From: Candidatus Latescibacterota bacterium
GTDB taxonomy: Bacteria > Latescibacterota > UBA2968 > UBA8231
Assembly: GCA_965197905.1 (NCBI GenBank)
Contig: CBDAOB010000003.1
Location: 512,001-576,000 of the forward strand
DNA length: 64,000 nt
Reading direction: 5' to 3'
Positions 1-64,000 of the stretch are shown here, piece after piece (position 1 is the first letter of the stretch; every line of letters begins with the position of its first letter). The notes beneath the pieces were generated by a model. That model had not been told where the DNA came from and searched no databases. It saw only the letters and a list, made by a program, of their open reading frames with translations. Made by a program: the position numbers and the translations under genes.

Positions 1-2
1 AT

Positions 3-695
3 GACTCGATACGACTGATGGCGGCACAGATCGTCGCCGGGGGCGTTGGTATCAACCTGACGGCGGCGCGACAGGTTGTCTTCAATGATCTCGACTGGGT
101 GCCGGTCAATCACTGGCAGGCGGAGGACCGGGCGTATCGCATCGGCCAGACGGCGGCGGTGAATGTCACCTACATGGTTGCAACCGGCACCGTCGACGAG
201 TTCGTGCGCTCCGTGCTCGAAGAGAAGTCGAATATCATCGACCAGCTGGTGGAAGGTTCCGCATTGCCGGAGGAGTTACAGTTGGACGTCATGGGCGAAT
301 TGCGCCGCGTCATGGGAGCCCTAGAGCCGACCCTGGAGAGATTGTCTCCGGTCGACGTCGACGAGGCGAAGATGCGCGAGCTTTTGGAGGAAGCCGGTAG
401 AACCTTCAGAGAGTCGCAAGAGCATGTTGAGATTGTCGCCAGCGCTCCTCCACCGCCAGCGGCCCTGGAGACCCTCGCCCGCGTCCTGGTGGGACCGACA
501 ACCGAACAGTACCGGGTAGACAGCTCGTCGAAACCTGGTGAGTATTACCTGTTGGAGGTCGATGGAACCGATGTCGTCTGCAACTGCAAGGGATTCTCCT
601 ATCGGGGCTCCTGTCAGCACGCTCGCACCTTGAAGGAGTTGCTGGTAACCGGAGATGAACTGCCGCAGGGATTTTCGCGCATCGTCCCTGATTGA
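3..695 (+). CDS. SNF2-family helicase, C-terminal part, with C-terminal SWIM zinc finger (5' partial)
   Basis: The frame is open from the window edge. Helicase-C motifs GVGINLTAA and QAEDRAYRIGQ are present, and CNCKGFSYRGSCQH fits CxCx(n)CxH. Confidence 0.85.
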   Translation, partial: DSIRLMAAQIVAGGVGINLTAARQVVFNDLDWVPVNHWQAEDRAYRIGQTAAVNVTYMVATGTVDEFVRSVLEEKSNIIDQLVEGSALPEELQLDVMGELRRVMGALEPTLERLSPVDVDEAKMRELLEEAGRTFRESQEHVEIVASAPPPPAALETLARVLVGPTTEQYRVDSSSKPGEYYLLEVDGTDVVCNCKGFSYRGSCQHARTLKELLVTGDELPQGFSRIVPD

Positions 696-783
696 CGCCG
701 TCCACTTCGTCTCCTGGCCAAGACAGGACCGGATCTTCCACCAATTGACGCCGGAATTCAGAACCCACGCCAAACGGAGTGTT

Positions 784-2637
784 ATGGAACAGTTCCACCG
801 CCGAATCGTTTTCCGCGACGGTGTCGACCACGGCATGTACGAAGCGTTCGCCTTGTCCAACTGGCACGAAGGCACCTGGGAAGTCACTGGTAACTTGCTG
901 CAGCAGAACCGAGATCGCGCCGAGGAGCTCGAGTCGCGCCTCCAGCTAACCCGCGAGATCTATGGTGGTGACTTTTCCTGGATACGCATCCGCAGAACCC
1001 CCTGGCCCGCGCTTGTTACCGGAGAATCGACATGGACGGACTACCAGACCCGGACCACTATTCGCGTGACCGGCGATGGCTCTGCCGGCATTGGATTTCG
1101 TTGGCAGGATGCGCGGCACTGTTATTACGCCATGCTGGAGAATCATTCGTCACTGGCGCTGTACCGCCGTGAGCAGGATGACGTCATCGAACTCGCCCGC
1201 GCGGAATTCCCCCGTGACCACGAGACGTTCTACACCCTGCGGGCGGAAGCGGAGGCAGACAGGCTGACTTGCTGGGTAGACGATGGTCCCACGATCTCGG
1301 CCACCGATAGCTCGTGGCCTTCTGGGCGTGTCGCCATGGTCGCCGGTTGCCCGGCGCAATACCGCGATCTCGAGGCACAAGGAAGAGGGCGTCCTACTCC
1401 GACACCGGCGCACTTGCCGGGCACGAGACCACGGGAAGAGCTGTCCATCCCCATAGCTCCGTTCGATTCCGAGAACGAAGGTCTCACGCTCTATGAAATC
1501 AATGGAGAACTGGCCATAGTCCGGCGGCCATCGCGGGGGCGGGAGCTTCTCTTCCTCGATAGCCGCGGCGGTGAGTTCCTGCGACTGGGGCCGTGGGATA
1601 CCCTCGGCAGCCTCGGCAATATTCCGCTGCAGATATTCGACATCAACGGTGACGGCCGCGATGAAGCCGTCTTGGTAGCCGACCAGCGCATCTACGTATA
1701 CAGCTGTGACACCGGCGAGCAGCTGGCCTCCTGCGACACCCCGCCTCCGAATGAGTACGGTGAAGCCTTGCGTGTTGCGGACAGCGCCACCGTCGACGAC
1801 TCCCTCTGCCGCGTCTTGGCGGGTAGGGATGAGCTACCCTTTTTCTACATCAAGGACCGCTACTGGAACATTCATCTCTTCAACGCCAACCTCGAACACT
1901 GTTGGCACAAGGCGCTCAACACGGGCCACTGCCCGCTTCCCATAGACCTGGACGGCAGTGGGCGGGAACAAATCCTCTGCGGCCATACATTGCTGGATCT
2001 GGATGGGAACGTGGTGTGGAAGCTCGATCTGGAGGATCATTTCGACGGCGCCGCCTACCTGACGTTGGCTCCCGACCAGGAGCCGTATTTCTACGTCGCC
2101 GCCGGTGAAGAAGGGCTGTTGTGCATTGACCCATCAACCGGCGAAATCCTCTCGCAACAGCTGCTGGGGCATGTGCAGAACTGCCTGTTCGGTCGTTTTC
2201 TGCCGGATCGTGCGGGGCTACAGGTGTTTGTGATTACCTGTTGGCGCGAACCTGGCCTGCGGTATCTGCTCGACGAGAACCTCGGCGAGGTCGCCCGCTG
2301 GGAGCGTGATCCCGCGCTGTACCAGCTTGGCGATGATCTGCTACCGTGGGGGGAGCGAGATCTGATCATCACCCAACAGGGGATTCGCGATCCAGTAAAC
2401 GGATTGGTGATCCACGAGTTCCCCGAGGAAACCGCTCACACCCATTGCGTGACCGACTGGCCCGGTGTTGGTCCAAGCCGGTTGATGCAAGTTCTTACCG
2501 ACCGCATCGTGATCAGTGGACCGGAGGACGGCAATGTGCGTTATGCCACACCTATTCGTCCGATCCATTGCGGCTATCTCCCACGCGGCCCCCTGTCGTG
2601 GGTGCGGTCAGCTTCGAGTTACGCCTCGACCCAGTAA
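784..2637 (+). CDS. Beta-propeller protein (FG-GAP/rhamnogalacturonan-lyase-like) with N-terminal beta-sandwich
   Basis: Ca-blade motifs DINGDGRDE and DLDGSGREQ. ATG 784 follows GGAG, so it is preferred over the track start at 655. Confidence 0.6.
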   Translation: MEQFHRRIVFRDGVDHGMYEAFALSNWHEGTWEVTGNLLQQNRDRAEELESRLQLTREIYGGDFSWIRIRRTPWPALVTGESTWTDYQTRTTIRVTGDGSAGIGFRWQDARHCYYAMLENHSSLALYRREQDDVIELARAEFPRDHETFYTLRAEAEADRLTCWVDDGPTISATDSSWPSGRVAMVAGCPAQYRDLEAQGRGRPTPTPAHLPGTRPREELSIPIAPFDSENEGLTLYEINGELAIVRRPSRGRELLFLDSRGGEFLRLGPWDTLGSLGNIPLQIFDINGDGRDEAVLVADQRIYVYSCDTGEQLASCDTPPPNEYGEALRVADSATVDDSLCRVLAGRDELPFFYIKDRYWNIHLFNANLEHCWHKALNTGHCPLPIDLDGSGREQILCGHTLLDLDGNVVWKLDLEDHFDGAAYLTLAPDQEPYFYVAAGEEGLLCIDPSTGEILSQQLLGHVQNCLFGRFLPDRAGLQVFVITCWREPGLRYLLDENLGEVARWERDPALYQLGDDLLPWGERDLIITQQGIRDPVNGLVIHEFPEETAHTHCVTDWPGVGPSRLMQVLTDRIVISGPEDGNVRYATPIRPIHCGYLPRGPLSWVRSASSYASTQ

Positions 2638-4076
2638 GAATAGAGTTTCGCGTCCCGAAGCGTGAATCGCAGACTGACGGCGTTGTCTTGCTGCTCACCA
2701 ATATTGCCCTGCTGCCATACCAATTCGGCGCTCGGATGGTCGCCTTCCAGAGGGACAGACACAGCGACCACTCCCCCATCGCCATCCAGCGCCTCGACGC
2801 TGAGCTCCCCGCCAGCCGCATCGACATTGACGAACAAGCGCTTACCTAGAAGCGCAAACGGATCGGTGAGGACCGTGCCCCCATTTTCGCCGACATCGAG
2901 CGAAACAAACCCATCCCGCCGCAACACGGCCAGGCAGATGGCAGACGCGTCCTTGTCCAGGTCGCGCCGATTTTCCTCGGAGGTCAAGGCACGATATTTG
3001 AGCCCGCTGTAGTAGAACCACAGCTCGTCGTCGCGCACAACCGCCGATGCTGGACTCATGATCTGAGTCAAATCGTAGGCACCGCAATCCCCTCGGGACG
3101 GTTCGATGAATGCCTGTCGATCTCCCAAACGGGACCAATTCTTCAGATTGCGGCTGGAGGCAAGCTCGGCCACGTGAAAGCCGTCGGTGTTCGTGTTTGC
3201 AAATCCAGGACAGACGGCGTGGTAGAAGGCCGGCATCCCCCAGTAGGCCGATTCGTATCGAAAGGGGCACATGTGATACACATCGATGTTGTAGATCGAC
3301 GGGTCGTTGGAAAGAAGCGGCTGATACGCGGGATCCGCCAGTCGGGCTGCGATGCGCTCGGCCCCGCGGGTCTGATCCAGGTCATCGGCTTCGAAGATCA
3401 GCTCGGGCTCGCTCCAATTGCTGAAGTCCATACTGGTGGTCAGCCAGATCGCTCTACCGTCCTTACCCCGCCGTTTGAGATAATGGAGAAACAGATGCTC
3501 CCTCTCGTCGAAGGTCAGATTCCATTCATCTGCAGACGAAATGCCCGGATGGCTGATCTCCGACCACCGGATCCCGTCGGGGGACACCGCATAGCCACCC
3601 TTGCCTTCGTCGAAGACATTCGGCGTCGCCGTCTTGTAGCGCCGGTTGGGATCGGGATCGGCATCATCGCGCACGATACATTCCGCCCTGTGTTGCACAC
3701 CCCCGAGGACAACCGTTACGAGGTTGTTCGCCTTTGAACCGCGATACTCCACCTGGCCGACCTCCGGCTTCGACCAGTGCAAGCCGTCCGGGCTTTCGTA
3801 ATAGCCGCTGAAATAGACTCCGGTTCCGTCCAGCTCGGACGGTTCGGAGGCGCAGTCCCACAACTGCCAGACCTCCTTCTCCGGGCTCCATATGGGAGCC
3901 ATGCGGATCTGGATGCTGTTGAATCCCATGGCAACGTCGGGCCGGATGACCGCACCCTTTTTGTCGGGCGCATGCATCGTTCGCGTCAGAGTCTCTATCT
4001 TGGAAATGCCGTAGTTATCGGGAAATAATTGGCGCTCTCCCAACGGAACGGTGAAGGTTGTTTCGCCTAGGCTCAT
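2619..4076 (-). CDS. GH32/GH43-like five-bladed beta-propeller plus C-terminal beta-sandwich, function unknown
   Basis: SPDGLHWSKP, DPDPNRRYK, LRRDGFVSL and LRFTLRDAKLYSY; AAGGAGG Shine-Dalgarno (SD). Confidence 0.75.
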   Translation of the reverse strand: MSLGETTFTVPLGERQLFPDNYGISKIETLTRTMHAPDKKGAVIRPDVAMGFNSIQIRMAPIWSPEKEVWQLWDCASEPSELDGTGVYFSGYYESPDGLHWSKPEVGQVEYRGSKANNLVTVVLGGVQHRAECIVRDDADPDPNRRYKTATPNVFDEGKGGYAVSPDGIRWSEISHPGISSADEWNLTFDEREHLFLHYLKRRGKDGRAIWLTTSMDFSNWSEPELIFEADDLDQTRGAERIAARLADPAYQPLLSNDPSIYNIDVYHMCPFRYESAYWGMPAFYHAVCPGFANTNTDGFHVAELASSRNLKNWSRLGDRQAFIEPSRGDCGAYDLTQIMSPASAVVRDDELWFYYSGLKYRALTSEENRRDLDKDASAICLAVLRRDGFVSLDVGENGGTVLTDPFALLGKRLFVNVDAAGGELSVEALDGDGGVVAVSVPLEGDHPSAELVWQQGNIGEQQDNAVSLRFTLRDAKLYSYWVEA

Positions 4077-4145
4077 GATTGGATCCTCCTTCGCAAATAT
4101 CGATGGACGCCGAGCTGTTTCCCACAGATCGAGATGAAATTTCGG

Positions 4146-5345
4146 TTAGATCGTTACGACTTGTGCAAGCAACACCTTGTTAATACCCCCCTCACGCGGA
4201 CCGCTCCTCATTCCCTCGCCGACGGTTACCCAACTTTCGTTGTCGCTGACTTGACAGACGCCGAAATTGCCCATGGCGGCGTTGTTTGCCGGAATCGCCG
4301 CTCGTTCGGTGGAACGAATCACGTGCAATCGCTCGGGATCGACCTCTGCTATGAAAATCGGGGCCCGATGCCGGAAGATGTGCTCGTTGTCGCCGCTTGG
4401 CCGGCAGTATAGCAGGTACAGTCTGCCGTCGATAGTAGCCCAGTGTTGCTGTGTGCAGTAGCTGCCAAGAATCTCGCCATCGTCGAAGGTCCACTCGCGA
4501 GCCTCCTCGAAATTGATGCCGTCGGTTCCCTGGGTTACGAATGCGCTGTGGTCGGAACGCATGGTCAGAAAGAAGGCTCCCTGGAATTCGGCCAGAGAAG
4601 GTTCATACAGACCGCGGGCCGAAAACTCGACGCCCCTTCGTTCGGCAAGCCGGCGAGAATGATCCTGCGCTATAGAGTGCTGCGTACCGTGCTCTTTGTA
4701 GGTCAACGTTTGCCCGTCGAAACCGCATCGCGCAACGATGCTGTTGTAGAGCACGGCCTCGTCCCCGTAATCGAAGGTATCCGCTTCTTGGTCGAGAGTA
4801 GCACTGGGTAGATAGCGCAGCGGAAGTAGAACGTCGCCGTCCGGCAGGTCGACGCGCTGACTGCAACCGGCACTTACAGCCAGCATCGGCAGGTTGTCGT
4901 GGTCCTTCTCTGGGAGTTCTAACGCCTGCAGCTGACCCCAGCTTCCGGTTGCCGGATCCATGACGGCGTACGCAGCCTGCTGCTTCAAATGGTGTTCGTG
5001 CCGACCACTGAGGAAGTGAAAGGTGACCCCGGCGGCGATTACCTTGCCGCTTTGAGGGTGCCATTGGTTCCACATATCGCTCGGAGCCACCTCGTAACCA
5101 TCCGCCGTTTCCGCTCGCCGCAGCGAAGGAACCGGAGCAGGCTCGGACCAGGTCGCGCCATGGTCTCGACTGATTGTCTGGTAGATATCGCAGTAATCGT
5201 GGGTAAACCTGTTCCGCGTTTGGTTCAGGATCGTGACCGAGAGAGCTTTCTCTCCTGGGACATGGGCCGTGCGGACTTGAAGCCAATCCCATTCGTCGTT
5301 GCCCTCAACCATCGCCGAGCAGGAGATCTGAATTTCGCCGCTCAT
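4146..5345 (-). CDS. Sialidase-like (BNR/Asp-box) protein
   Basis: Asp-box SRDHGATW; RGLYEPSL, SYCTQQHW and FRHRAP motifs. Confidence 0.7.
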   Translation of the reverse strand: MSGEIQISCSAMVEGNDEWDWLQVRTAHVPGEKALSVTILNQTRNRFTHDYCDIYQTISRDHGATWSEPAPVPSLRRAETADGYEVAPSDMWNQWHPQSGKVIAAGVTFHFLSGRHEHHLKQQAAYAVMDPATGSWGQLQALELPEKDHDNLPMLAVSAGCSQRVDLPDGDVLLPLRYLPSATLDQEADTFDYGDEAVLYNSIVARCGFDGQTLTYKEHGTQHSIAQDHSRRLAERRGVEFSARGLYEPSLAEFQGAFFLTMRSDHSAFVTQGTDGINFEEAREWTFDDGEILGSYCTQQHWATIDGRLYLLYCRPSGDNEHIFRHRAPIFIAEVDPERLHVIRSTERAAIPANNAAMGNFGVCQVSDNESWVTVGEGMRSGPREGGINKVLLAQVVTI

Positions 5346-5409
5346 GGATCTATCTCGCCCAGATTGACATCACTGGAACGTGACGGAATACACGCACCAG
5401 TTGCACGGT

Positions 5410-6426
5410 TTACATCTCCAATACCTGCCGCCAGAGTTCTGCGTCCACGGGAATACCGTTTTCCAGATTGTCGCGCCGGACTGCCAGCATCCCCTCACCG
5501 GGGTAACGTATTTCATCGACTCCTCCCGAGGGGAGAACGTCCTTGAAATCGCGGACGATCTGATCGACGACCTCCTCGACGAATCTTCCACCCGACAGTA
5601 AGCTCACGTCGATGGCAATGAATACCTGGGAGACTCCGGTCTCCTGCGTCCGGGTCGAGATCGTCGACGTGGAGTCACCCCCTGAGATTGCGGTAGCCAT
5701 TAGATCGAGCATCAACGCCAGACCCGATCCCTTCCAATACCCTATGGGCAGCCCCCTCCTCGATTCCAGAATAGCAGCGGGTTCGGTGCTCAAATGGCCG
5801 TCGCCGTCATATCCGCCCGCCACTGACAGCCGCTCTCCGCTCCGCCGCATCACCTGAAGCCTACCATTCGAATATTGGCTCATGGCCATGTCCAGGAGAA
5901 CATGACGGTCCTCATACGGAACGCATATGGTCAACGGGTTGTTGCCGACGTTTGCTGTCTTCGCACCCCACGGCGGCATGAGTTTGGTTGTATTCGTCCA
6001 GCAGATTCCGACACACCCGGCATCCGCGGCCTGCAGGCCGTAAGCACCTGCGCGCATCCAGTGGTTGGTGTTTCGTAGGCCGACACAACCCATGCCATTC
6101 AGACGGGAAATGTCGATCGCTCGAGCCATAGCCATTTCGGCATTCAACAGCCCGACACCCCGCTCCCCGTCCCACTGTTCGATGACGCCGAGTTCGTGCG
6201 CCTGGCTCGGTTCGGCGGCGATGTCGACGGTACCGTTGCGACACGAGGTCACAAATCCTGGAAACCGGTTCAAGCCATGGGAGACGACTCCATCCCGGGT
6301 GTTTTCCGCGAACAGTCGAGCGCATCGCTCTCCGCGATCTTCGGCAAATCCGATCGCCAGCAGAACACGTCGGAATTCGCCGACCATACTCTCGAAAGCC
6401 ACCCTTTCAGGCATGGGACTCGGCAC
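5410..6426 (-). CDS. yiaK: 2,3-diketo-L-gulonate reductase (Ldh_2 family)
   Basis: SHGLNRFP, LRNTNHWMRAGAYG, CWTNT, GNNPL, LDMAMSQYS and PIGYWKGSGL. Confidence 0.85.
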   Translation of the reverse strand: MPSPMPERVAFESMVGEFRRVLLAIGFAEDRGERCARLFAENTRDGVVSHGLNRFPGFVTSCRNGTVDIAAEPSQAHELGVIEQWDGERGVGLLNAEMAMARAIDISRLNGMGCVGLRNTNHWMRAGAYGLQAADAGCVGICWTNTTKLMPPWGAKTANVGNNPLTICVPYEDRHVLLDMAMSQYSNGRLQVMRRSGERLSVAGGYDGDGHLSTEPAAILESRRGLPIGYWKGSGLALMLDLMATAISGGDSTSTISTRTQETGVSQVFIAIDVSLLSGGRFVEEVVDQIVRDFKDVLPSGGVDEIRYPGEGMLAVRRDNLENGIPVDAELWRQVLEM

Positions 6427-6435
6427 TCCGAAACG

Positions 6436-7245
6436 TCATTCTGTTTCGAATAGGGAGGGGAAAAAACGGTGTGGATCGGCCGGCTCGCGGAACAGGATCT
6501 GCTGGCGGGGCGTCAGCTCGATATTGTCTGGCAGGCGCACCCGATTTGATGACCACGCCATCTGCGACACACAATACTTGTAGAGCAGGGATCGGCGTTC
6601 ATGTTTTCCCGTCCACGCCGCCGTTCCGTGCGTCAACGCTTCGCTGAAGATGATTATGGAGCCTGCCGGTACCTCGGGAATGATCACGCATGGCGCGTCT
6701 TCAGGCGCGTCTAAAAACTCTTGTGGCAGCTTGTAGTTGCTCTTGTGGCTGCCCGGAATACAGCAGAACCCGCCATACTCCGGACCAGTAGGCGCCAGGT
6801 TCCACGCCACCACTGCAAAACCGTTGACGATCTCGTTGTCGCGAAACGGCTGAAATCGACCCGGCTGTGCCTCTGAGGTCTTCCGGCTGGCACCATAGTC
6901 CGCGTGCATGGGCCCCCATGGGTTACCGGCCTGCATGCACAGCCCGTAGATACGGTCCAGCCGGAAGCAGTCTCCGAGCCAGAATCGAAGCGGTGGCATA
7001 ATGCGCGGATGATCGAGCAAATCACAGAACGGTTTCCCCCAGCTCAAAAAGCCGGGCCCTTCGGGCCTCCCCCCGGCGGCACTGCCGAAACGGAGGTTGC
7101 CGCCCGTGGGCATCTCATGTTGATCCAGTAGTGCATTCAGAATCCCGATCTCATCGGCAGCAAGAGCATCCTCGATTACCAGGAACCCTTGCAGGTCGAA
7201 GAGATAGCGTTGGGTCTCGTAAAAATCATTAGCTTTGGATGACAT
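6436..7245 (-). CDS. PhyH-family Fe(II)/2OG dioxygenase
   Basis: YLFDLQGFL, HAD...H facial triad and IPGSHKSN. Start at ATG 7245 avoids overlap with rnr. Confidence 0.85.
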   Translation of the reverse strand: MSSKANDFYETQRYLFDLQGFLVIEDALAADEIGILNALLDQHEMPTGGNLRFGSAAGGRPEGPGFLSWGKPFCDLLDHPRIMPPLRFWLGDCFRLDRIYGLCMQAGNPWGPMHADYGASRKTSEAQPGRFQPFRDNEIVNGFAVVAWNLAPTGPEYGGFCCIPGSHKSNYKLPQEFLDAPEDAPCVIIPEVPAGSIIIFSEALTHGTAAWTGKHERRSLLYKYCVSQMAWSSNRVRLPDNIELTPRQQILFREPADPHRFFPSLFETE

Positions 7246-7250
7246 TCCGT

Positions 7251-9230
7251 TCAGGTCCCCTTCTTCCCTCTCTTGCGGTTGCCGGAGGCTCGTTGCTTCG
7301 AACGTTTGGTTTCCCTGCGAGCTTTGGGTGTGCTCGTCGCCCCAGTCGGTGACCACGCCGCAGCAAGCTCGAAGTTCATTCGTCTCATTCCCACGTCCAC
7401 CGCCGCCAGCTTGACGTTCACCGAATCTCCAAGTCCGTAGCTCGCTCTCGAGTTGCGCCCGACGACGGTCTGGGTTTCCTCCCAGACCTCGAAATACTCC
7501 CCCCCTCTTCGACTCAGCTGTTCCATAGGGACCAGCCCATCCGCATACAGATCCTTGGGACGCACAAACAGTCCCATGGCATGAACTCCAACAATCGTGG
7601 CTTCCATCTCTTCACCGATTTTCTTTTTCGCGACCAGGCAGGCCGCCAGCTGGGTTATGTCCCGTTCGGCCTGCACGGCTCGACGCTCGGCATCGGAGGA
7701 ACTCTCCGCCATCTTGTCGAGGCCACTGAGCCTCGATTTGCCGTTCCAGTGATTCCATAGAGCCCGGTGCACTAGCAGATCCGGATAACGGCGGATCGGT
7801 GAGGTGAAATGGGCATAAGCTTCAGATGCGAGACCGTAATGCCCCTCACACTCCGTAGAATAATACGCCTGGGAAAGCGACCGCAGCAACATCATCTGGC
7901 CGGCTTCGGACTGGCGCATCTGTTTGATCTTCTTGAGAAACTGCGCCAAGCCCTTGCCATTCTTGGAGCTTTTGCTGCTTAGGCGCAAACCATACTGTTT
8001 TGCCCAACTCCCGAGACGCGTCCACTTGTCTTGAGGGGGTGGTGGATGAACGCGATACATGCCTGCGAGGCGTTGGTCGACAAGATATTCAGCCACTGAT
8101 TCGTTCGCTGCCACCATCAGATCTTCTATCACTTGATGAGCCGCCAATTGCCCACGGCCGACGACGTTCGTCAGTTTACCGGATTTGCTGAAGATGACTT
8201 CCGCCTCCGGAATCTCCAGATCGAGTGAACCGCGACTAAAACGTCGTTGGCGCAACAGTTCTGAAGCGGCCATCGCGTTCTGTACAACGGCACGGACCTT
8301 CTTGGGCACTCCTGTATCCCGGTCGATAAGATTCTGTACTTGGGTATAGGTGAGACGTGCGGCGCTGCGTATAAGGGAAGGGTAGATATGGATGTCGTTT
8401 CGTTCGCCGTCGGCGTCGACAAACATCTCGCAGGTCAAGGTATACCGCGGCTCCCCGGGCACGAGGGAACACAGCCCGTTCGACAAGCGCTCGGGCAACA
8501 TGGGAAACACTTGCGTAGGCAGATAGACGCTGGTGCCTCGCAGCCGGGCTTCCCTGTCGATGGCGGAGCGCGTCTTCACGTAGGAGGCGACGTCGGCGAT
8601 GGATACCCAGATGCGGTACCCTTCGTTCTCTTCCACGGCAGCAACGGCATCGTCGAAATCCCTGGCGTGCTCGCCGTCGATGGTGACATGCAGTCGCTTG
8701 CGAAGGTCGCGGCGGCCACCGTCAACATTCTCGACGTCTACCTCATCGAACCGCTCAGCCTGCTCCAGCACATCCTCTGAAAAGTGGTTCGGCAATGGCA
8801 GACCGGCCTCTGCCATCTTCAGCTGGGTGTTGTCGTCGCCTTCCGGGCCAAGTAGTTCCAGAACGGTCGCTTCCGAGACCCGGGTCTTGGTGGACGACTG
8901 TGTTACCTCGAAGCGCACGGCATTGTCGGCTTTGATATCGTCGGCCGAGCCATCCTTGACGAACTGAGGAGGTGCCGCCGGCTCCGGTTCGATCCAAACC
9001 GCCTGCTTGTGCCGGCGCAGCCAGCCGACTCCTCCGAGAAGAGGTAAGGCGGGCTGGTCTGTTTCCTTCCGCACAAAACGCCGTTTGCCCCTTTTTTCTT
9101 GCGCTCTCTTCTGTCCCTTGCGGGGTTTCCTTGCGCCGCTGCCCTTCTGCTTCTTATCCCGAGCTCCCTTTTTGCGCCCGCCGTCTTTTGGCGGTTTCGT
9201 TCCACCTCTTTTGGATCGGAGCTTGGCCAT
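7251..9230 (-). CDS. rnr: Ribonuclease R / RNB-family exoribonuclease
   Basis: TIDGEHARDFDDA, RGTSVY, HFTSPIRRYPDL, C-terminal S1 domain and K/R-rich tail. Confidence 0.85.
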   Translation of the reverse strand: MAKLRSKRGGTKPPKDGGRKKGARDKKQKGSGARKPRKGQKRAQEKRGKRRFVRKETDQPALPLLGGVGWLRRHKQAVWIEPEPAAPPQFVKDGSADDIKADNAVRFEVTQSSTKTRVSEATVLELLGPEGDDNTQLKMAEAGLPLPNHFSEDVLEQAERFDEVDVENVDGGRRDLRKRLHVTIDGEHARDFDDAVAAVEENEGYRIWVSIADVASYVKTRSAIDREARLRGTSVYLPTQVFPMLPERLSNGLCSLVPGEPRYTLTCEMFVDADGERNDIHIYPSLIRSAARLTYTQVQNLIDRDTGVPKKVRAVVQNAMAASELLRQRRFSRGSLDLEIPEAEVIFSKSGKLTNVVGRGQLAAHQVIEDLMVAANESVAEYLVDQRLAGMYRVHPPPPQDKWTRLGSWAKQYGLRLSSKSSKNGKGLAQFLKKIKQMRQSEAGQMMLLRSLSQAYYSTECEGHYGLASEAYAHFTSPIRRYPDLLVHRALWNHWNGKSRLSGLDKMAESSSDAERRAVQAERDITQLAACLVAKKKIGEEMEATIVGVHAMGLFVRPKDLYADGLVPMEQLSRRGGEYFEVWEETQTVVGRNSRASYGLGDSVNVKLAAVDVGMRRMNFELAAAWSPTGATSTPKARRETKRSKQRASGNRKRGKKGT

Positions 9231-9316
9231 AGACAGACTACCGTTGCCGTTTCGGCTTGTGAAACAAGGCGATCGCCGACGTGCCACGCAGCGCGGTCCT
9301 GGGGAGGGAGAGGACG

Positions 9317-11875
9317 CTATTTGCCAAACTGTTCATAAAAGCGGTCGAAGCCACTCGCCGTTCCACAGAGATAGAGGGCGTCGTCTGCGGAAAGAATAAA
9401 GGTGGGTGGAATGTCCATGAGGAGCTCTCCGCCGCGTTCGACGGCAACCACGGTGCAACCGGTGCGTTCGCGAATCCTGCCACCAAGGGGGTGTTGTCCC
9501 GCCAGCCTGCCGGGACTCAGCTTCGCCAGCTTGATGCGGGCTTGCTGTGACATCATCTCGCCGAGGACGTGGTAGGCGAGCAACTGTCCAGCCACCTGGC
9601 CGATAGAGAGGGCGAAATCGGCGCCGGCCTGTTGGATGCGCACAACGTTCTCCAACTGGTCGGCGCAGGCAATTATCGGGACGTGGGGTGCGTAGTCGCG
9701 AATAACTGCGGCAGCAAGCAGAGTGGCGCTGTCGTTCTCCCGCGCGAGAATCACAACGCGGGCTGTCGCGACGGCAGCACGCTCCAACACCGCTATGTCC
9801 AACACATCTCCAGTGACGTCGACCCCCTCCGCTGTTGCGTCGTCGATGACGCACACCTCCTCACCGGCGTCCTGGAGTATCTCGGTCAGCTTGCTGCCAA
9901 CCTCTCGATAGCCCGCTACCACAATGGCGCCTTCGCTGGTGATGGGTCGGGCTACGTCGCTGAGCCGTTTGATGCTCTCTGGACTGCCGACGGCCACAAG
10001 TATCATGCCTGGCTGCAGAATCTGATCCGCACCCGGAGGCGGATTTAATCCGTCCTCGACCCATTGGCCCACGAAATGAACCCCTGTTTCTAAGTGGATC
10101 CCGCACTGGGCCAACGTCTTGTTTGCCAGGGGACTGTCGTCGTGGACACGGATTTCGGCTACCTCGAGCAGGTGTTCCAGCGGCTCGACCCCCGCCACTC
10201 TCGGTCCGATCCTGGAGCTGGCACGCACCGCGATGGCGGCGGCCAGCACGTGGGTCGGGGTAAAGGCTGCCGTCACGCCGGCTAGCTGCATCGGTCCCCG
10301 GCGAGTGGGATTGTCTATCAATGCAACGATGGGGCCGTCGAATCCTCGTTCGCGTGCACTTATTGCCAGGAGAGCATTGTGCTCGTCCTCGCCGTTGGCA
10401 ACTATCGCTCTCGCCTGCACCAGCGGTTGCAGGTCGAGTTCCTCCTCGCCGAGCGCGGCGTGTACCACGCTCGCGCCCTGTGCCTGCAGGCGCCGGGCGA
10501 CCGTCTCGTCTTCTTCGATCAGGACGATCGGTGATCCCTGGCTCTTGACCTCTTCTATTAGAGAATCCACCTCGTGGCCGTACCCGTAGATCACCACCGC
10601 CCCCGACGCGTCAGGCAGCTCGCGCGCCAGGTGTCCCTCGTAACGCTCCGCCACCAGGGGCGAAGCGAACTTATCGATCTGCACGACACCGCGCGTTGCG
10701 TCCGCCTGCCTGGTGGCTCGACCTTCCAAGAGTGAGGCGCAGCCTTTCAAAGCCAGCGGGGTAAAAAGATTCAATATGAACGCAGTAAGAATCAACGCCG
10801 TGAAAATCGCCTGGTCGATAGCACCCTGAGCCAGCGCCAGCGAGGCGACAATAAATGCCATCTCAGCACGCCCGCACATCCCGACCCCCACGGTCAGCGC
10901 TTCCCGAAACGGCAATCCCATGCGCAGCGCCATAGATCCGGCACTGGTAATCTGACCGACGATCACCACGGTAGTCAGCAATACTATGAACGCTACGCCG
11001 GAAGCGCTGATGTCGAAGTTGATGGAAAACCCCAGCGAGATAAAGAAGATCGGCCCCAGAAATGAGTATGCGATGCCGTAGGCACGATCGTTGACGATCC
11101 TCACCAGGTTCGGGTGGGCGACCTTGTCCTCGAAGAACAGGCCGGCCATATAGGCGCCGAGAATCATGTGCAGACCGATAGCTTCGGCGAACAGTCCGGC
11201 ACCGATCGCCATAACCAGCACGAAGGTAAAACCTTTCCCGCCCTCGGACCGGAAGGGTAGCTTGAGCCGCGGGTATACGAAACGACCCAAAAACACCGTG
11301 ACAATGAGAAAACCAACCACCTTGCCCAGGGTAATGGCAATGCCCAGCGGCTCGAAGGTGCCGCCGGTAAGCACACCGATCACCAGCCCGAAGAACAGGA
11401 GAGTCAGAAGGGTGTCGTTAACGCAGCTGGCGATGATAACCCGCGCCACCCGGGTGTTCGCCAGCCCGAGATCACGGAGGCTCTTGAGGGTGATCACGAC
11501 GGCTGTAGCCGTCATCGTCAGTCCGACGAAGGTGGCGCTGACGGGGTCCAGACCGAAAAAGGTGGCGACGCCGAAACTCACCCCAAACGGCACGATCGCA
11601 CCGACGACTGCCACACCCATGGAGCGTTTCAGGGCGTCGTAGAACTCCAGCGGCTGGGTTTCCACGCCGGCATGGAACATGAGAAAGAAGATGCCGATCT
11701 CGGCCAGAAGCTGGATCGCGTCGCCCGGGGTGATCCAGCCGAGAACCGCCGGTCCCAGCAGCACCCCGACGATCAGCTCACCCATCACCGTAGGCAGGCC
11801 GAGAGGACGCAGTGTGACCGCGACCAACCAGATGCAGGCGAGTAGAATCAGTAGATCGAAGGCGATTTCATGCAT
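9317..11875 (-). CDS. Cation:proton antiporter (CPA2) fused to two TrkA_N/TrkA_C (RCK) modules
   Basis: About 12 hydrophobic segments, GELIVGVLLGP, VNDT and GRAEMAFI, followed by two Rossmann plus RCK-C units. Confidence 0.85.
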   Translation of the reverse strand: MHEIAFDLLILLACIWLVAVTLRPLGLPTVMGELIVGVLLGPAVLGWITPGDAIQLLAEIGIFFLMFHAGVETQPLEFYDALKRSMGVAVVGAIVPFGVSFGVATFFGLDPVSATFVGLTMTATAVVITLKSLRDLGLANTRVARVIIASCVNDTLLTLLFFGLVIGVLTGGTFEPLGIAITLGKVVGFLIVTVFLGRFVYPRLKLPFRSEGGKGFTFVLVMAIGAGLFAEAIGLHMILGAYMAGLFFEDKVAHPNLVRIVNDRAYGIAYSFLGPIFFISLGFSINFDISASGVAFIVLLTTVVIVGQITSAGSMALRMGLPFREALTVGVGMCGRAEMAFIVASLALAQGAIDQAIFTALILTAFILNLFTPLALKGCASLLEGRATRQADATRGVVQIDKFASPLVAERYEGHLARELPDASGAVVIYGYGHEVDSLIEEVKSQGSPIVLIEEDETVARRLQAQGASVVHAALGEEELDLQPLVQARAIVANGEDEHNALLAISARERGFDGPIVALIDNPTRRGPMQLAGVTAAFTPTHVLAAAIAVRASSRIGPRVAGVEPLEHLLEVAEIRVHDDSPLANKTLAQCGIHLETGVHFVGQWVEDGLNPPPGADQILQPGMILVAVGSPESIKRLSDVARPITSEGAIVVAGYREVGSKLTEILQDAGEEVCVIDDATAEGVDVTGDVLDIAVLERAAVATARVVILARENDSATLLAAAVIRDYAPHVPIIACADQLENVVRIQQAGADFALSIGQVAGQLLAYHVLGEMMSQQARIKLAKLSPGRLAGQHPLGGRIRERTGCTVVAVERGGELLMDIPPTFILSADDALYLCGTASGFDRFYEQFGK

Positions 11876-11987
11876 AGCTAGTTGCCTGGAGTCGCTAACA
11901 TAACGCGCTCGTTCAGCCACACCTCTAAGGGTGCGCCGGAACGAGCCCTAGGAACGAAGGAGCTCAGGGATAGCCGTATTCGAGTAC

Positions 11988-12019
11988 GCACGCGGCGTAT
12001 GGCAGTGGTCGCCGCGTGC
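11988..12019. repeat. Perfect 10-bp inverted repeat just downstream of the 12021 stop (possible terminator or stabiliser)
   Basis: GCACGCGGCG-N12-CGCCGCGTGC; no U-tract. Confidence 0.45.
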
Positions 12020-12020
12020 T

Positions 12021-13556
12021 TCAGGCTATGTACACCGCAAAGAGCCTGGCGTCCTCGGCGCGCACACCCTCCCAGTTGACGCGCACGCGCACCGGATGGC
12101 CAAACCTCTCCAAGCGATCCCGCTCACGCCAGGTAACCGGTTGACGCAGTCCAGCCTGCGTCAGCGGAACACTGTCGCCGCCGGAATATCCGGGAATGGG
12201 CCTGAACTGCTCATCCAGCAGCTCGACCCTGAGCTGGCAATGCTCACCGATTCGGTCCACGTTCACAAACACCTTCCCTCCTTCACGCTCCACCTCAACC
12301 GGACACGAGATGCAGTGCGGTTCGTGCTTCCCCTCCGCCGCCGAACCTCGAAACGGTCCGCAGGGCGCGAACCAGCCGAAACGGTCGCGCTCCCAGGTGG
12401 CAACCCAAACACCGGTTAGTGATTTCGGATTCCTCATGTCCCAGGTAGAAGCTTCCTCTCTCCAGACGCTGAACCAGTAAACGCTGCGATCGTCGATGTT
12501 AGCCCAGGCGTTGCGCTGCAGCAGACGCGGCGCGGCGTAACCCGTCCGGGGTTGTTGCGGACCCCGTATTTCGTAGGAATGAACCATCTTGAAGTCGGGT
12601 ACGGGCTCGGTGAAATGCAGCGCATCGTGGCTGACTGCGAATCCGAGATCCAGCACCACGTCGCGGCGGTCGTTGGTATCGCTGCGGTACTGCCCGTAGA
12701 GACCGAGGAGCAGATTCCCTCGGTTCCAGGTGGCTACCCCCTCGTGGATCTGTTCCCCGGAATGACCTTCGAAGGTTTCCGGGGCATGCGGAGGTAGCGG
12801 ATCTCGGCGCAATCCCATGGCGGCGGCGTGGGTCCAGCTAACGAAATCGTAGGAGGCGAAGCTGACCACCAGTCGCTTGGACGCTTGTTTGATGGGATGT
12901 GGGATGGGTCGATTCATGGAGGACGGTCCGCCCTGACCATTCACGTAATAACAGCCGCCCCACTTCTGGATATTTCCGCCTTCCATCCCGGTACCGAAGA
13001 TATCATCGCTATCCGTGGCTCGGGTCCAGTGCAGACCGTCGGCGCTGAATGAGGCGCTCTTTCGCAACGGACCAGGCGTGCTGAAAATCGACTTGAAGCG
13101 GCGCTGAGGATCGAGGTCACTCGGATCGTAGAAGACGTTGCCACAGGGACCGGCGACGCGGTTGTTATCCTTGTTGCCGTTTTCCTCTGAGAGTCTCAGC
13201 TTCGGCCGCTCCCAGTTGAAGCCGTCCTTGGAAGTGGCGTAGAGCCCGCCCCGGCGTTGGTGGTTGTCGTCGGCGCCCACGTACCACATGCGGTACTCGC
13301 CGTCGATGTGGAACACATGGGGACAGATGATTTCAGTGGAATCCAATGAGCCGGGAGGACCGTAGGTAAGCACCGGGTGTTCCGGATGGCGGTCGTCGAT
13401 ATCCACACTGAGACCGTGGTCCATCTCGGCTGGATTGGTGCGACCTGCCTGCAAGGTCAGGTTGAGGTCACGCGAGAAAGGCATGCTCCGTCTGTCGAAC
13501 GGAAATATTACCGCTTCTTCGATGGAGTCGACTGGGCTTGAATTCAACGCTCGCAT
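12021..13556 (-). CDS. GH32-like beta-propeller protein, tandem paralog 1
   Basis: YATSKDGFNWERP, GEQIHEG and WERDRFGWF; AAGGAG SD. Confidence 0.75.
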   Translation of the reverse strand: MRALNSSPVDSIEEAVIFPFDRRSMPFSRDLNLTLQAGRTNPAEMDHGLSVDIDDRHPEHPVLTYGPPGSLDSTEIICPHVFHIDGEYRMWYVGADDNHQRRGGLYATSKDGFNWERPKLRLSEENGNKDNNRVAGPCGNVFYDPSDLDPQRRFKSIFSTPGPLRKSASFSADGLHWTRATDSDDIFGTGMEGGNIQKWGGCYYVNGQGGPSSMNRPIPHPIKQASKRLVVSFASYDFVSWTHAAAMGLRRDPLPPHAPETFEGHSGEQIHEGVATWNRGNLLLGLYGQYRSDTNDRRDVVLDLGFAVSHDALHFTEPVPDFKMVHSYEIRGPQQPRTGYAAPRLLQRNAWANIDDRSVYWFSVWREEASTWDMRNPKSLTGVWVATWERDRFGWFAPCGPFRGSAAEGKHEPHCISCPVEVEREGGKVFVNVDRIGEHCQLRVELLDEQFRPIPGYSGGDSVPLTQAGLRQPVTWRERDRLERFGHPVRVRVNWEGVRAEDARLFAVYIA

Positions 13557-13569
13557 GCTGTCGCTCCTT

Positions 13570-15087
13570 TCAGTTTACGTAAACGGCAAAGAGACGGCCG
13601 TCTTCAGGGCGCACACCTTCCCAGTTCACGCGCACGCGAACCGGATGATCGAATCCCGGCAGGGCATCTCCACCACTCCAGCTGACCGCCTCTCGTATCC
13701 CCGATCCACTCAGGGGCAGGCAATCGGCTCCTGAATAGCCGGGGATAGGCACGAACTCCCGATTGAGCAGCTCGACCTTCAACTGGCAATGCTCACCCAG
13801 CCGGTCGGCGTTGATAAAGACCCGATGGCCATCCTTCTCCAGTTCCAGCGGACATGAAATGCAATGGGGTTCATAGTCACCAGCACCCCAGTCCTGATCA
13901 CGCCCACATGGGTTGAAGAACCCCAGGCGGTCGCGTATCCACGTGGCGACCCAAACTCCCGTCAATGCGACCGGATTGTTCGCGTCCCAGGTTGAAGCCT
14001 CTTCGCGCCAGACGCTGTACCAATAGACAGTGCGGTCGTCCATGTTGGCCCAGGCATTGCGCTGCACCAGCCGCGGTGCCGCATAGGAATTGGGGTTCGG
14101 GCCCTGGATTTCGTAGGAATGCACCATCTTGAAGTCGGGTATGGGCTCCACAAACTCCAGGCCGTTGTGACTGATGGCGAATCCTAGATCCAGGACGACG
14201 TCCCGACGATCGTTGGTGGAGGCGCGGTACTGGCCGTAGAGGCTGAGCAGCACGTTGCCCCGGTCCCAGGTAGCCATGCCCTCGTGGACCTGCTCTCCGG
14301 AATGGCCTTCGAAGGTCTCCGGGGCGCGCGGCGGAACGTGATCGCGGCGGAACGTGATCGCGGCGGCGTGGGTCCAGTTCACGAAGTCGTAAGAGGCGTG
14401 GGAGGTGACGATACGTTTGGATGCCTGTGGAATAGGATGCGGCACCGTGCGGTTCCAGTCGGAAGGGCCGCCCTGGCCGTTGACGTAATAACAGCCTCCC
14501 CACTTGAAGATGTGGCCACATTCCATGGCGATGCCGAACAGCTCGCGATCCTCGCCGGACAAGGTCCAGTGGAGGCCGTCGGCACTGAACGAGGTGTTGT
14601 TGCCGCATCCGGTGATCGATTTGAAGCGCCGGTTTGGATCGGGGTCGTCGGCCTCGTACATGACCCATTCACCACAACGCCCCTCAACCAGGTTGTTCTC
14701 CTTGCTGCCGTTTACCTCGGTCAATCCCAGATTTGGGCGCTCCCAGTTGAATCCGTCCTTGGACACCGCATACAGGCCGGTGTGGCGCCTGGCGTCGTCG
14801 CCGGCGCCTATATACCACATGCGGTACTCCCCGTCGACATAGAACACGTTGGGACAGATGACCTCGGTGGAATCTAGCGACCCCGGTGGACCGGGCGAGA
14901 GCACGGGTCCGCCCGGGTGGCGTTCGTCGATGTCGACGCTGAGGCCGTGTTCCATCTCCGCTTTGTTCGTACGGCCGGCAACAAGGCTAGTGTGCAGATC
15001 GCGCACGAACGGCATGCTGCATTGGTCGAACGGAAAGAGCACAATCTCCTCGATCGAATCGGTAGGGCTCGAATTTAGAACCTTCAT
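13570..15087 (-). CDS. GH32-like beta-propeller protein, tandem paralog 2
   Basis: Collinear with 12021..13556 from MKVLNSSP (vs MRALNSSP), which fixes the start at 15087. Confidence 0.75.
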   Translation of the reverse strand: MKVLNSSPTDSIEEIVLFPFDQCSMPFVRDLHTSLVAGRTNKAEMEHGLSVDIDERHPGGPVLSPGPPGSLDSTEVICPNVFYVDGEYRMWYIGAGDDARRHTGLYAVSKDGFNWERPNLGLTEVNGSKENNLVEGRCGEWVMYEADDPDPNRRFKSITGCGNNTSFSADGLHWTLSGEDRELFGIAMECGHIFKWGGCYYVNGQGGPSDWNRTVPHPIPQASKRIVTSHASYDFVNWTHAAAITFRRDHVPPRAPETFEGHSGEQVHEGMATWDRGNVLLSLYGQYRASTNDRRDVVLDLGFAISHNGLEFVEPIPDFKMVHSYEIQGPNPNSYAAPRLVQRNAWANMDDRTVYWYSVWREEASTWDANNPVALTGVWVATWIRDRLGFFNPCGRDQDWGAGDYEPHCISCPLELEKDGHRVFINADRLGEHCQLKVELLNREFVPIPGYSGADCLPLSGSGIREAVSWSGGDALPGFDHPVRVRVNWEGVRPEDGRLFAVYVN

Positions 15088-15137
15088 ATAGAAACTCCGG
15101 GATAGTACTCGTAAAAGGAGCTGGGGCTGAAACCGCT

Positions 15138-15974
15138 TTACAAGCTCTGACGAACCTTCTCTGCATCCGTGAACAGAATCTCGCGAACGGCGTTGGTCGC
15201 CTGCTCGTGAAAAGCCACCGCAACAGGATCGAAGTCTCGGGACGGACGTGGCGTGTGTTTGAAGTGCCCGTAGCGGTCCGAGCCACGGACGAGGGCGGCA
15301 CTGTCCCACTCTCCGACGATCTGCTTCGTGCTCGTTGGCAGGTAGTGCAGCGACAAGCCGATACGACGATCGTGCGAGTTGTTGGGACTGGATGCATGGG
15401 CTAGACGCACGTTGTGCAGCGAAATCTCACCGGGCTGAAGCGGCATGGGGACCGCCTTTTCCTCGTCGACCTGAACCGAGATTTCTTGTCCCCTGGTTAG
15501 GAGGTTGTGCTCCTGAAATTCGTCGTTGTGGGGCAGAAGATCGCCTCTGTGGCTCCCTGGAAGGACGCGCATGCAGCCGGTTTCGAGGGTAGCCGGCGAC
15601 AGGGCGAGCCAGACGGTGACCAGGTCGCTGGAGTCGAGACCCCAGTAACGCAGGTCCTGATGCCAGGAGACGAACGTCTCGCTTTGGGCTTCCTTGATCC
15701 AAAAGAAGGTGTTCCAGCACAGGATGTCAGGACCGATCAAATCCTCGACGGCATCGAGGATCTTCTCGTGGCGCATCAGCTTGTCTACCCATGTAAAGAG
15801 AAGGTGGGACTTGCTTCGCAGTGCCCCTCCAAGCGGTTTCCCTTGCTGTCTTTCGAAGGCCTCGAGCAATGAGCGATTGGTAACCACCTCAGCGTCGTCC
15901 AGCAAGCGGATGGGAAAGAAATATCCTTCGCGCTTGTACTGGGCGATAGCATCGCTACTGAGCAGCTTCGGCAT
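15138..15974 (-). CDS. PhyH-family dioxygenase
   Basis: WHQD, LPGSH, LAHAS and DRRIG; GAGGAGG SD. Confidence 0.9.
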   Translation of the reverse strand: MPKLLSSDAIAQYKREGYFFPIRLLDDAEVVTNRSLLEAFERQQGKPLGGALRSKSHLLFTWVDKLMRHEKILDAVEDLIGPDILCWNTFFWIKEAQSETFVSWHQDLRYWGLDSSDLVTVWLALSPATLETGCMRVLPGSHRGDLLPHNDEFQEHNLLTRGQEISVQVDEEKAVPMPLQPGEISLHNVRLAHASSPNNSHDRRIGLSLHYLPTSTKQIVGEWDSAALVRGSDRYGHFKHTPRPSRDFDPVAVAFHEQATNAVREILFTDAEKVRQSL

Positions 15975-16052
15975 TCGTACCTCCTCACATCTCTGTCATG
16001 GCCGGCGGAAGTCCATCGTTTCCTAGCGCCGAGAACGGTACATAAATTTCAG

Positions 16053-16832
16053 TCAGACGTCCAAGAGAAAGCGGGCTTCAGGGCTCAAACGTTTTTCGGT
16101 GGCCGGCCGCAGGAACTTCCTTTGATCGGTCTGCTGCGGCCAGTCGCGGCGCACGAACGCCATATGCATGGCGCCCCGCATGTGCTTACTTCGGTTTAGT
16201 GTGCCGCCGTGCCATGTATGTGAGTTGAATACTACGACGGTGCCGGCGGGTGCCGTCACAATCTCTTCGTCCGGTGCCGGTTGCGTGGGATCATCCATCT
16301 CATCGGCAGGCGCCTGCGCTCGCAGATGGGAACCCGGCACCACTCGCGTTGCACCGTTCTCAGCAGTAAAATCGCTCAATAACCAGATGGAGTTGCAGAC
16401 GTAGAACTGCTTCGCCTTCAGCTTCTCCCAGTCCTGCGGATCGTTCGACCCCCAATCCATATGCAGCGCCTGTGCACCCTTTCCTGGGAGCGCGAAGCGC
16501 GCATTTAGAGAATGGACCCTGAATCCGCACGATAGCACTCTATTGATTCCAGCCAGGATGCGCGGATGAATGAAACAGAGATCGAACACTGGATCCTTGT
16601 TGATCAGGTTGCTGAGACGGATGGTGCCCTCTTCCTGGTGCACTTCCGATCCCGCCGCCTCCCCTTCCTCAGCAGCCAGCTCCTGCAGACGCGCAGTGAA
16701 CGTTTCTATCTGCGTTTGGGTCAGGACACCGGGCAGCGGCAGATAACCCTGGGCATCCAGGAAATCCATCTCGTCCGCTGTCAGCGTGTCATCGCAAACG
16801 CCAAACGAATCCAGCACGTGCCCGATATTCAT
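16053..16832 (-). CDS. PhyH-family dioxygenase
   Basis: LHMDW, ENGATRVVPGSH and WHGG. Start uncertain (16832 or 16856). Confidence 0.85.
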   Translation of the reverse strand: MNIGHVLDSFGVCDDTLTADEMDFLDAQGYLPLPGVLTQTQIETFTARLQELAAEEGEAAGSEVHQEEGTIRLSNLINKDPVFDLCFIHPRILAGINRVLSCGFRVHSLNARFALPGKGAQALHMDWGSNDPQDWEKLKAKQFYVCNSIWLLSDFTAENGATRVVPGSHLRAQAPADEMDDPTQPAPDEEIVTAPAGTVVVFNSHTWHGGTLNRSKHMRGAMHMAFVRRDWPQQTDQRKFLRPATEKRLSPEARFLLDV

Positions 16833-16839
16833 GCGATAC

Positions 16840-17229
16840 TCACATTTCTTCATCAAAAAGCCCTGAAACGCTCCACCAGAACGAGTCCGAGATCTCGTTA
16901 TAAGCCCAGAGTCGGTTCCAGAGTTCGTCGCCGGAACGCTTGAAGAAGATATTGCCGCCGTGGCCGAATGTCAGAGACGATGACGCCCCCCGGACGGTCA
17001 CCTGCTCGGGCGAAAAAAACTCCGGACGCTGTGTCACCTCGGAAAGTCCGGAGCTATGCTTGACCACCTCGGCGTCCCGCGGGAGCGAATGGGACAGGAA
17101 TACGCAATCGTCCCAGTAGGGAGTCGCGCTGTTTGGGCTCCAGTCGGTCGCGGATCTTTTAACGAAACAGTATAGGGTGCCCCCCGAGACGCCGTAGGTA
17201 AACCTGACCTTCGATGTCGAAACGCTCAC
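16840..17229 (-). pseudogene. Short hypothetical ORF, probably a decayed gene fragment
   Basis: 129-aa GTG-start ORF with no SD and an in-frame TAG just upstream; overlapping short ORFs extend to 17359. Confidence 0.3.
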
Positions 17230-17512
17230 GGGCTATACGCCGGACCAGGGGAACTGCCGGTACAGAAGCGCCTTCGTTAACGTCGGTCATCTTGAATGTG
17301 TGTGGATTCTTCGGCCTGATAGAACTCAAGATAATAGCTAAAGTGCGTAACTTGATCACAATCCACGGAACTTACAGACTTTGAGGCGACCTAGCTCGAT
17401 GTCAGGTTCTGGTTTCCGCGTCTCGCCAAGGTATGCGGTCGGTGAGCAGAAGCACTTGCCTATCTCATGAACTCTCTATCCTGCGTTTGCATTCGGGCAG
17501 AGGAAGACATCG

Positions 17513-18844
17513 TTGAGACTTAATCTTCGTGATCCTGCTATCAGACGCGAGATCCGCGCGGGCGCCACCACCTTCGTGACCATGGCTTACATCATCGTGG
17601 TCAATCCGCTGATTCTGGCAGAAGCTGGAATGCCCAAGGATGCGGTCATGGTGGCAACCTGCCTTGCCGCGGCCTTGGGGTCCTTCCTCATGGGTTGGCT
17701 GGCCAACTACCCGTTCGCGCTTGCTCCAGGCATGGGGCTGAACGCGTTCTTCGTCTATACGGTAGTACTGGGAATGGGAATTCCGTGGCAGGGGGCGCTG
17801 GCGGCGGTATTCATCTCGGGGCTGGTTTTCCTAATTCTGACCCTCACTCGAGCCCGGGAGGCAATCATAAATGCTATTCCCATGAGCCTGAAATACGCCG
17901 TAAGCGTCGGCATAGGTCTGTTCATCGCACTCATCGGCTTGAAGAATGCCGGCCTGATCGTTTTCAACCCGGGCACCGGCAGTATGGGGATGGTGAACGG
18001 GCGTTACTTCAGCGATCCCGCTTTGATGGCCTTCCTCCCTTCCGGCACTTCGGTTGCCACAGTGGGCCTGGCCCTTGCAGGTTTATTGATTACCGGGGCA
18101 TTGGTAGTTCTCAAGGTGCGGGGCGCTTTGCTGTGGGGGATTCTGGCGACCTTTGTTCTGGGCATTCCCGCCGGCGTGGTTGCCACGGACGACTTGAGCA
18201 TCGTTGGCCTGCCCACGGGCCTCAGCCAAACCCTGTTCGCGTGGGATTTCCAGGCGGTCTTTGGCATCGGGCTAGTGACCATCATCTTCACGTTCACCTT
18301 CGTCGACCTGTTCGACACCGTCGGCACCCTCGTCGGGGTGGCGAGCAAGGCAGAGATGATGGACGAGAACGGGCATTTGCCGCGTGCCAACCGGGCCCTT
18401 TTGGCGGACTCGATTGCTACTATGGCCGGTGCTGCACTGGGCACTAGCACCACCACCACCTACATCGAAAGTGCCGCCGGGGTTGCAGAAGGGGGGCGCA
18501 CCGGACTTACCGCCATCACCACCGGGGTTCTCTTTCTCATTGCTTTGATCTTTGCGCCCCTGGTTCAACTCATACCGACAGCAGCAACGGCGCCGGTGCT
18601 GATCATCGTCGGAATCTTTCTGATGGAGCCGGTGCGACGCATTGATTTCAGCGATTACGCCGTCGCCATTCCGGCATTCTTCACGATCGTCATGATGCCC
18701 CTGGCGTTCAGTATCGCCGAAGGCATCGTCGCCGGCATCCTCGCCTTCACGTTTCTCCGCGCGGTTTGCGGGCGCGCCGGCGAAATCAACCTCACCCTCT
18801 GGATTCTTACCCTCTTGTTTCTGCTGCGGTTCTGGTTTGTTTGA
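17513..18844 (+). CDS. NCS2/AzgA-family purine permease
   Basis: TFVTMAYIIVVNP, APGMGLNAFF, FDTVGTL and YIESAAGVAEGGRTGLT. Confidence 0.92.
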   Translation: MRLNLRDPAIRREIRAGATTFVTMAYIIVVNPLILAEAGMPKDAVMVATCLAAALGSFLMGWLANYPFALAPGMGLNAFFVYTVVLGMGIPWQGALAAVFISGLVFLILTLTRAREAIINAIPMSLKYAVSVGIGLFIALIGLKNAGLIVFNPGTGSMGMVNGRYFSDPALMAFLPSGTSVATVGLALAGLLITGALVVLKVRGALLWGILATFVLGIPAGVVATDDLSIVGLPTGLSQTLFAWDFQAVFGIGLVTIIFTFTFVDLFDTVGTLVGVASKAEMMDENGHLPRANRALLADSIATMAGAALGTSTTTTYIESAAGVAEGGRTGLTAITTGVLFLIALIFAPLVQLIPTAATAPVLIIVGIFLMEPVRRIDFSDYAVAIPAFFTIVMMPLAFSIAEGIVAGILAFTFLRAVCGRAGEINLTLWILTLLFLLRFWFV

Positions 18845-18932
18845 GACTCGGAGGCCGGCGAGACCAAGGAATTGACCATGCCGTTAAGCGGAAGAGGATG
18901 TTGGAGAGCTTCGCCGGCGTTGGGTCGGCGGA

Positions 18933-20413
18933 TCAGACGTGCTCCAGGTAGGCGGCGTACAAATAGGCGGCGTCCCATCCCCGACCCTCCCAGGTTACCC
19001 TTAAACGGATCGGATCCGTCAGACCGCTCAGCCGATCGCGTTCCGCCACGTCACGTCCTGGCGCAATCCAGATTCGGCCAACGACACACAGGCGTCTCCG
19101 GAATAGCCGTCGATAGGTCTTAGCTGAAGATCCAGGAGTTCCACTCGTAGCTGCGCTTCAGCCGACAGACCATCGGCGTTCAAAAACACGCGCGTTGGCT
19201 TGTCGCCCAAGCGAACGGGACAGGAGATGAAGTGCGGCGAGGTCCTCTCGAACGTGATCCCCACCGCTGCCAAACCGGCATCCTTCCCCAGGTGCTGTTT
19301 TGGGTCGGGCACCACTTCGAAGTATCCGAGGCGGTCTCGGGGCCAGCGGGAGACACAGACGAATCCACCGCGCCAGGGCGCGTACCAGAACAGGGTCTCG
19401 TCGCCCATGTTCTCGAAACCCTGCCCCTGCTCGAGACACGGCTGGGGATGGGCATGGACCGGGTCGCGGTAGTCGACCTCGTAGGCGGAAACCAGCTGGA
19501 AGTCCGGGATAGGCTCCGCGAACTGCAGGCCGTCGTTACTGACCACGAGCCCCAGATCCATGGAGACAAAGGAGCGGTCGTTGCTCTCCCCGTGCCAGGC
19601 CCCGTATACGCCAATCACCACGTTGCCTCTGTTCCACAAGCTCGCACCGAGATGAACTTGCTCCCCCGCATGAGGACCGGACAACTGTTTGTAGGGCGGG
19701 ACGTCGCGCCGCAGCCCCACCGCCACCGCGTCGGACCAGTGGTCGAAGTCGTAGGAGATGTAGGTCACCAGCGCCCGTTTCGAACCGATGTTGCCACCCT
19801 GGCCATTCATGTAATAGCAGCCGTTGAACTTCATCAGGCCGCCCGGCTCGATGGCATTGTGTTTGAGGATTGGATTGTGGGGTGACTCGGTCCAGGTCAA
19901 GCCGTCGGGGCTGAAGGCGGCGATGATGTGAAACGGATGGATCTCGCTGATTAACTTGAATCGGCGTTCCGGGTCCGGATCTTCCGGATCGTAGAGCACC
20001 AGCAGGGCACTAATCGACTCGCGGTGAGGGCTTTCGAACTGCACCAGATTGTTCCGCTTGTTGCCGTTGAATTCTACCATGCCCAGCTCCGGTTTTTCCC
20101 AATGGAGTCCGTCCTGACTGACGGCATAGCAGATGTGTCGGCCCTGTTTTTCTCCTTCCTCTTCGCCGACCCCGATGTACCACATCCGCAGCTCATCGCC
20201 GATGCGGATAACCGTACCATAGAATTTTATGTCAAGGTGATCCGGAGCCTCGGGGCCGCCTGGCTCCAATACCCTCGGATGAGGTTTGTACGGATTGGTC
20301 GAAGTCACCAGTCCCGGCTGCAGACGATAACGGAGAGGTACGGATCGACTGTCGAAGGGAAAGAGAACCGCTTCTTCCAGATCGAGAGGTGGTCCTCCGT
20401 TTTCAAGGATCAT
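18933..20413 (-). pseudogene. GH32-like beta-propeller paralog with a 1-nt frameshift near the 3' end
   Basis: The ORF stops at 19028. A shifted frame from ~19043 reads ERDRLSGLTDPIRLRVTWEG...YLYAAYLEHV*, matching the paralog C-termini. Confidence 0.75.
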
Positions 20414-20683
20414 CGTTGTTCTCCAATCTCATTCCGCGCTGCCCGGATCCATAGAACGCATCGTCTATCTCTACCGCAGGAAACAAGGAGGCTAGGGCAA
20501 ATAAAAACCCTTACCGTTGGTTGTGACAAGTCGCAACCAAGGCAAGTAGCGCGAATGCCAACAGGGCGGGATTGGAGCCGACACGTTGGCGCCCACTCTC
20601 CTCATTGTCCTATATTCACACACCTTTTCACAAATTGCGTTCGAGTCTATGGGGTGTTTACCCAATTTGTCAAGGAGGGTTCG

Positions 20684-21625
20684 ATGACCCCGGAAGAAAT
20701 CCTGTCCCACCCTGCTCAAGTGCTCACTCAGGAGCAGCGACACTTCTACTTCGACAACGGCTACCTGCTCGTCGAGAGCATCGTACCGGATGACTGGGTT
20801 GATCGCTTACTCGCCGTCACCAATGAGATGGTCGATCACAGCCGATCGATCGAGAAGTCGGATGCCATCTTCGACCTCGAGCCGGGCCACACGGCGGACG
20901 AGCCTCGCTTGCGCCGCCTCACCAGCCCGGTCGAGCAACATCCGACCTACTGGGAGTTTGCGTCTCAGTCGATCGTCGCCGATATCGCTGCGGACCTGGT
21001 CGGTCCGAACGTCAAGTTTCACCACTCGAAGCTGAATTTCAAATGGGCCCGTGGCGGCGAGGAGGTGAAGTGGCACCAGGACATCACCTATTGGCCCCAC
21101 ACCAATTACACCCCACTGACCATTGGCACCTACCTGCATGACGTCGGTGACGATCAGGGCCCGCTGGGCGCCATTGCCGGCAGCCACAACGGGCGGCTGT
21201 TCGATCAATATTCCAATGGAAATTGGGTGGGATGCCTGAGCGAAAACGACGCGCGAGGTATCGATGCGGACAAAGTGGAGTATCTCCCTGGCCCTGCGGG
21301 CTCAGTCACGATTCATAACTGCCGCGTTATTCATGGCTCCAAACCGAATCTCTCCGACCGGGGACGGCCCCTGCTCTTGAATATCTACTCCTCAGCTGAT
21401 GCTTTCACCTACACCGCTAACCCATTGCCTAGCCGCTACGAGGGCACCATCGTCCGTGGACAGGCAGCGCTGTGGGCACATCATGACGAGCGCTCCTGCC
21501 TGGTGCCGCCGGATTGGTCCGGGGGGTATACGTCATTATACGCGATGCAGCAAGGAGAGAACTGGGAAGAGGAGCAGCTGAAGAAGGTGTCGGAGCAGAC
21601 CCAGCAGATGCGTGCCGGGGAGTGA
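20684..21625 (+). CDS. PhyH-family dioxygenase
   Basis: AAGGAGG before ATG 20684; HHSKLNFK, WHQD and IHGS. Confidence 0.9.
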   Translation: MTPEEILSHPAQVLTQEQRHFYFDNGYLLVESIVPDDWVDRLLAVTNEMVDHSRSIEKSDAIFDLEPGHTADEPRLRRLTSPVEQHPTYWEFASQSIVADIAADLVGPNVKFHHSKLNFKWARGGEEVKWHQDITYWPHTNYTPLTIGTYLHDVGDDQGPLGAIAGSHNGRLFDQYSNGNWVGCLSENDARGIDADKVEYLPGPAGSVTIHNCRVIHGSKPNLSDRGRPLLLNIYSSADAFTYTANPLPSRYEGTIVRGQAALWAHHDERSCLVPPDWSGGYTSLYAMQQGENWEEEQLKKVSEQTQQMRAGE

Positions 21626-21777
21626 CGCTTCGGAAAAGACGAGGCCTCGGTCCGACTTACTTCAGACCATGTGAGCATCTGCGGCGTGGTCTGCCCCCAC
21701 TCCGTACCCTTCGGCCTCGTTGTTCGCTCAAATCCGAGTTATCCTTCCACCTCAAGTCTCGTCGATGAATAGCTCCT

Positions 21778-22998
21778 TCATCGTGGACTTTCGGTTTTGA
21801 CCACGAGTTCGCGGGGGCTACTCGTCAGCACCTCGCAACCAGCATCGGTAACGACCGTTGTCTCACTGAACGCCACACCGTACTGACCCAGTCGGCGGAG
21901 AGCAACTGGGTGGTGGAACACCATTCCCGGCTGCAGAATCGTTTCGACACCTGACTCGATGGCAACCGTGCCGTCCCCCCAGGTTGGCGGAAAACCAGCA
22001 CCAACTGCGTACCCGAAATTACCGTGAAAAACATAGTCCTTGCCGGCCTCCCTCATTCCTTGCCAGCCGGCTTGAGCGACGGCGTCGGCGGCTATTCCCG
22101 GTCGGATGGTTTTCAAGACGTTGTTCAGCGCCTGTATACAGGCGTCAGCCATCTTTCTTGCTTCGGCCGGCGGCTCGCCAATCGATATTGTTCGCATCGT
22201 CGGAGCCGTGTAGCGTTGCACGCAGGCCCCCATCTCGAGGAGCACTACGTCGCCATGGCACAAACGATTTCGCTTGTGCGTAGAGTGCAGAATACCTGAA
22301 CGACGGCCGGATGTAACTATCGGCGAGAGACACATATACTCGCTTCCGGCCGCGATCATGGCTTGAGATGCCGCAGCAGCCAGATCGTTATCCGAGGCCT
22401 CTTCTCGCGCAGCATCAATAGCAGCCGCGATTCCTGCATTGGTCATTCGTGCGGCGGTTCGAATATGTTCAATCTCAGCCGATGATTTTATCGTCTTCAC
22501 GACCTCAACCAATCCGGAACCGTCTACCAGCGCCGCCTTTGGCAACTCTGTCCGGAGATGAACCAAAAATTGGGCCGGCACCCCCTGGGTGCTTTTCTCG
22601 ACACCGATGCGGACATCGGAAAGCTTCTTGTCGCGAAGAACGGTCGCCAGGTAACTCTCGCGGCTGCTCTCTGGGGGGTAACATGCCTGGTCTTCGATCC
22701 AGGAGTGCAGCAGCGCTCCCCCTAGCTCGGGAGGATGCACGACAAGGGTTGGTTCACCTTCCAACGGAAGGATCAGACACTCACCCCCGTAGTTCGAGAA
22801 GGTCTGGAAGCCGGAGAGGTACAGGACATTCGGAGGATAGGTCACGAGCAGGGCGTCAATTCCAGATTCACTCATGCCCTTTGTGACGCTGCTGGCACGC
22901 TCGCGGTACTCCGGAACCGAGAACGCCAACTCCCTCGGCAGGTCACCGAGCAATGCGGTAGTAAACCGACCCCCACGCATACTTTTGTGAAGCTGCAT
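21778..22998 (-). CDS. M24 (Xaa-Pro/creatinase-like) peptidase or hydrolase, DoeA-like
   Basis: FSVPEYRER, IKSSAEIE, GYAVGAGFPPTW, LQPGMVFH and FSETTVVT. Confidence 0.8.
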   Translation of the reverse strand: MQLHKSMRGGRFTTALLGDLPRELAFSVPEYRERASSVTKGMSESGIDALLVTYPPNVLYLSGFQTFSNYGGECLILPLEGEPTLVVHPPELGGALLHSWIEDQACYPPESSRESYLATVLRDKKLSDVRIGVEKSTQGVPAQFLVHLRTELPKAALVDGSGLVEVVKTIKSSAEIEHIRTAARMTNAGIAAAIDAAREEASDNDLAAAASQAMIAAGSEYMCLSPIVTSGRRSGILHSTHKRNRLCHGDVVLLEMGACVQRYTAPTMRTISIGEPPAEARKMADACIQALNNVLKTIRPGIAADAVAQAGWQGMREAGKDYVFHGNFGYAVGAGFPPTWGDGTVAIESGVETILQPGMVFHHPVALRRLGQYGVAFSETTVVTDAGCEVLTSSPRELVVKTESPR

Positions 22999-23471
22999 AT
23001 TGCTCAATCCGCGCTGTTGGGCATTGGTCGAGAACCGGATGGATTGCTCGGAGAAGTGAACTACGATCGCGTCAGTGGACGCCGCTCATTCATTCCACCT
23101 CATCGCTCTGCGAGGCTTGTGCTCACCCTGACCCGCGGGTCGATAGTCGGTCAAGCAGGTAGTGCCCGCCGCGACGATCTCCGTTCCAGCCAACTCCTGC
23201 CGGACGTGGACTTTCAGCTACCATATGACAAGCTGGTTGCCGCAACCGCTTTGAAAGGGTAAAAGCAATAGCAAAGTCTACCTCAACGCGCAAGAGGGGA
23301 CGGAACGGCCGCCAATACGAGCAGGAGTTGATATGCCAGGGAACGGTTTGGCTGAGGGAAAGTGGAACAGCCCACGCGGGCGCACCAGAGCGCGACGCAA
23401 CCGTTACCGGAGAGAAGCTGTGAACATATAACGATCGGACCGTCGCCGTCCGATCCGTCGGCTGCGCGTCG

Positions 23472-24980
23472 TTAAGGAGGCTCGGGAGAGTCGAGGCGAA
23501 CGGACGTTGATGGCAGCCAGATCGTGAAACGTGAGCCGGAGCCGGGGGCACTGCTTACGGTTATGCGGCCCCCCATCAATTCGCAGAAGCGCTTCGTAAT
23601 CGCCAAGCCTAGTCCGGTCCCTCCGTACTTTCGAGTAGTCGACGAGTCGGCCTGCGAAAAGGGATCGTAAATAGTTTCAATCTGGCTTGGGGTCATACCG
23701 ATTCCGGTGTCTTCGACCTCGATTTGGAGCCAGCCCTCATCCCTATCATCGCGCTTCACGCGCAGCCAGATCGTCCCCGAGTTGGTGAACTTCGCGGCAT
23801 TGGAAAGTAGGTTGTAAAAGATTTGAAGCAGCTTGGTCCTGTCCGCATGTATCGATCCCAGGTCGGTCGCAATTTCCAGTTCAAGCGTGTTCCCGTTCTG
23901 GTCCACCAACGGTCGACTCGTGGCTACAGCCTCATCCACGACACCGTTTAGATCGAAACTTTCCGGCGAGAGTTCCATGCGCCCCGCCTCGATCTTGGAC
24001 AGATCAAGGACGTCATCGATGAGTCCGAGAAGATGCTTCCCCGCCTGGCCGATTTTCTCGAGATCACTGACGAAGCTTTCAAGCTCCTCGTCTCTGGCGT
24101 CGTCCACCAGCATTTCGCTGTACCCGATGATGGCGTTGAGCGGGGTGCGCAATTCGTGGCTCATGTTGGCTACAAACTCGCTCTTAGAACGGTTCGCGGC
24201 TTCGGCTTCCATGTGCGCCCGCATGGCGATCTCCGCTTCCTGCTCAGCTCTGGACGTCTTTCGCATCCCTGACAACAATAGAGCAAGCAAGCCAAGACCG
24301 GCGCCGGCACCGGCCACCAAAACCGCGGCTGTCCCTGCCAATCCGGCACGCGTTAGCTCCGTGGCTGTCGTCATCGGTACCGACACTTCGAGCACGCCGC
24401 GAACATCTCCGAGGCCCCAATCCACCTTCGGAGAGTCGGGATGCGTGTTGTGGCAGTTCACGCAGGAGCCGCGCAGGACGTCAGCGGTGGCGAACCTCAG
24501 CGTACGGGTTCCTCCAGTCTCATCGATTTGCGTTATCGGCTTGCCGGGAACCTCATTCAGCGTCTTCCAGGCAATGCGGGCGAACTCATCCTTCAGGCCA
24601 CCGGTCTCCTGCCGCCATGGGAATGGATGGGCGCTGTAGAGTTGGACCTGCGCTCCGCTTTGCACACCTATCCGACGTCCCAGCTCCATACTCAGCGTTG
24701 CAGGTAGCGGAATAGCATGTTCGTTCATGAGATAGTCATGGGTAATCTCGATGCCCTGGCGCCGGACGCGGTTTACTACTTCAGCGGTGTAGACAGTCCG
24801 AAATTCCCTGATCGCGGCCGAGACGATGCGCGCAGACTGCAATGCGCTCGCTTCGCTCAAGCTATCGCTTTGTTGCTTTAGACGCAGCAGGATAAGCGAC
24901 GCCGCCACCAAAGCGAAAATGCTCATGAGGACAACGGGATGTACCTGAAACGAGCGGCTGAAAACGGACCAGAAGCGCAT
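23472..24980 (-). CDS. Sensor histidine kinase with periplasmic DUF3365 (c-heme, Tll0287-like) domain
   Basis: Two transmembrane segments flank PLPATL...CVNCH; H-box [11 protein letters not shown]-box [10 protein letters not shown] and GGTGLGL. Confidence 0.9.
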
Positions 24981-24993
24981 GATGATTTAACTC

Positions 24994-25033
24994 GTTGTAA
25001 GTTCTACTCTCTGGTTGTAAGTTCTACTCTCTG
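24994..25033 (+). repeat. Perfect 20-bp tandem duplication
   Basis: GTTGTAAGTTCTACTCTCTG occurs at 24994-25013 and 25014-25033. Confidence 0.95.
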
Positions 25034-26131
25034 ATAGTTGAAGCAGTAGTATGGTTTGCGCTCGTTCACGGTCTGAAAATCGGTCCATACCAGCCAGAAC
25101 GACTTTCCGTCTGGGGCGATCCACTTAGGTGAAATCTGCGGTTGATATGCCCTTGCCGCCGAATCGCCCTCCGGCACCCACTCTACCTCCTCGTGTACCT
25201 GGGTCCAGGCCCCCCACGGCTCCTTTGCCATCCACAACCCTAGGTATGACGGTTTTCCGAACCACATGCCGTCCTCGTAACATCCCATCCCCCAGTTGAG
25301 CATCATATACTCTCCCATCGCGGCGTTGTAGACGACGCTTGGGTGCCATGCGTACGGATGAACCGTGGTGTTCACCCATCCGCTGGGAAAAGTATGCACC
25401 ACTCCCCGCTTCTCAATGTCGGAGCTCCAGCATGCGGTACCGTCCTCGTTGTGCGCCGCGAAAAACTCGTAACGCTTGCGATCCAATAGACCGTCCCGCG
25501 GAACCCGAAACATGACCAGCTGATTCATGTCTCCTTCCAGATTTCCGTTCGGCGCATAGACGTATACATAGCCGTCTACGTTGGCGGAATAGTTTTGACC
25601 CATCTGAAGCACGGTCAGCAATGAAAAGGTTTCGCCCGGTTCTTCGAAGAAGACCATGTTGCTGCGGTTGCGATCCTCCCAGTCCTCCCATCGGAGTTCC
25701 GAACCGTCCTGATTCTTCCAAGTATCTCCCCCGTTCGGGGAGTAGATTAGCTTGGCTCCGGCAAAGCGTGCCCCGGCAATGGAAAACGGCGTGTTCGGCG
25801 TACTCAGAAACTGATAGACGTGGTCGTCCAGGGCGATGATTCCGAATCCGTAATACCGATTTAACAGGTCCGGCCGCCTGCTCAACAGGTCGGGGAAACC
25901 CGGTAGATGTTCGAACTCCGGCGTGGGGGGCTCGCCGTGGATCTTGAAAACCCGGCTGTTGTAACCTTTGGAGACGTGGCCGCGAATCTCGGGCCATCCC
26001 GAGCCGTCGCACAGACCTACAAACTGCGAACCGTCAGCAGCCCAGGTCATGTGCCAGTTGTCGCCGGCACTCTGACCACCGAGCCGGCCAGTGGTCTCCT
26101 GTAATCGGCGCATTCCCAAAACCTTGGCCAT
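25004..26131 (-). CDS. DUF4185-like beta-propeller protein
   Basis: GDNWHMTWAADG, DGYVYVY, EPWGAW and YQPQISPKWI; AGGAG SD. Confidence 0.65.
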   Translation of the reverse strand: MAKVLGMRRLQETTGRLGGQSAGDNWHMTWAADGSQFVGLCDGSGWPEIRGHVSKGYNSRVFKIHGEPPTPEFEHLPGFPDLLSRRPDLLNRYYGFGIIALDDHVYQFLSTPNTPFSIAGARFAGAKLIYSPNGGDTWKNQDGSELRWEDWEDRNRSNMVFFEEPGETFSLLTVLQMGQNYSANVDGYVYVYAPNGNLEGDMNQLVMFRVPRDGLLDRKRYEFFAAHNEDGTACWSSDIEKRGVVHTFPSGWVNTTVHPYAWHPSVVYNAAMGEYMMLNWGMGCYEDGMWFGKPSYLGLWMAKEPWGAWTQVHEEVEWVPEGDSAARAYQPQISPKWIAPDGKSFWLVWTDFQTVNERKPYYCFNYQRVELTTRE

Positions 26132-26205
26132 GGCTTCTCCTATTTACCTTTAAACCCGGGTGGACCACTTATTGTGCGCGGCGTCGAGTTAAGCACCCGG
26201 ATCAC

Positions 26206-27258
26206 TCAATTCACGCGAACCCGCGACACGAAGATATCGCAACCTTGCTCGAAGTAGTACTCGGCGGCATCGGTGTAGCCGGAATAGGTTTCGCCGTGGA
26301 TCTCGCGCTCAACGGTTACCGGCCGAAAGCTTAGCCCGGGGCGATCGACCCCTCCGTAGTAAACCACCAGCACCTCGTCGTCCCGTTCGGGAACCGCGAT
26401 CATCCCAGGATAACCGCAGTCACCGTCAGGGTACAGAATGAGCGGATCGCCGAAGGCGCCGTTCTCATAAGCGCGCAGCGTGGTTTGGCGTCCCGGTTCG
26501 GAAAGCCATTCTACCCCTGCCATGAGCAGCCTGCCGCTGGCTCGAGCGAGCACCGGCGAGTGTACGACGAATCCCAGTTCTTCCGTACGCCATTCGGTGT
26601 AAGGCGAATGCGCCCAACGCAAGGTATCCAGGTTTCGAAAGTTGCCGCTCTCCCGGGGCGAGAGTCCTAGAGAGACCGCCTCCCCGTCGTCGTCGAAGAG
26701 CAGATCGGGCTGGCTGCCGTACCATCGCGCCACCTCCTGCCACCGAACCGAGTCATCGCTGCGCAGAAGCCAGATGTCGCGGTTGCGCTCGTAGGAGATC
26801 TCGAAGACTGCGGCGTAGAGGTCCCCATTGTGCACCTGTGCGCGCCACAGAAACACCCCCCGTTCAAATATGGGCTGTGGTTCCGACCAGATCAGGCCAT
26901 CCGGCGAGTGCATGATGAAGGCTTGAGAGGTTGAGGCTCTGCCCAGAGGCGCCGCAATGTGAGGATCTGCTTGCATTGCCATGTGCACCACCGCCCACAG
27001 CTCCTCCCGCCATACGAAGAACTTGGCGGGGCCAGATCCCATGAGCTGGAGCTTGTCCAGGGGTGCGATCCCCCGCGGCTTTTCCCACTCTCCGGCCGTG
27101 AGATCGGTCGAGCGGGCATAAACCGGTCGATGTCCCGGCTGAGCATGCCACCAGCCGCTCTTGAAGAAGACATACCACCGGTTCTGGAATACCGCCAGAT
27201 CCGTCCAAGCGTTGTGATGACCGTCGCCGAATACCTTCTTTGTCTCTACCAGTTCCAT
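26206..27258 (-). CDS. Sialidase-like beta-propeller protein
   Basis: HNAWTDL, SPDGLIW and GDCGYPG. Confidence 0.65.
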   Translation of the reverse strand: MELVETKKVFGDGHHNAWTDLAVFQNRWYVFFKSGWWHAQPGHRPVYARSTDLTAGEWEKPRGIAPLDKLQLMGSGPAKFFVWREELWAVVHMAMQADPHIAAPLGRASTSQAFIMHSPDGLIWSEPQPIFERGVFLWRAQVHNGDLYAAVFEISYERNRDIWLLRSDDSVRWQEVARWYGSQPDLLFDDDGEAVSLGLSPRESGNFRNLDTLRWAHSPYTEWRTEELGFVVHSPVLARASGRLLMAGVEWLSEPGRQTTLRAYENGAFGDPLILYPDGDCGYPGMIAVPERDDEVLVVYYGGVDRPGLSFRPVTVEREIHGETYSGYTDAAEYYFEQGCDIFVSRVRVN

Positions 27259-27443
27259 GGCTCACTTCCTAATTCCTCACTCTAAGGTTGGAACAGCGAG
27301 TTGATCTTGCGGTACAAACGATCGCACGAACTACGCAGGCCAAGGACATGCGCCCAGAAGAAACGGCAGCTGGGCAGGCTTAACTTTGGCGAAATCATCA
27401 CTATTTTCAAGCTCTCTCTGTAGAATTCACTTAATTTGTGGGT

Positions 27444-28505
27444 ATGAGCACCTCTGGCAGTACCGAACATCGCAAAGCCGCCCGCCGCGCCGGGTTGATG
27501 TATGTGACCGACGGAGTGCCTGGCATCACTCGCCGCCGTGCCGGCAAAGGGTGGTCCTTCAGCAAACCCGGCGGGGGTCGCATAACTTCGGCCAGGGAGC
27601 GGCAACGCATTCTCTCGTTGGCCATTCCACCTGCGTGGACCGACGTCTGGATCTGTCCCGATTCCAAGGGCCACATACAGGCCACGGCTCGTGATGCCAA
27701 GGGCAGAAAACAGTACCGCTACCACCCAGACTACCGCGAGTCCCGCGAGCGCTCGAAGTTTCGTCGCATTCTCGAGCTCAGCGAGGTTCTGCCATCCATC
27801 CGCGAACAAGCCGAAACCGATCTCCGCGCCCCTGAGCTGAGCCGCCGCCAAATTCTCGCTACGGCCGTCCAGCTGTTGGACAAGACGCTTATCCGCGTTG
27901 GCAGCGACGAATATGCCAGAGAGAACCGGTCCTTCGGATTGACGACGTTGCGCAGCAGACATGTCAAGATTGAAGGTTCCGAGCTGCGTTTCACCTTCCG
28001 CGGAAAAAGCGGCGTGCAGCATGCGCTTTCTGTCCGAGACCGACGCATCTCCCGCATCATCCAACGCTGCCAGGATCTGCCGGGGCAGGAGCTATTTCAG
28101 TATATCGATCCTGAGGGAAGGCGAATTACGATCGCATCGGATGATGTCAACGCATATCTTCGCGAGATCGCCGTCAGCGATGTCACCGCGAAGGACTTCC
28201 GCACCTGGGGAGGAACGATGCTTGCCGGCACGGAGTTGCGCTCCATGGGACCAACACTCACCAAACGCGATGCGACTAGCAATATCAATGCTGCCTTAGA
28301 CGCGGTCGCCCAACGTTTGGGCAATACGCGCGCGGTATGCCGAAAGTACTACGTACACCCCGCTCTGTTGGATGCGTATCTTGAAGGTCGCACGGCAGCC
28401 GCCTCGAAGAAAGCGGTCAAGCGAGGCGCTCGGGGGAAGCAACCGGTGGCTGCGCTGCGCCTGGATGAGGTAGCCATTCTACAGTTTCTGCAGGATCTGC
28501 TGTGA
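27444..28505 (+). CDS. Bacterial DNA topoisomerase IB
   Basis: AIPPAWTDVWI, GRKQYRYH, IRVG, FRGKSG, AKDFRTW, LGNT and catalytic CRKYY. Confidence 0.93.
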   Translation: MSTSGSTEHRKAARRAGLMYVTDGVPGITRRRAGKGWSFSKPGGGRITSARERQRILSLAIPPAWTDVWICPDSKGHIQATARDAKGRKQYRYHPDYRESRERSKFRRILELSEVLPSIREQAETDLRAPELSRRQILATAVQLLDKTLIRVGSDEYARENRSFGLTTLRSRHVKIEGSELRFTFRGKSGVQHALSVRDRRISRIIQRCQDLPGQELFQYIDPEGRRITIASDDVNAYLREIAVSDVTAKDFRTWGGTMLAGTELRSMGPTLTKRDATSNINAALDAVAQRLGNTRAVCRKYYVHPALLDAYLEGRTAAASKKAVKRGARGKQPVAALRLDEVAILQFLQDLL

Positions 28506-28629
28506 ACATAACCAAGGAAAAGATCAGCTGTTCTTCGGCGTAGCGCCCTTCGCTTAGCAGGCTTGTCACGCTACGAGCATTCTTGTCCACCGAAACGCCC
28601 CATTGAGGGCTTATCCTAGAGCAAAAGAA

Positions 28630-30859
28630 ATGACTTCAGTCACCGCCTTGAAACGTGTGGGTTCCACGTCAAAGCGCCTGGCCGATAAGCCGTACGAAAA
28701 GCGGCTCTGCCGCATCGAGTCCCACTACCCTCCCCCACCGGACCAGGGAGGCAAACAGATGGTTACGATCACACCGGAGGAATACCTCGAGGTCATCGAC
28801 GACTGCGGCTACGAGGTCATCGTGATCAGCGGGGAGCACAATCGCGGCACGCCACGCTTTCCTTCGAAGATATTCGCACCCCACCCACAGCTCGCCAACG
28901 ACATGCTGCCGCGATTTATCGAGTTGTGCCATGAGAAGGGGATTGTCGTCCTCTCCTACTACCCGATCATCTTCTCCAAACCGCTGCGCCAGGTCCATCC
29001 GGAATGGCTGATGCAGTTTCTCGACGACGGCCGGCCGGATCCGGAGAACGAGGGGTGGTTCTGCTTCAACTCCCCGTTCCGCGACTGGCTGCCCGGCTGT
29101 TTGCACGAATACATGGAGCTGCTCGACATCGACGGGCTGTACTTCGACGACATCAACTGGGGCTCTCACGCCGACAGTCCCTACACTCCGTCTTGCTGTT
29201 GCGATTATTGTGTCAAACTATTTCGCGAAGAGACCGGATTCGAGGTCCCGCGCAAGGTCGACTTCGACTCGAAGGACTTCCGGCATTTTGTCAACTGGCG
29301 CTACGAGAAACTCACTGAGTTTCTGCACCACCTGTTCAGTTCCGTGAGAGAAAAGTATCCCGACGCGATCCTGGATATGAACACCTACTACTGGCTTGGC
29401 GCCGAGTGGTCGCAGGGCCATCCTTTGAGTTCGTTCCGTCTGGAGGAGGTAGGTGGCTATTCGTTCGTTGAGTGTTTTCCGTACAGCCACCGATATCTGC
29501 GCACCCCCAGTTGGGTGGCCAAGGTGCTGCGCGCTACCGGCACGCCGTTCTCTCTGTTCCTGAACGGCAACCAGGGCATGCGGGGGTTTAGCTCGGTGCC
29601 GTACCCGGAAGGCCACGGCGAGAGCATCTTCGGCATGATCGCCCTGGCGCACGGCGGCGGTACCTGTGGGGCGCCGTTTGGCGGCTCCAGCGTCCACGGC
29701 GGCTACCTGTACCTCACCCCGGGACGGCCACAAGGAGATGTTCAGTCAAATCAAGAAGCGGGTGGAGTACGCGGAGGGCGAGAGCCTGAAATACCTGGCG
29801 TTGCACTGCTCAACCCAGAACCGCGACTTCGAGCTGAACGAGATCTGCCGCGACCCGGTGGCCTCGCACAACTGGAGCGGCCGCCTGAGACAGAAGTTCA
29901 TGTTCGGGGCGTATGAGATGCTCAACGGCTCACAGATTCCGCTCGACTTCGTGTTGGACGAACACCTCGTTGGCGAGCGCCTGGCACCGTATCAGATTCT
30001 CTTCCTGTCCAACAGCGCCTGTCTTTCGGATGAACAGTGCGCGGCGATTACCGCTTTCGTTCAGAAGGGCGGAAGGCTGATCGCGACAAGTGAAACGTCG
30101 TTGTTCGACGAGCTGGGGTACGAACGCAAGAACTTCGCGTTGGCCGATCTACTGGGGGTGGACTTTGTCGGCCGTTGCGGTGGCGGAGAGGAGCACGGTG
30201 TCGCCTACGTGGCGCACGAAGACTGGATACGGGAACGGACGGGTGAGCTGGTCTGTTTTTACGGCCGCGACCTGGAGGTTTCGCTGAAGCCGGGAGCCCG
30301 CGCCATCTGCAGCCGCAGCACTTTATCCGCCGACAAGGACGACTTGAAGGATGGACTGTCGGCCTATCACCCCGGCGGAGACCACGATACGGGTCAACCT
30401 GCCGTTGTGATAAGCGAATACGGCAAGGGGAAGGTCGTTTACATCGCCGGCGACGTGGGGGGCGCTTTCATGAACAGCCCCTATCCCCCGCTGATGCGTT
30501 TTGTCGTCGGTTTGGTGAAGCAGACACCGCCGCCGGTGGAGATCGAGGGACCGCAAGCGCTGGAGATCACGGCTGCGCATCGGCCGTCCGGTGAGCTGAT
30601 GGTGCATCTGATCAACAATCCTGCGTCATTGATTCCGTGGCGTATCTATGACGACGAAGACATGCAGCGGTTACGGCCCGACATGGGCTCGTTCAATGCC
30701 GTGCTGGAGCTGCCACCGCTGCGGGACATTCGCGTTCGCCTCAACGATCCCGAGGTTAAATCTGTTCGAATGCCGTTGCTGGACCTGGATCTGGAAGTCA
30801 ACGATGGAGCCGTCTTGGTGCCTGAAGTGAAACTTCACGAGGTACTGCTCGCGAGCTAG
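28630..30859 (+). pseudogene. GH42-like TIM-barrel plus beta-galactosidase trimerisation-domain protein, split by a frameshift at ~29717-29720
   Basis: ORFs 28603..29916 and 29666..30859 align to the N- and C-halves of the intact paralog 59734..61974; CCCDYC and LFLSNSACLSD. Confidence 0.8.
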
Positions 30860-30933
30860 CCCGCGGCCATCTCGGCCGCGCCAACACCGGTCGGTGAGCA
30901 CCCGGGCCTATATACGGGTGGTAAACGGGGTCA

Positions 30934-31650
30934 ATGAACATCGTTCTCTTTTCAGAAAAAGAAATAGACCGCCCCCTTCTTCTAGACGACCCCCGCGCCG
31001 TTCATCTCCTTGAGGTTCTGAAGGTGGTGGAAGGAGATCTTTTCGACGTTGGGCTCATCGACGGCCCGAGGGGAAAAGGGCGAATTACAACGATCGGCGG
31101 GCGCGGTATTCAGTTCGAGTGTAGCTTCTCATCCGAGATTCCCCAGCTGTACGATGTCACCATGCTCATCGGTCTTCCCCGTCCGCCCAGTGCAAGACGC
31201 ATGCTGAGAGACTTGACTGCTCAGGGGGCAGGAGAGCTGCGGTTCGTGGTTACGGAAAAAGGCGAGAAATCATACCTGAACAGCCGCCTGTGGTCGCATC
31301 GCGAGTACGAGCGCCTGCTTTGCGAGGGCGCCGCACAGGCGTTTTGCACCTGTCTTCCAAAGGTCTCGGTCCACTCTTCACTATCGGACTGCGTCGAAGG
31401 CCTCGAAGGGCAAATGGACCTCCTCGCACTCGACAACTACGAGTCCAGCCTGCCGCTCGGCGCATACCGTCCCTGCCATAGCCGAACAGTTCTGGCTGTA
31501 GGCGCCGAGCGAGGTTGGTCCACTTCCGAACGCGATCTGCTGCGTGCACACGAGTTTACCCTGGCCAGCGTGGGCGAGCGCGTGCTGAAAACCGAAACCG
31601 CAGCTATTGTGGCGCTGGCGATTGTTCTGGCGAAGCGCGGGTTAGTCTAG
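30934..31650 (+). CDS. rsmE: 16S rRNA m3U1498 methyltransferase
   Basis: HLLEVLK, VGAERGWS and GERVLKTETA (SPOUT motifs). Confidence 0.85.
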   Translation: MNIVLFSEKEIDRPLLLDDPRAVHLLEVLKVVEGDLFDVGLIDGPRGKGRITTIGGRGIQFECSFSSEIPQLYDVTMLIGLPRPPSARRMLRDLTAQGAGELRFVVTEKGEKSYLNSRLWSHREYERLLCEGAAQAFCTCLPKVSVHSSLSDCVEGLEGQMDLLALDNYESSLPLGAYRPCHSRTVLAVGAERGWSTSERDLLRAHEFTLASVGERVLKTETAAIVALAIVLAKRGLV

Positions 31651-31688
31651 AGTCGCTGAAACCGCCGGCTGCCCAGTCCCCGCAAGAA

Positions 31689-33722
31689 TCACGGTTGACC
31701 CCACCCTGGATAAGGACGAGCCTGCTTGATGAACAAAACGGGCTCTCCCTTTGGATCGTCGCCAATCGGCTGATCGAATTTGAACTCCGTATCCATAGCA
31801 TACCACGAATTGTTACCGTAAACCGGTTGGAAGAATTCGTGAATCTCTTTCAGCGCGATCCCCAATCTGTGTACTTGGGCGTTGGTCAGGACCGTCTTTC
31901 CCTTGGGCACGAGATTGGAATGGGCGATGAAGATGATCGGTTGTCCCGGGAAATCGAACTGATAGATAAATTGATCCGATGTTACCCCGGGATCCGGCTG
32001 CACCACTGATTCTTCGCCGATCTGCACATTGATGTAGAACCCCGGCTCCAGTCCCGATGGATCGAACGGGTTGGCGGTGATGCCCACCCCGTTCGCTTCT
32101 TCATCGGGGAACGAGTTATGCACCAGCAATGCCATGCCGACCGCCTGGTGGTCGATGCCGCGAAAACTGCGTTCCTCGAAAGCCCGAAAGTTCCACACGC
32201 TAGCCCAGACCCGGCGCACCGCATCTAGTACGGGATAATTGCGATCATTGGGATCGCCGCTCCGCGAAGTGAAGAGGCCAGCACCGGTGAAACCGTCCAG
32301 ATCCTCGGCGTTAGTGCTGGAGCGGAATCGCATTCTGATGCCGGGATAGTCGGCGTTAAGTTTTGCCAACAACGCCGCCTCGAACTCGGGATCAACGATC
32401 GCCTCTCTCATCGCCACGCGCAGCTCTTTGAGACGTTTGTCGCGAATGGCGGGATCGTCCTGAAAGGAATGGTCGGCCAGCAGCTGCGTGACTTGCTCGT
32501 GAAAACCGTTCTGAACCATGAACTGCCAGTAGTAAAAAACCGGTACGGCAAACGCCTTGGGGAAAGGCACCTTCTCGTTGTCCATGTGCGGGAAAGCGGC
32601 AAAGTGGCTCGCTTTTCCACCAAAGGCGAGAATCGCCAGCGCCAGCGCATCGCCGAGGGCATGGCTCTTGAGATCGAGAATATCTTCGATGTCGCGAAGC
32701 TCTCGGGTCTCCAGATCCAAAGACGGTACTGAGATTTCTTCTAGCTTGTCCTGTTCCCACCAGGCATCGGCCTCTTCTTTACTCACCTCGGCGATTGAAA
32801 ATTCGAAAGGTCCGACATCGAGCCTGACCCATTTTCCTTCGAGGGCCCGAAGATCTTCTCTGGAATAGGCGCCGCGCAGTGCCATATTGGGCGTGCCGCG
32901 ATTCTGCGAGAGGACGTTGATGTGTGCCAGAGGGGTCTGAAACTCCTGAGTGATGATGCCGGCGACGGCTGAGATATCGTTGGGCACTTGGTCCAGCACG
33001 GCGATGTCGCGAAAACCGACATACTCGGTCTCGAGCTCTCTGGCAGTAATAAAAACCAGCCTGCCCAGGCTCGATCCATAATTGAGCGCCTGGTAGTCAA
33101 TGCCTTCGTAGAGCTCGTCGGTCGTGATTAATTGCACCGAGTTGGGGAGGTTTTGCGCCTCCAGCTCTATTGCTTGGGAGGTCGGATGGAAGTAGAGCTC
33201 ATCGCCGCAGAAACAGGACTCGATGATTTGCTGAAAGGCCGCGCTGATCATCTCGGCGTCGGCGTTATCGTACGGTGCGACTTCATAGGTCCAGACCCCG
33301 GGCCCTTCGTAGCGGGTGATTGCCCCCAAGACAAAGCGACGATTCGGATCATAATATTCTGTGAGATTGAACTGGGACAGAGCTGGGACGATAGGTCTGC
33401 CGTCCCCGGAAAGGTTGGCTGACGTGAAATCCCAATGGATCGGATACCTCTTGCTGTTCTGGAAATAGAGCGTGTTGGCGTCAGCCCGATCGATGACGGT
33501 CTTGGCTGAGGTGGCACCGGGTATGGATGCGTCAGCCGGCTCTGATGCCAGGGTAATGAAGTCGGCTTCACAGCCAATGGTGTTCGTGAAATCCGGCGCA
33601 TCGCCGGCGGCGATCACGCAAGCCCCTCGCAACGGCTCCGGACCGGTCGTGGAGTCGTCACCGCACGAGAAGGCGAGCAGGGCGAGAGAGAATACGAACG
33701 ACTGTCCTGTCCTCACTGGCAT
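31689..33722 (-). CDS. Lipoprotein with phospho-His swivel domain and PPDK/PPS-type ATP-grasp domain
   Basis: Lipobox-like LAFSC; IITQEFQTPLAHINV; then GGKA, RSSTNAEDL..FTGAG, VWASVW and DTEFK...KQARP. Confidence 0.8.
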   Translation of the reverse strand: MPVRTGQSFVFSLALLAFSCGDDSTTGPEPLRGACVIAAGDAPDFTNTIGCEADFITLASEPADASIPGATSAKTVIDRADANTLYFQNSKRYPIHWDFTSANLSGDGRPIVPALSQFNLTEYYDPNRRFVLGAITRYEGPGVWTYEVAPYDNADAEMISAAFQQIIESCFCGDELYFHPTSQAIELEAQNLPNSVQLITTDELYEGIDYQALNYGSSLGRLVFITARELETEYVGFRDIAVLDQVPNDISAVAGIITQEFQTPLAHINVLSQNRGTPNMALRGAYSREDLRALEGKWVRLDVGPFEFSIAEVSKEEADAWWEQDKLEEISVPSLDLETRELRDIEDILDLKSHALGDALALAILAFGGKASHFAAFPHMDNEKVPFPKAFAVPVFYYWQFMVQNGFHEQVTQLLADHSFQDDPAIRDKRLKELRVAMREAIVDPEFEAALLAKLNADYPGIRMRFRSSTNAEDLDGFTGAGLFTSRSGDPNDRNYPVLDAVRRVWASVWNFRAFEERSFRGIDHQAVGMALLVHNSFPDEEANGVGITANPFDPSGLEPGFYINVQIGEESVVQPDPGVTSDQFIYQFDFPGQPIIFIAHSNLVPKGKTVLTNAQVHRLGIALKEIHEFFQPVYGNNSWYAMDTEFKFDQPIGDDPKGEPVLFIKQARPYPGWGQP

Positions 33723-34681
33723 CGGAAGTCCGGCCGGCAGCTCTGCCCTCCGGGACAGTCGGCGTCGCCATTGCAGGATATGACCCCTGGGATCTCCAGG
33801 ATCTTCGTGACCATCGACTCGACAACGAGGTCTACCTTGGCGGGCGGATCGGTCGAACCGATCGTTCCGCGAGCGATTTCGATCTTTGGGAACCCCGAAA
33901 TGCCGAGCGCCTTGAGCTGCTCAAGCAATGAAGCGGACACGTCCAGCGACCCCGTGTCGGGGCATTCGCACACCACCCTGCCTTTTGTCCCACCATGATA
34001 GCTGATATCGAATGCGACCGAGATGGTGGTCACATCCATCTGTGCCGACGGTGTCCATTCCAGCAAAACCGGCTCGCCGCCAAGTTCGATGGATTCGTTG
34101 GCGATCTCGAGGGGGCTGATTCCTTTGGCTGTGACCGCGAAGGTCGACACCGATTTAGTGCCGTTGGCGGCAAAGGTGATGTCGTCTCCTGCGGAAAAAG
34201 CGGGAAATGCTAGACGAGTACCACCTGGTGGCTGGTAGTTGTTGGCAATGGGCTCCATGGAAAAAGCGGTCTCGCCGGCAACCGTCAGCAATCCGTCCAC
34301 CTGCACCGTACCCACGGTAATGGCCGCAGGAAAGGATTGACACCGACCATCCTCGACGCAGAGAGCGCCGCCGTCGCACGGTTGCTCACAAAAGGGCACG
34401 CGCGGAGTAAGCAGCCGGCAATCGCCGCTGCTCGCCGCTTCCTCCCAGATTATGGCACCAGGGGTCGGGCCGTCTTGAATACGGCCCAATACCGCGGTGA
34501 AACCAGGCTTCGTACCCTCCGGAGCCACGAGAGAAACCTGAAACGTGCCAAAAGGCTCAACACTGCCCGAGGACGAATTTCCATCGCCTGAAGAGCTGTC
34601 TCTACCGCACGAATTGGTACAAAGAAATAGGGCGAGGATCCAACCCGGGAATCTCGCTCCACGAAACAATGTCGTCATCAC
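33713..34681 (-). CDS. Cys-rich hypothetical lipoprotein
   Basis: Signal peptide ending TNSC; CEQPCDGGALCVEDGRC and C-terminal CNGDADCPGGQSCRPDFRC; stop overlaps the next start. Confidence 0.7.
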   Translation of the reverse strand: MMTTLFRGARFPGWILALFLCTNSCGRDSSSGDGNSSSGSVEPFGTFQVSLVAPEGTKPGFTAVLGRIQDGPTPGAIIWEEAASSGDCRLLTPRVPFCEQPCDGGALCVEDGRCQSFPAAITVGTVQVDGLLTVAGETAFSMEPIANNYQPPGGTRLAFPAFSAGDDITFAANGTKSVSTFAVTAKGISPLEIANESIELGGEPVLLEWTPSAQMDVTTISVAFDISYHGGTKGRVVCECPDTGSLDVSASLLEQLKALGISGFPKIEIARGTIGSTDPPAKVDLVVESMVTKILEIPGVISCNGDADCPGGQSCRPDFRCQ

Positions 34682-34721
34682 ACCTGAGGTCGGAGATTCA
34701 GTCAGAAAGAAAGCTCCTTCC

Positions 34722-35570
34722 TTAGGGATTTAGAGCGAAGCAGTAGAACCCACCATACCCTCCACCGGATCCGACTTTGTCGGAACCGGGAGGTGGACGT
34801 CCCTCGGTACCGACCCCCGGTGCGCAACCAGGAGCAGCCAGTTCGGAGATCCAGTGAGCACCCCGGGTACCCCTTCCGCGGGGCCAGGACATGCCGGAAC
34901 GGGGTTGTCCGTTGGAGGACGAGCCGTCGGCGGTGGTCCAATCACGGCAAGTAGCCTCCGCAGCATAGAGTTCGCCAATGGTGTTAGAGCCGGTCAGCAT
35001 GTGATGGTTGTCCTGGGGCGGCCGGTTGGGGTCTGGCCGGTGATTGGGGACACCATCCTCGTTGGGGAGGTCATTCTGTATCTCCGGGTCCCCGTTTTCT
35101 GGGCGGATGTGCAACAGGTCCGCCTTGGTGGGAGCCACCAGTCTGCCGAGGCGGTCATACCACGGCCCTTCCCCAACTCGATCGATCGCATTCACCGGCT
35201 GGCCATTCTCGTCAGCTGTGACACTCAGGAACGCACGCCATTGCTTGGCCGACGAACCTGGCATGCTGCGGTCGGCGATGGCGGCACAGATCTTGTCGGC
35301 CCCACGCAGACCGGACCCTGGTCCGGTCTCGCCGAAACGGAGATCGCCCCCAAAGCCGTCTTCGCTGCCTGATAGGTCCTGCATCGCTTTGAGGCTGGTC
35401 ACAAAGAAACTGAAATGAGGGAGTGGTTCGGTATCGTTTCCGCCCGTCGAAGAGTCACTGCAGCCCCCCAATACCATGCCGGCCGCCAACATGCATAGGA
35501 GTGCGGTTCTGGCGCTTCTAGTGGAATGCAACGGTGTTCCTCCTCCCGGGATTGAAAGACACATCTGCAT
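34722..35570 (-). CDS. Lipoprotein with endostatin/C-type-lectin-like (DUF1554-like) domain
   Basis: Lipobox LGGC; FSFFVTS, GLRGADKIC, WRAFLS, TCRDWT and GGFYCFA. Confidence 0.7.
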   Translation of the reverse strand: MQMCLSIPGGGTPLHSTRSARTALLCMLAAGMVLGGCSDSSTGGNDTEPLPHFSFFVTSLKAMQDLSGSEDGFGGDLRFGETGPGSGLRGADKICAAIADRSMPGSSAKQWRAFLSVTADENGQPVNAIDRVGEGPWYDRLGRLVAPTKADLLHIRPENGDPEIQNDLPNEDGVPNHRPDPNRPPQDNHHMLTGSNTIGELYAAEATCRDWTTADGSSSNGQPRSGMSWPRGRGTRGAHWISELAAPGCAPGVGTEGRPPPGSDKVGSGGGYGGFYCFALNP

Positions 35571-35626
35571 TCACGGAGGTGCGGACGTGGTCACGATCCT
35601 GTAAATGAGAAATAATTAGGGAAGGC

Positions 35627-35650
35627 GCGGGGTTCTCAGCGGGGTTCTCA
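35627..35650 (-). promoter_or_regulatory. 12-bp tandem direct repeat upstream of the lipoprotein genes, candidate operator
   Basis: TGAGAACCCCGC x2 on the minus strand, next to an AT-rich tract, 57-80 nt upstream of ATG 35570. Confidence 0.4.
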
Positions 35651-35714
35651 ATGGCGCTGTCACCCTTGGCGTCGAAACCTGGAACTTCGGCCCACGTGTC
35701 AATTTGCCGTGTGT

Positions 35715-36746
35715 TCAGTCCCGCGACTCGTTCGCCGCGGCCTGGCGCCGGCGGATCCCCTCGGTGAATTCGTCCAGGTCCCAGCCGGCGCGCACAATCG
35801 CAGCCTTCAGCCCATCCGACCACTCTTCCGGAGGCATGCCCATCGCCCGCTCAGCAACCGCACGCCGGAACTCGCGCAACCGATCGATCCCATCGCCACC
35901 ACCCTCATCCGCCAGACTCTCGCGGGCTGCTTGGTAGCGCGCACGGCCTTGCTCGGGAGTCATCTCGCCGGCGGCGACTGCTGCCCGGATACGACGCCCG
36001 AGGTCGTCGAGTCCCGGGGTTGCCGCGTCGGGTGTCGCCGCCGCTTGACCCTGGCGAACTCGTTCGGCGATCGCCTCAACATCGTGACCGGCAGCAACGA
36101 TCTGGGCTTTCAGCTCTTCCGACCACTCTTCAGGCGGCGTGGAGCGAACCGCTGCCCAGTCGACGCCGTCATCTCTTTCTGAGCGCCCCATCTGCTGGCG
36201 CAGGCGGATCCCCTCGGCGAATTCGTCCAGGTCCCAGCCGGCGCGCGCGATCGCCGCCTTGAGCCTATCCGACCACTCCTCCGGCGGCACGGCCATAGCC
36301 CGCTCAACGACGCCACGCCGGAACTCGCTTAGCCTGGCGCTATCCTCGTCTTGCTCGGTGCGAGTCGCCTCTCCCTCCAGACGCTCGCGCGCCGCTTGGT
36401 AGCGCGCACGGCCCTGTTCGGGAGTCATCTCGCCGGCCGCGACCGCCGCCCGGATGCGACGCCCAATGTCGTTGAGGTCCGAGGCCGCATCGCGTGCCGC
36501 CACTTCTCCGGCCGTACCGGTTTGGGTTTTCAAGGCCTCTGACGACACTTCTGCTCCCGCACCGGCCGCGTCGGTGCCAGTGCTCTTGTCGTCGGTGCCA
36601 CAAGAAGGCAGGGTTACCGCGCAAGCTGCTGAAAAAAGAATGGCGGCCAGCAGGCGGGACCCCGCGCTCATGCGACGGGCATTGCCGCCGAGTGACCGAC
36701 GGATTCTCAGGGTCAAATCGGACTCCGTAGCGCCAATAACGTTCAT
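35715..36746 (-). CDS. Helical-repeat hypothetical lipoprotein
   Basis: AGAGGAG SD; LPSC; two copies of GRRIRAAVAAGEMTPEQGRARYQAARE and three of PPEEWS. Confidence 0.7.
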   Translation of the reverse strand: MNVIGATESDLTLRIRRSLGGNARRMSAGSRLLAAILFSAACAVTLPSCGTDDKSTGTDAAGAGAEVSSEALKTQTGTAGEVAARDAASDLNDIGRRIRAAVAAGEMTPEQGRARYQAARERLEGEATRTEQDEDSARLSEFRRGVVERAMAVPPEEWSDRLKAAIARAGWDLDEFAEGIRLRQQMGRSERDDGVDWAAVRSTPPEEWSEELKAQIVAAGHDVEAIAERVRQGQAAATPDAATPGLDDLGRRIRAAVAAGEMTPEQGRARYQAARESLADEGGGDGIDRLREFRRAVAERAMGMPPEEWSDGLKAAIVRAGWDLDEFTEGIRRRQAAANESRD

Positions 36747-36813
36747 GGGATTCTCCTCTTGAAATGAATCTTCAGGTGAGCCAGCTTGACGGCCCCCATC
36801 GCGCGCCGAATCG

Positions 36814-38295
36814 CTACCCGCTGACGTCGTGCAGCGGATAGAGCTTTCGTCCCAGCCTGCGAAAATTGATGTGGCTGGAATCGTGCAGGCTCGGCTCTGA
36901 GACCGCGTATACTGCTCCCGCCCAATCCTCGAAGCCGGCGCGAAAATGAGCGGTCGACTTCACGCCGATGTAGCGCATCTGCTGCGGATCCAGACCAAGC
37001 GTCTTTGAAAACGCCGTGTCGAACGGCTGTTCGCGCACAGTTGCCAGAATGACATGTATCCCGTCTTGTCGAATATAAGAGGATAAACCCATGCTGCCCT
37101 CGAGCCCTTCGTACATGGAGCCACCATAGCGGAACTTGCCGTCTGACAGTCCCACGACCTCGAATGTCATCGGCACTGGCTCCCCCTGCATGGGCGTCGA
37201 CTTGCCGCCTACATCCATTGTCAAGGTGGCGCCGATTCCAGCCTCATGGCACTCCGCGATCACTTCCGGGTCGACCATATACAGGACGCAAGCGTCCTGG
37301 AGACCGGCCTCAACGAAGGTCCGCAGCATGCCGGTACTGTCGCCTGGCGATCCCCCACCTGTGTTATCGTGCCGGTCGGCAAACACGATCGGGTATTTTC
37401 CTTCCGCGTCGCCCTGGGCGAGCGCTTCGCGCGTGGTGGGTACGTGAAAATGCCAGTCGGCGCGTCGTTCGTACAACCACGCGCCCAGCTCGTCGGCGTA
37501 GGATTGAGCCAGGGCCTGGTCGTTGTCGGTGGCGATGTAGACGGAAGCTCCCATGTCGGGCACATCGGACAGCGGGTAACAGGTCGCGATCGATCCGCAG
37601 ATGACCCCTGGTTGGGCCTCGATCCGGTGGAGCTCGTCGATCGCCTCCTTCATGGGTGAATGTGCAGTTACCTGATTCATGCCCCATATCATAGGAATCT
37701 GATGCAGGGCCATGGTCGGTTTCACACCTTCCTCATGGATTCGCATCAGGACATCGGCGCACTCTCTGCTACGTTCGGCCATGTCGGTCTCCGGATAACT
37801 CTTGCGCCCGATGAGCACGTCGGCGACCTCGACCATTCGGGCTGACACATTCGAATGGATATCCAGCTGTGCAAGAATGGGTGTGCCCGGGCCAACGACT
37901 TCGCGGATGGCGGCCATAATGTGGCCCTCCGGATCATCAATTCCGTCCACTTCGCCCAGGTTGCCCACCACCATCGAGCCATGCAGATCCAGCAGAACCC
38001 CATCGACTTCGCCGGCGTCGGCCACGCCCTGCAACAGGTCGTTCAGGATGCTGTCGAAAACCGGTCGCGGTGCGGGTGCGCTGGGCTGCGCTTCGGCGAA
38101 TGCCGTCGGAACGAGTTCGAATCCATGTTTATCGGCTCCGTCGATGAAACCGCCGATGGGGCTGTTGGTACCACGGTAGGTCTCGAGGATTTCGGCGCCC
38201 CGCTGATATCCGCGCTCTCGAAAGGAGTCCAGATTTGTCTGTACCAGGGTAAAAGTGCTCGTTTCGTGGCTAATTCCACCGGTTGCTACACGCAT
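36814..38295 (-). CDS. MlrC/M81 metallopeptidase
   Basis: GISHETSTF, LDLHGSM, LDIHSN, DNTGGGSPGD and VKSTAHFRA. Confidence 0.9.
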   Translation of the reverse strand: MRVATGGISHETSTFTLVQTNLDSFRERGYQRGAEILETYRGTNSPIGGFIDGADKHGFELVPTAFAEAQPSAPAPRPVFDSILNDLLQGVADAGEVDGVLLDLHGSMVVGNLGEVDGIDDPEGHIMAAIREVVGPGTPILAQLDIHSNVSARMVEVADVLIGRKSYPETDMAERSRECADVLMRIHEEGVKPTMALHQIPMIWGMNQVTAHSPMKEAIDELHRIEAQPGVICGSIATCYPLSDVPDMGASVYIATDNDQALAQSYADELGAWLYERRADWHFHVPTTREALAQGDAEGKYPIVFADRHDNTGGGSPGDSTGMLRTFVEAGLQDACVLYMVDPEVIAECHEAGIGATLTMDVGGKSTPMQGEPVPMTFEVVGLSDGKFRYGGSMYEGLEGSMGLSSYIRQDGIHVILATVREQPFDTAFSKTLGLDPQQMRYIGVKSTAHFRAGFEDWAGAVYAVSEPSLHDSSHINFRRLGRKLYPLHDVSG

Positions 38296-38430
38296 TGAAG
38301 GCTCCAGAAGCCAATTTTCCAGCTGCCGAATTGACGAAATTCGCCTAATTACCGCTGGTAGCTCATCTACCGGGGAGGAGATGTCGGCCTGGCTGCCGAT
38401 TGTGGCACACCGCTACCTGAGAGATAACCC

Positions 38431-38458
38431 TTGCAATCCATCCAATATTCCCCATATT
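38431..38458 (+). promoter_or_regulatory. Candidate sigma70 promoter for csp
   Basis: TTGCAA-N16-CATATT, followed by hairpin TTCTGCAA-ACG-TTGCAGAA (38474-38492). Confidence 0.4.
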
Positions 38459-38525
38459 AAGGCAATCGCGTTTTTCTGCAAACGTTGCAGAAGAGCATAA
38501 TCTGTTGGCAGTCGTTCTAATCGAA

Positions 38526-38636
38526 GTAGAGTCCTATCCTGGGCCGGAAGTAGTCTCCTACCCTGTGTAGTTTGCTACCCCCAAAGTAGAGCCTACCCCG
38601 TAGTGTCCTACCTAGACTCAAGTATAGATTCCTACC
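38526..38636 (+). repeat. Array of six GTAG-N3/4-CTAC mini inverted repeats in the csp leader
   Basis: Units start at 38526, 38550, 38567, 38586, 38600 and 38624; four are perfect and two have one substitution. Confidence 0.8.
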
Positions 38637-38692
38637 GAAGTTATTGGAGCGCCCTGTACCAGCCTCAATCTATCGTGAAAGGATAGGACACC

Positions 38693-38902
38693 ATGGCAGA
38701 ACGCGAGACCGGAACCGTCAAATGGTTCAACGATGCTAAGGGCTTCGGGTTCATCGAACGCGCTAACGACGCAGACGTGTTCGTTCACCACAGCGCCATT
38801 CGCGGCGAGGGATTCCGTTCCTTGTCGGAAGGGCAGCAGGTTGAATTCGAGGTCGTTCAGGGACAGAAGGGTCCCGCCGCTGAAGGAGTTACGCCCCTCT
38901 AG
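38693..38902 (+). CDS. cspA: Cold-shock protein
   Basis: GTVKWFN, RNP1 KGFGFI and RNP2 VFVHH. Confidence 0.97.
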
Positions 38903-38922
38903 CGTGCATCAGAAATAGATTG

Positions 38923-38968
38923 AGAAAAGGGGCGGTGTACGTCGATACATCGCCTCTTTTTCTTTCTT
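38923..38968 (+). terminator. Intrinsic terminator after csp
   Basis: AAAAGGGGCGGTGTA-cgtcga-TACATCGCCTCTTTT followed by TCTTTCTT. Confidence 0.8.
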
Positions 38969-38992
38969 ACAAAAAATTAGAAGGAGAATATT

Positions 38993-39208
38993 ATCGCCAG
39001 ACCATCCCAAAACGCCATAGCAAAACGAAACCGGGAACAAGCCAAGAGGCAAAAGCGAGAGGAAAAAGCGGCTCGCAAGGCGCAGCGCAAAGCAGATAAG
39101 CTTGAACCAGAATTGGAGCATGCAGTGGATGGAGAGTTGGCTGACGGCGAAGGCACCGAAGAAGATGGAGCCGCTACAGACGATTCTACCCCCCAGGTCG
39201 AAGCCTAG
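38993..39208 (+). CDS. 71-aa basic/acidic small protein with non-canonical ATC (or ATT) start; absent from the ORF track
   Basis: SD AAGGAG 38981-38986, ATC at 38993 and in-frame TAG at 38978. Reads (M)ARPSQNAIAKRNREQAKRQKREEKAARKAQRK...PQVEA*. Confidence 0.7.
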   Translation: MARPSQNAIAKRNREQAKRQKREEKAARKAQRKADKLEPELEHAVDGELADGEGTEEDGAATDDSTPQVEA

Positions 39209-39357
39209 GACAACACGCCGCGAACAGCCTTTGGACGGAACCATAGGCTGGACTTAGAAAGAACACACAGAACCACGGCGCAGCACCGCTGCCCCCATTG
39301 GGACGTGATCCGAGTCCCAAGAAATTTGGCCCTCTGTTTTTCACCGCGGTAACCCGC

Positions 39358-40107
39358 TTGAAGTTATCTCCGAAACAGATTGAGCAGTTCCACGTCAACG
39401 GGCTCCTTGTAGTCGAGCAGCTTCTGACTGCCAAGGAGGTCGAGGTTGTGAGCGTGCGCGCCGAGTGGATCGCCAGCGGCAAGGCAGAGCATGTTCCACG
39501 GGAGCGGCTTCAGGTAGAGCCGTCAGGCGAGGCTGACGCTTACGCCGACTCCCTGCGCAAGATGAGCCACATTGCCTTCTACGACGACGTCTTTGAGGCG
39601 CATGCTCGCAATCCGAAGGTTCTGGACGTCATCGAGTCCCTCCTGGGGCCCGACATCAAGTTTTACCAGGACCAGCTCTTCATGAAACCGCCGAAGATTG
39701 GTTCGCGCCAACCCTACCACCAGGATGCTCCCCTTGGATTTCACATCGACCCTCCGGACATGGTGAGCTGCTGGGCGGCCCTGGACCAAGCCACCATCGA
39801 AAACGGGTGTCTGTGGGTGCTTCCGGGCACGCACAAACAGGGTATCACCGAGCGGTCCGAATGGAAGAAATTCGAACAGATGGCGCTGGACGGTCGGCTG
39901 CCGGAGCAGCAGCCGGTGGAATTGAACCCGGGCGACTGCAGTTTTCACCACGGCCTGGTTCTGCATAGCAGCAGGCCCAATCTTACAGATCGACGACGCC
40001 GGGGATATGCAACCCACTATGTGAGCGCCCGCTGCCGCTATACCGGGCCTCCCGAAAAACACGACGCCATGCTGGTGAGAGGCCGTTCCTTCTCAGGATG
40101 TATATGA
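39358..40107 (+). CDS. PhyH-family dioxygenase
   Basis: KLSPKQIEQF, FMKPP, YHQD, ENGCL and LHSS. TTG start is uncertain. Confidence 0.88.
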   Translation: MKLSPKQIEQFHVNGLLVVEQLLTAKEVEVVSVRAEWIASGKAEHVPRERLQVEPSGEADAYADSLRKMSHIAFYDDVFEAHARNPKVLDVIESLLGPDIKFYQDQLFMKPPKIGSRQPYHQDAPLGFHIDPPDMVSCWAALDQATIENGCLWVLPGTHKQGITERSEWKKFEQMALDGRLPEQQPVELNPGDCSFHHGLVLHSSRPNLTDRRRRGYATHYVSARCRYTGPPEKHDAMLVRGRSFSGCI

Positions 40108-40162
40108 ACGACTATCACCGTTGCCCCGTACCCGCAAGTTTCAGCAAGGAGCCAGGAGTGCC

Positions 40163-41806
40163 ATGAGTAGCGCAGTACAGTCGGAACGAAAACCATCCAA
40201 AGTCGCCGCCTGGAGCACACTTCAAGATCGGCAGCCAGCTTACGCCCTGGTGGGTAGCGTCGACCTCGTAGTCGTACGCTACGACAACCAGGTCTCCGTG
40301 CTCTACGGACGCTGCCTGCACCGAGGCGCGCTCATGTCCGACGGCACCGTTGAAGGGGACAACCTGATCTGCGGCGTGCATCAGTGGGACTACCGACTGG
40401 AGACTGGCGTCAGCGAGTATGACAACGACGAAGCGCTTGAAAAATTCGAGGCCTGGATCGATGAAGAGGACGATGCAGTCTACGTGGATGAGCACGAAAT
40501 CAAAGCCTGGGAAAGGCAGCATCCACAGCCCTACAAACGAGACGAGTACCTGGGACTGTATGCTGATCCCGAGGGAACGTCCGCCGAACCGTTCAACGCG
40601 TACATAAGGGAGCTGGCCGGACACGGTCTCGATGCGTTGGGTCACCATGGAAACGTGTCGGCGATGGGCATCGCCCTGACCGAGCTGCCGCGCACCGATG
40701 AGATCCAATTGTTAACCGGACAGTTCGCTCGCAAGCCGTTGCTCGACGACGTGCCGGTCGCCAGCGAGGTGGTCATTGGTCCGGCGGCGGCAAAACCGCT
40801 GCGGCTTGAGATCCCGGTCTTTGTCAGTGACATGAGCTTCGGTGCGTTGAGCGAAGAGGCCAAGGTGGCACTGGCCAAAGGGGCGGAAATGGCCGGCACC
40901 GGTATTTGCTCGGGAGAGGGCGGCATGCTGCCCGAGGAGCAGGCGGCCAACTCGCGCTACTTCTACGAGCTGGCCTCCGGTTATTTCGGTTGGGACCTCG
41001 AAAAAGCGGCTCGTTGCCAGGCATTTCACTTCAAGGGGGGACAGGGCGCCAAGACCGGGACCGGCGGCCATCTGCCTGGCAGCAAGGTGCGGGGAAAGAT
41101 CGCAAAGGTGCGCGGTTTAGAAGAAGGGACTCCAGCCATCAGCCCGTCCACTTTCCCCGATTTGCATACGGCAGCCGATTACCGCACGATTGCCGCTGAC
41201 GTCCGCAAAGCCAGCGGCGGTGTTCCAATCGGCCTGAAGATGTCCGCCCAGCATATCGAGGAAGATATCGATTTTGGTCTCGACGTCGGCGTCGACTACA
41301 TCATCCTCGACGGCCGCGGAGGTGGGACCGGCGCCGCCCCTGAGATCTTCAAGAAGAACATCTCCATTCCGACGTTAGTTGCGCTGGCGCGCGCCCGCCG
41401 GCATCTGGATGCCCGCGGTTGTCGGGAGATTTCATTGATCATAACTGGCGGTCTGCGCACGGAGTCAGACTTCGTCAAAGCCATGGCGATGGGGGCCGAC
41501 GCAGTCGCGGTGGCCAATTCGGCGATTCAGGCGATCGGTTGTTTGGGAATGCGCGCCTGCCATACCAACAACTGTCCCGTCGGTATCGCGACGCAGAAAG
41601 ACCACCTGCGCGCACGTCTTTCAATCGATACGTCGGCAAAACGTCTGTGCAACTACTTCGAAGCAACGGTGGAGTTGATGAAGATTCTGGCACGGGCATG
41701 CGGCCATGGTCATCTCAATCAATTCTGTGGCGACGATCTGACTACCTGGAAGCGCGATGTTGCCTACCTGACCGGGGTCGGCTATGCCGGCGTCGTGCCG
41801 CTCTAG
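40163..41806 (+). CDS. Rieske 2Fe-2S domain fused to glutamate-synthase FMN-binding domain
   Basis: CLHRG...CGVH; MSFGALS, GQGAKTGTGGHLPG and CLGMRACHTNNCP; AGGAG SD. Confidence 0.9.
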   Translation: MSSAVQSERKPSKVAAWSTLQDRQPAYALVGSVDLVVVRYDNQVSVLYGRCLHRGALMSDGTVEGDNLICGVHQWDYRLETGVSEYDNDEALEKFEAWIDEEDDAVYVDEHEIKAWERQHPQPYKRDEYLGLYADPEGTSAEPFNAYIRELAGHGLDALGHHGNVSAMGIALTELPRTDEIQLLTGQFARKPLLDDVPVASEVVIGPAAAKPLRLEIPVFVSDMSFGALSEEAKVALAKGAEMAGTGICSGEGGMLPEEQAANSRYFYELASGYFGWDLEKAARCQAFHFKGGQGAKTGTGGHLPGSKVRGKIAKVRGLEEGTPAISPSTFPDLHTAADYRTIAADVRKASGGVPIGLKMSAQHIEEDIDFGLDVGVDYIILDGRGGGTGAAPEIFKKNISIPTLVALARARRHLDARGCREISLIITGGLRTESDFVKAMAMGADAVAVANSAIQAIGCLGMRACHTNNCPVGIATQKDHLRARLSIDTSAKRLCNYFEATVELMKILARACGHGHLNQFCGDDLTTWKRDVAYLTGVGYAGVVPL

Positions 41807-41860
41807 GTGGTTGCCGGAATCGGCTACACATAGCTATCTTGGCGCCACAAGGGGAAACCG

Positions 41861-42535
41861 ATGCCAACTACCCGCCTGCTTGTAATCCCGATGATTCTGT
41901 TCCTGTTCGGCTGCGACCAGGACGAAGCAGAGCCTGAATCTTTGAGCGTTGAGACCGAGGAGGAGAAGAAGCTATACGCGTTGGGACAAGCGGTCGCTCG
42001 CCAGTTCGTGTTAGCCGGACTTTTTGACGATGGCGAAATGGCGATCGTGGGCCGGGGATTCGTGGACGCGGTCGCCGGCCGCGACACGTTGGTCGACTTC
42101 GACAGTCTTGTCGAGCCGATGAACGCGATGCTGACCGCCCGTCGCGCCGTGAAGAACCTTCAGTGGGGAATCGAATTCCGGGAGACGGCGGCAAGCTGGC
42201 CTGGCGCGATTACCACAGATACGGGGCTCATCTTCCAATCCGTTGAGGATGGCACCGGCGCCACTCCCGCCATCGACGATACCGTCTCCGCACACTTCAA
42301 TGGAAAATTCATCGACGGCAGAACATATGACACCTCCGCCAATAAGGGTGCAGCTAGCTTCGCGCTCAATCAGGTAATGTCGGGTTGGACGGAGGCCTTC
42401 CAGATGATGAAGGTGGGCGGAAAAGCTCGATTTGTACTGCCCCCTCACCTTGCTCATGGAGAACTGGGAAAACACCCAACCATCCCGCCTAACGCCACGC
42501 TTATTTTTGAAGTCGAGCTATTGGCAATCCAATAG
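41861..42535 (+). CDS. FKBP-type peptidyl-prolyl isomerase, lipoprotein (FkpA/Mip-like)
   Basis: LFGC lipobox; GWTEAFQMM and IPPNATLIFEVELL. Confidence 0.9.
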   Translation: MPTTRLLVIPMILFLFGCDQDEAEPESLSVETEEEKKLYALGQAVARQFVLAGLFDDGEMAIVGRGFVDAVAGRDTLVDFDSLVEPMNAMLTARRAVKNLQWGIEFRETAASWPGAITTDTGLIFQSVEDGTGATPAIDDTVSAHFNGKFIDGRTYDTSANKGAASFALNQVMSGWTEAFQMMKVGGKARFVLPPHLAHGELGKHPTIPPNATLIFEVELLAIQ

Positions 42536-42580
42536 TCGCGAGTCGCGCAACTACGAGATTCTTTTCCTGTCCAGTAGCCG

Positions 42581-42614
42581 AAGGAGACGGTTGAACAACA
42601 GTCTCCTTTTGTTT
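42581..42614 (+). terminator. Intrinsic terminator after the FKBP gene
   Basis: AAGGAGAC-N12-GTCTCCTT followed by TTGTTT. Confidence 0.65.
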
Positions 42615-42663
42615 AACTAACTATCCGCCTGTATCACTCAGTCACACCCCTGGAAGGCTCGCT

Positions 42664-43104
42664 ATGAAGACCATCGTGACGGTAGCACTGAGTCTGCTAG
42701 TAGCGTTGGAATCAGTGAGCGCCGTCGAGCCCATCTACGCCGTTCGATTGGCCATCGACGGATATGATGTCGTCGCCTATTTCAACCAGGGAGAAGCACG
42801 TCGGGGTTCGCCCGAATTCGAACACAAGTGGCAGGGCGCGAAGTGGTTTTTTTCGTCGCGTGAGAATAAGAGCGCTTTCGTTGCCACTCCGGAGCAGTTT
42901 GTCCCGCGGTATGGCGGCTACTGCGCCTATGCCGTAGCCAGGGGGAATACGGCTCGGGTCGATCCGAAGGCTTGGAGGGTGGTGGACGGAAAGCTGTATC
43001 TGAATTTCGACGCGGAAATCAAAAAGCGGTGGGAAAAGAAGATGGATCAGTATATCGAGCAGGCTGACAAGAATTGGCCCGGTCTACGAGGCCGCAAAGA
43101 TTAG
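42664..43104 (+). CDS. Secreted YHS-domain protein
   Basis: Signal peptide; AIDGYDVVAYF, PRYGGYCAY and VDGKLYLN. Confidence 0.88.
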   Translation: MKTIVTVALSLLVALESVSAVEPIYAVRLAIDGYDVVAYFNQGEARRGSPEFEHKWQGAKWFFSSRENKSAFVATPEQFVPRYGGYCAYAVARGNTARVDPKAWRVVDGKLYLNFDAEIKKRWEKKMDQYIEQADKNWPGLRGRKD

Positions 43105-43116
43105 GAAGGTAAGAAA

Positions 43117-43884
43117 ATGTCGAATAGCAGCGGAACAGACTATGCGAAAATTTCCGAGCAGGTGTGCAGGAGCCTGCGACTGGAACAAACTCCGATCGCT
43201 GTCTCTTTGACGGATGAAATGCCTGACGGAATCCCCGCCTTCAAGGGCACCGCGCCAGCAGGATGCCAATTCTGGGAAAACGCCGCTAACGGTCCGATTG
43301 CGACTTCGACGCCGGACCACGAAATGTGCGCCATCGGCGTCCACACTCACCAGATGGCTGGCGCTTCAGAAACGTGCCAGCAGGAGCTCGGAGAGGTGCT
43401 GGGAATCCTTGGTGAGCTCGACTATGTTCGCGAGGAAGACGTAGCGCGGATCCCGGTTATGTCCCGCACCACAAAACACGCGGTGTACGCCCCGTTGGCA
43501 GAGGCCCCCTTGCCACCCGACGTCGTGCTTCTATTTGCAGACGCCAGCACCGGTCTCATTATCGCCGAAGCGGTAGAGCAGGTGGAAGAAGGAATCCCTC
43601 CCGCCCTTGGCCGCCCGGCGTGCGCCGCCGTGCCTCAGGCCATCAACACCGGTCGCGCCGCCCTTTCCCTCGGTTGTTGTGGAGCGCGTGCGTATCTCGA
43701 TGTGATGAAAGACGAGATCGCTATGTGGGTTATTCCCGGCGGAAAGATCGCGACCTACGCCGAACGCTTCGACGCTCTCGCCAAAGCAAACGACATCCTC
43801 GGAAAGTTCCACACCATGCGCCGAGAAGACGTTGAATCGGGAGCGCGGCCGTCGTTGCAGGAGAGCCTCGCGCGTCTCGGCTAG
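43117..43884 (+). CDS. DUF169 family protein
   Basis: PIAV, GCQFW, PDVVL, PACA and SLGCCGAR. Confidence 0.75.
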   Translation: MSNSSGTDYAKISEQVCRSLRLEQTPIAVSLTDEMPDGIPAFKGTAPAGCQFWENAANGPIATSTPDHEMCAIGVHTHQMAGASETCQQELGEVLGILGELDYVREEDVARIPVMSRTTKHAVYAPLAEAPLPPDVVLLFADASTGLIIAEAVEQVEEGIPPALGRPACAAVPQAINTGRAALSLGCCGARAYLDVMKDEIAMWVIPGGKIATYAERFDALAKANDILGKFHTMRREDVESGARPSLQESLARLG

Positions 43885-43995
43885 CTCAACACAGAGCCAC
43901 CTTTGAGGTAACTTCAGGCGTACCGCCGTGCTCGGGCGCCCCCTGCGAAAAACTCTTGTCAGTTCCCCCGGTATTCTTGAGTTGGATAAACAAAG

Positions 43996-44031
43996 ATCAA
44001 GGCCCCGGAGAAGAATCTCCGAGGCCCTGAT
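43996..44031. terminator. Hairpin between convergent genes
   Basis: ATCAAGGCCCCGGAGA-agaa-TCTCCGAGGCCCTGAT. Confidence 0.6.
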
Positions 44032-44080
44032 TCTGTCTGGACCCGATCTCTAGGTCAGAAGACCATGTTGAGTGGAACTC

Positions 44081-45496
44081 TTACTGGTCGACGGTCGCAC
44101 CGCGGGCTTCCAGCGCCGGTATCTGGGTCGTTTTGGCATCGTCGCTCAGCGGATTATCGTTAACGCCGATGTAGTCATCCGTACCAATTCCTGTATTGTC
44201 GACCAGCGCCGTCAGGTCGGTGACCTGATTGAGGTGGAGCGAGACGGAGCCTAACTCGGTCAGGTTCTCGAGCGCGGTTACATCGCTGATCTGATTTTCA
44301 TTCAAATTCAGCGTTGTCAGCGCCGTGAGATTCGCCACCGCTGATATATCGCTGATCTGGTTTGTGACCAAATCCAGAAACGTGAGCGCCGTGAGATTCG
44401 CCACCGCTGATATATCAGTGATCTGGTTGAAGCCCAAACTCAGGAACGTGAGCGCGGTGAGATCTGCGACGGGCGAGATGTCGCTGATCATGTTGGTCGC
44501 GAGGTTGAGAATCTCGAGGTTCGTGAGGTCAGCAACAGGAGAAATATCGGTAATCTCGTTGGTGTGAACCCACAGTATCGTCAGGTTGGTAAGATTCGCC
44601 ACTGGCGAGAGGTCGGTCAACTTACCCCTAACCGCCACGATAATTTCCAGATTAGTGAGACCGGAGACAAACGAGATGTCAGCCAAGTTTTCGTCCCACA
44701 TATCGAGCCGTATCAGTGAAGTCATCCCGGCTATTGGCGAATAATCATCGATCGGATTTTCGTAGAGACGTAGGTAGATAAGCGGAATCCCGGCGACGAG
44801 CGAGAGGTCGCTCACCTGATTACGTGCAACATCGAGCGAGTCGAGCGCGGGGAGTCTATCGATCCCGTCCAGGTCCACAATCTCCCTGTCAGCGGCGAAG
44901 AGGTAGTTCAAATCCGCAACGTCCGCCGAGAAGATATCTCCCGAGGACTTGCCTATCGCGTCCCGAACGGCTGCTTCCAGCCCAGCGTCGGGAAATTCGA
45001 TCGCCAAAACCACATTCAGACTCGTACTCTGAAATTCGCTCCTATCATTGAAGGCCGTTATCGTGACCGTATAGGCGGCCGAACCGTCGTAGGTGTGCTC
45101 GACCGGAAAGGAGAGGTCTTCGGTGGTGCCGTCGCCCCAGTTGAATGGCAACCGCGTGATCTCCGTTCCTGGTTGCGCAGCAGTCACCGAGCCATCGATG
45201 GTCACGGTGAGATTCTCCTTGTCGATCACCGGCGTCTCCAGCGTTATCCGCGCCACTCTGTCCGGTTTTCCGCCAACGGCGGCGGACGAAACTGCCAATC
45301 CTGATGGTGAGCTCGTTCCTTCCACCTTTCCGGTTGATGCCGGGCGGTAGGGTGCGCCACCAGCCTTGCCGCCTGATACGGTCAGCTTGGCCGTAGGGGA
45401 AGTAGTGTCGTCATTGGACGACACCGGATCCTTGTCACCACAGCTGGAAATTCCGACTGCAGCAACCATCGCCAGATATATGGCGAGTTTTCTCAT
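44081..45496 (-). CDS. Internalin-like leucine-rich-repeat lipoprotein with PKD-like domain
   Basis: GAGGAGG SD; ISSC lipobox; WGDG; FPDAGLEAAVR cap; 22-aa NQISDISAVANLTAL repeats. Confidence 0.88.
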   Translation of the reverse strand: MRKLAIYLAMVAAVGISSCGDKDPVSSNDDTTSPTAKLTVSGGKAGGAPYRPASTGKVEGTSSPSGLAVSSAAVGGKPDRVARITLETPVIDKENLTVTIDGSVTAAQPGTEITRLPFNWGDGTTEDLSFPVEHTYDGSAAYTVTITAFNDRSEFQSTSLNVVLAIEFPDAGLEAAVRDAIGKSSGDIFSADVADLNYLFAADREIVDLDGIDRLPALDSLDVARNQVSDLSLVAGIPLIYLRLYENPIDDYSPIAGMTSLIRLDMWDENLADISFVSGLTNLEIIVAVRGKLTDLSPVANLTNLTILWVHTNEITDISPVADLTNLEILNLATNMISDISPVADLTALTFLSLGFNQITDISAVANLTALTFLDLVTNQISDISAVANLTALTTLNLNENQISDVTALENLTELGSVSLHLNQVTDLTALVDNTGIGTDDYIGVNDNPLSDDAKTTQIPALEARGATVDQ

Positions 45497-45716
45497 GATA
45501 CACCTCCTCAATAGGGGAAAAATGAGGCACCGAATCTACTCAACTGCTGCGACGATTCAATGTAGTACTTATACTAGGTTTTTTCACGATCGGTTCCGTC
45601 TTCGTCCCGATTTCCACTTCGTGCAGAGGCCAAAGTTTACCTTGGCGTTCAGGTGCTGTAGAATAAGCCTTCAAGTGTTTGGACGATTCAGACGGAATTT
45701 TTCTCGGAACCTACCT

Positions 45717-47624
45717 TTGCGCAAGCCATACAAGCAAGTCATCTACAAAAACCTCATGCTCGCCATGCGGGACGGAGTCCGGCTCGCCACCGATATATAC
45801 CGGCCTGCCCGGGACGGCGAACCCCTGTCCGAACCCGTCCCCACCATTCTCTCCCGCACCCCCTACGACAAGAACAGCCAGCGCTACGTAGAGGTTGCCG
45901 ACTACTTCGTGCCTCGAGGTTACGCGGTAGCACTCCAAGACCTGCGCGGCCGTGGCGATTCCGAGGGTTTGGGCCAGTACTTCCACGTGTGCAACGAGCC
46001 TGAGGGGCGCGACGGTTATGACACCATCGAGTGGATCGGCACTCAACCCTGGTCGAACGGCAAGGTGGGCATGGTGGGCAGCTCATTCGCCGCACTTGTA
46101 CAAACCCGCGCCGCGTTCGAGCACCCCCCTCACCTGACCGCCATCTGGCCCGACGTCACACCGACCAACAGCTATCACCACCAGGCGCGCGAGGGTGGCG
46201 CCATGGCTTTGCACATGTTCTGGGCTCTGTACCTTCATGCCCAGGATGCCCAGGAGATTGGCGGCGACGAAAAAATCATCGCAGAGGTCTGGGACGATCT
46301 TCGCAATCTGAGACAGCTGTTGGTTTCCACGCCGTTTCAGAGAGGCCAAACCGCTCTTGCCCATGTGCCCAATCTGGAGAACGTCCTTTTCGACTATTAC
46401 CATCGCGGGGAGTATGACGAATTCTGGCAGCAGGAGTTCAACGATTTCGAGCGCAACTTCCATCGCCACGCCGACATCCCCGGCACTTTTACCGATGGAT
46501 GGTTCGACCCCTACGCGGTGGGCATGGCGGCTTATTTCGCCGCCATGGCGCAGCAGAACAGCACACCCCAGCGTCTGGTCCTAGGACCTTGGACCCATGT
46601 CGGAATGCGGGGCGAAGGTACTTCCATCGGCGACGTGGACTTCGGACCTGGCTGTATCTGGGGAATCGAGCAATACTTCGACGAACAATTACTTTTCTTC
46701 GATCGCTGGTTGAAAGACCCACCCAGCCAAGTAGCAACCGAAGCACCTGTACGGATCTTCGTTATGGGCGGCGGAAGCGGCCGCAAGACCGCAGAAGGCA
46801 AGCTCGACCACGGCGGTTGCTGGCGCCAAGAGCAGGAGTGGCCGCTCGCCCGCACGGAATGGTGGAAGTTGCACCTTCAACCCCACGGTGCCCTGGATGA
46901 GGCAGCTCCATCCCAAGATGGCAAACCGCTGAGCTACAGCTACGATCCGGAACACCCGGTGCCCACGATCGGCGGCAATTCCTGCGGTATGATGGAACTG
47001 CCCGAAGACACCGGCGATCTCGACCCCATGTGGAAGCGCTATCTCCATCCTGTGACGCGGTTGCGTCATATTGTGACTCCCGGCCCGTTGCACCAAAAGG
47101 AAGAGGCGGAGATCTTCGGCGCTCGTGCCCCTTTTCCGCTGCTGGCGGACCGCCCTGATGTGCTGGTCTTTCAAACTTCTCCGTTGACGGAAGCGGTGGA
47201 GGTGACTGGCTCGCCGCGGGTGGAGCTGTGGATATCGTCCTCAGCGCCCGACACCGATTTCACTGCAAAACTGGTGGACGTCTACCCGCCCAACGAGGAC
47301 TATCCCGACGGGTACCACATGAACCTCGTGGACTCCATCCTCCGGGTGCGTTACCGCAACAGCTGGGAGAAGGAAGAGCTCATGGAACCCGGAAAGATCT
47401 ATCAGATCAAGATCGCGCTTCCCCCCACGAGCAACCTTTTCCAGGCCAGGCATCGAATCCGCCTGGACATCTCCAGTAGCAACTTCCCGAGATTGGATCT
47501 TAACCCCAACACCGGGGAGCCGGTAGGCCGCCACACCCACACCGAGATCGCCCGCAACACGGTTTTTGTCGACCGCGACCGGCCGTCGAACCTGGTGCTG
47601 CCGACGATTCCCGATCAATCCTGA
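45717..47624 (+). CDS. CocE/NonD-family (S15) hydrolase
   Basis: MRDGVRLATDIYRP, RTPY, GSSF nucleophile elbow, GPWTH and ISSSNFPR. TTG start inferred. Confidence 0.9.
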   Translation: MRKPYKQVIYKNLMLAMRDGVRLATDIYRPARDGEPLSEPVPTILSRTPYDKNSQRYVEVADYFVPRGYAVALQDLRGRGDSEGLGQYFHVCNEPEGRDGYDTIEWIGTQPWSNGKVGMVGSSFAALVQTRAAFEHPPHLTAIWPDVTPTNSYHHQAREGGAMALHMFWALYLHAQDAQEIGGDEKIIAEVWDDLRNLRQLLVSTPFQRGQTALAHVPNLENVLFDYYHRGEYDEFWQQEFNDFERNFHRHADIPGTFTDGWFDPYAVGMAAYFAAMAQQNSTPQRLVLGPWTHVGMRGEGTSIGDVDFGPGCIWGIEQYFDEQLLFFDRWLKDPPSQVATEAPVRIFVMGGGSGRKTAEGKLDHGGCWRQEQEWPLARTEWWKLHLQPHGALDEAAPSQDGKPLSYSYDPEHPVPTIGGNSCGMMELPEDTGDLDPMWKRYLHPVTRLRHIVTPGPLHQKEEAEIFGARAPFPLLADRPDVLVFQTSPLTEAVEVTGSPRVELWISSSAPDTDFTAKLVDVYPPNEDYPDGYHMNLVDSILRVRYRNSWEKEELMEPGKIYQIKIALPPTSNLFQARHRIRLDISSSNFPRLDLNPNTGEPVGRHTHTEIARNTVFVDRDRPSNLVLPTIPDQS

Positions 47625-47760
47625 GCAACTGTCCCGATTGAATCGCTCCCCAGTTGCACGCAGGCACGGAATCTGACTGATTATGTATGAAACACCCGGT
47701 GTCTAGCCCCGATCCTCGACACACTTCGGAGGCTTGACGGGACGCACAGTGGAGGGATGC

Positions 47761-50043
47761 ATGAGATCCTTTGGTGCCACGCTGCAACAGAAGCTTTTGT
47801 TGCTGAACATGGGCTTCCTGCTGGCGTTCGCTGGCTCGACCTTGGCATTTCAGGTTGCCGGGACGGTGCAAAAACTCGACCCGATCATGCGGTCCGGAGA
47901 GATGATCGGCGTCTCCGGTGCCGAGGTACTTTTCATTAACGAGCGCAACTCCGAAGAGGTCTTCGCCACCACGACTGACATCTATGGCAACTTCGAGCTC
48001 GATCTGGATGCCGAAACCTCGGTTGACTCTCAAGGCAGCTCCAAACCGGCGATCTTCAAGCTCAACCAAAATTTCCCCAATCCGTTCAATCCCGGAACCG
48101 TGATCTCCTACGAATTGCCGAGCGACTCCCCCGTTCAACTGGAGATCTACAACAGTCTTGGGCAACGGGTGCGAACCATGGTTGATGCCTGGCAGGAAGC
48201 CGGATACCACGGATTAATCTGGGAAGGTACCGATGATAACGGCCGCGGATTGGCATCCGGCGTCTATTTCTATCGCTTGCAGGCCGGATCCTTGACCGAA
48301 TCGCGGAAGATGGTGTTGGTGGATGGCGCCGCGAACCGCGCACCGGGCGTTGCGGAGCTCTCGGGCGGCTCCGCCGTCCCCCGAGGTTTGGCCGACGCGG
48401 CCGCGTCTTCCGGGTCAACAACCAAGAGTGCCGTGGACGCACGCTTTGGCGATCTCGCCGAATTCGGCAACCGGAGCGTTGGCCAGCTCCTTTCGCCTGC
48501 TCACAAGCTGCTCGATGAACGCAGCTACAGCGTAATCATCGACGGGTTCAAGTTGGTTCCGTTCGAACAAAGCGGCATCGTCGTCAGCGCCGACACCGCA
48601 CTCGCCTTCACCGTCGATGAAGACCAGCGGGAAGGCATCGTGTTTCTCAAGGAGGGTGAGCGCCAGCTCTTCATCGACAACTACTCCATCCAGGAAATGC
48701 AGGGACTGCAGCAGTCCATGCATCAGCCGGTGAAGAAGGGCGCCGTCATCCGCCCCAATTGGCCCACCGGAGAGACCTCGCTGCAGACCCGTAGCGCTCC
48801 ATTTTGGGACCCCATCGCAGGGGTGTTCAAGATGTGGCTCATCGACAAGATGTGCCGGATCAGCACCGACGGCCTGCATTGGACCCTCTGGGAGCCGGAC
48901 AGCCAGTCCACCGGCGAGGTGATCTTCGATCCGATCGATCCCGACCCGGAACGGCGGTACAAATCGTTCCACCCACGCAACATGTCCTATTCGTCAGATG
49001 GTTTGAATTGGACGCGAACAACAAAGACGCGGACAGTCCGGGTGAACGGCCAAGATCGTACCATAACCTCGGGGGTGACCATCCAAAGCTCGGACGAGTG
49101 GAACTTCTCCCTCGACGTGGACGAACGTCTCTACATCGCAACGGTCAAGCAAGGAGGCCCGTACGGTCGTTCCGTCTATCTGGTGACCAGCCGCAACTAC
49201 GAGGATTGGTCGGAACATGAGTTGATCTTCCATGCCGACGACCGGGACCAGGAGCTCGGCAGGCAGAATATCGAAGAGCGCTTCGCCGACGAGAGCATCC
49301 TTGCACCGCCCTGGAACGACCCAAACGTCTACAACGTCGACGCCTACAACATGGGCCTCTTCCGCTACGAGTCGGTCTACATCGGCACGCCGGCCCTCTA
49401 CCACGCCGTCGGTATGGTGCACAACTATCCCAACACGGTCGGATTTCATCTGGTCCAGCTGATGGTGAGCCGCGACCTGAAAAACTGGGAGCGGGTGGCT
49501 GACCGCAAGCCGTTCATCGGTCCCTCGCGGATCGGTTCCGGCGCCTATGATTTGACCCAGCTCATCGGCCCCTCCAACGCCCTGGTGCGCGGGGACGAGC
49601 TCTGGTTCTATTACACCGGCATCAAGTACCGCGGCTTCAATTACGTGGGTACTTTCCCAACTGGTCAGTACCTGCCGCTGCCGGGACATGAGCTAGACAC
49701 CGGGGCGATCTGCCTGGCGGTGTTGCGCCGCGACGGTTTCGTCTCCGTCGACGCCGGAGATACCGAGGGAGTATTGTTGACCAGGCCGCTGCTTTGGCGT
49801 GGGTCAAGCTTCTGGGTCAATGCCGATGCGGAGGATGGCGAACTGTCGGTGGAAGTGCTGGACGAAAACGGGGATCCGCTGGATAACTGGTCGCGATCTG
49901 TAGTCGTTCCCGTCACCGAAGACGGGGTACGACAGGCGGTCAACTGGAACAGTGCCGGCAATCTAGAAGACCTCAAGGGGCAGCTGGTGCGGTTGCGCTT
50001 TTACCTGCGAGACGCGGAGCTCTACGCGTTCTGGAGCGAGTAA
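47761..50043 (+). CDS. Secreted protein with an internal FlgD-Ig/T9SS-CTD-like domain and a GH32-like propeller
   Basis: Signal peptide; LNQNFPNPFNP...ASGVYFYRL; C-terminal half collinear with 2619..4076. Confidence 0.8.
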   Translation: MRSFGATLQQKLLLLNMGFLLAFAGSTLAFQVAGTVQKLDPIMRSGEMIGVSGAEVLFINERNSEEVFATTTDIYGNFELDLDAETSVDSQGSSKPAIFKLNQNFPNPFNPGTVISYELPSDSPVQLEIYNSLGQRVRTMVDAWQEAGYHGLIWEGTDDNGRGLASGVYFYRLQAGSLTESRKMVLVDGAANRAPGVAELSGGSAVPRGLADAAASSGSTTKSAVDARFGDLAEFGNRSVGQLLSPAHKLLDERSYSVIIDGFKLVPFEQSGIVVSADTALAFTVDEDQREGIVFLKEGERQLFIDNYSIQEMQGLQQSMHQPVKKGAVIRPNWPTGETSLQTRSAPFWDPIAGVFKMWLIDKMCRISTDGLHWTLWEPDSQSTGEVIFDPIDPDPERRYKSFHPRNMSYSSDGLNWTRTTKTRTVRVNGQDRTITSGVTIQSSDEWNFSLDVDERLYIATVKQGGPYGRSVYLVTSRNYEDWSEHELIFHADDRDQELGRQNIEERFADESILAPPWNDPNVYNVDAYNMGLFRYESVYIGTPALYHAVGMVHNYPNTVGFHLVQLMVSRDLKNWERVADRKPFIGPSRIGSGAYDLTQLIGPSNALVRGDELWFYYTGIKYRGFNYVGTFPTGQYLPLPGHELDTGAICLAVLRRDGFVSVDAGDTEGVLLTRPLLWRGSSFWVNADAEDGELSVEVLDENGDPLDNWSRSVVVPVTEDGVRQAVNWNSAGNLEDLKGQLVRLRFYLRDAELYAFWSE

Positions 50044-50201
50044 GAACCAATACCCCATCCCATTCGGCTATCGCCACACGGCAGGCCAATCAATGTATGC
50101 GCCTGCGGTTGACCGCCGGTCACGTCGGAGGAAACCTCGCCAGACCGCAGCGCATCTAAAACTGTAACGCAGCATCCTCGTTCGACCCCATTCACTTGCC
50201 C

Positions 50202-51374
50202 ATGAACTCGAACCTTTCTCGCGCTCTTCCAGCGCTTCTCGCCTTCGCCCTACTCTGCTGCGGCGACGGCAACCGTTCCACCAAATTCTCTGAGGACTCC
50301 AGCGCGACCGAGAATGCGTCCGTTGTCTCCTCCCCAGGTACCCTCGCCGAACCCCAGTTACCCGAAAGCTCGCTGCTGCGGTTCAGAGACACGGCAACCG
50401 GAAGTATCTGGAACCTGCGCGGCGAGGCGCTTAGCGGCGACCTGGCGGGGGCGCAGCTGCAGCAGATGCCTGCCTACAGCGCTTACTGGTTCGCCTGGTC
50501 CTCTTTCTGGCCCAACACCTCGGTGTGGAACGCAGTGGAAACCGACGGCGTTATCGAGCGTGAAATCTTCACCGCCATTCCCCAGCGCGAATATGTGGGT
50601 GACGTCCCCAAGGACGGCATTCCGCCACTAGACGATCCGCCTCGCGACCTCGGGGCAGCACAGTTCGTAGCGGCGGAAGACGCCATCCACGTCAATGACG
50701 AGCACATCGTTATGGGAGTGCACATCGAGGGTGATGCGCGCGCCTATCCCGTACGCATCTTGAATTTCCATGAAATAGTCAATCATACCGTGGGCGGGAC
50801 GAAAATCAGCGTGACCTGCTGTCCGCTTACAGCGTCCGGGATCAATATTTCAGGGGACGGCATCGAGTTCGGCAACACCGGTGGCCTCTACAACAACAAC
50901 ATGGTGATGTACGACCGGGAGACCGAAAGCTTCTGGGCTCAAATGCGGCTGGGTTCGATCCTTGGTCCTCGCGCCGGCGAGCGTTTGAAACATCTGCCGG
51001 TCTATCAGGGCACCTGGAAAGCCTGGCACGAGCTGTATCCGGAAACCCAAGTGCTGTCGACCGACACCGGATACGTGCGCAACTATGCTGGCGATTTTTA
51101 TGTCGACTCGGGCTACACGACCAGCGACGGGTACTGGTTCTGGCAAGCCGACAGCTACGATACCCGTTTCCATCCCAAGGAGATCATTCTCGGTCTGCTG
51201 GGAGAGCGATCCAGTCGAGCCTACCTATCTGCCAAATTGCGGGAAGAACCAGTCGTGAACGATCGCTTCGAAGGAACTGATCTGGTCGTCGTCTACGATG
51301 AAACGGCAAAGGCGGCACTGGCCTTCGAACGCGAGTTGAACGGACGCACCTTGACCTTCGAACCTGTGGATTGA
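50202..51374 (+). CDS. DUF3179-family lipoprotein, permuted
   Basis: LLCC lipobox; KDGIPPLD, RAYP...HEIVN, CPL and VMYDRETES. Confidence 0.85.
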   Translation: MNSNLSRALPALLAFALLCCGDGNRSTKFSEDSSATENASVVSSPGTLAEPQLPESSLLRFRDTATGSIWNLRGEALSGDLAGAQLQQMPAYSAYWFAWSSFWPNTSVWNAVETDGVIEREIFTAIPQREYVGDVPKDGIPPLDDPPRDLGAAQFVAAEDAIHVNDEHIVMGVHIEGDARAYPVRILNFHEIVNHTVGGTKISVTCCPLTASGINISGDGIEFGNTGGLYNNNMVMYDRETESFWAQMRLGSILGPRAGERLKHLPVYQGTWKAWHELYPETQVLSTDTGYVRNYAGDFYVDSGYTTSDGYWFWQADSYDTRFHPKEIILGLLGERSSRAYLSAKLREEPVVNDRFEGTDLVVVYDETAKAALAFERELNGRTLTFEPVD

Positions 51375-51410
51375 GCCGGCGCTCACTGCATGGAGCCGAG
51401 GGGCGAGCAG

Positions 51411-53333
51411 CTAGACCGTCGCCACTTTTTCAGCAATAGATACGGCCAGCTCTCTGCGCCGAGCCGACACCCGGTCGATTTGTACGCGGACCCGGTCCCC
51501 CGTGTCGACGTTGCGCTCCCTACGCGTCGGCACAAACGTCCGCAGCCGGTCGCCCAGAAGACCGACGATCACACCGCCGGCCAGACGCTCAATGACAACA
51601 CCTTCGGCCACGCTATCAATGGCTTCCAGGTACTTCAGCAGCCAATAGCGGCGGGACGTCCGCTCCACATCTCGCTTCACCTCGCGTGCATAGGCCGTCG
51701 TTTCCAACACGCGACTCAGATCCGCCTCCCCCTTGACGGAGGTGCCCTTGCATATCCACTGCAGTAGCTGACGCTGCATGACAAAATCGACCGCCGAGCC
51801 AAACGGATCGGAAATAGGTGTGCCGATCTCCCTCCCTGAATCATCCCTTCCCAGGTTTTCGTTGATTGCCGGAATCCCGTTCTCGGCGCAGAACCTGCCC
51901 GCCATTGAATCTGCCAGGAGGTTCAACTCCTCGTAGATGGTTCGTGCGGGCTCTTCCGAGGTTAGATCCAGGAGGGTGGGCTCGCCACCCACCACAAGTA
52001 CATCCGAGAGTGTTGGCGTCGCCCCAGAGCTACCGTTTTCGCCTTCTGCCAACCTGTGGTCTTGGAGGTGCTTGGCGTATCGCAAGAGTCCTCGAAGCAC
52101 GGCGTCGTGATCTGCGGCTTGGCTGGCGCTTGTGAAATCCAGCAGTTTGTCGGCACGCATTCGGCGTATCCGAATCGTACTGCGCCGGAGTTTAAAGTGC
52201 CGGTCCAAGAGGAGCTCGATGGAAAGAGCGGTCGTCTTCCTTCGATCCGACCATTCCGCGGCTTCGATGACCTGCGGTGGAACCAGGGGAATCGTCTGTT
52301 CGGGAAGGTTCAAGGTAGTTCCTCTTGCCATGATCTCGGCCTCGACGAGGCCCCCGTCTTGAACCAGCGCGCCAGGCAGCGCCAGATGAATGCCGACACG
52401 GTAACCACCAAGAAGCTTCCTACGGAAACTGAATGCCCGATCCTTTACTCCAGACCTAGGCGAAATCGCCAATACCTTGCCGATCCACCAGGGTCGAGCT
52501 CTCGGTAGCGGCCCCCGACAGCTTGCTTCGGCTTCTGCCAGTACAGCGGTTGGAAACTCGATCGGCACGTCATTTCGCAAGAGCTCCAGGTTTTCGTCGG
52601 GCTTCCAATGACCGAGCTCGACCAATAGGTCGAAAGCCGCCCACCGGCCATGGAGATGAGCCGCCTTCATCAGCTGGCTGATCTCGCCCCGGCGTTCGCT
52701 ATCGGCCCCGTGCAACACGAACTCCTGAAGCAAACCGATAGCTTCTCCGGCACCGGGTGGTTCGCTCACGACTTCACCGTCCGCCACGGCGCGCAGCCAG
52801 TCCGCAATGACCTGCTGCTCCAGCTGACGTCTGGCGGCGCGGCCGGTCCGTTCGCGACCACGCACCACGGAGTCGCGCGTGCGGGGGGCGTACGACCTGC
52901 CGTGGCGGACGAACCAGATGCCGTCGTCGAGGGCACGGGCAAGCACGGCCATGTCGTCGTGACCCTCTTCACCGAAGTAGAGCTCGGTAAGATCCTTCAG
53001 CTCGAATTCGTGGGTTGCGCTTTCGATGGCGAGTTCCCACAAAATTTCGAGTTCCACCAAGTCCTTCGCCCGCTCGCGGCGGGCATGGATCTCGGTCAAC
53101 TGTTCGATCAGTAAATGTCGTTGTTTGCCGTTGATCCTCTCCGTGCCAAAACTCACGATCTTGGAGCGGCGCAAAGAGTACTCGCGTCCGGTGTGGTCCA
53201 GGATCGTAAGGCCCTTGCGGCCAGCCGGGTTGGGGCGGACGACACCGCAGATATGGCGACCACCTCGGAGAAACTCGACGATCCTCCCTACGTCCGCGTT
53301 GCGATCCGGCTTTTCGCGACGCTGTCCGGTCAA
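51411..53333 (-). CDS. Degenerate RNB/RNase II-like protein with C-terminal S1 domain
   Basis: VGIHLA, RGTTLNLP and ERTSRRYWLLKYL are present; the catalytic Asp cluster and TSPIRRY are absent. Confidence 0.7.
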   Translation of the reverse strand: MTGQRREKPDRNADVGRIVEFLRGGRHICGVVRPNPAGRKGLTILDHTGREYSLRRSKIVSFGTERINGKQRHLLIEQLTEIHARRERAKDLVELEILWELAIESATHEFELKDLTELYFGEEGHDDMAVLARALDDGIWFVRHGRSYAPRTRDSVVRGRERTGRAARRQLEQQVIADWLRAVADGEVVSEPPGAGEAIGLLQEFVLHGADSERRGEISQLMKAAHLHGRWAAFDLLVELGHWKPDENLELLRNDVPIEFPTAVLAEAEASCRGPLPRARPWWIGKVLAISPRSGVKDRAFSFRRKLLGGYRVGIHLALPGALVQDGGLVEAEIMARGTTLNLPEQTIPLVPPQVIEAAEWSDRRKTTALSIELLLDRHFKLRRSTIRIRRMRADKLLDFTSASQAADHDAVLRGLLRYAKHLQDHRLAEGENGSSGATPTLSDVLVVGGEPTLLDLTSEEPARTIYEELNLLADSMAGRFCAENGIPAINENLGRDDSGREIGTPISDPFGSAVDFVMQRQLLQWICKGTSVKGEADLSRVLETTAYAREVKRDVERTSRRYWLLKYLEAIDSVAEGVVIERLAGGVIVGLLGDRLRTFVPTRRERNVDTGDRVRVQIDRVSARRRELAVSIAEKVATV

Positions 53334-53565
53334 CGCCTCGGCGATCCCCTGCCTGAGCTCTATATCCCCTTTATCTTAGAACGTCAGCGTACCAGGTTTT
53401 CATAAGCTAAAGGTCCTTATCCCAACCCTATCCGGGAGGTTGAATAGTGTCAAGAAAAATGCGGAGCGTTGCCCAACACTGAACCCAGATGTCTTTTCAT
53501 GATATGATCCAGGAATATCGTTAGATTCGGCACTACCGAGTACCTTCTTTAGCAGGAGCGATCAA

Positions 53566-54309
53566 ATGTTGGAGCTGAGACTTCGAGAACAGACGTTTGG
53601 CCAGGACGAATCCGGACACAACGAATGGAAGGTGAGGGAATGGTCTGAAATGATTCCCGCCGCCGGCGCGGCGCTGCTTCTTTGTGACGTGTGGGACGCC
53701 CACTGGTGCCGGGGCGCGGTTGAACGGTTGGAAGCCATGATTCCGCGCATGAACGAAACCGTTGCGGCCGCTAGAAAGTCGGGAGTCTTGATCGTTCACG
53801 CACCCTCCGGCACGATGGGCCAGTACGAAGGGACCAAGGCAAGACAACGAGTCAGGGAAGTGCCATCGGCGCTACCTCAAGAGCTTGAACGCGACGATCC
53901 TCCAATGCCGGTTGACGCCTCCGACCATGGCTCCGATACCGGCGAGATAAAATCCGGCCAGCCGTATTCAAGACAGCACTACGGAATCGAGATCGATCAA
54001 ACCTCCGATTTGATTTCCGATGACGGCAGAGAGGTCTACAACGCCCTCGTCCACGGTAAGCGAGATAGAATGCTGATCCTGGGGGTCCATACCAACATGT
54101 GTGTGGTGGGCCGGAGTTTCGGCATCAAACAGATGGTGTGCTGGGGCATCAAACCCGTGTTGATTCGCGATCTTACGGATGCCATGTACAACCCGGCCAT
54201 GCCGCCCTACGTTAGCCACGAGGAGGGCACCCAACTGACCATCGGATATATCGAGAAGTTCTGGTGCCCGTCGGTGTTGAGCGAGGATATCATCAGTAGT
54301 AGCAAGTAG
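53566..54309 (+). CDS. Isochorismatase-family cysteine hydrolase
   Basis: CDVWDAHWC, HAPS, GVHTNMCV and RDLTDAMY; AGGAG SD. Confidence 0.85.
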   Translation: MLELRLREQTFGQDESGHNEWKVREWSEMIPAAGAALLLCDVWDAHWCRGAVERLEAMIPRMNETVAAARKSGVLIVHAPSGTMGQYEGTKARQRVREVPSALPQELERDDPPMPVDASDHGSDTGEIKSGQPYSRQHYGIEIDQTSDLISDDGREVYNALVHGKRDRMLILGVHTNMCVVGRSFGIKQMVCWGIKPVLIRDLTDAMYNPAMPPYVSHEEGTQLTIGYIEKFWCPSVLSEDIISSSK

Positions 54310-54533
54310 TTATGAATTTAGGTGCGCTGGGCGTACCACACTGGTACCACATTGCTTGCAGTATCTGCACTTTGAAGGGGCACTGAAAAAATCTGGTCGC
54401 CCGCTTTTTTGGTAGATATTCAGCAGCATCCGGCATCAGGAAGGTACCCCGCCGGATGACAGCTGGATAACAAAGAAACCCTCATTGAGGGAAACGCATC
54501 TGACCATGCACGGATTAATTCAGGAGACTTCCT

Positions 54534-54998
54534 ATGAAATCCGCTGGTGAAATTGGATGGATCAAAGTCATCAAGAAACTGGAGATTTTCCACCAGCTCG
54601 GCGAGGAAGAATGCGTTCACATACTTGGGCTATGTAAGCGTAGAGCGTTTGATGCAGGTGAGATCATATGGAAGCCGGGAGATCCTGGTGTGGATATGCT
54701 CGTGCTGATCACAGGCAGACTTCATGTAACCAACGCGAAAGGAAAACTGATTGGCCAGGTCTTACCGGGGGCTTCCTTCGGCGAGATGGCCTGTTTGTCG
54801 GGAGAGAGAAGGTTCGTCGGTTTTGAGGCCGTCGAGCCGTCAATCGCGTTGTCGTTGTCCCGCCGCGATCTGCTCGCGTGTGCTCTCCCTGGGCTCTACT
54901 CTCAGATATTGGAGACGACGATCGGGCTGCTCGGACAACGTATCAGCCGTACAAGCACCGGAGTAGATACTGCAGATGGGGAACCCGGCCTCTGGTAA
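54534..54998 (+). CDS. Stand-alone cyclic-nucleotide-binding domain protein
   Basis: GEII..PGDPG and GASFGEMA; AGGAG SD. Confidence 0.75.
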   Translation: MKSAGEIGWIKVIKKLEIFHQLGEEECVHILGLCKRRAFDAGEIIWKPGDPGVDMLVLITGRLHVTNAKGKLIGQVLPGASFGEMACLSGERRFVGFEAVEPSIALSLSRRDLLACALPGLYSQILETTIGLLGQRISRTSTGVDTADGEPGLW

Positions 54999-55147
54999 GG
55001 TCACGTGTCCTGCGCGTGAGGACACTCCCTCCGATAATTCTTTGTAGGAGTAAGGCCGCAGAATAGATAGAGGTTCAGAGAATAGCCCACAGTCCCTTGT
55101 CGGTTTGCGGAAACTCGACCTGGCGCCGCCCCGCTACGCTCAGGGTC

Positions 55148-55722
55148 CTACCCCTCGACACGGAACAGACCCACCACATGTCGCCCGAGGCCGGGGCGAA
55201 CCAACCGCAACCGGGTCCACACATGTCGCCACAGGAGACGGCGCAAGGGTGCCACCTCCACGACCCAAAAACGGTTTAACGTCGAGCGCGTAACCGCATC
55301 TAGGAGCCAGCTGCCACCGTAGACGTGATCGACGTGGACACATTCCAGATCGTTGTAGGCGACCTGCTCTCTGAGTAAGGCCTCATCGTAGTGGCGGTAG
55401 TGCTTGGCATGTATGGGCGCCACCGTACTCGGCACCGAGAGCAATAGATGTCCGCCAGGCGCCACTCGCTTCCGCAGCGAGGCCACGAAGGCGTTGACGC
55501 CATCATCCGGGATGTGTTCGAGGACCTCCACCGCTGAAACAAACTCAAAGCGCTCGCCATCAAGGTCCGCCAGGTCGGCGCAGAAATGTGCCTGCGGATT
55601 GAAAGCACGAGCGTAGTCGAGTGCCCGGGGCGAGAAGTCGACGCCGTTCCGTTTTCGACGTGCGGTAGGTAGTGGTAGGGAAATTCGTACTCCTCTTCCT
55701 GTATCTGCGCTCTATCTGTCAT
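55148..55722 (-). pseudogene. Class I SAM methyltransferase with internal deletion and frameshift
   Basis: MTDRAQIQEEEYEFPYHYLP joins out of frame at ~55646 to GVDFSPRAL...EVLEHIPD...LLLSVP; motif I is missing. Confidence 0.75.
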
Positions 55723-55924
55723 GCTCCGCCTATCGCTTCCCACATGTGTTTGGCCAGTCCGGCGCAGCGCACCCACGTGAACAGAACAGCATGTACGCCG
55801 CCGAGGTGCCCAAGGCTGGCCAGGACCGTCGGGCGGCCGTTTGCCAACTACACGCTAACCTGCGCCGTGTTTGGGGAGGGGCGGACGCGAAGATATCGTT
55901 CATTGTCCGATCTGCGTGCTTTGC

Positions 55925-56416
55925 TCAACGCGTGCGCTCATAGGTCTTTTGAATGACCAGCGCGTCCAGGCTCGCCCGATGCCTCTTGATATCCATCTCG
56001 GCAACGATCTGGTCTTTGGTTTGATGCCACTCTTCCATCTGTTCCTCGGACAGGATAAAATCGAGGGCACTGAAGTGAAACCGGCAGGCTACACCCGCCG
56101 CCTCAAAGAGCTGGCTAAGCCACGGACTGTCTACCTCCCAACCGTCGCTGAAGACCGTCTCAACGTCGACGAATTTATTCAGATCATTGGCGACTTCCTC
56201 GATCGGTCGTCCGTGTGTTTCGAGGATATCGCGGGGAATGCGGTGCACGCGCTCGGCCCCTTCATCCCAAAAGGTCCAGTCATCTTTGGGCAGAACCAGA
56301 TAGCAGAGAGTGTCACCCGACTCCAGGGCAACACCGATCTCGATCGGATAGCTTCTCGGGCCGAATCCCGAGGCCTCCACGTCGATTATCGTGGGCGTTG
56401 AAATAGGGCCGAACAT
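55925..56416 (-). CDS. DEDDh 3'-5' exonuclease-like protein
   Basis: IIDVEASG, YPIEIG and HRASLDA; AAGGAG SD. Confidence 0.8.
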   Translation of the reverse strand: MFGPISTPTIIDVEASGFGPRSYPIEIGVALESGDTLCYLVLPKDDWTFWDEGAERVHRIPRDILETHGRPIEEVANDLNKFVDVETVFSDGWEVDSPWLSQLFEAAGVACRFHFSALDFILSEEQMEEWHQTKDQIVAEMDIKRHRASLDALVIQKTYERTR

Positions 56417-57457
56417 GGCCAACACTCCTTTGGCGGCGTTGTCAACTTATCCATCTGCAGACACATCGATTCGCGCCCAACGTGCGCTCTTGATGATATT
56501 GTCACCCGCGTAGAAGACAACGAAAACGGTGCCGTCCGCTAACAACTGACCCCGCGGATGACCGAAGCGCCAGGTCTTCATGTCATCGAATTTTTCCTTG
56601 GTGCTGCGGCCTTTCCTGGCTCCGGGCTCGGTGCCGGCACCACTCTCGTAGACGATGAGGTCCTGGTTCCGGTCTCACGTCCTACCGAAGTCCTCGCTGA
56701 TAGAAGCGTGAATGCCGGCGGGATCGTCATCCCGGTTTGGGTGCACCGCCAGCAATCGCTCCCCACCGAGAGCGACCGGCTGGCAGTGTTGGCCGTGCAA
56801 GCCCGTCTCGACCGGGATTGTCCATGAGCGCGCGTCCGGTGTTCCCCAGCTGATATGAATGTCGATGTCACGACCGCTGGCCGGCTCATGGGTCCAGAAC
56901 ATGGCCACCCATTGGCCCGTATCGGGGTGTTGTGCAAGTCTCAGATCCCAGTAGAACAGCTCGTTGTTCGGATGCTGGGCGACCGGCACGTACTCGGGCC
57001 AAGTCGCCCCGTTATCCTTCGACAGGCGAAACCAGCATCCCGGCACTCCTGGCGACGTATCATCGTACTCCTTCCACTTCTCGTACGGCTGGCCCAGTTC
57101 GCCGCCGGGCAGCAGATAGGAAGGTTGCGTCGCACAAGAGGCGGCCAGATGGGGCGCCGTCTCCATCTCGCGCCACTCATCCCAGGTGCGCCCGCCATCC
57201 GTCGACGTGGTGTGGAGGATCCGCATCGGTAGAAATCCCTGTGTCTTCGGGTTGGCCATGGGCAGCTCCGGACGCGAGCGGTCGATCCACAATCCGGTGG
57301 CGGTGAGGACACCCGGCTCGTGTTCGACCGGCGTCAGGCAGAGAAGCTCTCCTGGAGTATCGCCCCACGCGCCTTGGTTGCGGCTATTGGATCGCATCTC
57401 CCAGGTTTCGCCCAGGTCGGTGCTCACGAACAGGCCGTGATGGCCCCCGAGGGTATC

Positions 57458-59598
57458 GTGCGCCACGAGGCGCCAGAGAACCGGGTGGGATGCAAGGACC
57501 CACCAACGGGCTGTCGCAGCAGCCCGTTGAAGCTGGAGGCAGCCTGACCCTGGGAGCGCAGGGGAAGGTGGAAGCAGCCTCGACAACGACAGAGTGGAGT
57601 GGCACCTCCAGACACTCCACGTCTGGCAAGCAAGACGGAATGGTGTAACCCGAAGTGAACCAGTGATGGAACCCCCTTTAGCGGCCCGCCAACCCAAACC
57701 TGGTGGATAAGGGTTGGTACGCAACGCACGTGGTCGGATATATGACCGACTGCGACTCTGGGGAGGTGTGATACCCACCGAAGCAGAGGCCTTGGAGAAT
57801 GCCTGCGGCGTACCCAAGGCGAAGTTGCAGGGGAAAAGCTGGGCACCTCCCCCGTCAAACGGTTCATGGTGAACGTGGGAACCGAGCCGAGTCCGACCGT
57901 TATCGGGGCAGCGCGCTGTCCGCTGTGGGGCTTGGCAAGGGACGGAGCCTCTGTAGTAGTCCGCGAGCGGGAAAGCCGCTTACATGGCGAAGGGAGGCAG
58001 CAAGTTGCGCAGTGGGGTACTGGAAAAACAGGAGGACGCCGGTGAATGCCAGCGCTTCGTGGCCCGAGGCAGAACAAGCCCGTAATCGAGTACTGGAAAT
58101 CCAGACCAAACTGCACCGTTGGGCTGTAGAGGATCGAAGCAAGTGCTTCGACGACCTGTTCAACCTGGTGTGTGACCCGGCGTTTTTGAGTGTAGCCTGG
58201 CGTCGGGTGCGCAGCAACAAGGGTGCTCGTTCGGCCGGAGTGGACGGACAAACGGCCTACTCTGTGGAGACGGAACGCGGCGAGGAGGCCTTTCTCGCCG
58301 AGGTGCGGGTTGATCTGAAGACCCGCAGTTTCCGGCCTCTGCCCGTACGCGAGCGGTTGATTCCGAAACCTGGCACAACGAAGAAGCGCCGGCTCGGCAT
58401 CCCAACCGCTCGGGACCGAGTGGTCCAAGCCGCACTCAAGCTGGTGCTCGAACCGATCTTCGAAGCGGACTTCAAGCCGTGCTCCTACGGCTTCCGCCCG
58501 AATCGGCGGGCTCAGGACGCCATCGCCGAGATTCATCAATTCTGCTCCCGCTCTTATGAGTGGGTGGTGGAGGGCGATATCCGTGCTTGTTTCGATGAGA
58601 TTGATCACGCAGCCCTCTTGGACCGCGTGCGTCGACGTATCGGTGATAAGCATGTTCTGAGGCTTGTAAAAGCGTTCTGCAAGGCCGGTGTCCTCACGGA
58701 ACAATCGGTGTTGCAAGAAAGCACTTCGGGCACTCCGCAAGGCGGTATTCTCTCACCGCTGGTGGCAAATATCGCCTTATCCGTCCTCGACGATTATTTC
58801 ACTGAGGTCTGGAGAAAGGTGGGCGCTACCTCCAGTGCGCGACAAGCGCATCGGCGAAAGGGGCTACCGACTTGTCGGCTTGTCCGTTACGCTGACGATT
58901 TCGTGCTGCTGGTGGCGGGCACCGAAGCTGCAGCGTATGACCTGCGCGACCAAGCGGGGGTGACTCTCACCCCCATGGGTCTGCACCTGTCGGAGACGAA
59001 GACCGCCATCACGCACATCAGCCGTGGCTTCGATTTCCTGGGCTTTCGCATTCAGAAGCGACGGAAACCGGGCCCGGTTGGCGCACGCATCTATACGTGG
59101 CCAAGAAAGGAATCTCTGGCCCGGTTGAAGAGCACGGTGCGCGCAGTCACGAGAACGGGTCGGCAGAGGCCGTTGAAGAGCCTTCTGCGCCAACTCAATC
59201 CGGTGTTGCGGGGGTGGGCCAACTACTTTCAGTACGGGGTGTCGAAGGCCACTTTCAACTACGTGCGGGGCTTCACTTGGCGCCGCGTAGTGCATTGGCT
59301 GCGCCGCAAGCACCCGCGCTTTAATTGGAGGAAGCTGAAACGCCGCTACCTGCCAGGATGGTGGCCCACCGAGGACGGGATTGCTCTTTACAACGTCGGC
59401 GAAGTAGCAGTGACTCGTTACCGCTATCGATCGGCGCGGATCCCTTCTCCCTGGCCTGCGACAACCGGATGAGACTCTGCGGTCACACGGCACCTTGTGG
59501 AGAGCCGGATGCGTGGTAACGCGCACGTCCGGTTCGGAGGGCGGGCCGGAGAAACCCACATCACGCGTGTGGCGCAGGGCGCTCCGGTCCGACCCTAC
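57458..59598 (+). mobile_element. Group II intron, 2141 nt
   Basis: 5' GTGCG; domain V GAGCCGGATGCG...CGCACGTCCGGTTC; domain VI ending CGACCCTAC; removal restores the host frame. Confidence 0.95.
58042..59472 (+). CDS. ltrA: Group II intron reverse transcriptase/maturase, no HNH endonuclease domain
   Basis: AGGAGG SD then GTG; RLGIP..RDRVVQ, SYGFRP, GTPQGGILSP, YADD, FDFLGF and GWANYF. Confidence 0.95.
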   Translation: MNASASWPEAEQARNRVLEIQTKLHRWAVEDRSKCFDDLFNLVCDPAFLSVAWRRVRSNKGARSAGVDGQTAYSVETERGEEAFLAEVRVDLKTRSFRPLPVRERLIPKPGTTKKRRLGIPTARDRVVQAALKLVLEPIFEADFKPCSYGFRPNRRAQDAIAEIHQFCSRSYEWVVEGDIRACFDEIDHAALLDRVRRRIGDKHVLRLVKAFCKAGVLTEQSVLQESTSGTPQGGILSPLVANIALSVLDDYFTEVWRKVGATSSARQAHRRKGLPTCRLVRYADDFVLLVAGTEAAAYDLRDQAGVTLTPMGLHLSETKTAITHISRGFDFLGFRIQKRRKPGPVGARIYTWPRKESLARLKSTVRAVTRTGRQRPLKSLLRQLNPVLRGWANYFQYGVSKATFNYVRGFTWRRVVHWLRRKHPRFNWRKLKRRYLPGWWPTEDGIALYNVGEVAVTRYRYRSARIPSPWPATTG

Positions 59599-59733
59599 GC
59601 GCTCCTTGTCCAGCCGGCAGGTCGCCATCAAGGTGCCATCCTGCAGTTGCGTAATGGTGGTGCGCGCGCAGGACCGTTGGTACTCTGGTGCCTTGCTACC
59701 GTCGTGTATAAATCCGGAACCGATAACTCGCAT

Positions 59734-61974
59734 TCATCCTACTCCCTTAAGCTTCGCGACAACAACCTCGTGCAGATGCACCCGAGGCACGGTGACAGAC
59801 GACCCTCCCCCAGCCACCTCCAGGGCGACGCCTGCCAGAGGCAAGCGGGCGGCAGCGACCTCAAAATCATTGAAGCAGAGCTCGATGTCGTGCACCGGCG
59901 TCACCTCCTCCACAAAAAAATGGGTCGAGGAGGCGCCGCCAATACTGTTGGGCAGATGGGGCGCCGGATTATTGATCAGATGAATCATAAGCTCACCCGA
60001 CTCGCGTTTCGCGGCGGTAACCTCCACCGTCTTCGGAGCCTGAACGGCGATCGGAGGCGGCACTCGTTCTACGATTCGGGCAACAAACCGCTTGAGCGCG
60101 GGATACGGGTTGCGCTCGAAACTGCCACCCACATCGCCGTTGATGTAGATCGCCTGTCCCTTGCCGACCGGACGAACGGTTACCACCGGTTCCCCCGAAT
60201 CGAACTCCCCGTTCCGATCGTAGTGATCGACCGGATTGGGTTGATCGATACTGCAACGGGTAGCCAACACCTCCAGCTCTGCTCCGCCTCTTGGGGTCAT
60301 CTTCGATGCGCGACCGGTGAAACACATGAGCGGCCCGAATTCCGTGGCGAGGCTCTGGTCCTGCAGTACGTAGACCACCGCATGGTCATCGCCGTCGGCT
60401 GCGGGTCCGGCGTAGTCCAGCCCAAAGAGCTCCGCCAGGCCGAAGTTCTCCCGTTTTTGTCCCAGCTCGTCCAGCAGGGAGGTTTGGTGGGTGGCGATCA
60501 ACGTGCCGCCATTCTGGACAAACCGGTCGATAACGCCGCACTGCTGGTCAGAGAGGCAGGCGCTGTTCGAGAGGAATAGGACCTTGAACGGAGCGAGAAT
60601 TTCCTCGGTCAATTGTTCATCAAAAACTACGTCCGTCAATAGTTGGGACGGACCCAGCATGTCGTAGGTGGCGCGGACGCGGTCGGCATAGACGTTGCGC
60701 ACGTATTTGTTCTTCTCGGCCCACTTCTGTTTCTCTTCGGTGTCGTAGAGCTCCGCATCCCGATGGCCAAACTGAAACTCACCGGGCAGGAAGTCCATGG
60801 AGCTCTGGGAGAGATGAAGCGCCACGTACTTGACCGTCTCTCCCCCCATATAGTCTACCCGCTGTTTCACTTCCGCGAAGACTCGCTTGATGAAATCGGC
60901 GCGCAGATCGACGGCGTACTGCATCCCGCAGAAGAAGAATCCACCGCCGTGCGCAACGGCGGTGAGACCGTAGAGCGCCGGGCTGTACGGTTCCGCGTGC
61001 GGCGGGAATCCCCAGCACGATCCATCGAGGCCCTGGGTGCTGGAGCGCCAAAGACCGAACGGCGAGCCGTGGGCGCGGGCGATCTTGGCGCTGAAACCGC
61101 CCCGGTGCTCGATGGTCCCCCATCCCGACTCGATAAAGAAGTAGCCACCCACCTTCTCCAGACCCAGCGGATTGAACGGCGCCGCCATGCCCCACTTGGC
61201 CTGCTCGCCGTAGTAATTGAAATCCATGATGGTAAGGGGATGGTTGGTGCGCACGCCGCTGACGACGTGGACAAGGAACTCGCGCACCTTGTCGTAGCGC
61301 CACACCACAAAGCGCCGGAAATCAATGGAATCGAAATCGATCTTCTGGGGAATCTCTCGTCCGGTTTCGCTGGCGTAGATCTCCTTGCAATAATCGCAGG
61401 TGCAGGCGGTGTATAGGGGCTGGCCTTCATGGGAGCCCCAGTTCATGTCATCGAAGAAGAACCCGTCCAGGTCCAGATGATCGAGGTACTCGCTGAGGTA
61501 CTTCACGATCCAGTCGCGATACGGAGTATTGAAGCAGAACCAATCCAGGTTCTCGGGTCCCGGCCCGATCCCTTCCGGCCGGTCGTCTTCCAACCACTGC
61601 ATCATCCATTCCGGGTGCATCGGCTTGAGCGGTTTGGTGTAGATCATCGGATAGTAGGCGATGACCAGCATGCCCCGCTCGTGGGCCAAATCCAGGAATC
61701 GCGGAATGAGATCGTAGTCGGCTTTCTCGTACGGAGGCAGGATCTTCGACGGATAGTACGGCGTGCCCCGGTCGTGTTCGCCCCCGATGATCTGGACGTC
61801 GAGACCGACCTCCTGCATCAGGTCAAAGTGCTCCTCCATGGTTGGGGCCGGATAATGCTCGTCGTCCGAGCCGTAGGCCAGACAGAGTGGATAATGCTCC
61901 GATCGGCAGATCTGCTCTTCGTACGGTTTCGCCGTGAGACGTTCTACTCTACTGGGAATCTTGCCTATTGCCAT
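59734..61974 (-). CDS. GH42-like TIM-barrel plus trimerisation-domain protein (intact paralog)
   Basis: WFCFNTPY, DGFFFDDM, CTCDYC, LFLSNSACLSD and MIHLINNP. Confidence 0.8.
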   Translation of the reverse strand: MAIGKIPSRVERLTAKPYEEQICRSEHYPLCLAYGSDDEHYPAPTMEEHFDLMQEVGLDVQIIGGEHDRGTPYYPSKILPPYEKADYDLIPRFLDLAHERGMLVIAYYPMIYTKPLKPMHPEWMMQWLEDDRPEGIGPGPENLDWFCFNTPYRDWIVKYLSEYLDHLDLDGFFFDDMNWGSHEGQPLYTACTCDYCKEIYASETGREIPQKIDFDSIDFRRFVVWRYDKVREFLVHVVSGVRTNHPLTIMDFNYYGEQAKWGMAAPFNPLGLEKVGGYFFIESGWGTIEHRGGFSAKIARAHGSPFGLWRSSTQGLDGSCWGFPPHAEPYSPALYGLTAVAHGGGFFFCGMQYAVDLRADFIKRVFAEVKQRVDYMGGETVKYVALHLSQSSMDFLPGEFQFGHRDAELYDTEEKQKWAEKNKYVRNVYADRVRATYDMLGPSQLLTDVVFDEQLTEEILAPFKVLFLSNSACLSDQQCGVIDRFVQNGGTLIATHQTSLLDELGQKRENFGLAELFGLDYAGPAADGDDHAVVYVLQDQSLATEFGPLMCFTGRASKMTPRGGAELEVLATRCSIDQPNPVDHYDRNGEFDSGEPVVTVRPVGKGQAIYINGDVGGSFERNPYPALKRFVARIVERVPPPIAVQAPKTVEVTAAKRESGELMIHLINNPAPHLPNSIGGASSTHFFVEEVTPVHDIELCFNDFEVAAARLPLAGVALEVAGGGSSVTVPRVHLHEVVVAKLKGVG

Positions 61975-62102
61975 CGTCGCCTTCCTCGGTCTGGTGAGTC
62001 GAAGTCGCAGCAGGCAAGATCGTCATTCCTCATCACGCCGGAAAGATGCGGCTACATTTTCGCTTGCTTTCGCTTTGGGCAACTTCCATTACCTTTTTTG
62101 AT

Positions 62103-64000
62103 ATGATTGCCATCTCCAATCTCGCCAAAGCCTACGGCGACCGAACCCTCTTCGCCGGCGTGTCAGTGCGTCTGAACCCCGGCGAAAAGTACGGTCTCGT
62201 CGGTGCCAACGGCTCTGGAAAGACAACACTCCTGGACATCCTTGCCGGCGACCTCGAGGCCAGCGAAGGCGAGGTGATGTTGCCCAAGCGAGTCCGCATG
62301 GGGGTGTTGCGCCAGGACCAATTCCTTTACGAGAATCAAAAGATCATCAACGTTGCCCTGATGGGGAATCAGGAACTGTGGAAGGTGATGGAACAAAAGG
62401 AGGGGCTGCTGGCAAAGGCGGAGAAGGAGTTCGACGCCGACCGGTTCTCGGCGCTGGAAGAGACCATCGAGCGGTTGGACGGATACTCGGCGGAGTCACG
62501 GGCGGCGGCCATTTTGGAAGGTCTTGGATTGCCCGCCGAGCTGCATTACGATCCACTGTCTACTCTATCGGGGGGGTTTAAACTCCGGGTCCTGTTGGCG
62601 CAGGTGTTGGCCAGCAATCCGGACGTGTTGCTGCTGGATGAGCCCACCAACCATCTGGATATCCTGTCCATCCGTTGGCTCGAGATCTTCCTTCGCGATT
62701 ACGCCGGGACGCTGGTCGTGATATCCCACGACCATCGGTTCCTCGACAATGTGACCACCCACATCCTCGATGTGGATTACGAGACCGTGCAGCTGTACCG
62801 CGGCAACTACACCTCTTTTGTCGATGCCAAACGGACCGAGCGCGCTCGGCGAGAGAAGGAGATCGCCGGCCGCGAAAAGGATATCGCCCACCACCAGAAG
62901 TTCGTCGACCGATTCAGGGCGAAGGCATCTAAGGCGAGGCAAGCCCAGAGTAAGCTGCGCATGATCGAAAAGAAAGCGGAGGAGCTAGACGTATTGCCTA
63001 CCAGCTCCCGCCGGTACCCCACCTTTCGGTTTGAACAGATTCGCGACAGCGGCCGCGACGTGCTCAAGATCGAGGGGATCAAGAAAGCGTTCGGCGACAA
63101 CGAGGTGCTGCACGGGGTCGACCTCCTGGTGCGTCGCGGCGATCGGCTGGCGATCATGGGCCCCAATGGCATCGGCAAATCTACGCTCCTGAAGATCGTC
63201 ATGGGCGACCTGGAAGCGGACGCCGGCGAGGTCGAATGGGGCTACGAAACCCATCCTGGTTATTTCGCCCAGGACCACCGGGAGCAGTTCGAGTCACCCA
63301 ATGCCAGCGCCGAAAGCTGGCTGGGTCAGTTCTGTCCCGACAAAGGGATCGGGTTCGTGCGCTCGCAGATGGGCCGGGTTCTTTTCACTGGCGACGACGG
63401 CAAGAAACGCTTGAGCTCGCTCTCCGGTGGAGAGGCGGCGCGCCTGGTCTTCAGCCGGCTGGCGATCACCCAGCCGAATGTGCTCGTGCTGGACGAGCCG
63501 ACGAACCACCTGGATCTGGAGTCGATCGAGGCTCTTGTGGGTGCGCTGAAGCACTACGCTGGCACGGTCATCCTCGTTTCACACGATCGCTGGCTGGTGG
63601 GACAGCTGGCAACTCGGATCGTGGAGATCAAACCGGATGACATCCTCGACTACCAGGGAACCTACGAGGAGTACGTGCACTTCTGCGGCGACGACCACCT
63701 GGATGCGGACCAGGTTATTCTGAAGGCGCGCAGAGAGAAGCCGAAGAAAGGGTCACGGCAAAAGCAGTCCGCAAGCAACGGCAAGTCGAAGCAGCAACAA
63801 GAGCGAGAGCGGCGACAGACCGAGGAGCGCAGAACCGAGCTCTTGGTAAGCATCGAAACGGCGGAGTCGCGTATTGCCGAGATCGACGGCATCTTTTGCG
63901 ATCCGAGCTATTACGAGCAGACTCCCCGTGACGAAGTGAACGCGCTGGAAGCAGAACGCTCGCACTGCGAGCGCGAATTGACCGCGCTCCTGGAAGAGTG
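62103..64000 (+). CDS. ABC-F ATPase (YbiT-like), 3' partial; absent from the ORF track
   Basis: Hand translation gives GANGSGKT, LSGG and LLLDEPTNHLD, then a second GPNGIGKST, LSGGE and LDEPTNHLD, then a C-terminal coiled coil. Confidence 0.93.
   Translation, partial: MIAISNLAKAYGDRTLFAGVSVRLNPGEKYGLVGANGSGKTTLLDILAGDLEASEGEVMLPKRVRMGVLRQDQFLYENQKIINVALMGNQELWKVMEQKEGLLAKAEKEFDADRFSALEETIERLDGYSAESRAAAILEGLGLPAELHYDPLSTLSGGFKLRVLLAQVLASNPDVLLLDEPTNHLDILSIRWLEIFLRDYAGTLVVISHDHRFLDNVTTHILDVDYETVQLYRGNYTSFVDAKRTERARREKEIAGREKDIAHHQKFVDRFRAKASKARQAQSKLRMIEKKAEELDVLPTSSRRYPTFRFEQIRDSGRDVLKIEGIKKAFGDNEVLHGVDLLVRRGDRLAIMGPNGIGKSTLLKIVMGDLEADAGEVEWGYETHPGYFAQDHREQFESPNASAESWLGQFCPDKGIGFVRSQMGRVLFTGDDGKKRLSSLSGGEAARLVFSRLAITQPNVLVLDEPTNHLDLESIEALVGALKHYAGTVILVSHDRWLVGQLATRIVEIKPDDILDYQGTYEEYVHFCGDDHLDADQVILKARREKPKKGSRQKQSASNGKSKQQQERERRQTEERRTELLVSIETAESRIAEIDGIFCDPSYYEQTPRDEVNALEAERSHCERELTALLEE

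Follow-up and report, generated by a model that had tools for sequence, protein, structure and literature searches.

A predicted expandable rod of mutually pairing palindromic units in the leaders of cold-shock genes from a Candidatus Latescibacterota family

Introduction

Cold-shock proteins (Csps) are commonly regarded as weak RNA binders with hardly any specificity, and sensing of their own level is known in few species. The csp leader analyzed here lies in a 64,000-nt stretch (the whole of the DNA examined, called the window below) of a 6.69-Mb Candidatus Latescibacterota genome, and it contains a series of short palindromes of the type GUAG/CUAC. The question raised by this locus is what such a series does in front of a csp gene: whether it folds as separate hairpins or as one structure, whether it gates the ribosome binding site (RBS), and whether it could be a site through which a Csp senses its own abundance.

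The csp locus and its leader

The sequence of the array was found as originally described, with six GUAG/CUAC-type units in 110 nt (38526-38635). Each of the six is followed by C, while the accompanying statement that AA usually precedes a unit was too strong, as this holds for three of them. No other cluster of at least three units within 60 nt exists in the genome, and when the 228-nt leader was dinucleotide-shuffled 20,000 times, two units were the most obtained; a six-unit array is far beyond chance.

The array precedes a gene for a 69-aa protein with a cold-shock domain (38693-38902, forward strand; PF00313, E 3.4e-29), and an intrinsic terminator-like hairpin (38924-38961, forward strand) marks the end of the csp transcript. 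Besides csp, the neighbors are an MlrC-type peptidase gene on the opposite strand and, also nearby, a PhyH gene. The arms of the terminator hairpin are near-identical in the window (L001), L012 and L348.

A pattern search upstream of homologous leaders identified a σ70-type promoter on the forward strand (TTGCAA at 38431-38436, a 16-nt spacer and CATATT at 38453-38458), from which transcription would start near 38465. By a strict pattern, a TTGNNN-N15-18-TATATT-like site lies upstream of 41 of 64 homologous leaders, and in those with a 5′ hairpin of the window type it is 38-47 nt from the 5′ arm described below; a generic consensus promoter scan did not call the window site. One RNA-library contig spans 38486-38899 in a single piece with 12 differences, so that the leader is continuous with the csp coding region, and a second RNA run yielded pieces identical to 38562-38694 and 38665-38860, although such contigs show neither strand nor ends and DNA may be present. 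Positions 38000-38458 (except for a 38-nt piece) and 38918-39500 had no RNA cover, which is uninformative alone, and the cover of 38503-38522 in three RNA runs represents a relative's leader. These data support placing the leader element inside the csp transcript, and the array is not upstream of the predicted transcription start, since the conserved promoter precedes the leader.

The promoter (38431-38458), a 5′ hairpin and a helix that closes over the array had been missed in the original prediction. The 5′-terminal hairpin, P0 (38470-38496, forward strand), has 12 bp and a 3-nt loop, with a predicted energy of -14.5 kcal/mol. It is optional in the family: most leaders with a called promoter have a hairpin of varied sequence at this position, and it is missing from L013, L014, L035 and L313. 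The 5′ arm of the closing helix, GUUGG-CAG-U-CGUUC-UAAU (38504-38521), shows the highest sequence conservation of the element; its 3′ arm is AUUG-GAGCG-CC-CUG-UA-CCAGC (38643-38663). Between the arms, and like them on the forward strand, are unit 1 (GUAG-AGUC-CUAU, 38526-38537), the 5′ strand of an inner helix called P5 (UGGG, 38540-38543; family consensus AGGC), unit 2 (38550-38561), unit 3 (38567-38578), unit 4 (38586-38596), unit 5 (38600-38611), the 3′ strand of P5 (CUCA, 38617-38620; family consensus GCCU) and unit 6 (AUAG-AUUC-CUAC, 38624-38635). In a constrained fold P5 is weak in the window leader. Unit 2 is missing from the same-genus leader L006. Downstream of the closing helix, the predicted 5-bp hairpin over the Shine-Dalgarno (SD) region, CTATC-gtgaaag-GATAG (38670-38686, forward strand), is indeed present, but it is confined to the window's genus (three of 64 leaders).

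Two further features of the window were observed outside the csp transcript. A small open reading frame after csp (38993-39208, forward strand) encodes a Lys/Arg-rich and then acidic product without a Pfam match and has its own promoter-like site (38966-38994). The frame is seen in the window, L374 and L375; in three genomes of the genus there is no ATG, GTG or TTG at the start site, the reading frames begin with ATC, ATC or ATT, 6-7 bases after AGGAG, and a non-AUG start is likely. Of 75 other family genomes, two have this frame. In addition, domains V-VI of a group II intron are found at 59500-59598 on the forward strand (Rfam RF00029, 57 bits).

Conservation and distribution of the element

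In csp leaders from 41 related genomes, a closing helix of the form GUUGG-CAG-y-CGUUC / GAACG-yy-CUG-nn-CCAAC surrounds between zero and six units, with the AGGC/GCCU inner helix often present inside it and a 5′ hairpin usually preceding it. The expectation that the array belongs to a conserved csp leader element was thus borne out by related genomes, and judged by this alignment the array is the variable interior of that element. The comparison supports a general plan in which an optional 5′ hairpin is followed by a bulged helix of 13-17 bp that would close a rod of units, as well as a unit form of GUAG-(pyrimidine-rich 2-4 nt)-CUAC across the family.

Covariance models of the long form (R1) and the short form (R2) were used to define the distribution. 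R1 matched 41 of 63 genomes of the window's family and none of 87 other genomes of the phylum; R2 matched 57 of 75 family genomes and three of 56 others in the class. The three R2 matches outside the family, together with three weak ones inside it, were rejected as chance matches within coding sequence. Seven of ten weak R2 matches away from csp leaders were retrieved, six of them in coding sequence and one before no csp gene, and 40 csp leaders from outside the family contained no units and gave no R2 match. When 59 metagenomic loci were collected by pattern, without csp information, R1 matched 27, and it is these 27 that lie upstream of csp. Pattern matches in other phyla numbered at least 117 genome matches, 80 of which were run against R1; the 11 of those listed that have csp are all recognizable as leaders of the window's family. 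Viral occurrence was considered and rejected, as 47 and 14 viral pattern matches had no csp and the best model match had an E value of 0.12. Named records with the element are titled Ca. Latescibacterota (three), Handelsmanbacteria (one), uncultured bacterium (two) and Gemmatimonadaceae (one). The last of these, L230, carries the family's leader and csp gene, with a leader score like that of a leader from the same genus; its title and its GTDB placement probably disagree. As far as these models and patterns detect it, the element is restricted, among what was searched, to one family of Ca. Latescibacterota, and is found in most of its genomes.

Every intact leader checked is upstream of csp and in the same orientation; the retrieved genome matches that depart from this are one at a contig end, one csp remnant and two matches to the pattern alone. 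In the remnant (L117, 286-480) the element is followed by only the last csp codons and then by an RRM-like gene. This arrangement is a csp deletion remnant or a misassembly, and its reading as an RRM leader was rejected, as the csp 3′ end remains after the element. In L372 an RRM-like gene follows an intact csp gene.

The Csp paralogs of the family form one clade against three outside rows (support 100/98, 66 columns), which is consistent with inheritance and duplication of the leader together with the csp gene. Several family csp genes have the closing helix without units, or no leader at all, so the units are dispensable. A 5′ UTR motif of a gene for a nucleic-acid-binding protein is regarded as a candidate protein-binding leader in the available text of PMC11109978, and the motif found here is a conserved structured 5′ UTR element of such a gene.

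The fixed position of the element bears on the idea that the leader, or a processed rod, is a sponge or decoy that titrates Csp or base-pairs in trans with the mRNAs of csp paralogs. Multivalent, self-complementary units common to several paralogs per genome would suit this role. However, the element is upstream of csp and codirectional with it in all intact cases checked, a U-rich tract follows the core in only six of 64 leaders, and the RNA contig continues into the csp coding region; we regard a sponge as improbable.

Other csp leaders were observed in the course of this comparison. Tandem csp pairs in genus g12 (L021, L024, L112, L123, L124) have one leader per gene, with four and two units, and the second leader starts ~20 nt after the first csp stop codon. 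Sister families f2-f4 (L029-L034, L066-L071, L073) have a different conserved csp leader motif, a GGCAAGGAUC-AGAA(G/A)(U/C)UCC-GRUCYUUGCC hairpin plus a U tract, terminator-like in form, which sits shortly before the SD and a TTG or GTG start. Rfam matched four such loci only in the cspA coding region, and this hairpin is possibly a Csp-antiterminated attenuator.

Pairing between units

Each unit is palindromic, so self-pairing and pairing with another unit are both available. The array had been taken for six independent hairpins, a claim that did not survive folding: in the core folded alone at 37 °C, self-hairpins had a probability of at most 0.14, and unit 1 paired with unit 6 (0.80 and 0.54), unit 2 with unit 3 (0.79) and unit 4 with unit 5 (0.81). 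In constrained folds that included the downstream region, the six-hairpin model was the least stable of five. Six separate hairpins were therefore rejected by folding as well as by covariation of the cross-pairing form.

The seemingly imperfect units of the window are a compensatory pair, with GUAG of unit 1 facing CUAC of unit 6 and CUAU of unit 1 facing AUAG of unit 6, where the A of unit 6 compensates the U of unit 1. Pairing of the first with the last unit equaled or exceeded self-pairing in all 40 scored leaders (of 42), being better in 15 and equal in 25; when only Watson-Crick pairs were counted, it was better in 17, equal in 22 and worse in one. Relatives from several genera have the compensatory variants CUGC/GCAG, CGAC/GUCG, CUAU/AUAG and GUUG/CAAC, and inner units show AUAG/CUAU in L323 and UUAC/GUAA in L043 and L107. 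In leaders with one unit, this unit caps the rod as a hairpin, and L061 and L062 are separated by a compensatory change. Within one alignment there were 19 two-sided changes in two cross helices versus two in two self helices, and changes of this kind occurred at 22 of 37 pairs, a level that none of 500 shuffles reached, in an alignment fitted to the cross form and composed of kin sequences. The P5 helix is paired in 91% of cells across 42 leaders.

On the csp strand, G-U combinations outnumber A-C by 84 to 48, an asymmetry that supports action of the structure at the RNA level. This matters for a DNA-level explanation, under which a dimeric factor would bind the units as operators, or the units would be REP-like. 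As DNA, each unit reads as a palindrome that starts with GTAG, and some REPs begin GTAG. Against this, spacer length is variable, the units are tied to the closing helix, compensation joins one unit to another and makes use of G-U pairs on a single strand, and in place of the many dispersed copies of REP or BIME elements the 6.69-Mb genome has a single unit cluster and a single R1 match. The array is not a dispersed REP, and a DNA-level role of either kind is very improbable.

Taken with these changes, the alignment supports a rod in which a unit pair would give two 4-bp helices separated by a pyrimidine-rich internal loop. The unpaired letters next to CUAC are themselves conserved: of 74 sites, 69 have C at -1, 54 have U at -2 and 65 have C at +1. 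Leaders in which all units are perfect (genera g13 and g12) are predicted to form separate hairpins, so the rod is not the sole fold and both may be used. The number of units per csp gene ranges from zero to six and differs between paralogs; it is six versus five within the window's genus and three versus one in near-identical leaders, and by this evidence unit number appears to change by slippage. The new feature at this locus is an expandable rod made from mutually pairing palindromic units.

Access to the ribosome binding site

The covarying structure stops 20-35 nt before the start codon and so does not itself cover the RBS. A set of marginal stems acting on the RBS as a graded thermometer had been among the earlier suggestions. 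Predicted RBS accessibility was nearly flat, with a mean of 0.41 at 5 °C and 0.45 at 37 °C (61 leaders), and the SD hairpin belongs to one genus; an equilibrium thermometer was rejected.

A kinetic thermoswitch similar to that of E. coli cspA is a separate matter. In the cold the rod would form first and leave the RBS open, and in the warm the 5′ arm would pair with the N-D-A-K codons and a unit with the RBS. The predicted full fold of the window mRNA makes exactly such a swap, with the 5′ arm on codons N13-K16 and unit 5, for which the RBS is an alternative partner in the window's genus, on the RBS. The consensus arm approximates the reverse complement of these codons, with 10-11 Watson-Crick pairs and one bulge (L011, L023, L040, L045), and it is with the N-D-A-K stretch that long-range pairing occurs in Rfam RF01766. 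A switch would also explain arm letters that are conserved without a closing-helix partner, as at column 17, unpaired in 20 of 41.

The family as a whole argues against this reading. Pairing of the arm with codons 13-16, predicted in the window, lacked support as a family feature: it was not above controls, it showed no covariation with the leader's own coding region (p=0.59, 36 leaders), only four of 36 arms beat shuffles, and just 4-7 of 61 full-length folds gave it a probability above 0.5. Among csp leaders outside the family, none of 40 showed this pairing at p<=0.05. Anti-SD pairing by units was likewise seen in the window and a few leaders and rejected as a family-wide property, as units and RBS did not covary (p=0.33 over 26 leaders, in two of which the start was mis-called). 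The rod was perturbed by the sequence that naturally follows it no more than by foreign or shuffled sequence (switch energy p=0.93), and the arm is kept in paralogs whose codons have changed. Equilibrium folding is blind to a kinetic switch; weighing these results, we consider the thermoswitch unlikely, if a reading to keep in view.

When the closing helix was enforced, the RBS became more open in 10 of 20 leaders and less open in none. This observation favors a group of explanations in which the rod is bound by something other than Csp (an RRM protein, S1, a ProQ-like or another dsRNA binder) or is a passive stabilizer that prevents the leader from pairing with the RBS and coding region. The tolerance of the rod to its own downstream sequence fits a stabilizer, and an RRM-like gene, its fold judged by eye, follows csp in L117 and L372. 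Yet the opening of the RBS follows in part from the imposed constraint, a pure stabilizer would need neither conserved unpaired letters nor a near-invariant 5′ arm, and the element is seen only before csp genes. Another binder or a stabilizer has a small but appreciable chance of being the explanation.

A model for Csp feedback

A rod specific to csp genes, with conserved pyrimidine loops between weak helices, makes loading by Csp the favored reading, and among the functions first suggested for the array a multivalent protein-binding site is, on this analysis, the best. More specifically, the leader may be a modular Csp-binding feedback element that works through mRNA processing or stability, a proposal to which we give slightly less than an even chance. 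The repeated (A/U)UC-CUAC-C loops would serve as entry sites for a Csp chaperone, either the product of the gene or a paralog. As free Csp increases, it would load onto the loops and the weak 4-bp helices would unzip; the unzipped rod would then alter processing or decay of the mRNA, be it by way of RNase III-type cleavage at the rod or by shielding of the 5′ end. The direct target would not be the RBS, the net effect would be negative feedback as for S. aureus cspA, and the number of modules would set the sensitivity of each paralog.

Parts of this model have precedents. RNase III is encoded in the genome, and CUA within the units fits the YYR sequence that E. coli CspA prefers, albeit weakly, with KD differences of ~5-fold at most (PMC9947658, available text). 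In S. aureus, CspA regulates itself by binding a U-rich arm of the hairpin in its own 5′ UTR and opening this hairpin, which keeps RNase III from processing it, as described in the accessible portion of PMC5815144. Points against Csp entry are that CUA is paired within the rod and that the YYR preference is weak; against RNase III, the rod has many internal loops and no obvious long duplex. The model must also accommodate csp genes without units and the leaders predicted to fold as separate hairpins, and changes in unit copy number could be neutral slippage.

Melting of the rod by Csp might instead expose a C-rich loading site for Rho and cause premature termination. Rho is encoded in the genome, the units repeat UC and CC dinucleotides, and the array is 30% C and 21% G, but this skew of C over G is modest, and in many leaders the core has zero or one unit and measures just 51-75 nt, which is short for a Rho site. 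Termination by Rho is quite improbable.

The feedback model has a more elaborate form that we consider distinctly unlikely, in which the leader would be an RNA counter of chaperone load. Each unit pair would be a two-fold symmetric Csp module, and slippage would add or remove modules, so that the Csp concentration at which a paralog switches would depend on its unit count (zero to six). Given the self-complementarity of the units, leaders opened by Csp could pair between molecules, forming csp mRNA duplexes or assemblies and coregulating paralogs; such assemblies would be the bacterial equivalent of RNAs built of repeated hairpins with mismatch loops.

The leaders provide a natural series of an apparently selected Csp site, with zero to six units on one scaffold and compensatory variants, which makes it possible to test how specific and how cooperative Csp is, and what site number does, in vitro and in a laboratory host. 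For an uncultured phylum they also provide an RNA motif backed by covariation, and they are an example of a regulatory RNA that would evolve by repeat slippage with its fold kept, because palindromic units pair with any neighbor.

Comparison with known leaders and RNA families

The motif was thought to be previously undescribed, and a literature search that covered, of five motif-discovery papers, the main texts and the supplement of PMC2864571 returned no description of it. The main texts of PMC11109978, PMC8632094, PMC5737381, PMC2864571 and bioRxiv 10.64898/2026.09.15.751765 contain, in their available parts, no csp or cold-shock motif, and the available supplement of PMC2864571 has no description of the leader motif. 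Rfam at the gathering threshold likewise gave nothing in the leader region of the window. At a loose threshold the sole meaningful match was RF01766, with 36.1 bits for the window against a cut-off of 78. Eight of ten relatives scored 23.8-68.3 bits, also below 78; csp loci without the element reached 24-69 bits, and the L348 leader alone did not match RF01766 at E values up to 10. Since element-less loci score equally and the leader alone does not match, the score arises from the coding region, and the Rfam scan had no match beyond it. Conserved, transcribed, not a REP and not an existing Rfam family, the array has none of the properties that the original prediction had listed as speaking against it.

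The E. coli cspA family RF01766 resembles the window leader in being a long csp leader (PMC9947658, available text), and in a predicted alternative fold of the window the leader could pair with the coding stretch that is the partner in RF01766 and cover the RBS. In contrast, the RF01766 consensus has no repeat units, and no conserved RBS switch was found in the window's family; the window leader is not a member of RF01766. The S. aureus cspB and cspC leaders are paralogous thermoswitches in which temperature switches access to the RBS and Csps cross-regulate (PMC8034633, in the text available). They share with the Latescibacterota leaders the occurrence of related leaders in paralogous csp genes, whereas their temperature-gated RBS differs from the negative RBS-switch tests obtained here.

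CsrB/RsmZ-type sponges are stand-alone RNAs with GGA in hairpin loops and repeated short motifs in variable number. The Latescibacterota leader also has short repeats whose number varies and to which a small protein could bind in many copies, but it is a leader in cis, its repeats pair with each other, its loops are pyrimidine-rich, and it is continuous with csp in place of the independent transcript and own terminator of a CsrB-type RNA.

The Chlorobi-RRM motif, RF01697, has been read as autoregulatory. Like the present element it is a cis motif confined to one lineage and present several times per genome, and it is named for RRM genes; it differs in having two short hairpins, ~75 nt and no repeats, and shares only GUUGGC, there within a small hairpin (PMC2864571, available portion). 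The RF01697 covariance model did not match the leader at E values up to 10, and the leader has no two-hairpin structure.

The nearest parallel to the favored feedback model is S. aureus cspA, whose 5′ UTR hairpin is likewise a structured csp-leader hairpin away from the RBS, and in which Csp on a pyrimidine-rich arm is a model for feedback through RNase III. That leader is a single hairpin with one U-rich motif, whereas the Latescibacterota leader has a closing helix and zero to six mutually pairing units; the function of the S. aureus leader is demonstrated, while that of the Latescibacterota leader is putative and read from sequence (comparison with the available text of PMC5815144). Structured csp leaders and leaders through which RNA-binding proteins regulate themselves are already known, and we infer that the Latescibacterota leader may work alike.
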